A stretch of DNA of 36,725 nt from a virus (Duplodnaviria; Caudoviricetes), in the IMG/VR virus record IMGVR_UViG_3300020248_000004, positions 1 to 36,725 of that record. The stretch is one strand, 5' to 3'. The translations under genes were made by a program, and so were the position numbers. The notes beneath the pieces were generated by a model that saw only the letters and a list, made by a program, of their open reading frames with translations, was not told where the DNA came from and ran no database searches. Below, piece after piece: positions 1 to 36,725 of this stretch; positions within the stretch are counted from its first letter, which is position 1, and each line of letters opens with the position of its first letter.

Positions 1-99
1 ATTATCAACTCAATCAACTTCAGCCCAACCTTAATTTTATTACTCCTTGTCCAAGTCTTAAACTCATGGCCTTTACTGTTCATGTGATAGACCATAAGG
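1..99. repeat. End overlap, copy 1 (circular assembly junction)
   Basis: 1-99 matches 36627-36725 except one base (T44 vs C36670). It lies inside the RNA polymerase gene. Confidence 0.95.
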
Positions 100-554
100 T
101 TTCTTTTATAGCCTTCGTTCTTGGTATCTCTGGTATGTTTCTTTATGTTCTTAAAATGTTTAGGGTCTAGCTCTTCAAACTTAGTAAACCTAAGTTCGTC
201 TTCTAGCATCTGCCCTATCTTGAGTGCAGTAGATACAGTTGTCTTTAACTGCGAAGCATTATCTAGTAATACTTTGAAAGCAATAAAGGCAACTACATCT
301 ACGTCTGGGAACTGAGAAAGAAACAAAGCAGAGACAGCTTTGACTCCTACCTTACCGCTAAGACTTTCATCTATATGATCTTGTATTGCTTTGCTTAACT
401 TCTGTAGTCCTGACTCTATGATGTTGCGAGCATAATAGTTCTCGGACTCCCTGCCCTTCTCTATGTTTTTGTTTTGTTTACTGATCTTGTTATAGGCTGA
501 GATGCTAGAGATACTTTGCTCTAGCTCTAGTTGTTTCTTGCTAGGCTCAGTCAT
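1..554 (-). CDS. gp1: T7-like RNA polymerase, N-terminal part (continues at the window end)
   Basis: ATG at 554 (MTEPSKKQLELEQSISSISAYNK...) overlaps the integrase stop and is in frame with ORF 34778-36721 through the end overlap, giving about 800 aa in total. Absent from the ORF track. Confidence 0.92.
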   Translation of the reverse strand, partial: MTEPSKKQLELEQSISSISAYNKISKQNKNIEKGRESENYYARNIIESGLQKLSKAIQDHIDESLSGKVGVKAVSALFLSQFPDVDVVAFIAFKVLLDNASQLKTTVSTALKIGQMLEDELRFTKFEELDPKHFKNIKKHTRDTKNEGYKRNLMVYHMNSKGHEFKTWTRSNKIKVGLKLIELI

Positions 555-1389
555 TTAATACATCAACTACAGAGTGCAAAGCTAAAGGTTGTAAATGTGC
601 ATAAATCATGGTGGTCTTTATGTCCTTATGACCTAGCCAATCTTTAATTAAAAGAAGTGGTACTCCTCTTTGTGCAAGCCTTGAGCCACAGGTATGTCGG
701 CATAAATGTAGAGTGTAATACTTTTTATCTGCATAACCTAATTCCTCTCTAGCATTTTGCCATACATAATTTAGCCAAGGATAATCAACATCAAATAATT
801 TATCAGTATCATTACAACATTCATAATAAGGTTTTAAAACTTCTTGTACTCTATCTGTCATAGGTACAGCTACAGCTTGTTCATTCTTTCTTTCGTTAAA
901 ATTTATTTGATTATTTTGATAATCAACAAATCTTTTTTCTAATCCTAAAAACTCGTTAACTCTACACCCTATGTCTATCAAACAAGCAACTATATCTCTA
1001 GCCTTTTTTTGTTCATTATCTGATAAATACCAAAGCAATTTTTTTTCCATATCTTTAGTAAGGTAATGTACCTTCTGTTTCTTCTCCTTCAATCTTCTTG
1101 GGAAAGAAACATCTTGTATAAATCCATCTTCAATCATTTCATCCAAGACAGTTTTTAAATAACCTACCTTTGTGTTGGTTACTTGCTTACTATTTTTTCT
1201 TGTAAATCTGTGGTAATCCATCAGCTTTTTTATATGCTGTTTAGTAATTTTATTTACAGGTAAATTACCAATAGCTTTGATGTTGTACTTCATAGCTATC
1301 AAGAAATTTTCGGCTGAATCTTCTCCGTTATACCTTCTCTTGTAGACAAGGTTAGTTGCTTCGGAAAGCGTAGGCATTTTAGTTTTCAT
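547..1389 (-). CDS. int: Tyrosine recombinase / phage integrase
   Basis: Catalytic residues R (GCRVNE), HxxR (HLCRHT), H (LGH) and Y (TMIYAH). Lies just upstream of RNAP as in cyanopodoviruses. Confidence 0.95.
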   Translation of the reverse strand: MKTKMPTLSEATNLVYKRRYNGEDSAENFLIAMKYNIKAIGNLPVNKITKQHIKKLMDYHRFTRKNSKQVTNTKVGYLKTVLDEMIEDGFIQDVSFPRRLKEKKQKVHYLTKDMEKKLLWYLSDNEQKKARDIVACLIDIGCRVNEFLGLEKRFVDYQNNQINFNERKNEQAVAVPMTDRVQEVLKPYYECCNDTDKLFDVDYPWLNYVWQNAREELGYADKKYYTLHLCRHTCGSRLAQRGVPLLLIKDWLGHKDIKTTMIYAHLQPLALHSVVDVLND

Positions 1390-1412
1390 GGTGGTTCCAA
1401 TAGGTAAGTTTA

Positions 1413-1640
1413 TTAGTTGTTGGTCAGGTCTTCAATCATCTGAATGAACCCCTCCCTTCCGTAGTCTTGAGTACGGATTTCATAGGTAGAATATTTCTTG
1501 CCACAAACAAGACAAGTCCGACTCCTCCATATAAAAGGAATCGAACTTTCTTTTGTGCCTATGTTGTGACCTCTAGTGGATAGCCTAGTTTTAGTATTGT
1601 TTACTTTATTGTCTAGGCTACCGCATTTAGTACACTTCAA
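1413..1640 (-). CDS. NrdR-like zinc-ribbon protein (no ATP cone)
   Basis: MKCTKCG...RSRTCLVCGKKYSTYE resembles the NrdR N-terminus (MxCPxC...RRRxCxxCxxRFTTxE). TTG start with GAGGAGG Shine-Dalgarno. Confidence 0.75.
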   Translation of the reverse strand: MKCTKCGSLDNKVNNTKTRLSTRGHNIGTKESSIPFIWRSRTCLVCGKKYSTYEIRTQDYGREGFIQMIEDLTNN

Positions 1641-1765
1641 TCGCTGTCCTCCTCGTCAGTATAGAAACGTAGCTTGACCCCTTCTCCTACAAAGTAATCA
1701 TCTACCTCCCACTCGAAAGGGCAATCATTATCGAGTAGCCACTCGTATAATTTTGATCGGTTCAT
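1637..1765 (-). CDS. Small acidic hypothetical protein, 42 aa
   Basis: Hand-translated MNRSKLYEWLLDNDCPFEWEVDDYFVGEGVKLRFYTDEEDSD. GGAGG SD and 4-nt overlaps with both neighbours. Confidence 0.8.
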   Translation of the reverse strand: MNRSKLYEWLLDNDCPFEWEVDDYFVGEGVKLRFYTDEEDSD

Positions 1766-2172
1766 TGCTGCACCTCCCCATTAGTACATTCTGCAAAGTA
1801 ATGAAAACCTTTTGGTACTTGATCTAAATATTTAAAAAAGTTTTCTACTGTCATTGTGTATTGATCTAACCAATATTCATTAGATTGGTCAAAGTTATAA
1901 TAGTTTTTAACTTCTATTCGATCTGCATAACAATAAAAACAAACCTCCTCAACCTTATGTATTTTTGATGGGTCTTTAACCTCTACATAAAAGTGTGGTT
2001 CTTCTTTTGGATCGTATGATTTTGATTGTACTTGTGGACTGACGTGAAATGTCTCTATTAGTTTCCAATAGTTTCTAAATTTCATACCAATAGTTTCTAG
2101 CTGTTGCTGGTGATCTTTAGTAAGCGTTCCAAAATGCTCTAAAAACCATTCTTTATCAGTTTGTGTTTTCAT
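1762..2172 (-). CDS. Early hypothetical protein, 136 aa
   Basis: ORF coupled to neighbours by ATGA overlaps. Leader GGAGGAACCACA. Confidence 0.85.
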   Translation of the reverse strand: MKTQTDKEWFLEHFGTLTKDHQQQLETIGMKFRNYWKLIETFHVSPQVQSKSYDPKEEPHFYVEVKDPSKIHKVEEVCFYCYADRIEVKNYYNFDQSNEYWLDQYTMTVENFFKYLDQVPKGFHYFAECTNGEVQQ

Positions 2173-2366
2173 TGTGGTTCCTCCGTTTTAATTTGGTTAA
2201 TAGTTTTAATGATTTCTTTTTTGTAGTACTCAATAGTTTGATCTACTAAAAGATTGCCCTCTGAATCAGAGGGCGGAAAGATAGTAAAGTTTCTATCGGT
2301 AAGGCACGCAACCCTATGAAGAATACAATCAAGCTCCATAAGAGTTGCGTGTTTTGATCTAGGCAT
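2169..2366 (-). CDS. Early hypothetical protein, 65 aa (start revised to MPRSKH)
   Basis: ATG at 2366 is preceded by AGGAACC. The longer ORF-track start overlaps a separate small ORF. Confidence 0.7.
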   Translation of the reverse strand: MPRSKHATLMELDCILHRVACLTDRNFTIFPPSDSEGNLLVDQTIEYYKKEIIKTINQIKTEEPQ

Positions 2367-2436
2367 GGTTCCTAAAGTTTTTAATAAAGATATACAAGAG
2401 AGTAGTAAGGCATAGCCAAACAATTAAGGTTGTCAT
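2359..2436 (-). CDS. 25-aa hydrophobic single-TM peptide
   Basis: MTTLIVWLCLTTLLYIFIKNFRNHA. ATGA overlap with the upstream gene, purine-rich SD, and it fills the gap between neighbours. Confidence 0.6.
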   Translation of the reverse strand: MTTLIVWLCLTTLLYIFIKNFRNHA

Positions 2437-2579
2437 TCTTCTTCTCCTGATTCAATATCAGCTAGTGAAGATTCTTGTATTAATGCAAGCGTGTCATTAA
2501 TTGCATCTTCAAATTCTTCTGAATGAGTAAGCCCTAACCCTATGTTGGTTAAGGCATCAAAGTATTCGTAGATGGTCAT
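2433..2579 (-). CDS. Small acidic early protein, 48 aa (start revised to MTIYEYF)
   Basis: ATG at 2579 follows the upstream stop and has a GGGAG SD. Confidence 0.7.
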   Translation of the reverse strand: MTIYEYFDALTNIGLGLTHSEEFEDAINDTLALIQESSLADIESGEEE

Positions 2580-2580
2580 G

Positions 2581-2865
2581 TTAATTTCTCCCTGTCTTGA
2601 TACCTGTAGCCTGCTCAAACTTTGACAAGGCTGTTGGATTCATGCCACCTATATGCCAATAGTGTTGGCCTTTAGGTGTTTCATCTAGCTTCCAATCGTA
2701 AACAGTAAAGTGTTCTTTATCCCATTCAACAGAGACTTTACCGTCTCCGTCTTCTAAGGTTGGCTGGCTGTAAGTTCCTTGTCTTTTATAATCAGGCTCG
2801 CCAAGTGCATTGACTAGCTCGTCATAAGTTGTAAGGGCATAGCCTTGTAAGCATGAAAACATCAT
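2581..2865 (-). CDS. Early hypothetical phage protein, 94 aa
   Basis: ORF with motifs YDELVNALGEP, DGKVSVEW, FTVYDWK and WHIGG, a pattern I recognise from marine phage hypotheticals. Confidence 0.85.
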   Translation of the reverse strand: MMFSCLQGYALTTYDELVNALGEPDYKRQGTYSQPTLEDGDGKVSVEWDKEHFTVYDWKLDETPKGQHYWHIGGMNPTALSKFEQATGIKTGRN

Positions 2866-2922
2866 GATTGTGGTTCCTCAATTAGGTTGATTAATAGCTA
2901 TGAAATAAACATAACTAAATAC

Positions 2923-2951
2923 AGTATGATTTAAGACATAAAAAAAGTCAA
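2923..2951 (-). promoter_or_regulatory. Host sigma70-type promoter
   Basis: TTGACT-N17-CATACT on the minus strand, upstream of the 2865 start. Confidence 0.75.
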
Positions 2952-2992
2952 CCCCCAAACCGCCAAAAGGTAAGTTTATTAGGGTTGACTTT
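2938..2992 (-). terminator. Intrinsic terminator-like hairpin overlapping the -35 box
   Basis: AAAGTCAACCC / GGGTTGACTTT inverted repeat (2944-2954, 2982-2992) running into a T7 tract. The loop is large. Confidence 0.55.
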
Positions 2993-3000
2993 GGTGTTAG

Positions 3001-3372
3001 TTAAGAGACTACTTCTAAAGTTTCAATAAACTTTAATCGTTCACAACCTCTGTATGGATTGTAAATGTCTCCTTTTTTGTAGGCTTCAGACTCTTTGTTT
3101 TGCTTGTCAGCATCAACAAGAGTATATCCATCAAAAGCCCAAGTATTACAGTCAGACATATCATAAATGTTGACTTTGATAACTTGCCAGCCTTTGATAC
3201 CATAGTCACGCTTGGCTTTGCGTACACATCTTGTAGCGTGTACTATGCTTGGATCTTTGCCGATAGACCAAACCCAAGAGCCGTGACTAACTAAAAGAAA
3301 TGCGATTACTTCTTTTTCTTGTTGTGGATACTCAACTTTTTTAGCTGACTTTTTAGTTTTAGTTTTAACCAT
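3001..3372 (-). CDS. Early hypothetical protein, 123 aa
   Basis: ORF with GAACCACA leader motif. Confidence 0.85.
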   Translation of the reverse strand: MVKTKTKKSAKKVEYPQQEKEVIAFLLVSHGSWVWSIGKDPSIVHATRCVRKAKRDYGIKGWQVIKVNIYDMSDCNTWAFDGYTLVDADKQNKESEAYKKGDIYNPYRGCERLKFIETLEVVS

Positions 3373-3414
3373 AATTAATTGTGGTTCTAAGGTTTACAAG
3401 TGAAGGTTTTTGAG

Positions 3415-3450
3415 TCCTTCAGAGAGGGCTAGAAAGCCCTCTAAGAAAGA
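3415..3450 (-). promoter_or_regulatory. Intergenic hairpin, possible RNase III processing site
   Basis: AGAGGGCT-TTCT-AGCCCTCT stem extended by TCTTTC/GAAGGA across a 2x2 internal loop. No U tail. Confidence 0.5.
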
Positions 3451-3456
3451 GTCGGT

Positions 3457-4419
3457 TTACTGTTCACCAATTACAAGATCAGCAGCTTTGACGGCATTTG
3501 AAAATACTTTCATTAGTTGCTGAGATGGTGACTTACTATCTTTGATGTGCTTAGCCCAACTTGATAAGTAAGCTGCGTGATTTTGAGTATTACAAGTAAT
3601 TTGCAACCTATTAGAAATTAAGACGGCTGCAAACTCAGCAGTCATCTCTTCCTGAGGTCTATACTTTCTATACTCATTTAACCATTTTCTGTTAAGCCTA
3701 TCCTTATGACCTGTAGCATGAGCAAACTCATGAGCAAGTGTAGAAAGATAAGCTTCATCATTGGTGAATGATTCTCTCTCTGGCATTACTACTTGGTCAG
3801 TACTGTCCATATAGTAAGCCTGATCTCCCATATGCTGTAAACCATTCTTAAGGTCTTTAGAAAAGATCATTAGACGGTCATGAGCATCTTTGCATCTATC
3901 ACTTAATGGTCTTGTTGACTTTTCGCAATCGACTTTAAAGGATTCAATAATTTTATCTAGCTTGCTTTGTGCTTTTTCATCAAGTCCGACTAAATCAGAG
4001 ATATTAAAAACACTAGCACCTTTGAAGGTTACCTTCATAATAAATTCTTGATTCCCTTCTTTATCTAATTTAGGGCTGCCATCTTCATTCTTAAGGTCTA
4101 TCTTAATAGGATTTGGCCTTAAAATTTTGGCTGCCTTGCTGCCCTTCTTAGGTATGCAATTCAAGTCTTTTTTAGCTTGACCATATCCCACCCATAAAGG
4201 TAATTCTTGACCCCTCAAAGTCTGATACATTTGAAGAATTATAGGATTAGCTCCACTGTAGGCATGACCAGTTAAAAAATTAATATGCCCTTGAGATTGT
4301 GAAGAAGTCCATGGTTTAGACCATACATTGTCTAGTTGCTGATTATCCAATAGCTCCATAAAGTCAGCTAAGATAGCGTCTTCTATTTTTACTGTTGGTT
4401 TTTTTGAAGTGAAAGTCAT
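3457..4419 (-). CDS. ardC: ArdC-like antirestriction protein (ssDNA-binding domain + zincin-like metallopeptidase domain)
   Basis: WSKPW, N..TG..YSG.N, W..Y.QA, KKGSKA, VFN, AYY...D.V.MP..E.F, LAHEFAHATGH..RLNR, EE..AE, NHAAYL.SW. Confidence 0.9.
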   Translation of the reverse strand: MTFTSKKPTVKIEDAILADFMELLDNQQLDNVWSKPWTSSQSQGHINFLTGHAYSGANPIILQMYQTLRGQELPLWVGYGQAKKDLNCIPKKGSKAAKILRPNPIKIDLKNEDGSPKLDKEGNQEFIMKVTFKGASVFNISDLVGLDEKAQSKLDKIIESFKVDCEKSTRPLSDRCKDAHDRLMIFSKDLKNGLQHMGDQAYYMDSTDQVVMPERESFTNDEAYLSTLAHEFAHATGHKDRLNRKWLNEYRKYRPQEEMTAEFAAVLISNRLQITCNTQNHAAYLSSWAKHIKDSKSPSQQLMKVFSNAVKAADLVIGEQ

Positions 4420-4877
4420 TTGTGGTTCTGTGAATTGTGCAGTCGGTTGAACTGCTTGATAATAATATTAATATATATATTACTGTTTTGTTAGGATTGA
4501 TTTATAGATTCTTTGTTATCCCTTAGTATCACTTAAGAAATCCATCTTAACAATTCTGTAACAATACCCCCTCTATCGATAATAAGAAAAGATATACCCC
4601 TATAACCAAAAATTAGCCCAGAATCACCCTAAATAATATAAGATATATTATAAGATCCTAGTTATATCAATGGTTTTGCTTACTAGACTACCTTTTTTTG
4701 TAATTTTTGCGAGGGCTATGGGTAAAATTGCAAAGTATATATACGTATAACCCCTTCAAATTTTTGCTCCTAATTTTTTTTGGGTGTTAATCATGCAGCA
4801 GCAGTCTAAGGGTCCTCTCCCCTAGTGCAATCCTAAGTATATTCTTAGTGTAATCTTAGTGAGTAGATGTTGTTCTT
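4420..4877. other. Non-coding region between terminase and first early gene; probable physical genome ends
   Basis: The only long intergenic region, syntenic with T7 termini, flanked by short imperfect CTTAG/CCTAG-type repeats. Confidence 0.7.
4821..4865. repeat. Four imperfect ~11-bp tandem repeats
   Basis: cctagtgcaat cctaagtatatt cttagtgtaat cttagtgagta. Confidence 0.7.
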
Positions 4878-4899
4878 TCTCCTATAGTGGTCCCTAATA
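4878..4899 (-). promoter_or_regulatory. Candidate phage RNAP promoter (phiOR-like)
   Basis: TATTAGGGACCACTATAGGAGA resembles T7-family promoters ending CACTATAG/GGAGA. It points toward the predicted genome end. Confidence 0.6.
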
Positions 4900-6615
4900 G
4901 AAATCTTTAAGGAAACCTTCGTTAGATACGTTGCTATTTCTTATTTGTTGAGGGGTCATACCCATAGCAGTTTGAGATATGGTGTTGTTCATTAAATCAT
5001 TCCAGTTATCTGTGTGAATAGAGAGTAATTCTTCTTTTCTTTTAGAGATATTTAGGTCTTCATTTTGAGCCATGTATTCTGTCCAGTAGGCAACTGCACC
5101 TGCAAGGGAGTCAACAAGGTCATCATGTACGAGAGAACCCCTGTGACGAGAGATACGAGATAGTTGATAGACAAGTTGAAGCTTAAGTCTTCTTTCTGGT
5201 GTTTCATGTGGGTTAGAACGGAAGTCTTTTTCTATCACTTTGCGGTCAATTATGAGCCTGTGAGAGTTCATTACAGGTTCTAGAGTGTCAATTATGCGTA
5301 GTTCTTTGGTCTTATTGTTTCTAACGTCTTCAACTTGGCAAGGGTGGAACCTCATTAGGAAAGGTTTTAAGAGTTCAGCGAACATACCACCACCAAAGTT
5401 TTGTTCAACGAGTATTTGATTTATTTTATTGTCTCTAGCAATCTTACTAATTTTCTCTAGAACGGCATCTGAGTAGCCCCCAGAGAGTCCTAAACATTCT
5501 GTGACGTATAAATTACCATTAAGCATCTTAACGCAGCTTATAGCGGTCTGATCCTTGCCCTTCCCAGATGGATCAACGAACATAACTGACCCTGTATATT
5601 CTATAAAGTCTCCAAATTCTTGGGCTGGTCGATAGAATCTATCGCCATTGAACCCTACGCATTGGAGATCTTGGATTACATATTCGGGATTATTAGACCA
5701 GATGATCTTTTCTGGTGCAAATTCTTTATTTACAGAAGCGATTACTAGGTCGTTTATTTTTAATGGGTATCTATCTTGATCTGAGAGAGTTGTATCTAGT
5801 TGAAACTGTAGATTGAACCCAGAACGACCATAGGAAGCTTCACGTTCCATTAGATCCTGTGCAGAAAACCTTATAGGGTCTACAGGATCATTAGGCTTTA
5901 CAAGCCCTTCTGTAAGCTTTCTGTTGATAATAGGAGCAAGTCTATCTCCATAGTTGTTTTTTAGTTCTGGGTATCTAGCAGTCCATATTCTTGTTTCATA
6001 TCCTCTTTCCTCTAGTGTAAGGTACACAGAGTTTTCTACTTGTGGTGTACCAAGAAAAGTAATCTTGCCATTTGGTTTTAAGATCGCTTCAAATTCTTTT
6101 ACAGCTTCACTAAGTTTATCTCTCATGGGCTGTGTATAAGAGTTGTTAGGAACTTCTACGTCATCTGCTATAACTTCATCTGCCCTAGCTCCTGACATCT
6201 GTCCTAAGACCCCTCTAGAAGAGCATGAGGGAGCATGATCGGCTTGTGCAGGTTTTACATCAAAACTTACCTTACTGTTTCTTTGGTCATCTCTAGGGAT
6301 CAAATCAGCAAGTATTGGCATCTCATTGATAAGACGCATGGTAAATGTAGTAAAGTTATCGGCTCTATCTTTACTGGCAGATACGACCAAGAATTTTAGC
6401 TGTGGATTCATACGAAGTCTCCACACTACATAGGTAGATGTAATCCAACTCTTACCTACACCACGAAATCCCTGTATGATTTTACGTCTTGCACCATATT
6501 GTAGATATTCAGCTATGTCTAACTGAACAGGTGTAGGGTCTGGTAGGTTTAGATGTCTCCAAGTAACGATTAAGAAATATCTAAAGTCTTGTAGTTTTTT
6601 TGGTAGGGGTTGCAA
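4894..6615 (-). CDS. terL: Terminase large subunit
   Basis: FRGVGKSWIT Walker A, IADDVEVP Walker B, LGTPQ, DPSGKGKD nuclease motif and HDDLVD. T7 gp19 type. Confidence 0.97.
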   Translation of the reverse strand: MQPLPKKLQDFRYFLIVTWRHLNLPDPTPVQLDIAEYLQYGARRKIIQGFRGVGKSWITSTYVVWRLRMNPQLKFLVVSASKDRADNFTTFTMRLINEMPILADLIPRDDQRNSKVSFDVKPAQADHAPSCSSRGVLGQMSGARADEVIADDVEVPNNSYTQPMRDKLSEAVKEFEAILKPNGKITFLGTPQVENSVYLTLEERGYETRIWTARYPELKNNYGDRLAPIINRKLTEGLVKPNDPVDPIRFSAQDLMEREASYGRSGFNLQFQLDTTLSDQDRYPLKINDLVIASVNKEFAPEKIIWSNNPEYVIQDLQCVGFNGDRFYRPAQEFGDFIEYTGSVMFVDPSGKGKDQTAISCVKMLNGNLYVTECLGLSGGYSDAVLEKISKIARDNKINQILVEQNFGGGMFAELLKPFLMRFHPCQVEDVRNNKTKELRIIDTLEPVMNSHRLIIDRKVIEKDFRSNPHETPERRLKLQLVYQLSRISRHRGSLVHDDLVDSLAGAVAYWTEYMAQNEDLNISKRKEELLSIHTDNWNDLMNNTISQTAMGMTPQQIRNSNVSNEGFLKDFY

Positions 6616-6625
6616 TGATTATGTT

Positions 6626-6850
6626 TTAAGATAGTCCATATTCTTTTTTAGCTTTCTGATATTGTTTTTTACCTTCTGGTGTATCAGGAAACCCATAATG
6701 GAGATGCATATCACCATGTTTAATTCTTTCCTTCATTTGTTTTATTCCTTCAGTAGTTCTCTTTCCAGCCTCAGGATACATTCTTTTATAATCAGCTTGC
6801 GTTAGCTTTTTCTTTTTATTAATTTTTAAAGAATCTCTTTTTTCAGACAT
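6626..6850 (-). CDS. Lys-rich hypothetical protein, 74 aa
   Basis: ORF between terS and terL carrying an RDSLKI motif. Confidence 0.75.
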   Translation of the reverse strand: MSEKRDSLKINKKKKLTQADYKRMYPEAGKRTTEGIKQMKERIKHGDMHLHYGFPDTPEGKKQYQKAKKEYGLS

Positions 6851-7010
6851 ACTTAGCTCCGTATTGAGATTTATTATATTCCATTGGATTTATTTGTCTT
6901 TGTTGTCTTTGCAACTTGAGATATTTATTTTCTTTCTTTTTACCTAATGGAAAAGTTCTGTAATAAACCTTGCCATTTTCACTTGCAATTCGTAAAGCTT
7001 TTCTTGTCAT
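6843..7010 (-). CDS. Basic hypothetical protein, 55 aa
   Basis: Hand-translated MTRKALRIASENGKVYYRTFPLGKKKENKY...YGAKYV. Fills the gap between neighbours. Confidence 0.7.
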   Translation of the reverse strand: MTRKALRIASENGKVYYRTFPLGKKKENKYLKLQRQQRQINPMEYNKSQYGAKYV

Positions 7011-7012
7011 AC

Positions 7013-7234
7013 TTATAAATCAGCTAAAGGTACAGCATCTAGGTCTGGTAAGTTTTCCATAAGCTCTTGCATTGGGTTTTTTTCTACAGGTAAGCATTCA
7101 ACACCATTATCTTTTAGAAACTGTCTAGCTACGTTTAAATCCCCTGCCTTTGCTTCGCCACTTGTAATCTTATCTGTCAGTTCTTTTGCAAGAAGTAAAT
7201 GTAACTTTTCTAAGATTTTAAAATTTTTATCCAT
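7013..7234 (-). CDS. terS: Terminase small subunit (gp18-like)
   Basis: LH...EL...I.SGEA...DLNVARQFLKDNG motif, upstream of terL. Confidence 0.85.
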   Translation of the reverse strand: MDKNFKILEKLHLLLAKELTDKITSGEAKAGDLNVARQFLKDNGVECLPVEKNPMQELMENLPDLDAVPLADL

Positions 7235-7261
7235 GATTAGTCTTGTTTTTAAATAATATAA

Positions 7262-7570
7262 TCACTTCTCACCTGTATTGCCAGATAGAAGATACTTTAT
7301 TTTACCAAAAAAACCTAGCTTTCTAACTTTTTTGTATAGTTTCATACCTTTCTCATAGCGATATAGTTTGGTTTCTATATCTGATATACGAGTTATTGCT
7401 GAAGTTAAAAGCAAGTCTTGTAGTTTGGTGTATTTAACTAGGTCTAAACAGTATGCCCTTACAGCTTCTTCTGGCATTTGTTCTGTTTCACGTTGTTTGA
7501 CTTCAATCTCAAACTCAATTTCTGGCGGTGGGTTGCCAACGATTATTTTAAAAAACTCTTTATGTGTCAT
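7262..7570 (-). CDS. Hypothetical protein, 102 aa
   Basis: Clean ORF, helical character. Confidence 0.75.
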   Translation of the reverse strand: MTHKEFFKIIVGNPPPEIEFEIEVKQRETEQMPEEAVRAYCLDLVKYTKLQDLLLTSAITRISDIETKLYRYEKGMKLYKKVRKLGFFGKIKYLLSGNTGEK

Positions 7571-7571
7571 A

Positions 7572-7736
7572 TCAGTTCATCTTAGGAAACAACTGTTGTT
7601 CTAACATATCAACAGCACGATCATCTAGCGTGTTGGTAGTTTGTTTGCAGATAGCTCTAAGTAGATCGACTACTAATCTCTTTACAGCAGTAGTAGTAAA
7701 GAATTTTAGTAGTATTGGTTTTAAGATTTTAAGCAT
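7572..7736 (-). CDS. Small amphipathic protein, 54 aa
   Basis: Hand-translated MLKILKPILLKFFTTTAVKRLVVDLLRAICKQTTNTLDDRAVDMLEQQLFPKMN. The TxNxLDD pattern is one I recall from small cyanophage proteins. Confidence 0.8.
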   Translation of the reverse strand: MLKILKPILLKFFTTTAVKRLVVDLLRAICKQTTNTLDDRAVDMLEQQLFPKMN

Positions 7737-7771
7737 AATAATCTTGTGTTACTTTCCAAACATAGCTACAT

Positions 7772-7780
7772 TGCTAGTAT
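7772..7780 (+). promoter_or_regulatory. Extended -10 promoter for the plus-strand cassette
   Basis: TG-C-TAGTAT, 21 nt upstream of ATG 7802. Confidence 0.5.
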
Positions 7781-7801
7781 TAGACAAGAGTTTGCACTTC
7801 T

Positions 7802-8041
7802 ATGGAAGAACAAGAGCCTAGTAAAGTCGAAACCATTGTAAAAGTTTGCGTACTTTTGTGGTCGGCAACACTTTTATCCCTTTCATACTATGAACCGCCA
7901 TCTGGTAAAAAGATCGTAGATTTTGATCCGACATTTATTGCAAGTATTTTCAGTGCTTCTACTGCGTCACTAGGGTTTTCGATAAAAAAGAAAAAAGATA
8001 CTATAGTAGATAATAAGAACTCTAAAGTAGGCATCAAATGA
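7802..8041 (+). CDS. Small two-TM membrane protein (holin-like topology)
   Basis: Two hydrophobic segments and a KKKK-containing C-terminal tail. Confidence 0.8.
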   Translation: MEEQEPSKVETIVKVCVLLWSATLLSLSYYEPPSGKKIVDFDPTFIASIFSASTASLGFSIKKKKDTIVDNKNSKVGIK

Positions 8042-8397
8042 AAAAGCTACTCTTACTAAGTTTATTTTTAGTTGCACCTTGTTACGCAAACGGAGTACCT
8101 TCTTGGACTACTGGCTCTAGTAACAGAACTGAGAATACTACTCAGACAATAACTCGCACACAGGTAACAGAAAAATATGGGTCAGCCCTAAATACTTGGG
8201 AAGCATCTAATATTTCTGTAGCTGCATCTGCTGGTATTGCTGGTGGTGATGCAGTATTTACAGTTGCAGATACTTCAAAAGATTGGTCACTTAGTATTAC
8301 TACTAGGGCAGCTAGCCAAATGACTGAAAAAATCACACTTAATGATGCGATTACGACTACTAGCGTTATCACTTCTTTGTCTGTCTTTAGTCAGTAA
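8038..8397 (+). CDS. Signal-peptide-bearing Thr/Ser-rich protein
   Basis: MKKLLLLSLFLVAPCYA signal peptide, VPSWTTGS...TE.T motif, ATGA overlap with the upstream gene. Confidence 0.85.
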   Translation: MKKLLLLSLFLVAPCYANGVPSWTTGSSNRTENTTQTITRTQVTEKYGSALNTWEASNISVAASAGIAGGDAVFTVADTSKDWSLSITTRAASQMTEKITLNDAITTTSVITSLSVFSQ

Positions 8398-8872
8398 TAA
8401 AGCAAGAGCCGAAGGCGATACAAACGTACAGGCTCAACCTAATGCTGTTGGTAATTCCAGTATTATCAACCAAAATATGAATGTTAATAATGGAATGACA
8501 GGTAAGCTACAGTTTGGAAACTTGGTCTGTAGTCAACCTACTATGGCTGTAACTCCTTTTTATACAGGAAATGATGCACAGGGAGAAGATACATATTCTA
8601 TTAATGAAGGATGGGGAGTACAGGTAAGTTGGATGATACCACTAGGAACTAATAATGAAACGTGTTCTGAATTAGCAAAAGTAAAGCTAGACCTAGCCAA
8701 AGAAGAACTAGACAAGCAAGTGCATGATAAGCAGCTAGTTCGTATCTTGAAGTGCGGACAGCTTCACGCATCAGGCTACATGATAAATCCTAAGTCTAAG
8801 TTCGCATACATCTGTAGTGATGTAATCAATATACGAAGTTATGTAAAAGCCAACGCAGAAAAATTTAAGTAG
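8342..8872 (+). CDS. Signal-peptide-bearing protein, cyanophage outer-membrane-protein-like
   Basis: N-terminal signal (..ARA), GNLVCSQPTMAVTPF, WGVQVSWMIPLG beta strands and a Cys-containing helical tail. Confidence 0.8.
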   Translation: MMRLRLLALSLLCLSLVSNKARAEGDTNVQAQPNAVGNSSIINQNMNVNNGMTGKLQFGNLVCSQPTMAVTPFYTGNDAQGEDTYSINEGWGVQVSWMIPLGTNNETCSELAKVKLDLAKEELDKQVHDKQLVRILKCGQLHASGYMINPKSKFAYICSDVINIRSYVKANAEKFK

Positions 8873-8914
8873 CTAGTTAGACGCCACACGTACAGGTATG
8901 TGAACTCTAGCTAC
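8869..8914. terminator. Hairpin between convergent genes
   Basis: GTAGCTAG / CTAGCTAC outer stem built on both stop codons, plus an inner CACA/TGTG stem. Confidence 0.5.
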
Positions 8915-9407
8915 CTTTATTATTATCTATCTTTTCTTTCACATTTGCGACTTCTTTTTTAAGAATCTTAGTAAATATTTTCTTAAATGTTTTCTTGATA
9001 AAAGCTAATACTGACTGCATAGCGATACCCCCTACTACGCTTGCAACTGACGCAGTACCTGCTGCTATTACACTAGAAGCTATGACCTCTGGTGCAGGTA
9101 TAGGCATCTCACCGAAAAATGGTATATTAAACGTAGCTACAGGTTCTTCAGTTGATAAAGTTTCTTTGGGTACTAGCTGGTTCTGCGGTATTGTTTCTGG
9201 TGTTAGCTGTAACTCTTCCTCCTTTACAGATGTTGTTTCTTCTTCAGAAGAAGATCCCTGACCTCCCAGACCCGACTCAACTTGTTCCAGAGAAGGTAAA
9301 AGAATTGGATCTAGATAAGGTTCCTCTGCCACAGGTGGATAGAATATTGTATTAGGTGGGTTAAGAATATAGTTTGTGTCGGGTAGATATATTTCTGGTA
9401 TATCCAC
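8907..9407 (-). CDS. Pro/Glu-rich protein with C-terminal TM segment and basic tail (start revised to GTG 9407)
   Basis: GTG overlaps the upstream TAG. Hydrophobic VIASSVIAAGTASVASVVGGIAM followed by a Lys-rich amphipathic end. Confidence 0.8.
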   Translation of the reverse strand: MDIPEIYLPDTNYILNPPNTIFYPPVAEEPYLDPILLPSLEQVESGLGGQGSSSEEETTSVKEEELQLTPETIPQNQLVPKETLSTEEPVATFNIPFFGEMPIPAPEVIASSVIAAGTASVASVVGGIAMQSVLAFIKKTFKKIFTKILKKEVANVKEKIDNNKGS

Positions 9408-10177
9408 TATGTATAAGAACCATGATAAGTACCAGCAGTAGTACCGTTTGTCCATGACGAACCGTTGCCACTTGTAATAGCTTTACCAGCAGCACCGCCA
9501 GCACCACCATAACCGCGTGATTGACCCTGACCTTGGTAATTATTTCCACCCTGCGAACCAGCAGTACCAGCATTTCCAAAAGTACCACCATTACCACCAT
9601 TACCACCATCACCGCCATAACCACCACTTTGGTTTGGATGACCAGAGTAATTGCTCTGGCTTTGGTTATACCCTTCACCGTAGCCACCGTAGCCACCATG
9701 TCCTCCAACCCATTGAAAACCAAAAGCATAAGCAATCTGACCAGTACCACCTCCGCCGCCACCTCCGCCGCCACCTGAAATCTGACCGCCAGAGTTGTTG
9801 TTTACAGTTACATATGCACTTCTTATATCTATTGCGTTACCACCAGCACCGCCTGCATCACCATTGTTAACATAAACAGTTATTCTTTGATAACCACCCG
9901 GACTGTAACCACCATTTCCTCGACTACCACCTTTACCAAGAATAGAACCAGAATTTTCAATAACTAAAGTGCCACTCATACTTGGCGGAACAAGTATGGC
10001 TGGATTATTACCTGTTCCTCCGATTGTAACTCCGCTTGGAATAATGTATATTTTTTCTTTGTCAGCAGTCCAATCATCTCCAAATACAGTTTGTAAATTA
10101 ATATCTGTTGCGTTACTTGCAGTATATTCTACAGGCCCTGCACCTAGACCTAGAAACATTTGCTGCATTGGTGACAT
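9407..10177 (-). CDS. Glycine-rich tail-fibre tip / receptor-binding protein (start revised to MSPMQQ)
   Basis: TAATG coupling, I.N.G.I.G.GG.GG and GGGGGGGGG polyglycine motifs reminiscent of gp38-type adhesins. Confidence 0.8.
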   Translation of the reverse strand: MSPMQQMFLGLGAGPVEYTASNATDINLQTVFGDDWTADKEKIYIIPSGVTIGGTGNNPAILVPPSMSGTLVIENSGSILGKGGSRGNGGYSPGGYQRITVYVNNGDAGGAGGNAIDIRSAYVTVNNNSGGQISGGGGGGGGGGTGQIAYAFGFQWVGGHGGYGGYGEGYNQSQSNYSGHPNQSGGYGGDGGNGGNGGTFGNAGTAGSQGGNNYQGQGQSRGYGGAGGAAGKAITSGNGSSWTNGTTAGTYHGSYT

Positions 10178-11268
10178 TAGCTTAACCCTGATCCTGATAT
10201 GTAACCTATGTTGTAAGCAGCAAACCATATAGTAGCCATTCCTCTGCCAGCTAAAGTTCTGTTACCTGTAGTAGCATCACCAGTATTGTAAAGAGTCATT
10301 GAAGTACCTTGAGTAATAGTTTGATCTGATCCACTATTATTGATAATTGTGACTGCATCACCAGCAGCAAATACGGAAATATTAATAGTAACACCACCAC
10401 TAGAAATATAGATGGCTTTGCCTGCGTCAGTAGCTTGTAATGTATATGCATTACTGTGGTTGGCTGCTGGTATTTGTCTTAAATTACCTTTGCCGTCTGA
10501 CACTAACCCTGTTGTACTTACGTTTTGTGATCCAAAGTTAGGAGCTATTTTAGTTCCAGCTATAGCTGCATTTGAAGGAATTTTTGCGTTTGTAACTGCA
10601 TCATCTTTAATGTGATTTGTATCAACTGCTCTTTGACTATTATCAGTACTATGGTCAGCTAACTTAGTATCATCAACAGAATCAGGTTGTAGTTTACTTA
10701 CACCTACAGAAAGATTACCTAGTTTACTAAATGTAACTGCACCATTATCTATACAACGTGTCTCTACTGCTAAGTCTTTTATATGGTTTGTATTAACTGC
10801 TCTATTTGCGTCATTAGAAGCATCGTCAGCTAACTTATCTCCTGTAACCGCATCATCTGCAAGTTTAGCTGTTGTTATACCCCCATCTGCTACAGCACCA
10901 GTAATTTTAAGTTGACCCGCCATATTAATGTGGCTACTGCATTGGTAGTACAAAACATCAGGTGCATCATGCGGTACTGTAAATACTATTTCTGTACCAC
11001 CAGCACCACCATTATTTGTTACGCCTGTGTTGTATTGATCGTTAGTGCCACCATTAACAATACTGGTTTTTATATAGAAAGGATGTGCGCCACTACTATT
11101 TCTATTTTCAAAAATATAAGTATGACCTCTGCTAAGTGTTAACGCAGGGTCATTTACTGCACCTGTAAGACCTTTACCTGTAAATGTATAGTGATCTGTA
11201 CCGCTAGCACCTAACACATAACGTAAGGTATCTTCTATTAGTCTTGATGTAACTTGTGTTAAAGGCAT
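10177..11268 (-). CDS. Tail-fibre protein with N-terminal cupredoxin-like domain
   Basis: HPFYI...YYQCSSHINMAG and AVTxxKLA fibre repeats. Confidence 0.8.
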   Translation of the reverse strand: MPLTQVTSRLIEDTLRYVLGASGTDHYTFTGKGLTGAVNDPALTLSRGHTYIFENRNSSGAHPFYIKTSIVNGGTNDQYNTGVTNNGGAGGTEIVFTVPHDAPDVLYYQCSSHINMAGQLKITGAVADGGITTAKLADDAVTGDKLADDASNDANRAVNTNHIKDLAVETRCIDNGAVTFSKLGNLSVGVSKLQPDSVDDTKLADHSTDNSQRAVDTNHIKDDAVTNAKIPSNAAIAGTKIAPNFGSQNVSTTGLVSDGKGNLRQIPAANHSNAYTLQATDAGKAIYISSGGVTINISVFAAGDAVTIINNSGSDQTITQGTSMTLYNTGDATTGNRTLAGRGMATIWFAAYNIGYISGSGLS

Positions 11269-11279
11269 AGTAAACTAGC

Positions 11280-13826
11280 TTATGTTTTCATTATATAGCA
11301 AAGTGCATAGTAGGGAGGTCTGTTTTCGTGTGATTGACCACCACCTGTGTTATCTGTAGAAAGAGTAGTGTAGCTTGGCTTTCTAGCAGCTTCAAATCTT
11401 ATTGGATGTTGGTTAGACGGGCTACCACCTCCAGTATTAGATACATTGTGGTTATGACTAGGTATTTGGTTTTCTGTAAGTGTAACAGAGTCCGCACCAC
11501 CTGTATCTCCTACATTGTAAGAGTTACCAGCACCTACTACAAATCTATCTTGAAGGTTTGGCGTACTATTATTACCATCACATAAAACAAAACCAGAAGG
11601 TATAGCGTTAGCTGCTCCTGACCAAAGAATAATACCTCCACTTGGTATTCCAACTGGTACTGTTATTGTTTCAAAACTAGGATCTGCTCCGTTGTTTGCT
11701 CGTAAAAACTTACCATCATTAGATGATGTGCCATGCTCTAATTTGGCAAGTGTAATTGCTTCGTCTGCTATTTCAGTAGTACCTACAGCATTTGGACCAA
11801 TTTTTGGATTTGTTACTGCATCATCAGCTATTCTAGCTGTGGTAACTGAATCATTTTCTAAACTATTTTTAGCTGTGTTAGCTGCTATTGCCGAGTTTAT
11901 AGAGTTAGCTAATTTATCTTCTGTTACTGCATCATCTTGAATTTTAACTGTACTAACTGCGTTTGTGCCTAAGGCTGTATTATCTACATTTCCAGAAGCT
12001 ATTTTTGCTGCTGTTACAGCACTACTTGCTATGTGTGCTTCATCTATACTGCCATCTACATAATGTTCAGAGTTTATAGAATCATCAGCAATTTTTGTGC
12101 CATCTATTGCATCATTAATAATTTTATTTCTAGTAACGGCGTTTGCTGCAATCTTGGCTTCTATTACTGCTGAGTTTTGTAATATAGCAGAACTTACTGT
12201 GTTATTGCTTGGAGTTCCAATATTAACAGTAGAACCCATTACTACTGCGTGATAGCTTGCACCAGCAGCAGGGGCAGCAGCTAATTTAACCGTACTACCA
12301 TCTAAAGCAAAGCCTTCTGTAGGTGTAGATGTACCAGCATTAGGTTTCTGAACTACACCTTCTATTATTAATAATATTTGTTGTACGTTTGTAGGTGCAT
12401 CAGTAATAGTAAAATTTTGTGTGCTGCCATCAAATGCAGGGCTAAGTGTAGATATGAAAAAGTTACCTATACTTTGTACTTCTTCCCAAGCACTATTTGT
12501 GCCGTTATATACAAGCATTTTACCTGTGCTTGTATTAAAGAATAAATCTCCGTTATCTAAGCTAGTTGTAGGGTTGCTAGATCCAACTCTATATCTTTCT
12601 GAAAAGTCGTTGATGTCTCCACTAATACTAAGAAGATCATCTTCTCTTAGTGTAGCTTTGTGATAGGTATAGTTCTGACCTGAACCTGTAGAAACTACAA
12701 GAAAACGTACTCCGTTTGTTACTGTTGTACTATTAAAATTAGATGCAATACCAGATATATTTACTGTTGTACCATTAAGAGTTGTTCCACTAGCTGTACC
12801 AGTACCGCTTACTACCATACCACCTGCATCTGCAATACTTATAACTACACCTGATGCTGGTTGTGTATTAGGAAAAGAGTTTTCATTCGCAATAGCTTCT
12901 AAACCACCAATAGGTGCTAGTTGTGCAGCCACATAATCTACGATTGCACCACTTGTAGGAAATTTAGTATCGTCATCAGTTATAGTGGTTGCCTTTTGCA
13001 TACCATCTATTTGATTAAGGTCTGCTATATCAGCAGTTAAAGCTGTACTGTCAGCTAATTTAGAAGCTGTACCAGATTGCATACTTGCTAAAGTTTTTAG
13101 TTCTTGATCTGCAATTTTGGTTGTAGTAACAGCGTCATCCGCTATTTCACTTGTATCAACTGAGTTTGCTGCAAGGTGACTAGCATCAAGTGGACTGCCA
13201 GCTATAAGACTTTTTATTTCTGTTATTGTTTGATCTCGTGTTGCATTATCTTCTATTCCATTTAGTTTTGTGTGGTCTGCATCTGTAAATACATTTGAAT
13301 CTGATACTGCTTCTACTGCTGCCCTTATCTCATCATTTGTTTGATCGCCAGTTGCACCTGCTTCTATTGCATTTAATTTTGCTAATAAAGCATCAGTAAA
13401 TGCGTTTGTATCAGAATTATTTTCATAAGCAGTTTTTATTTCTGCATCTGTTTGATCTCCTGTAGCTCCATCTTCTACGCTGCTTAATTTATCTGTAATC
13501 TCTTGTTGAGCAAATAATATTTGGTCACTATTATTATCAAGGTCTGTTTCTGTTAAAACACTACCATCAGCAAAGTCTACTTTTTTTGCACTTATATCTG
13601 TATCTCTTTGAAATTTAATATTGTTTGTACCAGAAGGAGGTATGTTACCAGAAGTAAAAGTAACTTGTGAACCACTAATATTGTAGTGAGTGCCTAGTGT
13701 TTTAAGAACTCCACCAACTGTAACATCAACTTCTGTATTTTCTAAGAAAGAAAAAGATATAGCAAAAGTGGCTGTACTACCATTTCCGTTATGGGTTTGT
13801 GACGTAGATGTGGTATTAGTAGCCAT
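11280..13826 (-). CDS. gp17: Tail-fibre protein (gp17-like)
   Basis: T7 gp17-type N-terminus (GNGS..F.I.F.FL...R.T...VDF.DGSVL...DL), (A/S)VTxxKIA repeats, C-terminal collar domain (IILWSG..IP.G..LCDG..PNL.DRF). Confidence 0.92.
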   Translation of the reverse strand: MATNTTSTSQTHNGNGSTATFAISFSFLENTEVDVTVGGVLKTLGTHYNISGSQVTFTSGNIPPSGTNNIKFQRDTDISAKKVDFADGSVLTETDLDNNSDQILFAQQEITDKLSSVEDGATGDQTDAEIKTAYENNSDTNAFTDALLAKLNAIEAGATGDQTNDEIRAAVEAVSDSNVFTDADHTKLNGIEDNATRDQTITEIKSLIAGSPLDASHLAANSVDTSEIADDAVTTTKIADQELKTLASMQSGTASKLADSTALTADIADLNQIDGMQKATTITDDDTKFPTSGAIVDYVAAQLAPIGGLEAIANENSFPNTQPASGVVISIADAGGMVVSGTGTASGTTLNGTTVNISGIASNFNSTTVTNGVRFLVVSTGSGQNYTYHKATLREDDLLSISGDINDFSERYRVGSSNPTTSLDNGDLFFNTSTGKMLVYNGTNSAWEEVQSIGNFFISTLSPAFDGSTQNFTITDAPTNVQQILLIIEGVVQKPNAGTSTPTEGFALDGSTVKLAAAPAAGASYHAVVMGSTVNIGTPSNNTVSSAILQNSAVIEAKIAANAVTRNKIINDAIDGTKIADDSINSEHYVDGSIDEAHIASSAVTAAKIASGNVDNTALGTNAVSTVKIQDDAVTEDKLANSINSAIAANTAKNSLENDSVTTARIADDAVTNPKIGPNAVGTTEIADEAITLAKLEHGTSSNDGKFLRANNGADPSFETITVPVGIPSGGIILWSGAANAIPSGFVLCDGNNSTPNLQDRFVVGAGNSYNVGDTGGADSVTLTENQIPSHNHNVSNTGGGSPSNQHPIRFEAARKPSYTTLSTDNTGGGQSHENRPPYYALCYIMKT

Positions 13827-13829
13827 AAT

Positions 13830-16800
13830 TTAAAACCTCTTTAGGTTAAGTGTATCTAAGATTTCTTCCATTTCTTCATTATACTTGTTTTGTTGATCTA
13901 GTTTTACGTTTATCCTAGCTTCTAATTCTTCTTCTGAAAAGTTTGCTTTAATATATTTTTCAATACCTGCGTTTATAAAATCTTGATTTATTCCATTCAT
14001 AACTTTAAATATTCTATTTGCTGCAATCTGTCCTTCTTCTGAACTTAAGCCATATGTTTCTATTTGTTGTTTATTTGCTTCATAACTATATTGGTCTTTT
14101 ACTCTAAATCCATCTTCTACTCTTTCAAGTTCACCTTTAATATATGCTTTTAAAGCATCTGCATTGTTATAACTTTTACCGCTAATACTTAAAACAGTTG
14201 TATTAACATATTTTTTTAAGTCGTTATATTGTTTTGTGTTTAATTTTATTGGCTTAAATAGCTTACTACTAAAGTTAGAATTTCTAACAAAGTTTTTTAC
14301 TTTACTACCCCTGATAATATTAGGTGGCTCTGGTAATAATCTACCTATTGTATAACTAGCTTCATGTAATAAATTATTATTACTTTTTGAATGTTTTGCA
14401 TTTGTAAATACATTAAATCCTCTTCTACTAGGATATGTAACCACATCATTAGTAATATGTTCTACTTGAAATGGTAAGTCTCCACCTACATTAGAAGGCA
14501 CGTTTGCTTTCATTTGTTGTAGTAGTCCATGTAAATATTGCAAAGCACCATTAACTTCGTTATAGTCTTGATCTGATAAGCCTAACTTATCTTCACTTGT
14601 AAGGTATCTTAAATTCTTTATATTCCTTGTTAAATCAGAAAAATCACCTGAGTATGTTTTAGTGTCCATCTTGGCAAATAATCTTATAAGCCTTTTATTT
14701 TTAACAGCACCTAATTTTATTTCTTTACCAAGAACTTCTATCGCATATTTTGTTAAACCTTCTGATCCTTCTTTTCTAAGTTGTTGTGCTTTCTGTTCAT
14801 CTATACCTAGTATTTGTGCAGTAACATCTGCTGGCAAACGAAGTATATCTTCCCATAAACTACTATAAGGAGTTACAGAGGATTCAAATAACCTACTTAG
14901 ATAAGCTATATTTCTTTGTCTTTCATAACTTATAGTATCGTCTGGATCAACTCCACCTCCACCTACTTCTGGTAAGGCAGTAAACATATCCATTGTTTCA
15001 TTTACTTGTTGAACATAACTTTTATTTGTAATGACACGACCTATAAAACCTGTCCAACCAATAGTATATTCATCATATATTCTGTCTAATTTTTTAGTAA
15101 AGAATGGAGACATCTCTTGAAAATCAACCCAAGCTTTAACAAAAGATAAAACTGGATCTGGCAAATCTTCATAAGAAACATAGTTATATTTTGGTTTTCC
15201 ATCTTCATCAAATAATATTTCACCATCTTCGTCATACATTAAATAAGCTCTAGCGTATGGCAGCCAACCACTTCTTAATAATGAAAGATGTTTAGCAGCA
15301 CCTTCTTTTGTTTTCCAACTAGGACCACCACCAGTTAAAAATGTTTTTGGTATCTTATCTTCACTATCATATTCACTTGAACTTATAAATTCATTTGCTG
15401 GTTGATAAATTTCTTTGTAAGCAAGAAATCCTAAAATAGTAGCAAAAGCATTACCCATGTAAATTTGACCTCTTGTATTAGTTCTCACTTGAGGATCAGG
15501 ACTTCTAAGGTCTGCTGCTATTTCTGGTAAAAGAAAAGCATTTAAAAAATTATAATTCTTTTTACCACCAAATCTTGCAGGTGTATTTATTACAGGAATA
15601 TACCTCATTATGTCTTTAATCATATTTGTAGGTGTTCTTGTAAATTTAAAGAATGTTCTCATTGGTGGGTATTGTATTGCTAAATTATTTATTTCTTCTG
15701 CAAACAAACCAAGTGGATCTGTAACATCATCACTACGACCACCTCTTATTTGTTGTGTATATGTAATCTCTTTACCAAAGTTCTTAGCTCTTTGAAATAT
15801 TTTTGCAAGAACAGGATCAGCAATAAACTCTCTTGGACCTATACCTTTTTTAAAAAATGTATCTCCTTCTAGTGGTTTTAATCTGCCTAACTCTCCTTCC
15901 TGTCCTTTTAAAATATAAGCTATAACCCCATCAAGACTACCTTTCACATAATCATCTAAGTCTTGTCCTTTTAAACCTTTTTTCAAAGCTTCCATAGTTG
16001 CATGATAAGCAGTAGAGCCAAGAATATTTGGTGTTTGTATAAGAGCATCATTAGATGTCATTAACCTACTAGGCAATCTTATAATTTTACCTGTTGAGTT
16101 TATAGCTGTTCTTAGTGGGAAGTAAGGACTTTCAGATGAGATAACAAATCTTTGACCAGTTTCAATTTTAGAATTACCAACATTTATAAAGTTATCTTCC
16201 ATATCCCATGATCTTTTCCATACCTTTAACCCAAAATCAAAGTTATACATCATGGCAAATAAGTGTCTAGTAGCTGCTTCTACTCCTTCTTTTCTTATTA
16301 AACCCTTGCCATTTGCAACATCTAAAGTACCACTAAAGTTTTTCATGTTACCTAAAAATGATTGCACAATACCAGAATATAAATTGATTCTTTGAGAAGG
16401 TAGACCAGATAAAACTCCATTGATTCCTACCTCGTTAATTACTCTTGAGGTTTGGTTAGCAAGTTTTAAAGTCTTACCAAAAGCATCTGCGTTATAAAGT
16501 TTTACCATGTTTTCTATACTTCCACCTGCTTCTTTCATATCTTGTGCAACTTTTATAACTTGCGAGTAATCTCCTGTTTCATGTCCTTCTTTTATTTTTG
16601 CAAGCAAATTTTCTTGAAAGTCTTGACTTTGTTCTATTAACTTTGTAAGAGCAGGGGATACATCACGATTTTGTGCTGTTAAGTTTTTCTTTTCTAAAGG
16701 ACTTAGTTTCATTACTTCAGCAGGTGTCATACCTTCTATGCCTTCTATTGGTTTGTTTTTAAAAGCTTGCAAAGCTCTACCTAGTCTTGTGCCTAAAGGA

Positions 16801-18791
16801 ATACCATAACCTAACCAATCATCTACTAATTTTTCAGCTTTAATAATTTCTGCACCTGCTTTATCTATAGCAGCTTGACTTTTTTTAGTTTTCTTACCAG
16901 CATTTTTTTTAATTATATCTATAAAGTTTTGAGTAGAGTTTGCAACTCTATCTGTAGCTATTTGCAAGCCTTGTTGGTTAATAACAACTTCTTCATCATC
17001 AGGTAATCTATTTTGTAGTAATGCTTTTTTTCTTGTGTACTCTTGAAAAAATTTTAAATTCTTTTTATCTATACCTATCTTGCCTTTACTATCTACCATT
17101 TTACCTAATGCACCTTCTTGCGTTTCAAACTGACTTTTTCTTTCAGCACCTTTAAATCCTCCTTCATCTTTCTTTTTTCTTACTTTGGCAGTTATTAAAT
17201 CTTTTTTACCTTTCTGCATATCTTTAATGCGATTCATTTTCTGTGGATTTAATTGTGTATTACCTAAATCCAAGTCAGGTTGACTATCTAGTTTGTTTAG
17301 TGGTGTTTGTATTTTATTTGCAAAGTCTTGTAGTATTTTTACTTCTAAATTTAAACCACTTGTATTTGAAACCGAAGCACTAGCACTACCTGTCTGTTCT
17401 TTTACTAATGATTTTATTTTTGCGTGTACTTTGTCTCCATGTAATCTAACTTCTTTTTCTGTAAAGCCTTGATCTAAAAATACTTTTAGCATCTTTCCAT
17501 CATTCTGTGCTTTTACTTTTCTTCCATTTCTTAAAGACCAAGACATCTTATCGAAGTCAGATTGGAATTGTATATTGGCAGACCCATAACGAGGTTTAGT
17601 TCTTTTGTAAGCTTCTGGTGCTATAAAAGTAAGATCTTGTGTAACCTCTGTTTGAACTGCTGGTTTTTTTTGTTCTCCAAAATCTATATCTGATTGTAAA
17701 ACTTTTCCTTTTTTAGTTACTGTTAACTGACTAGGATCAAATTTTACTGATTGAAATGCACCTTTTTTACTTTTAAAAGAAACAGTAAATTTACCAGTAG
17801 ACTCATCAAAACCAACAACAGTTCCTATGTTTCCTCTATCTGCTGCTTTTACTCTGCTGCCTAAAGGAATACTATCTTCATTTATATTTGTTGTTTGTTG
17901 TTTTTGGCTGCTGATTTCTTGATCTAATTTATCAGTATCTACACCCTCTTGTTTTAATTTTTGTTTTTGTTTTTTTGATACTGTATCTATATTCTTTACT
18001 GCATCATTAATAGTTTTTTTATCTTGTTTAGTTAATATTGCATCTGCTTCTGCTGGTGTTTTACCTTTAATTTTGTTAAAAATACCGCCTAAACCTTCTA
18101 ATGAACCTTTAAAACCAGCACCAAAAGCACCACCAAAACCTAAACTTAATAAATATTCATCACGAGTTACATCATCTCCTAATAAATCTCTAAGGAAAGT
18201 TTCACCCACACCAAAGCCAGCACCAAAAGCACCACTTTTTGCAACACCTTTTAAACCTTTTGCTGTTGTGCCAGCAGGTATTATTTGTACAAGACCAGCA
18301 GCTACAGCTTCCGCTTGACTTATTTTTTTTACACCCCTAGCTTTTTGTGCTGCGATATTTGCATAGTAACCAACAGCAAACTGACCTCCACCATAAGCTG
18401 CAATACCTAAAGGACCAAGAGCTAATAAAGGTGCAAAAGCTAAATCAGCACCTATACCAGTACCTATTTCTATACCTAAACCTTTTGCTAACCCTGACAG
18501 GTTTTGTTGTGGCTTTTCTTCTGTTAAATCATTAAATATATTATTACTAAAATCAAAATCCTGTGAAGCAAAATCAAAAGTTTCTTCATCAAATAAAGTG
18601 TTATTTACATAATCATCAAACTTAGATTCTGTTTTAAAAACATTAGTAAAAGAAGAATTAATTACTTGATTTTCAAGGTCTTTTAGTTCTGTATTAGATG
18701 GTTGTTGATTAAGGCTATCAACAATGTTGGAGTCTGTTTTTTCTTCTTCTTTATTATCAAGAAGGCTTTTAACAATATTTGAGTCTGTCAT
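13830..18791 (-). CDS. gp16: Large internal virion protein (gp16-like)
   Basis: 1653 aa, position before the tail fibre, Gly/Ala hydrophobic segments, F.RTPTN motif. Confidence 0.8.
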   Translation of the reverse strand: MTDSNIVKSLLDNKEEEKTDSNIVDSLNQQPSNTELKDLENQVINSSFTNVFKTESKFDDYVNNTLFDEETFDFASQDFDFSNNIFNDLTEEKPQQNLSGLAKGLGIEIGTGIGADLAFAPLLALGPLGIAAYGGGQFAVGYYANIAAQKARGVKKISQAEAVAAGLVQIIPAGTTAKGLKGVAKSGAFGAGFGVGETFLRDLLGDDVTRDEYLLSLGFGGAFGAGFKGSLEGLGGIFNKIKGKTPAEADAILTKQDKKTINDAVKNIDTVSKKQKQKLKQEGVDTDKLDQEISSQKQQTTNINEDSIPLGSRVKAADRGNIGTVVGFDESTGKFTVSFKSKKGAFQSVKFDPSQLTVTKKGKVLQSDIDFGEQKKPAVQTEVTQDLTFIAPEAYKRTKPRYGSANIQFQSDFDKMSWSLRNGRKVKAQNDGKMLKVFLDQGFTEKEVRLHGDKVHAKIKSLVKEQTGSASASVSNTSGLNLEVKILQDFANKIQTPLNKLDSQPDLDLGNTQLNPQKMNRIKDMQKGKKDLITAKVRKKKDEGGFKGAERKSQFETQEGALGKMVDSKGKIGIDKKNLKFFQEYTRKKALLQNRLPDDEEVVINQQGLQIATDRVANSTQNFIDIIKKNAGKKTKKSQAAIDKAGAEIIKAEKLVDDWLGYGIPLGTRLGRALQAFKNKPIEGIEGMTPAEVMKLSPLEKKNLTAQNRDVSPALTKLIEQSQDFQENLLAKIKEGHETGDYSQVIKVAQDMKEAGGSIENMVKLYNADAFGKTLKLANQTSRVINEVGINGVLSGLPSQRINLYSGIVQSFLGNMKNFSGTLDVANGKGLIRKEGVEAATRHLFAMMYNFDFGLKVWKRSWDMEDNFINVGNSKIETGQRFVISSESPYFPLRTAINSTGKIIRLPSRLMTSNDALIQTPNILGSTAYHATMEALKKGLKGQDLDDYVKGSLDGVIAYILKGQEGELGRLKPLEGDTFFKKGIGPREFIADPVLAKIFQRAKNFGKEITYTQQIRGGRSDDVTDPLGLFAEEINNLAIQYPPMRTFFKFTRTPTNMIKDIMRYIPVINTPARFGGKKNYNFLNAFLLPEIAADLRSPDPQVRTNTRGQIYMGNAFATILGFLAYKEIYQPANEFISSSEYDSEDKIPKTFLTGGGPSWKTKEGAAKHLSLLRSGWLPYARAYLMYDEDGEILFDEDGKPKYNYVSYEDLPDPVLSFVKAWVDFQEMSPFFTKKLDRIYDEYTIGWTGFIGRVITNKSYVQQVNETMDMFTALPEVGGGGVDPDDTISYERQRNIAYLSRLFESSVTPYSSLWEDILRLPADVTAQILGIDEQKAQQLRKEGSEGLTKYAIEVLGKEIKLGAVKNKRLIRLFAKMDTKTYSGDFSDLTRNIKNLRYLTSEDKLGLSDQDYNEVNGALQYLHGLLQQMKANVPSNVGGDLPFQVEHITNDVVTYPSRRGFNVFTNAKHSKSNNNLLHEASYTIGRLLPEPPNIIRGSKVKNFVRNSNFSSKLFKPIKLNTKQYNDLKKYVNTTVLSISGKSYNNADALKAYIKGELERVEDGFRVKDQYSYEANKQQIETYGLSSEEGQIAANRIFKVMNGINQDFINAGIEKYIKANFSEEELEARINVKLDQQNKYNEEMEEILDTLNLKRF

Positions 18792-18792
18792 G

Positions 18793-21504
18793 TTAGTTCT
18801 TTAGAAACTGTTTATAAGAATTATTTTTGTATGCACTCCAAGCATTAAGTCCTTGCTCATCATATAGTCGCTTGGCTGCAATTACATTAATAATAGGGTC
18901 GTACAACTCTTCTTCAGATTCAATATCAAATACATTTAATAATCTGTCTCTATCATCTTTCATATTTAGTTGTAACAAGCCTATAGAAAATTCATTTTCT
19001 TTTTTTGGATCAGTTCCAGATTTGACAGTATCAATCATTGGATCACCTGCTGACTCTGCCATTGCCACAGCAGCCATAATTTTTGCAATGTCTGGTTCAA
19101 AACCTACAGCTAATAGCATTTCTTCTATTTTAGGTTGAGGTATTACTTTTGTCTTGTCTGTATCTTTTAAAATATCGTCTAATGCTTTTATCTGATTATT
19201 TTTTACTTCTTTCATATTTATCCTTTCAACCATTGGTACAATTAATTCGTCACCTACTCTTATCAAATCTGCGTTAGTTATATTGTTTGCTTCCATAAAC
19301 GCTTTTAAAGGCACATTAAATTCTTCTGCTAACTGACTTAAAGTATCTCCCTGTTCAACTTCAACTGTAGTAGGTGAGTCACCACTAAAAGCACTAGCTT
19401 CTAAATCGTCACTTAATAATTTTTCATTTCTTGTTTCTGTTTGATTGTCTTCAAAAGTTGCATTATAAAAATCAACATTAAAATTTTCAAATGATTTTAT
19501 TTTTAAATTTTGACGTAACGATTCACCAGCAGGTGTAACTGAACCATTAATAGATACAACTGTAGTAGTTGGTCCTACTTGTAATTCATTAGTATTAACT
19601 TCACTAAATAACTTTGTATTTGTATCGTAAGTTAAAACTTTTTGTTCTTGTATATTTACTGTTTTGCCATCATCTTGACCATCATCATCTTCTACAACTT
19701 CTACAAATTCTTGTGATAAATCTAAAGCTGGATCATAAAACTCATAGTTACCAAACCTTTTTGAATTTTTTATTTTTCTTAAATTACCTAAATACCAATT
19801 TCTAACTGTTGTTGTCTTACCATCTTTATCTATCTGAGCATCAAGTCCTCCATTTTCTTTTACTAATTTTTTTAATTCTGTATTTAAATCTTGCATTTTA
19901 TCTACGTCATCAGCATCTTTATAACTAACTACACCTGATGCTAAATTTACTTTTCCAATAGTTCTTTGACCATACTTTATTAACTCTTTCATTGCTGGAA
20001 ATCTTTGTTCTAAAGTTTTACCTTCTGTTTTACTTAAATATTTTTTTAATTGAGTATATTTTTCTCTGTCTGCTTTAGAAGCATTTGGTCCTAAAGCTTG
20101 CATGACATCTGTTAGTTGTATTAAGGCTTGACTTTGCGTTACTGTACCTGCATCATATTCTGTTTCTAATTCAAAAAAGAAATCATCAACACTAAAGTTT
20201 CTAAGATCATATTGTTTATATAAAAATTCAATTTGCTCTGGGTATTTTTCAGCTAGTGCATCTAATGTATTGCCTATATTTTTAAAATAATTTAATGCTT
20301 CTTTACCATCTTTAAATTGAGTACGAGAAAAATCTACATTATTTAAAGTATCAGATATAGTATTTTGGTCGTTTATCATATTGTAATCATTTTGTTTTTT
20401 CTTTATATCTTCTTTCTTGTCATATATATCTGTTAGTAGAGTTTCAATTTTATCTTCACCATCTGCTATATAAAAACTACTTAAAGGCTGTTGTATTACA
20501 TTTCCATTTTTTAATATTGTTTTTGGTCCTACTTTCAAATTACCTATCCAGTTAATATATTCTTCTACTTCTTCATAAGCAATATCCATATCAAGATTAT
20601 TGCTTTCATAATAATCAAGAATTTTTAATACATTTGTTTTTACTTGTCCTATCATTTTTGAAGGCGATACTGCGGTAGCAAGACCTCTGTTAACCATAGA
20701 ATCTACATTATCTTGTAATTCTTCTAAAGCTAAAAATTCTCCCTGCGAAAGACCATTATTTTTTATTCTGTCTTTTTCTGTATAGTTATCATCTATTAAA
20801 TTTAATTCTATATTGTCGTTATAGTTATCTATGCTAAACCAAGAATTTAAAACTGAATCGTTAAACAATATACTAGCTTGTTTAATTTTTGACTCTGCTA
20901 ACTTTGTTTCTTGATCGTTAAATACTTTTTGTAATGCAAGATTTTGTTTTGGTAATATATGTTCTCTTATTAAACTAGCTCTTATACCTCTAGTATTGGC
21001 TAGTTGTGTGTTTTGAAATTCAGTAATTGCGTTATCAAAAGCTTCAGAGTTTACATCAAATTGAGATAAAGGTTGTTGTATGGTTGTACCATTTGGTAAA
21101 TCAACATTTACAACATATTCATCAAAAAACTTTTTTGTTTTTGCTTCTTGTCCATTGGCTATATTGATTGCTAATTGTTTTTCTATTCCATATTGCATAA
21201 ATCTATTCGTACCAAGAAACTGTCTAAAAGTTTTTTTATCAGCTTTTGCTTCTACTTCTTTTCTTATTTCTATAAGTTCTTTAGGTGATGCACCTAATAC
21301 TTTTAATTGTCCTTCTTCTATATCTCTTTGTCTATTTTCATTTCCTTTTATTTGTATAAAATTTTGCAATGTAGGATTTACTATTGCTAACATTTCAGCC
21401 AAATCTGCCATGCCACTTTTTCGTGTAGCAGTAACAGGCTGCACAAAAGTATTAACTGGTGTTCTAAAACTTTCCCCTGCTGTGCTTTGAAAACTAGATG
21501 TCAT
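18793..21504 (-). CDS. gp15: Internal virion protein (gp15-like) with C-terminal LysM and lytic transglycosylase domains
   Basis: LysM motif VEQGDTLSQLA.EF.V....EANNI.N...I.VG..L.VP and SLT motifs AMAES, S.GLLQLN, L.DP..N..AA, G..AW. Confidence 0.85.
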   Translation of the reverse strand: MTSSFQSTAGESFRTPVNTFVQPVTATRKSGMADLAEMLAIVNPTLQNFIQIKGNENRQRDIEEGQLKVLGASPKELIEIRKEVEAKADKKTFRQFLGTNRFMQYGIEKQLAINIANGQEAKTKKFFDEYVVNVDLPNGTTIQQPLSQFDVNSEAFDNAITEFQNTQLANTRGIRASLIREHILPKQNLALQKVFNDQETKLAESKIKQASILFNDSVLNSWFSIDNYNDNIELNLIDDNYTEKDRIKNNGLSQGEFLALEELQDNVDSMVNRGLATAVSPSKMIGQVKTNVLKILDYYESNNLDMDIAYEEVEEYINWIGNLKVGPKTILKNGNVIQQPLSSFYIADGEDKIETLLTDIYDKKEDIKKKQNDYNMINDQNTISDTLNNVDFSRTQFKDGKEALNYFKNIGNTLDALAEKYPEQIEFLYKQYDLRNFSVDDFFFELETEYDAGTVTQSQALIQLTDVMQALGPNASKADREKYTQLKKYLSKTEGKTLEQRFPAMKELIKYGQRTIGKVNLASGVVSYKDADDVDKMQDLNTELKKLVKENGGLDAQIDKDGKTTTVRNWYLGNLRKIKNSKRFGNYEFYDPALDLSQEFVEVVEDDDGQDDGKTVNIQEQKVLTYDTNTKLFSEVNTNELQVGPTTTVVSINGSVTPAGESLRQNLKIKSFENFNVDFYNATFEDNQTETRNEKLLSDDLEASAFSGDSPTTVEVEQGDTLSQLAEEFNVPLKAFMEANNITNADLIRVGDELIVPMVERINMKEVKNNQIKALDDILKDTDKTKVIPQPKIEEMLLAVGFEPDIAKIMAAVAMAESAGDPMIDTVKSGTDPKKENEFSIGLLQLNMKDDRDRLLNVFDIESEEELYDPIINVIAAKRLYDEQGLNAWSAYKNNSYKQFLKN

Positions 21505-21507
21505 AAT

Positions 21508-22047
21508 TTAACCCATATTAAATATATTGTTTTCCATACCAAGTTCAGTATTAAACGCACTTGTAGCAGCACCTAAAAGAATTGATCCTGTTGTAGGTAT
21601 TTGATTATAAGCATTAATAGTATTACTTCTTAATCTATTTCTAATTCCTTGATATTCTGCTTCAGTTGATTTGACATCAAACAAATATTGTCTGTTCATT
21701 GATTCAATACTTTGTCTTATTTTTTCATTGTAGTTTGCACCTTGTCTTATTTGATCCATTACTAATAAATTTGTGGTAACACCAACTTGTCCTTTTGCTA
21801 ATAAAGCTTTAGTTCCTTTTAATGTATCAATAGCTTTAGCAAATTTATCTTGTCTAGCAGCTACAGTTTTCTCTTCTTTACCTTCAGATAAAGCCCTTTG
21901 CTTTTGTCTTTTATTATCTTCAGCAGATTGTGTACCTTCTAATTCTTGTTGGTAAGTTTGATTGGCAGCGTCTTTTGCAGCACCACGCATAGCAAGTCCT
22001 TGAAATAAACTTAAACCTCCACTAATACCAGCAGCAATAGAACACAT
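21508..22047 (-). CDS. gp14: Internal virion protein (gp14-like)
   Basis: MC start, Ala/Gly-rich termini, synteny. Confidence 0.75.
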   Translation of the reverse strand: MCSIAAGISGGLSLFQGLAMRGAAKDAANQTYQQELEGTQSAEDNKRQKQRALSEGKEEKTVAARQDKFAKAIDTLKGTKALLAKGQVGVTTNLLVMDQIRQGANYNEKIRQSIESMNRQYLFDVKSTEAEYQGIRNRLRSNTINAYNQIPTTGSILLGAATSAFNTELGMENNIFNMG

Positions 22048-22500
22048 TTAAGCGATCCTCAGAAATTCATAAAATGGTTTTTCATGTTGACCATACTTTT
22101 CGTGATAATTTATAAAAACAAAACCGAGAGCTTCTAACCACTTTATAGCAGTATGATTCTCTGCATATACAAAATTATATAAGACTTTATAAGATTTCAA
22201 CAAACTGTCTATCCATTTTCTACCTTTTCTTATTAATTGTATTTTGTATTTTTTATTAGAAAACAATTCATCAGTACAAATCATAAATATACAACCATCT
22301 TTAGCAACACCACATAAGCCCATAGGTTGATCTTCGTCACCTGCTATTGTTAATACTGTTTTACCAAACAAATAAGATAAGCGTAAAGCATCTTCTGGGT
22401 CTTGTCCTGTTTGATATAAACCTTCTAATCTATCCATCTGTCTCATATTTTGACATACATAGTTAAGATCTGATAGTTTTGATTTTCTTAAATATCCCAT
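22048..22500 (-). CDS. gp13: gp13-like internal virion / GNAT-fold protein
   Basis: LYNFV..EN..AI.WL..LGF motif, synteny. Confidence 0.8.
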   Translation of the reverse strand: MGYLRKSKLSDLNYVCQNMRQMDRLEGLYQTGQDPEDALRLSYLFGKTVLTIAGDEDQPMGLCGVAKDGCIFMICTDELFSNKKYKIQLIRKGRKWIDSLLKSYKVLYNFVYAENHTAIKWLEALGFVFINYHEKYGQHEKPFYEFLRIA

Positions 22501-24956
22501 TAAGCTCTTCTACTCCTCATGTGAAATACTCCTTCAAATTCTGCACTAGCTAATAAAGTAGGCAAGAACGTATTGTTTTTTACATCTATGTCTACTCTAT
22601 CTGATTTGCTCATAATCGGTACTTTAAATGTACCTGTATCTAAATTAATCTCACCAATCGAAGCAGAAGCAGAACCAAGCAAACGACCAGTAAATTTATG
22701 TAATGATGTATCTCTATTCTCAGGTGTTACTTCTACTTGAAAGAAACCAGAGTCTTCATATTTAATATAAAAATGATGTATTTGTAATCGACCACTTATA
22801 AGTTCAGAAGCACCTCCACCACCTTGAGTTAATCTTTGTTTACTAAATCTATAGTGCATTTCAAAAGGTTCACCAATAATAAATTTACTATTTCTAAAAT
22901 CACCTGTTGCTGTAATTGTAGAAGTAGATCCATCTGATGTATTGGTAGTTGTAAGTGCTTGTCCTGATACAAGAGTTTTGGTATTTCCTTCAGCATCTAC
23001 AAACGTACTTGTTTCATTACTAGCAAGATAACGACCAATAATATTCATATTGGCTCTTAATCTATAAGGAACTGTAAATGTAGAAATACCAGTAGCAGAG
23101 TTATAAGCAACAGATACACCGCTAGTTGCTTCAGTTACTTTATGATCTAGATGATATTCAAAACTAGCATTAGGTTCTCTAAAATTAGTTTCAAATGGTA
23201 TCTTTTCTAAAGTCACACCATTAGCTTCTTCTACAACCAGTATTAAATCAGTACCAATAAAATCAATATTTAAAATTGATCTATTACTATTAAATGTATA
23301 AGTAAACCAAGCGTTTAATGCTTTGCTAAAACCTTCACCATATAACCATCTGTTTACATATAACTTGTTTGGATTTTCTGTACCAAGTAAAACAAGAATA
23401 TCTTGGTTGTTTGATACTGCCATTTTAAAAATGCCACTTGGTATTAGTCTTGGTACATGAATTGTTGTGTTTGCAGCATCTTGGATTTGTTGACCACCTG
23501 AAATAATATATTCTCTAATACCTGCAAAAGAACCTTTTTTAGTTAAGAAATAAATAGAAGAACCAGAACCAACAGGCTGTGCTGCTGCGTTACTTTCAAA
23601 CTCAGTTTGTACCAGTACGTTAGCTGTTGAAGGAGTAAGGTTATCTGCTGAACTTGATAATACAAATTGCGTTTGTTCAGAAAACAATATAAGTTTTTCT
23701 CCCATAGTTACTGCGTGTTTAAGTATCGCAACCTTTGTATGAGATGCAGCTACGTCTATGGGTTCAGTATCTAAAACTGATATAACTGTTTCTGGAAAAA
23801 AATTAAAAAATTCTGAAACTGTTGAAAGTATTACATTATCTGCTGCAAGAAATCCAAGTCTGTTTCTAAAGAAAAATACGTTATTAATCTTATTACCAAT
23901 AAAAGAAGGATTTGGTGATGATACTAAATCACCTACAACACGTTCACCCCATTGAGGTAATGTAAAATCAGTTCCAGATATTGTATATGTATCTCCATCT
24001 ACTCTTGCAAATCTAAAATTACCATCAGCCTGACGTATAAGAACGTGTGGCATTGTGTCGTAATTAAATTTAAAAGGTATGCCAGCTTCTACTGTTTCTT
24101 GCCATTGCCCTTCTTCTAAAGCATTACCATTATTAGTTGTGAATTTAACATAGTAATTATCAAAGTCTGTACCTTCATCACCAACAATTTCTACTACATA
24201 TCCATTAGGTGACACATTAGGAAGATCAGTAAACTGTTGTACTGTATCTTTGATAATAGTCATCTTTGTATTACCTTGAGAGTCGTTACCGTCTATTGAA
24301 AAATTGCTACCATCATTTTTTTTAATATGTATTACAGGACCATTTCTAGCAATCGTAAAACCTGTAAGACCAGAATTTAAACCACCTGCAAGATCAGAAG
24401 CTACAGTATCAGTTGATAAAGGATCATTACCAGTAGTGTCATCTGTAACTGTTACACCATCTACAGTTACCGAATAAGTTGTTTTAGATGTTGCTTGTTT
24501 TATAAATATAATTGCTTGAGTTATATTACTGGCACTATTTGATACTGCTGAATCCATTGCTGTTGTAATACTTGTATTAACAACAAAAGTGAAGTCAGCA
24601 ATAGTTACTGTCTTCATTACACTTCTAGGGTTTGATGTATTTAAATAGTTAGTGCCATCTGGTTTGTTTACTGTTTTTTCTGTACCATCTAATTCAAAAA
24701 CTTTGACATCACCATTACTAAATATTGCTACATACTGTTCATTGGCATCTCTATTTATAGTTTGTATGTGAACATTACCAAGAGTAGAGTTGCTAATTCC
24801 AGCTAAAAATTGTGATCCTGATCTTTTTGAAAGACCAAGAACAGGGTTGCTATCAGCATTGTCTTGTATGTCAGCATGATCTGCTTGCTTCAAAGCATCA
24901 GAAGACTGAGATATACCTCTTAATAATGTAGGTATAGCTCTTGATATAACACCCAT
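22500..24956 (-). CDS. gp12: Tail tubular protein B
   Basis: LL.GISQ..D, GL.KR.G, TMPH.L, PSF.G..I...FF.NRLGFL. Confidence 0.93.
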   Translation of the reverse strand: MGVISRAIPTLLRGISQSSDALKQADHADIQDNADSNPVLGLSKRSGSQFLAGISNSTLGNVHIQTINRDANEQYVAIFSNGDVKVFELDGTEKTVNKPDGTNYLNTSNPRSVMKTVTIADFTFVVNTSITTAMDSAVSNSASNITQAIIFIKQATSKTTYSVTVDGVTVTDDTTGNDPLSTDTVASDLAGGLNSGLTGFTIARNGPVIHIKKNDGSNFSIDGNDSQGNTKMTIIKDTVQQFTDLPNVSPNGYVVEIVGDEGTDFDNYYVKFTTNNGNALEEGQWQETVEAGIPFKFNYDTMPHVLIRQADGNFRFARVDGDTYTISGTDFTLPQWGERVVGDLVSSPNPSFIGNKINNVFFFRNRLGFLAADNVILSTVSEFFNFFPETVISVLDTEPIDVAASHTKVAILKHAVTMGEKLILFSEQTQFVLSSSADNLTPSTANVLVQTEFESNAAAQPVGSGSSIYFLTKKGSFAGIREYIISGGQQIQDAANTTIHVPRLIPSGIFKMAVSNNQDILVLLGTENPNKLYVNRWLYGEGFSKALNAWFTYTFNSNRSILNIDFIGTDLILVVEEANGVTLEKIPFETNFREPNASFEYHLDHKVTEATSGVSVAYNSATGISTFTVPYRLRANMNIIGRYLASNETSTFVDAEGNTKTLVSGQALTTTNTSDGSTSTITATGDFRNSKFIIGEPFEMHYRFSKQRLTQGGGGASELISGRLQIHHFYIKYEDSGFFQVEVTPENRDTSLHKFTGRLLGSASASIGEINLDTGTFKVPIMSKSDRVDIDVKNNTFLPTLLASAEFEGVFHMRSRRA

Positions 24957-24958
24957 AG

Positions 24959-25567
24959 TTATCTAATTAAAGCACTTGAAGGATTGTAAGTATCAAAGAT
25001 ACTGGTAAGAGAGGGATCACCTCTTAGTATATTGTGATCTCCATTTGATAAATCAGTCTCCATTAGTATTGCTCTAGCTCTTTGTTCGTCTTGTAATGTA
25101 TAAGTTCTTAATGCTTGGTCACTTACAATTCTGTCAACAAATTTTCTTGCAGCTTGTATATTTATATAGTGTCTAGCTGGTTCTGGTATTTCATCAAATT
25201 CTCTAAAATAAACAACAGTACAAATTAAATCCTCATCAAATTCATATTTATTATTTTGTCTGTCATATAATTTTGTGCCACGTTGTATAGGATCTATCGT
25301 TGGGTGATGATTAACATTAGCATCAATTCTAAGAATGTTTGTTGGCAAATTAATTTGATTTGATCCATCTCGTGTAAAGGTTACATCTATTTCTGTATTA
25401 AAAGACCAACCTTCTGATTGAATACTTTTATTTGCTTCAAGAAGAGTTGACTGTGCAGTAACGGCATCTGCTGGAAGTAACCCTACAAGACTGTTAATAG
25501 GAGCTTCACCTATAGCAGCAAGCATTATGTTGATACATTGAAGTTCAGTAGTTGCAGCTACAGCCAT
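24959..25567 (-). CDS. gp11: Tail tubular protein A
   Basis: EL..IN.ML.AIGEAP.N, QSEGW.FN.E. Confidence 0.93.
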   Translation of the reverse strand: MAVAATTELQCINIMLAAIGEAPINSLVGLLPADAVTAQSTLLEANKSIQSEGWSFNTEIDVTFTRDGSNQINLPTNILRIDANVNHHPTIDPIQRGTKLYDRQNNKYEFDEDLICTVVYFREFDEIPEPARHYINIQAARKFVDRIVSDQALRTYTLQDEQRARAILMETDLSNGDHNILRGDPSLTSIFDTYNPSSALIR

Positions 25568-25743
25568 TAGTTACCAGCCTCCTTTTCAGCTATTCTTCTT
25601 AATTTTTGAGTTTCTTTAAAAAACCTAGCCTTTTCAGCAAGCGTTGTTTTACCTGTATCGTTCATCTTTTGATTGTAAGCATCAAGATAAGCTTGACCTT
25701 TTAGACCAAGAATACCTTTTTTCTTTTTATTCTTGCCAAACAT
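25567..25743 (-). CDS. Basic hypothetical protein, 58 aa
   Basis: Hand-translated MFGKNKKKKGILGLKGQAYLDAYNQKMND...EKEAGN. TAATG coupling to gp11. Confidence 0.75.
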   Translation of the reverse strand: MFGKNKKKKGILGLKGQAYLDAYNQKMNDTGKTTLAEKARFFKETQKLRRIAEKEAGN

Positions 25744-25745
25744 AA

Positions 25746-25829
25746 TTAATACCCTTTGCTTTTAATTTTAAGTGAGTCTCTTCCACCTTTTTGTTTTTTC
25801 TTTTTTTTCTTTTTAGATGAATGATACAT
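25746..25829 (-). CDS. 27-aa poly-Lys peptide
   Basis: MYHSSKKKKKKKQKGGRDSLKIKSKGY. Shares the RDSLKI motif with other small ORFs. Confidence 0.6.
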   Translation of the reverse strand: MYHSSKKKKKKKQKGGRDSLKIKSKGY

Positions 25830-25830
25830 A

Positions 25831-25863
25831 ATAAAAAAAGGGTATCTAATAATAAGATACCCT
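25831..25863 (-). terminator. Intrinsic terminator after the capsid gene (T-phi position)
   Basis: AGGGTATCT-N7-AGATACCCT followed by TTTTTTATT. Confidence 0.88.
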
Positions 25864-25874
25864 ATAAATTGAAA

Positions 25875-26861
25875 TTAAGAAGCAGATAGCTTAATAGTAG
25901 CTGCACATTCTGGTCTTAAAATGCCATGACCTAACGCATACTTAGCAACCATTAAGGTTCCTTGATACATTATGCCATAATCTGAACCAGAGATTTCAGT
26001 TGTCATATCCATTAGTTTTACTGTACCAACAGCAGACTTGTGGAAGACAAGACCAATAGTTTTACTATCGTCACCTGAGTAAGTATTATTGGCACCGCTT
26101 GGATTGCTGCTGACATTACTCTGAGGTACGTTATTAGACATCATTATTGGGATGCCAGCAACTTGTTGTACCTTACCAGAAGCAAACGAACCATTACCCT
26201 GTGGGTTGAAGTCAACGTCTACAGTTCTTGTAGCAGACTCAGCAAGTTTGTAGTACTCAGCAGGTGGTAATACACAGAAACGATCTGTTGGAGGAATGTC
26301 TCTTTCATCAAATGTCTGTGCAATGTCATAGATAGCTGCTGCTATCTCGTCACCTGTGACGTTTGCTGAAGTTGTATTACCAGAAGCAAGTGTCAATACA
26401 AGACCACCATTACCACCACTAAGGTTAGTAGAAGCACGACTCGCATTAGCTATTTGCTTCGCTACGTTTTGATCGTATGTGCGAGCTAAAGCCTTGCCTA
26501 ATTCATCAGCGTAAGTAGCTCTTACGTCATAATGATTCTTGAGTTCATCAATGTTAGCAATGAAACTCTGTGCAATTAGAAGATCATCAATGTTGATAAT
26601 CTTTTCATTTGCCTTGATTTGGTTAGCACCAACAAGAGGTGTACCCACTGTATGATAAGCAGCCGTTGCAGTTCCTAATACTGGAAACTGTGCTGACTTA
26701 CCACTTGTGATAGTACGAACTGAATGAAGTTGCTCGTTAAAGATATTGTTTCTGGCAAACGCAGTTAGCACCTCGCCACTAAATACCTTTAAAAACAGGG
26801 CATCAAAATCTGTGCCTGTATTGTTGACCAAACCAAGGCGTGAGACTGTGGCGTTAGCCAT
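25875..26861 (-). CDS. gp10: Major capsid protein
   Basis: ALFLKVFSGEVLTAF, RTI.SGKSAQFPV.G, GHG.LRPECA. AAGGAG SD. Confidence 0.97.
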   Translation of the reverse strand: MANATVSRLGLVNNTGTDFDALFLKVFSGEVLTAFARNNIFNEQLHSVRTITSGKSAQFPVLGTATAAYHTVGTPLVGANQIKANEKIINIDDLLIAQSFIANIDELKNHYDVRATYADELGKALARTYDQNVAKQIANASRASTNLSGGNGGLVLTLASGNTTSANVTGDEIAAAIYDIAQTFDERDIPPTDRFCVLPPAEYYKLAESATRTVDVDFNPQGNGSFASGKVQQVAGIPIMMSNNVPQSNVSSNPSGANNTYSGDDSKTIGLVFHKSAVGTVKLMDMTTEISGSDYGIMYQGTLMVAKYALGHGILRPECAATIKLSAS

Positions 26862-26973
26862 AGAAAACTCCTTGATTAATGTTTACAAATTTGAGAAACT
26901 AACTTCGTTTCAATCCTTTCTCTCAAGTGGTATCTGACGCATCAGGCACAAGGATATTTAGATTTCTACTCTG

Positions 26974-27246
26974 TTAAGTTTTTACAGACCCACAATTCCA
27001 CTTGCGTAGTGCAAGAGCTTTGCGAGTTAGCTTGCCATCTTTATCTTTTAATGGTCCTTTTACCTTAGACATTCTTGCACAAAAAGATTTTCTTCTTGCT
27101 TTTTGTCTAGGTGAAAGTCCACTTGTTTTAGTAACAGGAGCTTGCAAGTTTCCACCTGTTGCTCGGTTGTATTTTCTCCGACCTCTAGCAGTAAGACCAC
27201 CTGTGGGGTCTTTATCTGCCTTAGTCATTGATACACCTTTAGACAT
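26974..27246 (-). CDS. Small basic protein, 90 aa
   Basis: K.PTGGL...GR..YN...G.NL.APV, RRKSFCARM, ALRKWNC, a widespread marine-phage pattern. Confidence 0.85.
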   Translation of the reverse strand: MSKGVSMTKADKDPTGGLTARGRRKYNRATGGNLQAPVTKTSGLSPRQKARRKSFCARMSKVKGPLKDKDGKLTRKALALRKWNCGSVKT

Positions 27247-27266
27247 AAAAAATGTAAGCTACTTAA

Positions 27267-27275
27267 AATATAACA
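27267..27275 (-). promoter_or_regulatory. Possible extended -10 host promoter upstream of the 90-aa gene and capsid
   Basis: TG-T-TATATT in a 32-nt intergenic gap. Confidence 0.4.
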
Positions 27276-27278
27276 CTA

Positions 27279-27530
27279 TTACGCAATCTTTAAACTATTT
27301 CTTTTTCTCTTATGTTGATAGGTAATATTTTTTGAACTTGTTTTTTCTCTTTTAAATCTAGCTTTCTCTTTACTACTCATCTCACTTGTAGTCTTTGGAG
27401 TCTTACTACTAACTCTCTTTGATGGTCTGCAAGCAGGGTAAGGTCTGCCCTTTTCATTCTTACCTCGGCCACACTTCTTGCCTGTTTTAACATCAACCCA
27501 CTTTTCTTTAAACCATCTGTCGAGACTCAT
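27279..27530 (-). CDS. Small basic protein, 83 aa
   Basis: LDRWFKEKWVDVKTGKKCGR...YPACRP motif. Confidence 0.85.
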   Translation of the reverse strand: MSLDRWFKEKWVDVKTGKKCGRGKNEKGRPYPACRPSKRVSSKTPKTTSEMSSKEKARFKREKTSSKNITYQHKRKRNSLKIA

Positions 27531-27679
27531 TTGCCTACTTGTTTCTGTGCTTTGTTGTGTGCTGCTTTAAATGAAGAACCTTCACGCATAAGCTTCTTCA
27601 TCATATCCATGTGTTTTTTAGAATGATGCTCTGAATGTTTTTTCAGAGTTCTCATTTGACTAAGACTAAGCTTTGCCAT
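27527..27679 (-). CDS. His/Met/Lys-rich protein, 50 aa
   Basis: Hand-translated MAKLSLSQMRTLKKHSEHHSKKHMDMMKKLMREGSSFKAAHNKAQKQVGK. ATGA overlap. Confidence 0.8.
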   Translation of the reverse strand: MAKLSLSQMRTLKKHSEHHSKKHMDMMKKLMREGSSFKAAHNKAQKQVGK

Positions 27680-27788
27680 TTTTCTTTTTGTTTTTTAATC
27701 TACGAACCAATAAAAAATCTTCTTTAGTGAGTTTACCATCACCAGTTTTATCAAGATTCTTTTTTTGTTTGTCTGTTAATTTTTTCAT
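27666..27788 (-). CDS. 40-aa basic peptide with one EF-hand-like loop
   Basis: MKKLTDKQKKNLDKTGDGKLTKEDFLLVRRLKNKKKNGKA, with DxTGDGxLxxEDF. Confidence 0.75.
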   Translation of the reverse strand: MKKLTDKQKKNLDKTGDGKLTKEDFLLVRRLKNKKKNGKA

Positions 27789-27931
27789 GCTTTAGTGTAA
27801 CCTCCACCAGCAGCCTTATACTGCCTTACAAGTTGTCCACTTGCATAAGCAGAAGGCCACTTCTTTACAGTACGTTTTACTTTAGCTTTTATTCTTGCAT
27901 AAAGTTTTGGATTTGTAGGTTTGTTAGCCAT
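27785..27931 (-). CDS. Small basic protein, 48 aa
   Basis: MANKPTNPKLYARIKAKVKRTVKKWPSAYASGQLVRQYKAAGGGYTKA. TAATG coupling to the scaffold gene. Confidence 0.85.
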   Translation of the reverse strand: MANKPTNPKLYARIKAKVKRTVKKWPSAYASGQLVRQYKAAGGGYTKA

Positions 27932-28725
27932 TAGCCGAATACGTTAGAACCTGCTAAACGTGCTTTTACATTTTCTGTGTATGATACGTCTTTCTCCCAA
28001 CGAGGATCAGACATAGCAGTTACTACTTCTGCTGTAGATCTAAATGGTGTAGGTCCACCTGTTGATGCACGACCTGAGTAGAGATTTGGTTCAATTCCCA
28101 TAGCGTTGTTGTATTGTGAATAGATACCTTGAACAGCCAGCTTAATAGCAGGTCCATCTCCAATATCAGTTAACTTATTAAAGGCTTGGACTTCTTCAGC
28201 AGGTAAATTAGCCATAGCCCAAGAAACCATTTGACCATAACTTTCATCTCCACCAACTGAGTCTTTGATACCTTGTGCATCTACTTCACCTGCCATACCA
28301 GCATTACGAAGACCATCTAAGTAGGTATCAACAATTTGTCTTGAAAAACCAGCTTCATTTAATTTGCTGTAATCATCTTCAGAGATCTCATCATTCTCTG
28401 CAAAGCGGTTTGATATATCTTGTGCATCAATACCAACTTCGTCTAACACAGCAGCAAGACCTTCTCCATAAAATTCATCTGCATTAAATTCAGAATCGTT
28501 AGTTTCTGTTTCTTGCTCTTCTGTCTCTTCTTCTGTAACATTTTCTGGTTCTTCTCTGGTTTGATCTATAGCACCAAGCTTACCTTCAAGTTCTTTGTAG
28601 CTTCCTACAAGATCCTCTACAGTTTTAAACTTACCTGCATACAGGCCATTGTCTTCTTTTAAACCTTCCAAGTCTGAAGCAGACATTGGTGGTGTCTCTG
28701 AAACATTTACTTGTGATGAAGTCAT
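27931..28725 (-). CDS. gp9: Capsid assembly (scaffolding) protein
   Basis: GKFK..EDL..SY.ELE.KLG, VGG.E.Y..M..WA, AMSDPRW..D..Y. Acidic. Confidence 0.92.
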   Translation of the reverse strand: MTSSQVNVSETPPMSASDLEGLKEDNGLYAGKFKTVEDLVGSYKELEGKLGAIDQTREEPENVTEEETEEQETETNDSEFNADEFYGEGLAAVLDEVGIDAQDISNRFAENDEISEDDYSKLNEAGFSRQIVDTYLDGLRNAGMAGEVDAQGIKDSVGGDESYGQMVSWAMANLPAEEVQAFNKLTDIGDGPAIKLAVQGIYSQYNNAMGIEPNLYSGRASTGGPTPFRSTAEVVTAMSDPRWEKDVSYTENVKARLAGSNVFG

Positions 28726-28737
28726 AGTGGTTTTCTT

Positions 28738-28896
28738 TTAACTATAGTGAATTGTACTGCCATGTCTAGTAATAACATCACCAGACTTTTCGGGTACAGG
28801 GTTTTCTTCGTTAACACCTAGTTCGCTAACGATAGCTTTTTCAGAGACAAATTTTCCATCTTCATCTCTTTTTCTACTGGACTTCTTGGTTGGCAT
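28738..28896 (-). CDS. Small hypothetical protein, 52 aa (start revised to MPTKKS)
   Basis: RDEDGKFV motif. Lies between portal and scaffold. Confidence 0.7.
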   Translation of the reverse strand: MPTKKSSRKRDEDGKFVSEKAIVSELGVNEENPVPEKSGDVITRHGSTIHYS

Positions 28897-30472
28897 CTTG
28901 AGGTTCCTCCATTGTTTGTTGTTGTGCCTGTGCATCAGCTAGTTTTTTAGGATCAACTAAAGATGACCCCAAAGCAGCAGGTCCAAGACTTTGAATAAGT
29001 TGCTGCTGTTGCATAGCTTCTTGTTCTGCTTGGATCTGATCTTGTGTTTTTACTAGGTTAGCAGTATCTATACCAATACTGGTAGCAAGACGTTTGACCG
29101 CTTCATCTACATTCACGTATTGTCTCATTACATCTGGTCCTAAAGCTTGGGCTACAGTTCCTATAAACTCTATCAGCTTGTTTCTATCATTACCTCTACC
29201 AAGACCTTGAAGTCCTGTCACTATCTTAGGTTTGACCAGTTCATCAGGTAGCTTGGGAACCTTGCCCTGTCTTACTAGCAGGTGCATACGTCTTCTTAGA
29301 TATGGTAGTTGAAAAGATTGAGTCAAGGTAGAGTAAATTCCACCAAGACTATTTTCAAGTTCTTGTGCCATAAGATTTATCTCTGCTGCTGTCACTCTTT
29401 CTGCGTCACGTTGTACTGATCTTGCCATCAAGAAAGCAAACTCAAGTCTTGCTTCTATTCTTTGTATTGCACTAAAAGCAATAGAAAAGTCTGCACTCTT
29501 ACCAACCTGCATAACAGAAACATCTGCTGCTGTACCCTCTCTTACTGCTCCATTCGGTGCTTTGCTTATAGTCGCTGCTCTTGTAACACCATTGGGATTG
29601 ACTAGAAATAAAGTCTTTGCACTAGCAGCAGCACCTTCGATTATTGCTTGCATTAAAGACTCAAGACTAATTAAGTCTCCTCTGTATTCTTCAACATAAC
29701 CTCTACCATAATCTTCACCGTCAACTTGGATAAATCTAAGAGGTAGCCAAGGTGTTACATCTACTCTTGATCTACCATCTGTGTTTGGTATCTTTTCTCC
29801 CTTACATTCTTGAAACCAAAAAACATCATCATTAATTCTTTTTATATATGTATATATATCAAGGTCATCTGTCATTGTCTTAGCGTCATAGTTCTCTTTC
29901 TTTTTAATCTGTTCTAAAAAAGCAGCAGGTAAGGCTTGTGGGTGTATTGTTTCTTTAACAAGTATTTCTAATACATTACCCATTGCATCACGCTTACAAA
30001 CAAACTTTGATAATGGATATACTTTAAGACCTGCATCTGTTAGATATAGCAAAACATTACCTGATACGACTAGGTGTTTGATAGCTTCAAACATGGCAAC
30101 CCTATCATTAGATATTTCTATCTGATTCATCAAAGCATTTTCTATTGTGCGTAGTCCTTTATCTATCTCACTCTGCATTTGCTCTTGCCCTTGCTTTCTT
30201 ATTTCAAGGTTATCTATTTCTAATTTAAAAAATGCTGTGCTTGGAGGAAGCAAAGTCATCAATAATTTATTAGACAAGCTATTCACACCACGACTACCAG
30301 TAGCTTGGAAAGGAGTTTTTATACGCGCCCTTGTACCAGTTGTTTGTTCTGGTATCAAGCTAGGTATTGTTAGCTTTGAAGATTCTTTTGCTTCTCTATC
30401 ATAGACAGACCTACTACTAACAAGTGCTTCATACCTACCTGCTGCGGTTGTGCCTTGTGTCGAGTATTCCAT
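28874..30472 (-). CDS. gp8: Portal (head-tail connector)
   Basis: LTIPSL, GVN.L..KL...LLPP..FF, GEDYGRGYVEEY.GDL.SL, R.AERVTA.EI. Confidence 0.97.
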   Translation of the reverse strand: MEYSTQGTTAAGRYEALVSSRSVYDREAKESSKLTIPSLIPEQTTGTRARIKTPFQATGSRGVNSLSNKLLMTLLPPSTAFFKLEIDNLEIRKQGQEQMQSEIDKGLRTIENALMNQIEISNDRVAMFEAIKHLVVSGNVLLYLTDAGLKVYPLSKFVCKRDAMGNVLEILVKETIHPQALPAAFLEQIKKKENYDAKTMTDDLDIYTYIKRINDDVFWFQECKGEKIPNTDGRSRVDVTPWLPLRFIQVDGEDYGRGYVEEYRGDLISLESLMQAIIEGAAASAKTLFLVNPNGVTRAATISKAPNGAVREGTAADVSVMQVGKSADFSIAFSAIQRIEARLEFAFLMARSVQRDAERVTAAEINLMAQELENSLGGIYSTLTQSFQLPYLRRRMHLLVRQGKVPKLPDELVKPKIVTGLQGLGRGNDRNKLIEFIGTVAQALGPDVMRQYVNVDEAVKRLATSIGIDTANLVKTQDQIQAEQEAMQQQQLIQSLGPAALGSSLVDPKKLADAQAQQQTMEEPQDANQEVQ

Positions 30473-30473
30473 A

Positions 30474-30692
30474 TTAAGTTGGGTAATTCAAATCTCCACC
30501 TTTTGCACCATCAAGTAATGGTATCTGTAATGATCTAGTTCCCATCCTTCTACCCATAGCAACTTTTGTATCAGCAGCTTGTTTCTTCTTTTGTTTGCCA
30601 ACAACAACAGCATCAGCAGTTTCTTCTATAGGAGAATCAACTGGCTCTGGTGCGGGAGTTGGTGGTGGCGTGGGTCTTCTCCCTAAACACAT
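30474..30692 (-). CDS. Small virion protein (gp6.7/7.3-like position)
   Basis: MC start, Pro-rich, G.RSLQI near the C-terminus, directly upstream of portal. Confidence 0.75.
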   Translation of the reverse strand: MCLGRRPTPPPTPAPEPVDSPIEETADAVVVGKQKKKQAADTKVAMGRRMGTRSLQIPLLDGAKGGDLNYPT

Positions 30693-30717
30693 GATTAATA
30701 GATATTAATTTTTCCTT

Positions 30718-30726
30718 ATACTAGCA
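30718..30726 (-). promoter_or_regulatory. Possible extended -10 host promoter upstream of the portal operon
   Basis: TG-C-TAGTAT, identical to the element at 7772, in a 38-nt gap. Confidence 0.45.
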
Positions 30727-30730
30727 TGAA

Positions 30731-30961
30731 CTAAATTAAAGTCTTCCTTTTTGTTTGCGTTAGCTTTTGTGCTGTTGCAATAGTTGGGTTAGAAAAGTTT
30801 TTAGTTTCTTTTTGTTTCGCAATCTTCAAAGAATCTGCTGCTTCATTTTTTTTCTTTTTGTTTTCAAGACCTTCTTGTTCACCTGAAATTACAACTGGAT
30901 CATTTTTAACTTCTCTCTTTTGTATCGCATTGGCTACTTGTTGACCACCACCAAAACACAT
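30731..30961 (-). CDS. Small virion protein (gp6.7-like)
   Basis: MCFGGG start, DSLKI motif, synteny. Confidence 0.75.
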   Translation of the reverse strand: MCFGGGQQVANAIQKREVKNDPVVISGEQEGLENKKKKNEAADSLKIAKQKETKNFSNPTIATAQKLTQTKRKTLI

Positions 30962-30963
30962 AG

Positions 30964-31158
30964 CTAGTTCTCCAATACTCTGTTAGTTAACATAGTTTCT
31001 TTTTGTCTTAGTTGCTGTTCAATAAGGTAATCAACAACAGACCTCTGCCCTGCACGATACCACACTTCTCGATCTGATAGCGATAGGTCTGGGTGTCTGT
31101 TAGGAAACACAGCATCTAAAGCTTGTATAAGTTCGTCAGTAATTACTGGTAAAGACAC
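30964..31158 (-). CDS. Conserved small podophage protein, 64 aa
   Basis: LI..LD..FP...P....REVWYRAGQRSVV.YL motif. Confidence 0.85.
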   Translation of the reverse strand: MSLPVITDELIQALDAVFPNRHPDLSLSDREVWYRAGQRSVVDYLIEQQLRQKETMLTNRVLEN

Positions 31159-31187
31159 AAAAATTAAAGAGCTATATCTATATTATA

Positions 31188-31196
31188 TGTTAGTCT
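31188..31196 (+). promoter_or_regulatory. Extended -10 promoter for the candidate antisense sRNA
   Basis: TG-T-TAGTCT. Predicted +1 near A31203, at the base of hairpin 1. Confidence 0.55.
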
Positions 31197-31202
31197 ATAG
31201 AT

Positions 31203-31275
31203 AGCAAGGAGTGGTTACCTTGTTGCAACGCTAAGAAAACCTCAAGGGTGTGGTTCCTCTTGGGGTTTTCTTTAT
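31203..31275 (+). ncRNA. Candidate two-hairpin small RNA with GUGGUU loops
   Basis: Stems 31202-31209/31218-31225 and 31233-31248/31257-31272 pair fully only on the + strand (G-U wobble pairs). Loops are AGUGGUUA and UGUGGUUC, and the 3' end is U-rich. Confidence 0.6.
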
Positions 31276-32006
31276 GGGTTCCAAAGTTTTACTTCACCTG
31301 TATTGTAATCATAATCTCCCTCTCTAAGTATTCTTGTAAGTCTTGCGTTCAAGATAGCATCAGCAATCGTATAACCTTTCTTAGTATATGTCTCCTGTAC
31401 CTTAGACCATAGTGCTTCTTTGGTATCAGGTGTATTGGCTAAAGTCTTTGAAGCAGTAACCATACCCATACCTTTGATACCTAGTATTCCGTCACCTGCA
31501 TCACCAGCCAACGACATCTCAAACCAATGCCTGTCTGCTTTCTTGTTAGTAATATGTTCTATGCAATCATCAGCTATAAGTTTGCAGGGTAGTGTTCTCA
31601 TATCTTTATCAACTGAAACTATTATCGGGTCTTTGTATTTGCCATTGGTAGCAAGCAAACCAAGTACGTCATCTCCTTCTAAATGCTCATAGGCTACAGT
31701 TTCATATACCTCTTTTACTTTTTCTATAACACTTCTAAGTGCAAGTGGTTTGCGTTTACCTATCCTGTTGATCTTGTACTCAGGAAATATCTCATGTCGG
31801 AATGTAGGGTAGGAAGTAAAGCACATAACTATGTCATGCTTACCACTAGCAATACTTCTATAAACATCTAGTCTGTTCTCTATCAGATTAAGTATGTCTC
31901 TTTCATCTGAATGTAATGTATGCTCCCAATCATTCCATCTTGTGTCTTGTTCACAGGCACAGCATGAATTGTAGATCAACCAATCAGCATCAATAAGTAA
32001 AGTCAT
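31272..32006 (-). CDS. gp6: 5'-3' exonuclease (gp6-like)
   Basis: LLIDAD, FR....YK.NR, LEGDDVLG, S.DKD, GD..D...G..G.G. Confidence 0.93.
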   Translation of the reverse strand: MTLLIDADWLIYNSCCACEQDTRWNDWEHTLHSDERDILNLIENRLDVYRSIASGKHDIVMCFTSYPTFRHEIFPEYKINRIGKRKPLALRSVIEKVKEVYETVAYEHLEGDDVLGLLATNGKYKDPIIVSVDKDMRTLPCKLIADDCIEHITNKKADRHWFEMSLAGDAGDGILGIKGMGMVTASKTLANTPDTKEALWSKVQETYTKKGYTIADAILNARLTRILREGDYDYNTGEVKLWNP

Positions 32007-32008
32007 AG

Positions 32009-33634
32009 CTAAATAAAATCCTCATATACAACAAGCCGACCTGTCTTCTGGTCGTATAATAATTTATCTACTTCTCCTGTCATGCCAGTATGCCTAGACT
32101 TCAATACCTTTAGCTGTAGTCTTTGCCTTTCACTAGCTTCTCCTGTCTGGTTTCTGGAAGCAGATAACACGACATCTGATAGTTGAAGAAGACTATGACT
32201 ACCTCTCAAGTCTGATGTATCTACCTCTCTGCCCGACTCATGTGATTGTCCTTGTGGTCTGCGTAAATGACTTACCAATACAATAGCTATACCAGTTGCT
32301 TCACTCAAACTTCTTAACTTGGTCATTATTATATCTATTGCTTTGCGTTCGTTATCTAGTTCAAGACCAGATAGAACTATGCTTATGTGATCTAGTATGA
32401 CTACCTTTACTCCATCAACAGTAGCTAAGTATCTTATCTGTTCAAGCAATACATCAGGCTCAAGACTACCAAAGTGGTTGTATAAAAAAAGATTGCGTGT
32501 TGATGTAAGGTTATCAAACGCAATCCGCAGATCATCTTTTGTTATGCCATCTTCATTTAAGTGCAAAGGAATATTCAAGTCAATACCTACAAGACCTTGA
32601 AGAGTTCTTTGTACTGATTCTTCTAACCCAATGTAACCAACCTTGATATTTCTTTTAAGAAAGTGATGGCATAGCTCCCTGCATATTGTGGACTTACCTG
32701 CCCCACTTGCACTAGCTACCGTAAAGATTTGACTAGGAAACAAACCTCTTGTGTATTCGTTTAACTTTGGAAATGGAAAGTCTGATACAGGTTTACTTGT
32801 TTCTTTGGTAAACAAATCCCAAGCGTCTGCTGCGTTAATGAGAGAGTCAGGTCTAACTGGTCTAGCCTTCCATAACCTATCTTTTACTAGCTCACCTTCT
32901 CCTAATACAAGATGATCGTTAACGTCATTACGATCTAATTTTGCTATTGCAACCTTACCTCTTGGCAATACCTCCATACATTTATCTGCTGCCTTCATAC
33001 CAGCAACATCATTATCAAAACAAATAACAATACGACAAAAACTATCAAGCCATTTGTAATTAGCTGCTAAGTATTTAGCTGCTGATTGTACTCCTGACGG
33101 AATGGAGACACAGGGAAATTTATTACCTTGTATCTGACTAGCACTCATGCAATCAATCTCACCCTCACATACAGTTAAAAAGACAGAACCATTACCTCCA
33201 TGCTGTCTCCAAAGATGCTGACCCCATAGTTGTACCTTAGACATATCACCTATCCATATAAACTTCTTATCTTGAAAGCGTACGTGCTGTGCAACATCAT
33301 TACCTTTTTGATCTTTATATGTAGCTACCTGTACTGGCTGCCCTCTGTATTCAGACATACCATAACCAAATAGTTCTGCTGTTTCTTTAGTTATTCCACG
33401 CTTGGGTAAAGCTATCGGTGTAACCTTCAACAGCTTTGGGTTTGGTTTGTATATAGGAATAATGTTAGTGGTCACTTTCTTTTGTTTATATTCTGGATAA
33501 GTTAGTTTTTTGTTTGGGTAGTAGGTGTAGCCACAGTCCATAGTGAAGCAATGGTGGTGTCCATCATCAAAGACTGCACAGTTTTTTTTACCGCACTCAG
33601 GGCAAACTATTTTGTTTTTGTATTGGCTCTTCAT
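32009..33634 (-). CDS. gp4: Primase/helicase (start revised to MKSQYK)
   Basis: Zn finger CPEC...HCF..C, TOPRIM EGEID and FDND, helicase motifs SGAGKST, LDHISI, SHLRR, DLRGS. Confidence 0.96.
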   Translation of the reverse strand: MKSQYKNKIVCPECGKKNCAVFDDGHHHCFTMDCGYTYYPNKKLTYPEYKQKKVTTNIIPIYKPNPKLLKVTPIALPKRGITKETAELFGYGMSEYRGQPVQVATYKDQKGNDVAQHVRFQDKKFIWIGDMSKVQLWGQHLWRQHGGNGSVFLTVCEGEIDCMSASQIQGNKFPCVSIPSGVQSAAKYLAANYKWLDSFCRIVICFDNDVAGMKAADKCMEVLPRGKVAIAKLDRNDVNDHLVLGEGELVKDRLWKARPVRPDSLINAADAWDLFTKETSKPVSDFPFPKLNEYTRGLFPSQIFTVASASGAGKSTICRELCHHFLKRNIKVGYIGLEESVQRTLQGLVGIDLNIPLHLNEDGITKDDLRIAFDNLTSTRNLFLYNHFGSLEPDVLLEQIRYLATVDGVKVVILDHISIVLSGLELDNERKAIDIIMTKLRSLSEATGIAIVLVSHLRRPQGQSHESGREVDTSDLRGSHSLLQLSDVVLSASRNQTGEASERQRLQLKVLKSRHTGMTGEVDKLLYDQKTGRLVVYEDFI

Positions 33635-33992
33635 ACCAATCATCAGGAATAAATTTGTCGCAGTATTGGAACCCATGTCTCTCACACCACTTGGCATAAG
33701 AGATAGAGTTCTTAGCTTTAGATAGTTTGGTTCTGCTATTTTGAAAACAGAACCTTATATCTAGGTCGGGTCGTTTCTCCTTAATCGCAAGATGTTTGCG
33801 TCTATCTTCTTTCGAGAAGTAGCCCTTCGTTTCAACAATAAAATTGTTGAGGATAAAGTCAGGGCGATAGGTGCAAGTGATTTCATAGTCAATGCTGAGA
33901 GTTTCATAGGTAAAGATAATTTTCTTTTTGGTTAATTTGTCAGCAAATTGACTTTCAAATTTACTCTTGTATTTAGAAGTCGGCTGCGTCAA
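33597..33992 (-). CDS. gp3: Endonuclease I / Holliday junction resolvase (start uncertain, TTG 33992 proposed)
   Basis: YKSKFE, Y.PDF, VETKG.F..EDRRKH, P.LDIRF.F, Y.KWCE.HGF. Confidence 0.92.
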   Translation of the reverse strand: MTQPTSKYKSKFESQFADKLTKKKIIFTYETLSIDYEITCTYRPDFILNNFIVETKGYFSKEDRRKHLAIKEKRPDLDIRFCFQNSRTKLSKAKNSISYAKWCERHGFQYCDKFIPDDWYEEPIQKQNSLP

Positions 33993-34704
33993 CTGTTTCA
34001 AACCCTGCCTTTCTGGTTGTAACTGGTTCGTACCCAAAGGTTTCTTTGGTTGGTCCTGTAACTTCGATTTGGTGGGGTTTCTCTTCATAACTACTCGGTG
34101 CTTCTGCTTCAAAGTCTGGGCTACCTGTCCATTCAACGTGCTTTCTTACTATGACTTGTAAAGGTTGGCATCTGATACCGACACCATTAGCACCTGCGTC
34201 ATAGCCACTACACTTCATAGACATCTGCCCTTCTGTCATAGGACTAATCTTTTCGTATTCCTTTTTTTCTTCGTCTGTCATAAGACGTAGTGGGTCTTCG
34301 TTAGCCCAGAAAGTAACAGGTGGATTAGTCCATAGATCACCATTCATTTTTACCCCACCAGCTTTCTTGCTGGTCTTGATGACTAGGTAATCATCTTCTG
34401 TTGACCAAGGCAAAGCTGGTTCGCCATGTTTATTTTTTGTAAGGGTAAACTTTCTATCTGGATAGTATTCTTTTAACGCTGCTTTCCATCTATCAAGCAA
34501 GCCTTCAAGCTGCTCAATAATATGTTCTACCGCATCAACTTCTCTACCTTTTTCAAGTTTCATCATAGTGCCTTTCTTGATAAGACACTCTGCTTTGTAT
34601 TTCTTAACACCCTTGAACTCGTCAGGGGTTACAAGATATGAATACCTAAAGTTTGTAGGATTGGGTGTGACTATCTTAATAGTCTCAGGCTTGAGTGCTT
34701 CCAT
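33973..34704 (-). CDS. gp2.5: Single-stranded DNA-binding protein (gp2.5-like)
   Basis: TP....YSYL..PD, position after RNAP, C-terminus ending DAADF. Confidence 0.85.
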   Translation of the reverse strand: MEALKPETIKIVTPNPTNFRYSYLVTPDEFKGVKKYKAECLIKKGTMMKLEKGREVDAVEHIIEQLEGLLDRWKAALKEYYPDRKFTLTKNKHGEPALPWSTEDDYLVIKTSKKAGGVKMNGDLWTNPPVTFWANEDPLRLMTDEEKKEYEKISPMTEGQMSMKCSGYDAGANGVGIRCQPLQVIVRKHVEWTGSPDFEAEAPSSYEEKPHQIEVTGPTKETFGYEPVTTRKAGFETVDAADF

Positions 34705-34758
34705 GTTTGTACCTTGGTTTGGTTTCCGTTTTAATGCGTCTTTAAAAGACGTTCCCTT

Positions 34759-34786
34759 ACTATACCTTGATCTCTTGCTATGTAAA
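34759..34786 (-). promoter_or_regulatory. Host sigma70-type promoter upstream of SSB
   Basis: TTTACA-N16-TATAGT. Confidence 0.6.
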
Positions 34787-36725
34787 TATATATGGTGCTG
34801 TCAACACATCTGTAATGTTATAGTCTCCCATATCTAGTGCTGCTGGTAACTTACTTGTATCACTTAGTTGTTGTGTTGTTTGGTGGTATAGATTATCTAG
34901 ATTGTTGTCGCTATAAATGTTAAAAAAACTTTGCTTTACACATTCAATAAACCTTTGAAGTTCACTAGCTGGACTGCCATAGCAATCATGTATTACACAA
35001 AAGTTTTTTAAGTCATGCTTACTAGCTTCTACTAAACTCATGTGACAATGTGCAGCATCAAGACTATGTATATAATTACTAGGAAAACCCTGTGCCTGTC
35101 TGCGTTTATCAACCTTAGTGGTATCTGGTTCAGCTAGACTAAGCCTGACACTTGAGTTACTTAGTTTAGTCTTCACTCTTTTAACATCATTCTTGTAGTA
35201 GTTCTGTTGAACAAGAAACCCTGATGGTGTATGCCAAGAGATAGGTTTATTCTCTTTGTTGAAACATAAAGCTGTAGTCTGCAAGTACTTCAATACCTCA
35301 TAACTTTCTGGGGTTACATACTTAACTGCCTGTTCAATCATGGTTGCCAAATAAAAATTATTCTTAAAATTTTTTGCGATAAAAACATTTTCATTTACAA
35401 AATATTTTTCTATGTAGTTTGCTATTCCAAATGTAGTTGAGTTATATGGAATCATAAGCACAGGTTTCTTTATAAACTTTCTTGTTAACTTATCTTTCTG
35501 TGCATACCAGATTGCAGCCTGTTCAGACTTGTCATACTTCAGTAGCATCAACAGAACATCAAGGATTTGTTTATATAAATCTTGCGGTTCATTAACATTT
35601 TGTAGGTTAACTTTGTTAGCTAAATGTTGATTAGATATAAGACCTGCTATATGTTGGTAACCATTATTCGTACCATCAAGACAGCAAACATGGTGAGATA
35701 TGAAACCTTTATTTAATCCATAGTCTTGAAACATAGCCCACTCTCTGCACCAAGCCAAGAATTGAAATGGCTCTTTTGCTTTACCCCATATATCAACATT
35801 ACCTATCGGGTCTTTATAAACTTCAAGAGCTAGATCAGTTCCTTCTATGTAAGCCCACTCTAATCTTTCCTCATAGGTATGTTTATTAAGACCCCAATGA
35901 TTAGCACCTGCTATGGCTAACCAATTTAAGTCTTGTTTAGTTTTTATCTCTGCACCTTCATGGAATATATGTAGCCCTCTTGCTATATCATTTCCTTGTG
36001 GGTGGAAGTGTGCAGTAAGTGGGTACATACGACCAGTAAAATCAAATTGATAAACGTGATAAAATTTTTCGCCAATATATCTTTTTGCTGTATCAATCAT
36101 TGATAGTATCTGATACCTCTTGACCATATTCTGATGGTTCATATCATGGATTAAACCAGCTAAATATTTCCATTCTTTTCTTGCTTCCTTATCAGTAGCA
36201 ATATTAATTGGTTTTGTTGGCAGTTCTGCAAGCTCCCTATCTATCAATGAACCAACCTCTATTCGTTCCTCCCAACAGTATTCAAGAGTTTCTAGTACAA
36301 ATTGATTTACACCCCAAGCTGTCTGACTCGCCAGAGTTAACGCTTTCAGACTTGTTGTTAAGTCTTCTCCTCGTAGTGTGTTTAGGTAGTCTTGATTAGA
36401 ACTCTTAATTGCTTTTGTTTTTAGTCTGTCTGTAAAGTAACCACCGCTATCTATTGAAGTCCACTCTCTTGGTACATCAAGACAAGGTAGGTAGATAGGA
36501 AAGGCAGCAATCCTATTTGACCTACCCTGCCTTATATATTTCATAAACCTATCAGTAAAGACAACATAACTTGTAGTTGCTTTGCCTACCTTCTTGTTTA
36601 TCATGTTGACCATATTTATTTTTATCATTATCAACTCAATCAACTTCAGCCCAACCTTAATTTTATTACCCCTTGTCCAAGTCTTAAACTCATGGCCTTT
36701 ACTGTTCATGTGATAGACCATAAGG
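34778..36725 (-). CDS. gp1: T7-like RNA polymerase, C-terminal part
   Basis: DxxGR (DFTGRMY), PQGND, motif A (LDGTNNGYQH), motif B (RKFIKKPVLMIPY), NYIHSLDA, motif C (IHDCYG). Confidence 0.97.
   Translation of the reverse strand, partial: LMVYHMNSKGHEFKTWTRGNKIKVGLKLIELIMIKINMVNMINKKVGKATTSYVVFTDRFMKYIRQGRSNRIAAFPIYLPCLDVPREWTSIDSGGYFTDRLKTKAIKSSNQDYLNTLRGEDLTTSLKALTLASQTAWGVNQFVLETLEYCWEERIEVGSLIDRELAELPTKPINIATDKEARKEWKYLAGLIHDMNHQNMVKRYQILSMIDTAKRYIGEKFYHVYQFDFTGRMYPLTAHFHPQGNDIARGLHIFHEGAEIKTKQDLNWLAIAGANHWGLNKHTYEERLEWAYIEGTDLALEVYKDPIGNVDIWGKAKEPFQFLAWCREWAMFQDYGLNKGFISHHVCCLDGTNNGYQHIAGLISNQHLANKVNLQNVNEPQDLYKQILDVLLMLLKYDKSEQAAIWYAQKDKLTRKFIKKPVLMIPYNSTTFGIANYIEKYFVNENVFIAKNFKNNFYLATMIEQAVKYVTPESYEVLKYLQTTALCFNKENKPISWHTPSGFLVQQNYYKNDVKRVKTKLSNSSVRLSLAEPDTTKVDKRRQAQGFPSNYIHSLDAAHCHMSLVEASKHDLKNFCVIHDCYGSPASELQRFIECVKQSFFNIYSDNNLDNLYHQTTQQLSDTSKLPAALDMGDYNITDVLTAPYIFT
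36627..36725. repeat. End overlap, copy 2
   Basis: Matches 1-99 with one mismatch. Confidence 0.95.

What the first reader, a model, noticed from the sequence alone, without database searches (positions are those of the whole stretch)
1391..4428. GAACCAC motif at the start codons of early genes
Seen on the mRNA strand: GGAACCAC-C-ATG (int, 1391-1398), GAGGAACCACA-ATG (2173-2183), GAGGAACCACA-ATC-ATG (2869-2879), GAACCACA-N7-ATG (3380-3387), GAACCACA-A-ATG (ardC, 4421-4428), and a partial AGGAACC-ATG (2366-2373). By rough base-composition estimate this 7-mer should occur about once per strand by chance, yet five full copies lie within about 15 nt of starts. It is not a Shine-Dalgarno sequence. 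Inference: a shared post-transcriptional operator defining an early regulon.
Basis: seen in the sequence. Interest (0 to 1): 0.75.

Follow-up and report, generated by a model that had tools for sequence, protein, structure and literature searches.

The report
Phage RNA mirrors early-gene start tags
A T7-like virus that likely infects the ocean cyanobacterium Prochlorococcus carries the same 7-letter tag just before five early genes and, far away on the other strand, a predicted ~75-base RNA whose loop is the tag's exact complement; tag and loop change together across related phages, so one small RNA likely switches these early genes off as a group, though no transcript has been seen.

Summary
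The motif is real: GAACCAC lies within 20 nt of 5 of 9 early starts and 0 of 27 other starts. The window is a whole P-SCSP2-like (MPP-C) cyanopodovirus genome. On the + strand this region looks like a ~75-nt RNA gene (~31200-31273): a conserved -10-like box, two covarying hairpins with loops AGUGGUUA and GUGUGGUU, and a U tail. It is complementary over 8-11 nt to six early start regions. Relatives use five different tags (GAACCAC, GAGTCAC, GAGCCAC, GGAGCT, AGGAGA). In 35 of 37 distinct contigs the loop matches that phage's own commonest tag; two are discordant. Neither the RNA-polymerase specificity loop nor the Zn-ribbon protein tracks the tag. Best reading: a phage-encoded trans-acting antisense RNA that blocks translation of integrase, ArdC and other early genes, and may slow RNA polymerase synthesis by coupling. 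It would act as an early shut-off or immunity switch, working like P1/P7 c4 RNA but aimed at a whole gene block. Expression and repression are inferred, not shown. The cultured phage P-SCSP2 carries the system, so it can be tested directly.

The parts
4421..4428 (-). Tag GAACCACA, 1 nt before the ardC ATG (heptamer 2 nt before); 8-nt complement to RNA loop 2
   Evidence: ArdC by PF08401/PF18818
3380..3387 (-). Tag GAACCACA, 7 nt before the ATG of ORF 3001-3372; predicted largely paired in its own leader
2869..2879 (-). Extended tag GAGGAACCACA (overlaps SD-like GAGGA) before ORF 2581-2865; 11-nt complement to the RNA
2366..2373 (-). Partial tag AGGAACC plus the A of the ATG of ORF 2169-2366; 8-nt complement
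2173..2183 (-). Extended tag GAGGAACCACA directly before the ATG of ORF 1762-2172; 11-nt complement
1994..2001 (-). Extra GAACCACA inside ORF 1762-2172 (coding sequence; chance or secondary site)
1391..1398 (-). Tag GGAACCAC, 1 nt before the integrase ATG; 8-nt complement
547..1389 (-). Tyrosine integrase; its last 8 nt overlap the RNA polymerase start (ATG at 554; the gene continues across the window ends into 34778-36721), so translational coupling is possible
1413..1640 (-). Stand-alone NrdR-like Zn-ribbon ORF; tested as the protein reader of the tag, does not track it
31186..31191 (+). -10-like hexamer TATGTT of the predicted RNA; TATGTT/TATGCT/CATGCT found upstream in 61 of 62 distinct RNA bodies, at two adjacent spacings
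31200..31273 (+). Predicted ~75-nt trans-acting small RNA (ends inferred), convergent with the exonuclease gene
31203..31224 (+). 5' hairpin; loop AGUGGUUA (31210-31217), core GTGGTT kept in 61 of 62 RNA bodies; complementary to AACCAC(U)
31233..31272 (+). 3' terminator-like hairpin; loop GUGUGGUU (31248-31255) and seed UGUGGUUCCUC (31249-31259), the lineage-specific complement of the tag
28726..28732 (-). AACCACT directly before the scaffold-gene ATG; 7-nt complement to loop 1, common in relatives; possible late target
31272..32006 (-). T7 gp6-like exonuclease whose stop codon abuts the RNA's 3' hairpin (context)

Best explanation
The GAACCAC tags are likely the target sites of a predicted phage-encoded small RNA (~31200-31273, + strand) whose exposed loop would pair with the ribosome-landing region of several early mRNAs and likely block their translation together. 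Shown by sequence and comparison: the tags sit at early starts; the loop complements them over 8-11 nt; the stems covary; the + strand is favoured; tag and loop switch in concert across five alleles. Inferred: host RNA polymerase transcribes the RNA from the -10-like box; pairing starts at the loop without a chaperone; pairing over positions about -12 to -1 keeps the 30S subunit off; silencing the integrase start also lowers RNA polymerase synthesis through the 8-nt overlap. The most likely role is to shut early genes off once the middle of the genome has entered the cell, and to keep a resident or (pseudo)lysogenic phage quiet and immune to same-tag superinfection. The tag alleles would then be immunity groups.
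For: Early-start enrichment 5 of 9 vs 0 of 27. Watson-Crick helices of 8-11 nt with six early starts against at most 7 with 27 other starts; duplex energies -14.2 vs -8.3 kcal/mol on average, p=0.002. Loop word equals the commonest early tag in 32 of 33 loci, permutation maximum 25, and in 35 of 37 distinct contigs, including 6 of 7 found afterwards by an RNA-pattern search. Blind test: the top early 6-mer is complementary to the phage's own loop in 24 of 37, versus 40 of 800 for other-allele loops. Each of the 14 loop rows pairs best with its own class of leaders. Otherwise identical integrase leaders differ only inside the tag (L080 vs L006). Finer matches: L192's loop and leaders share a changed base; a middle hairpin in P-SCSP2 and L108 matches their own tag-less ardC leader over 10 and 13 nt. 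Stems: 96.6% of cells paired, 8 of 17 pairs with changes on both sides, covariation score 0.41 vs at most 0.23 when slid. The + strand folds better in 60 of 60 units; G-U pairs 119 vs 32 in 56 distinct 3' hairpins. P-SCSP1u and P-SSP7, which per PMC9860041 or recall share the MED4 host, and P-RSP2 lack both tag and RNA. Most Prochlorococcus strains lack Hfq (PMC2518516, abstract), which fits loop-initiated pairing.
Against: No transcript, strand or level shown; only assembled contigs were available. Two of 37 contigs are discordant: L254 has seed GAGTCAC with AGGAGA leaders and cannot pair; L089 has seed GAACCAC with GAGTCAC leaders, and its loop type pairs only at about -8 kcal/mol. These may be recombinants or chimeric assemblies, or matching may be dispensable. 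Contigs are related, so the real evidence is five alleles, not 37 independent events; the tag words were chosen after looking, and AGGAGA is SD-like and was only scored when the seed was of that type. L111 has only 1 cognate site. A test for wobble-tolerant variants was inconclusive (7 tolerated vs 3 breaking changes at central positions). The consensus scanner finds neither the promoter nor the terminator. The 3380-3387 site is predicted mostly paired. Repression rather than stabilisation is not shown.
Confidence: 0.72

Rival explanations
1. Same RNA-RNA pairing, opposite outcome: the RNA protects or activates early mRNAs (for example by shielding them from RNase E) rather than blocking translation.
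For: Antisense protection from RNase E during phage infection is reported in Prochlorococcus (PMC3113571, title and abstract start only). All co-variation data fit any pairing model.
Against: Targets cover about -12 to -1 of the start codon, inside the 30S footprint (established knowledge); 78 of 118 sites lie 1 nt from the ATG. The RNA gene lies about 10 kb into a T7-like genome, so it would appear after early expression (inference).
Confidence: 0.1
2. A phage protein (RegA/RegB-like repressor or nuclease) reads the tag on the mRNA strand, and the hairpin loops after the exonuclease gene are a decoy or processing site on that strand.
For: On the mRNA strand both loops display AACCAC. A protein whose specificity changed would also give concerted switching.
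Against: Strand asymmetry favours the opposite strand (60 of 60 units; G-U 119 vs 32), with a conserved -10-like box on it. The Zn ribbon does not track the tag: 73% identical to GGAGCT-type phages, 31-46% to three GAACCAC-type ones. ORF 2169-2366 has a near-identical N-terminus in an AGGAGA-type phage. One protein would have to jump between five unlike words. Not every small ORF was tested.
Confidence: 0.08
3. The tag is simply a good, unstructured translation-start context spread by recombination between gene cassettes; the hairpin is a bidirectional terminator that captured the word.
For: Early genes do swap behind a few fixed leaders (near-copy of the integrase leader at 2963-2982). C-rich signals just upstream of starts occur in cyanobacteria (PMC5397173, passages). 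Discordant contigs L089 and L254 exist.
Against: It does not explain why a distant loop equals each lineage's own word in five alleles, why non-homologous leaders change together, or why P-SCSP1u and P-SSP7 lack the word. Cassette shuffling probably explains how new genes gain the tag, not why it exists.
Confidence: 0.07
4. The heptamer is the -11 to -5 core of the phage RNA polymerase promoter (it resembles T7's GACTCAC, recalled).
For: Shape GAnnCAC followed by 4 nt resembling TATA; T7 has promoter phi6.5 right after gene 6.
Against: The specificity loop aligned to T7 739-770 does not track the word: GAACCAC goes with at least three loop types, GAGTCAC with two, and the GGAGCT-type loop is close to P-SCSP2's (quick tree). 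No conserved flanks. At the usual spacing the start site would fall after the ATG.
Confidence: 0.03

Closest known systems
c4 antisense RNA of phages P1/P7 (review PMC12197685, section 7 read; PMC8198154, passages)
   Same: Small phage RNA with complementary elements in loops, pairing around a ribosome-binding site to block translation; sequence differences underlie heteroimmunity.
   Different: c4 acts on the icd/ant message of its own operon and backs up a protein repressor. Here the RNA is encoded far away on the other strand, targets at least six early starts through a shared tag, and no CI-like repressor was found by Pfam or PHROGs. No Rfam match.
Start-Associated Sequences (SAS/ESAS) of Cluster K mycobacteriophages (PMC3203893, passages read)
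   Same: Asymmetric, one-orientation motif a few bases before start codons of non-structural genes, overlapping an SD core; the authors left open a host or phage RNA or protein partner.
   Different: SAS is a 13-bp GGGATAGGAGCCC with inverted-repeat extensions, unrelated in sequence and host, and no partner was identified there. Here a complementary, co-varying RNA candidate is present.
SviR of the Vibrio cholerae PLE satellite (bioRxiv 10.1101/2022.04.08.487710, abstract and outline only); VpdS, PreS, sar (table of PMC12197685)
   Same: Trans-acting small RNAs of mobile elements that base-pair with mRNAs; SviR has several targets and lowers translation of some.
   Different: No shared start-codon tag is described in what I read; they act on another genome, a host gene or one antirepressor.
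MPP-C cyanopodovirus P-SCSP2 (OM416780; PMC9860041, passages and section 5 read)
   Same: RNA polymerase 74% and capsid 98% identical; same gene order, no DNA polymerase, integrase present; carries both tag and RNA.
   Different: The paper's main text has no occurrence of 'motif' or 'promoter'. It reports erratic lysis timing and suggests transient integration, with no regulator named.

Membership tests
c4 antisense RNA family (P1/P7) | Match to a curated Rfam covariance model | tested here: not met
   No credible Rfam 15 hit in the window at E<=1 (only a snoRNA at E=0.51 elsewhere) or in 5 relative loci.
c4 antisense RNA family (P1/P7) | Encoded in the same operon as its icd/ant target | tested here: not met
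   RNA lies between the exonuclease and late genes on the opposite strand; no ant or icd hit.
c4 antisense RNA family (P1/P7) | Loop-exposed elements complementary to the target's ribosome-binding region | tested here: met
   Loops predicted mostly unpaired; 8-11-nt complements to six starts. Prediction only.
c4 antisense RNA family (P1/P7) | Sequence variants define immunity groups | not testable with these tools
   Five co-varying alleles seen; immunity needs infection assays.
Trans-encoded base-pairing bacterial/phage sRNA (general kind) | Own promoter and intrinsic terminator in an intergenic region | tested here: inconclusive
   Conserved -10-like box in 61 of 62 bodies and a U-tailed hairpin, but the consensus scanner found neither.
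Trans-encoded base-pairing bacterial/phage sRNA (general kind) | Conserved structure with compensatory changes on one strand | tested here: met
Trans-encoded base-pairing bacterial/phage sRNA (general kind) | Discrete transcript detected | not testable with these tools
   Only unstranded contigs were offered.
Trans-encoded base-pairing bacterial/phage sRNA (general kind) | Seed-dependent regulation of targets | not testable with these tools
   Needs reporters with compensatory mutations.
Cluster K SAS | 13-bp GGGATAGGAGCCC consensus, with or without 17-bp inverted repeats | tested here: not met
   Leaders read show no such consensus; the resemblance is positional only.
T7-type phage RNA polymerase promoter | Promoter word co-varies with the polymerase specificity loop | tested here: not met
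MPP-C cyanopodovirus, P-SCSP2-like | T7-like gene order without DNA polymerase, close to P-SCSP2 | tested here: met

The most novel reading that the evidence does not exclude
These abundant T7-like ocean phages have replaced a protein repressor with a programmable RNA master switch. Early genes join the regulon by landing behind a tagged leader, the RNA gains modular extra hairpins whose loops add new targets (its own ardC, perhaps rival phage or host starts), and seed-tag alleles form RNA-defined immunity groups that govern pseudolysogeny and superinfection in Prochlorococcus.
Probability: 0.35. Interest if true: 0.92.

Novelty: new variant of a known kind. Interest (0 to 1): 0.8.

Why it matters
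T7-like phages are textbook cases of timing by polymerase switching, with no RNA regulator of a gene class that I could find in print. How integrase-bearing marine T7-like phages hold back lysis is open; P-SCSP2 lyses anywhere from ten hours to days after infection for unknown reasons (PMC9860041). This gives a concrete candidate switch in a cultured phage-host pair, with natural seed/tag alleles as built-in specificity controls. It also suggests an answer to the SAS question left open in mycobacteriophages: look for a complementary RNA. Earlier unchecked notes of this scan report the same layout in unrelated phages, so the design may be widespread, which lowers the uniqueness of this case but raises the value of a testable one.

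Tried and rejected
Rfam: nothing credible. ARAGORN: no tRNA. Promoter/terminator scanner: nothing at the RNA locus; early region no more than chance. RNA polymerase promoter idea rejected (the tree is the quick one, the careful search did not finish). Zn-ribbon as reader rejected. ESM Atlas for ORF 2169-2366: only unnamed clusters under 0.9. Metatranscriptomes: 4 of 19 listed runs laid; contigs cover the locus in X5, X7 and X10 but give no strand, ends or level; contig ends near 31271-31274 in X5 and X13 may reflect the insertion polymorphism there, so they are no evidence. Wobble-variant test inconclusive. Targets for middle loops other than the ardC match were not found among the fetched loci (part's output was cut). 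Prophage search in GTDB genomes gave one phage contig in a MAG and no host junction seen. No Prochlorococcus genome could be reached, so tag frequency at host starts is untested. One search used three misplaced starts and one doubtful ORF; enrichment and mean duplex numbers are from the corrected. Literature: nine searches found no description of this motif or RNA. In PMC10690425 (10,000 candidate viral RNAs) 6 supplementary files had no hit for the loop-1 sequence, but files 1, 2 and 4 could not be searched, so the RNA may be listed there as an unannotated candidate.
Full report
What the window is. The window is a whole T7-like phage genome with a short terminal assembly overlap; the RNA polymerase gene starts at 554 and continues across the ends. 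PHROGs and Pfam give ArdC, integrase, RNA polymerase, SSB, endonuclease, primase/helicase, exonuclease, T7-type virion genes and terminase, with no DNA polymerase. The nearest isolate is Prochlorococcus phage P-SCSP2 (RNA polymerase 73.6%, capsid 97.9%), an MPP-C cyanopodovirus of MED4. Its paper (PMC9860041; passages and section 5 read) reports erratic lysis and suggests transient integration. The host of the window's phage is inferred from this kinship.

The observation. GAACCAC occurs 8 times against 2.55 expected, 0 of 100 shuffles reaching 8. It is within 20 nt of 5 of 9 early starts and 0 of 27 other starts, p=3e-4; shuffled leaders give at most 2. Across relatives fetched up to then, 118 of 175 distinct contexts precede an ORF within 12 nt, 78 at 1 nt, before 64 different N-termini; the opposite strand has only 31 contexts. 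Early genes are interchangeable cassettes behind a few leaders that end in the tag.

The missed copy. The match at 31250-31256 sits in a hairpin loop right after the exonuclease stop, beside a second hairpin with a related loop. Read on the + strand, the region folds at -30.6 versus -22.4 kcal/mol. All 60 distinct units from relatives fold better on that strand, and 56 distinct 3' hairpins hold 119 G-U pairs on it versus 32 on the mRNA strand. In an alignment of 26 units (the window and 25 of the 60, leaving out those with middle inserts or long loops), 96.6% of cells pair, 8 of 17 pairs change on both sides, and sliding the partners lowers the score from 0.41 to at most 0.23. A TATGTT/TATGCT/CATGCT hexamer lies upstream in 61 of 62 distinct bodies at two adjacent spacings, although the consensus scanner calls neither promoter nor terminator. 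I read this as a ~75-nt RNA, 31200-31273, with two open loops. Its 3' loop and stem form Watson-Crick helices of 11 nt with the starts at 2865 and 2172, and 8 nt with ardC, 3372, 2366 and the integrase; the best of 27 other starts is the scaffold gene with 7 nt to loop 1.

Co-variation. Sister lineages use other words at the same slots, and the 3' loop changes with them: GAACCAC, GAGTCAC, GAGCCAC, GGAGCT(AAC) and AGGAGA. Among loci holding RNA polymerase, at least 1.5 kb of early region and the RNA, the loop word was the commonest early tag in 32 of 33, with a permutation maximum of 25 (the one AGGAGA locus was left out of that count). After two RNA-pattern scans (64 loci, and 119 of about 150 stretches) it was 35 of 37 distinct contigs, 6 of 7 new ones. 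A blind version gave 24 of 37 against 40 of 800 for non-cognate loops. A duplex matrix of 14 chosen loci is block-diagonal. Integrase leaders of L080 and L006 are identical except two bases in the tag. L192 shows a matched change in loop and leaders. P-SCSP2, L106 and L108 have an extra middle hairpin matching the ardC leader, which lacks the tag, over 10-13 nt, with the 13-nt variant matching in L108. On a quick RNA-polymerase tree GAACCAC and GAGTCAC each appear in two clades. Against this: L254 cannot pair and L089 pairs weakly; contigs are kin, so five alleles are the true units; words were picked after inspection; the wobble test was inconclusive.

Rivals tested. The polymerase specificity loop does not follow the word, nor does the Zn-ribbon protein. 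P-SCSP1u, P-RSP2, P-SSP7 and HTVC011P lack the tag at the early starts examined and give no model hit, apart from a weak E=0.048 match inside the HTVC011P DNA polymerase gene, which argues against a host-wide start signal. The host genome itself could not be examined. Cassette recombination is real and likely spreads the tag, but cannot make a distant loop complementary in five alleles.

Mechanism. Shown: tags, complementarity, structure covariation, strand asymmetry, concerted change. Inferred: transcription by host polymerase; loop-initiated pairing without Hfq (most Prochlorococcus strains lack it; PMC2518516, abstract and passages); ribosome occlusion; reduced RNA polymerase synthesis through the 8-nt integrase overlap; early shut-off after progressive genome entry (T7 behaviour, own knowledge) and homo-immunity. 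I put repression by this RNA at 0.72, stabilisation at 0.10, a protein reader at 0.08, plain leader context at 0.07 and a promoter at 0.03. Metatranscriptome contigs cover the locus but show nothing about strand or ends.

Comparison with what is known. It works like c4 RNA of P1/P7 (PMC12197685 section 7) but fails the family tests: no Rfam match, other position, many targets. The tags resemble Cluster K SAS in placement (PMC3203893 passages), for which a partner was left open. SviR is a multi-target precedent (abstract). Nine searches found no account of this motif or RNA; three supplements of PMC10690425 could not be searched. After I had reached this reading (note), earlier scan notes showed the same layout in Bacteroidota, lake and soil phages; they are unchecked, one partly fell, and none found was in a cyanopodovirus. 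They are not support, but they mean the design is not unique to this phage.

Verdict. Observation confirmed; interpretation partly supported and sharpened to a specific RNA partner. New variant of a known kind, interest 0.8, because a cultured phage-host pair and natural alleles make it directly testable.

Noticed in passing
L051, L060, L077, L084, L135, L137, L138, L142, L149, L150, L157, L171, L177-L179, L187: between the exonuclease stop and the RNA: A second antisense unit of about 150-400 nt, absent from the window: its own TATGCT/TATGTT box, several shuffled ~55-65-nt structured modules and, in most, a terminator-like hairpin whose loop contains CAU. No Rfam match in the loci scanned. 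Looks like a modular small-RNA array.
   Followed up: partly
L045, L102-L108, L048, L131, L142, L157, L181, L185, L299, L306, L307: Variable middle hairpins inserted into the RNA; several loops present CAU plus an upstream complement, as if aimed at other start codons. Only the ardC match was found; L306's loop is also complementary to a 9-nt stretch inside the RNA polymerase gene.
   Followed up: partly
window 31182-31191: A TATAAT on the - strand overlaps the + strand TATGTT box: possible divergent, mutually exclusive promoters for late genes and the RNA.
   Followed up: no
window 28726-28732: AACCACT directly before the scaffold ATG is common in relatives whatever their seed and complements the near-invariant loop 1; a possible brake on capsid assembly.
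   Followed up: partly
window 2963-2982: A 19-of-20 copy of the integrase leader with no tag or ORF behind it, likely a cassette remnant.
   Followed up: no
window 3410-3450 and 2260-2280: Strong hairpins between early genes, possibly RNase III processing sites as in the T7 early mRNA (recalled).
   Followed up: no
window 1413-1640: Stand-alone NrdR-type Zn ribbon (PF22811) just before the integrase, present in all 19 relatives examined and highly variable; function open.
   Followed up: partly
L089 and L254: Seed and early tags are mismatched; natural recombinants (possible immunity escape) or chimeric assemblies.
   Followed up: partly
window 15-99 and 36641-36725: The window's ends overlap by about 85 nt with a mismatch; an assembly feature of a circular contig that splits the RNA polymerase gene.
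   Followed up: yes
L192 (NHHK01000004.1): A contig of this phage group, with RNA and tags, sits inside the MAG 'bacterium TMED161', probably mis-binned.
   Followed up: partly

Follow-up and report, generated by a model that had tools for sequence, protein, structure and literature searches.

The window, as we call the whole 36,725-nucleotide stretch of DNA analysed here, is a complete, circularly permuted T7-like phage that carries nearly all of its genes on the minus strand. It has genes for RNA polymerase, SSB, endonuclease, primase/helicase, exonuclease, integrase and ardC, lacks a gene for DNA polymerase, and is a polymerase-less (no DNA polymerase) T7-like Prochlorococcus phage of the MPP-C type. 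Judged by the exonuclease, its closest cultured relative is Prochlorococcus phage P-SCSP2 (80% identity), a member of the MPP-C clade (PMC9860041). The genes that frame the locus are as follows.

1–554, minus: T7-like RNA polymerase, N-terminal part (184 open codons; continues at 36725–34778; phrog_414), without a loop-matching site
547–1389, minus: tyrosine integrase (int), with an 8-nt overlap between its stop and the start of the RNA polymerase (554)
1413–1640, minus: NrdR-like zinc-ribbon ORF just before int (PF22811, E 6e-8), without a target motif
3457–4419, minus: ardC, anti-restriction gene and first early gene (phrog_7245; Pfam ArdcN and MPTase-PolyVal)
30964–31158, minus: conserved 64-aa ORF (phrog_4970), the other boundary of the slot that holds the RNA
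31272–32006, minus: T7-like exonuclease (phrog_107), whose stop codon overlaps the U-tract of the RNA

The junction between int and the RNA polymerase gene (547–554) is gapless, unlike that of P-SSP7 and S-TIP37, so the attachment site must be elsewhere; a search for a tRNA-like attP was negative. In 33 of 36 contigs, the int stop is joined to the polymerase start by overlapping stop and start codons, directly or via small ORFs, and the three exceptions comprise one 17-nt overlap just outside the range tested and two unresolved cases. The RNA polymerase is predicted to be translationally coupled to int, and given this overlap and coupling, silencing int would lower the polymerase as well. Neither the PHROGs comparison of 43 window ORFs nor the Pfam comparison of 21 found an HTH or MarR repressor, and a weak MarR match in the ORF domain scan falls within the integrase. 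The NrdR-like zinc ribbon before int is the sole candidate protein regulator seen among the ORFs scanned; sister-lineage phages have similar CxxC ORFs whether or not they carry an integrase. Elsewhere in the early region, a hairpin at 2943–2995, between two early genes, holds a 14-nt stretch that recurs, as judged by eye, just upstream of the int leader (1399–1413).

The two-hairpin unit on the plus strand

The slot between the exonuclease and the 64-aa ORF holds a compact unit oriented opposite to the phage genes.

31188–31196, plus: extended −10 promoter-like element (TG-T-TAGTCT), TGTTAGTCT; predicted +1 near 31202–31203
31202–31275, plus: predicted ~73-nt small RNA, antisense to phage genes, from fold, conservation and strand bias of pairs
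31202–31225, plus: hairpin 1 (hp1), loop AGUGGUUA, with a near-invariant (A/G)GUGGUU(A/U) at 31210–31217
31233–31272, plus: hairpin 2 (hp2), specificity loop UGUGGUUC at 31249–31256

The sequence-only reading had described two adjacent hairpins whose stems contain four G-U pairs on the plus strand, an extended −10 ahead of them and a U-rich run behind. All of these are present: hp1 and hp2 occupy 31202–31225 and 31233–31272, the four G-U pairs can be read from the sequence when the terminal U-G of hp1 is counted, TGTTAGTCT lies at 31188–31196 with TGnTAnnnT kept before hp1 in relatives, and UUUUCUUUAU follows hp2. The U-tract (31266–31275), with an A-tract on the opposite side of hp2, gives the second hairpin a terminator-like form. 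The GC-rich stem followed by a U-tract is a hallmark of an intrinsic terminator, and a simple terminator scanner left hp2 unlisted; the freely varying loop of such terminators is not seen here, loop 2 being constrained and tracking distant leaders. Hp2 may also terminate transcripts of the exonuclease strand.

Relatives were gathered by scans of viral contigs, genome contigs and metagenome contigs, and the 108 matches of one scan, mostly due to chance, were filtered out. This gave 133 distinct exonuclease loci at an identity of at least 65%, and 124 of them include the whole downstream region. The whole unit, from the extended −10 through both hairpins to the U-tract, is present in all 124 complete regions of the lineage; TGnTAnnnT, picked out by pattern search, precedes hp1 in each. 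Within an alignment of 24 variants, TG, TA and the final T are invariant while the three middle bases vary, which is the pattern of a sigma-70 extended −10 on the plus strand. A covariance model (R1) caught part of hp2 only, and the results do not rest on it.

Folding gives −29.8 kcal/mol on the plus strand (z −3.25) and −22.4 kcal/mol on the minus strand (z −3.5), so the single-sequence z-score, being alike on both, fails to pick the strand. The strand preference comes from variation in the stems, where unique stems hold 55 G-U against 6 A-C on the plus strand (counts that are not independent of one another). The 13 variants of hp1 keep 95.2% of cells paired on the plus strand versus 83.7% on the minus strand; for the 14 variants of hp2 with 8-nt loops, other loop lengths being excluded, the figures are 99.4% and 83.9%. 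Two-sided pair changes occur at five of the eight pairs of hp1 and seven of the twelve of hp2. The stems thus covary and their pairs favour the plus strand, in line with what had been read from the single sequence, and the RNA is, we think with little doubt, made from that strand. Eleven RNA-labelled metatranscriptome runs contain part of the stretch, and seven distinct runs were aligned; all are contigs that were chosen by the stretch itself and carry no strand, ends or usable depth, so that they weigh on neither side.

Outside this lineage the unit disappears. In the main lineage, integrase and unit occur together in all 34 scorable contigs. The cultured phage P-SCSP1u has neither the unit nor the motif nor an integrase, and hp1 was found in none of 80 loci made up of 79 sister-lineage loci and P-SCSP1u. 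Among sister phages, the A, B or C motifs turn up once in 13 early regions, and 4 of the 16 contigs that include an early region have int, which is therefore not dependent on the RNA. No Rfam family matches the unit, the window or five loci of the accessory array described below. Comparison across relatives identifies the unit as a real, conserved phage small-RNA family, and probably a new one. The literature retrieved does not describe it in MPP-C or other T7-like phages, and the main text of the MPP-C paper does not mention antisense, non-coding or repressor; PMC10690425 may catalogue the hairpins as an unnamed candidate.

Predicted early-gene targets and their joint change with loop 2

Six early starts of the window carry sites complementary to the RNA.

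1391–1398, minus: integrase leader, 8-nt complement; the orthologous site was used in the covariation test
2173–2183, minus: leader of early ORF 1762–2172, 11-nt complement, covers the Shine-Dalgarno sequence (SD)
2366–2373, minus: site overlapping the AUG of early ORF 2169–2366, 8-nt complement
2869–2879, minus: leader of early ORF 2581–2865, 11-nt complement, covers the SD
3380–3387, minus: leader of early ORF 3001–3372, 8-nt complement
4421–4428, minus: leader of ardC (anti-restriction gene; ArdC domains), 8-nt complement

The claimed 11/11 complements at 2173 and 2869 were recovered: TGTGGTTCCTC occurs three times in 36.7 kb, at these two leaders and in loop 2. The 8-nt complements claimed at 1391 (int), 2366, 3380 and 4421 (ardC) are likewise all as stated, with the small correction that the site at 2366 overlaps the AUG of a 65-aa ORF (2169–2366). 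It is loop 2 that gives the perfect matches, and for hp1 no covarying target was found among the scaffold, SSB and AACC-AUG leaders examined. The hp1 loop may be a general AACCAC seed. The scaffold gene leader (28727–28732) ends in AACCACT-ATG and may be a target of hp1; this ending is frequent in relatives without being universal.

On the mRNA strand GAACCAC occurs seven times against 1.75 expected: five times at early starts, once in the hairpin and once within a coding region (1995). Ranked by pairing energy with the RNA, including the cost of loop opening, the six named starts take places 1 to 6 among 38 start regions (−15.2 to −9.9 kcal/mol), and the next reaches −8.3 kcal/mol. From ardC to the polymerase, six of nine starts have a site, and two of the other three overlap an upstream stop codon. 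The sites fall within 0–8 nt of the start codon and cover any SD that is present. Many type-A leaders have little Shine-Dalgarno sequence; the target leaders are mostly unstructured.

Loop 2 falls into six types in the 124 regions: A in 74, B in 25, E in 11, C in 8, D in 3 and F in 3. Covariation was assessed in 36 non-redundant contigs that contain both the unit and the integrase start, 35 of them with a readable leader. The class of the int leader equals that of the RNA in 30 of the 35, across 6 kb of sequence and in separate integrase clades; among the exceptions, two pair by wobble, one leader has no motif and two mismatch. Phages with loop A (GUGGUUC) have int leaders with GAACCAC (16), GAGCCAC, which leaves one G-U (2), no motif (1) or the B motif (1). 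Loop B (GUGACUC) is met by GAGUCAC in eight cases and by the E motif in one, loop C by a C leader in one and loop E by GGAGACA in three. In the two type-D contigs, hp1 is longer and supplies the match to the int leader; loop D in hp2 matches eight further leader sites. None of 100,000 label shuffles reached 30 of 35, a significance that kinship among the phages inflates.

The same agreement is seen across the early leaders as a whole. Their motifs total 48 A, 8 C and 4 B in loop A phages, 23 B and no A in loop B phages, 8 D with loop D and 5 E with loop E. By mean duplex energy, loops B to E each pair best with leaders of their own type; loop A does about equally well with leaders of types A, C and D. 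The integrase tree places the B leader in two clades apart from each other, in one of them as the sister of the window's int (100/99), and puts D within the P-SCSP2-like integrases; these placements, judged by eye, imply several joint switches of loop and leader. The exonuclease tree is a quick tree. Two contigs mismatch: L112 has an A loop with B leaders, and L308 a B loop with E leaders. Their integrases are near those of matched contigs, and the two look like mosaics, either natural escape recombinants or assembly chimeras; they show that loop and leader need not always agree.

Type F offered a prediction made before any type-F early region had been seen. Contig L434, of type F, then met it over 8 nt, with UCAGGAGA directly before the int start, and carries a 9-nt match, UCAGGAGAU, at another leader; no A or B motif was found at its starts. 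The int match is shorter than the full predicted AGGAGAUG and is partly anti-SD. Because type E and F seeds consist largely of anti-Shine-Dalgarno sequence, matches by these two types are less unexpected. A further type-A contig, L430, had a matching leader as well.

Loop 2 and the distant leaders thus change together, and the opposite pattern, loops that vary over fixed leaders, was not found. Stem covariation, a conserved promoter element and the joint change of loop and leader all support the trans-acting antisense RNA first proposed from the single sequence, and they amount to strong comparative evidence that the RNA pairs with distant early leaders.

Middle hairpins, accessory arrays and the sister-lineage slot

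An extra hairpin lies between hp1 and hp2 in 15 of the 124 regions. In the P-SCSP2 clade, this middle hairpin complements the ardC leader, which there lacks GAACCAC. The P-SCSP2 match covers 10 nt, the best of 41 starts, at −12.9 kcal/mol; L133 has 13 nt with changes on both sides, and L131 9 nt only. A target search for six other middle hairpins found none. Other middle hairpins (L084, L046, L012, L028, L328, L073 and L077) carry long variable loops in a shared stem.

An accessory array, absent from the window, follows hp2 in 17 of the 124 regions. It opens with a second extended −10 (TGcTATATT) and continues with one to four structured modules of ~50–115 nt in shuffled order, usually with a closing hairpin. 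Examples are listed by contig and position.

L035, 1364–1843: accessory array
L071, 690–1110: accessory array
L009, L034, L046 and others: further arrays

The modules are stem-loop and pseudoknot-like, many contain CUCUG or CCUC, and by eye some of the pseudoknot-like pairings are compensated. A resemblance to ribozymes, xrRNA or type III antitoxins might be supposed, and Rfam, in which no family matches the modules, gives no support to any of these. Among 11,827 start regions of the collected loci, no array target of at least 13 nt was found beyond self or chance, and a blastn search of one array against GenBank phages matched the core unit only. One module type occurs in 21 stretches, and two new contigs that were read are of MPP-C type.

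The sister MPP-C lineage (L215, L326, L340–L419) lacks the core RNA. In most members the slot is occupied by a different antisense promoter, TGTGATAAGGT, followed by variable hairpins and some of the same array modules; in several it is empty. In two (L366 and L367), the closing hairpin is followed by ~170 additional bases that may be a small inserted ORF. Many sister early leaders (L341, L344, L358, L366, L378, L379, L386, L400, L414 and L418) share CCCAG(A/T) ~15–20 nt ahead of the start. The DNA examined yielded no loop complementary to it, and some RNA loops of this lineage resemble the motif in the same sense.

Proposed mechanism and comparison with known systems

We propose that the host RNA polymerase transcribes the unit into an RNA of ~73 nt opposite to the phage genes, and that loop 2 would kiss the unstructured leaders at the ribosome-entry regions of six early genes. 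Pairing at the stretch from SD to AUG normally blocks ribosome entry, and here it would stop early-gene translation. Silencing of int would lower the coupled phage RNA polymerase and, with it, expression of middle and late genes. Where a cell carries the phage already, through infection or transient integration, lysis would be delayed, and an incoming phage of the same loop type would have its first mRNAs (ardC and int-RNA polymerase) silenced; loop types A to F would then be immunity groups. Hfq is absent from most MED4-like hosts (PMC2518516), so in such hosts pairing must work unaided. The confidence we attach to the parts of this model differs: pairing with leaders is very likely the function of the RNA, and repression rather than activation is its likely outcome. 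The reading we favour, with moderate confidence and on the basis of comparative sequence analysis, is that the unit represses early-gene translation through RNA alone, in specificity groups, and serves latency or exclusion. A wider version is speculative and considerably less probable: a modular guide-RNA system that replaces a protein repressor and silences the early regulon together with the polymerase, with guides added upon target escape, loop types as immunity groups, and the array (up to four modules plus closing hairpin) as a repertoire against rival phages or host genes.

What latency or exclusion has to be weighed against is chiefly a lytic timer, with the same pairing and repression shutting off early and RNA polymerase translation during an ordinary infection. 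T7-like phages enter the cell stepwise, and the RNA gene would arrive ~10 kb after the early region; all of the pairing evidence fits a timer equally, and the scan of 43 ORFs named no shut-off gene resembling the gp0.7 kinase, gp2 or lysozyme. Other T7-like cyanophages yielded no stable lysogens according to the sections consulted of PMC8776855, and no prophage was found here, the one match among GTDB genomes being a phage contig in a MAG. A timer does not readily account for the six specificity types, each of which requires concerted change in several leaders. P-SCSP2, which carries the unit, is described as either failing to burst or bursting at anything from ten hours to days (PMC9860041), while P-SCSP1u, with no RNA, motif or int, lyses normally. 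The specificity types and this difference in lysis lead us to favour latency or same-type exclusion as the main role, moderately so, and to regard a timer alone as unlikely. The pairing could instead activate the mRNAs or make them more stable, perhaps as a shield against RNase E; Shine-Dalgarno sequence is scant in many type-A leaders, and a protective role for antisense RNA during infection has been suggested (PMC2518516). Sites within 0–8 nt of the start codon that cover the SD where present, in leaders that mostly have no inhibitory fold to open, make activation improbable.

A different set of explanations gives the work to the other strand or to the DNA. The minus-strand loop is identical to the leader motif and that strand folds too (z −3.5), so the hairpins might titrate a leader-binding protein as a CsrB-like decoy, or be DNA-level sites, and a protein that changed its specificity would also produce covariation. 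The bias of G-U over A-C and the promoter signature both point to the plus strand, the unrelated 10–13-nt ardC guide and the changes in loop length would be hard for one protein to follow, and no candidate RNA-binding protein was found among the ORFs scanned; we give this explanation little credence. Least probable of all is a terminator or RNase III-type processing signal and nothing else. T7 R6.5 is a processing signal at the class II/III boundary, and the unit would stand in its place; with hp2 beginning where the exonuclease stops and T-runs present on both strands, hp2 could plausibly double as a bidirectional terminator. As the sole role it is largely excluded by the loop-leader joint change and by hp1 with its promoter: a terminator leaves hp1, the promoter, the conserved loops and their joint change with leaders 6–10 kb away unexplained, and several sister-lineage phages have no hairpin at the slot.

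Integrase-bearing T7-like cyanophages are reported to lack repressor homologues (PMC8776855), and the relevant passages of PMC9860041 offer no explanation for the erratic lysis of P-SCSP2 beyond its having an integrase. The unit offers a specific candidate for the regulator, with its targets predicted and its specificity types exchanged in nature, and its presence in the cultured P-SCSP2/MED4 pair makes the question directly testable. If the favoured reading is true, multi-target, repressor-free RNA control of an early regulon would extend immunity of the c4/CI type to a clade abundant in the surface ocean.

Other regulators have been proposed for phages with a comparable decision to make. Control of the phage RNA polymerase in a lysis/latency decision was proposed for the MarR-like regulator of LUZ100 (PMC10134795), which as a protein acts on transcription; the window was found to have no gene of this kind, and its int runs directly into the RNA polymerase gene. 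A MarR-type or DNA-binding gene precedes int in P-SSP7, HTVC019P and S-TIP37, annotated as MarR-type in the first two. A de novo test for leaders matched by antisense loops was negative for P-SSP7 and HTVC019P (first 20–22 kb) and for P-SCSP1u, returned two weak coding-region matches in S-TIP37 and was positive for the window, its control. SviR of the PLE satellite is a mobile-element small RNA with several targets in phage conflicts (10.1101/2022.04.08.487710), and differs, by its published description, to which the comparison is confined, in setting a satellite against its helper phage in Vibrio. As for the cyanobacterial Yfr RNAs, the Yfr1 motif ACUCCUCACAC, as given in the portion of PMC2518516 consulted, is absent from the unit, which has no Rfam match.

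Three phage RNAs come closer. P22 sar has a single target, ant, which it overlaps on the opposite strand; the unit lies in an intergenic slot, overlaps no target start and is trans-encoded, multi-target and of covarying types. The likeness is in length (~70 nt), in blocking translation initiation and in a tie to lysogeny (PMC12197685). P4 CI is an RNA rather than a protein that acts as immunity factor and shuts lytic genes, is processed from its target transcript and terminates transcription through the adjacent seqA/seqC (PMC4825925). In contrast, the unit is on the opposite strand, far off and aimed at start codons, with perfect complements at distant starts only and no Rfam match. The c4 RNA of P1 and P7 is encoded in its target icd-ant operon, from which it is processed, and folds as a cloverleaf. 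It controls one antirepressor mRNA beside a protein repressor, whereas the unit has its own promoter on the opposite strand, tandem hairpins, six early starts 6–10 kb off and no repressor protein found in its genome. No Rfam family, C4 included, matched at gathering score, the best chance matches being at E ~6 locally and to snoRNA models window-wide. What c4 shares is its working principle, loop-displayed sequences that pair near the ribosome-binding site, block translation and set heteroimmunity (PMC12197685): loops complementary to target sites at the ribosome-binding site are found here computationally, and the six loop/leader types would fit heteroimmunity. By these comparisons, the unit departs from these families in the defining features tested, and it would work like P1/P7 c4 and, as a candidate for RNA-only immunity, like P4 CI.
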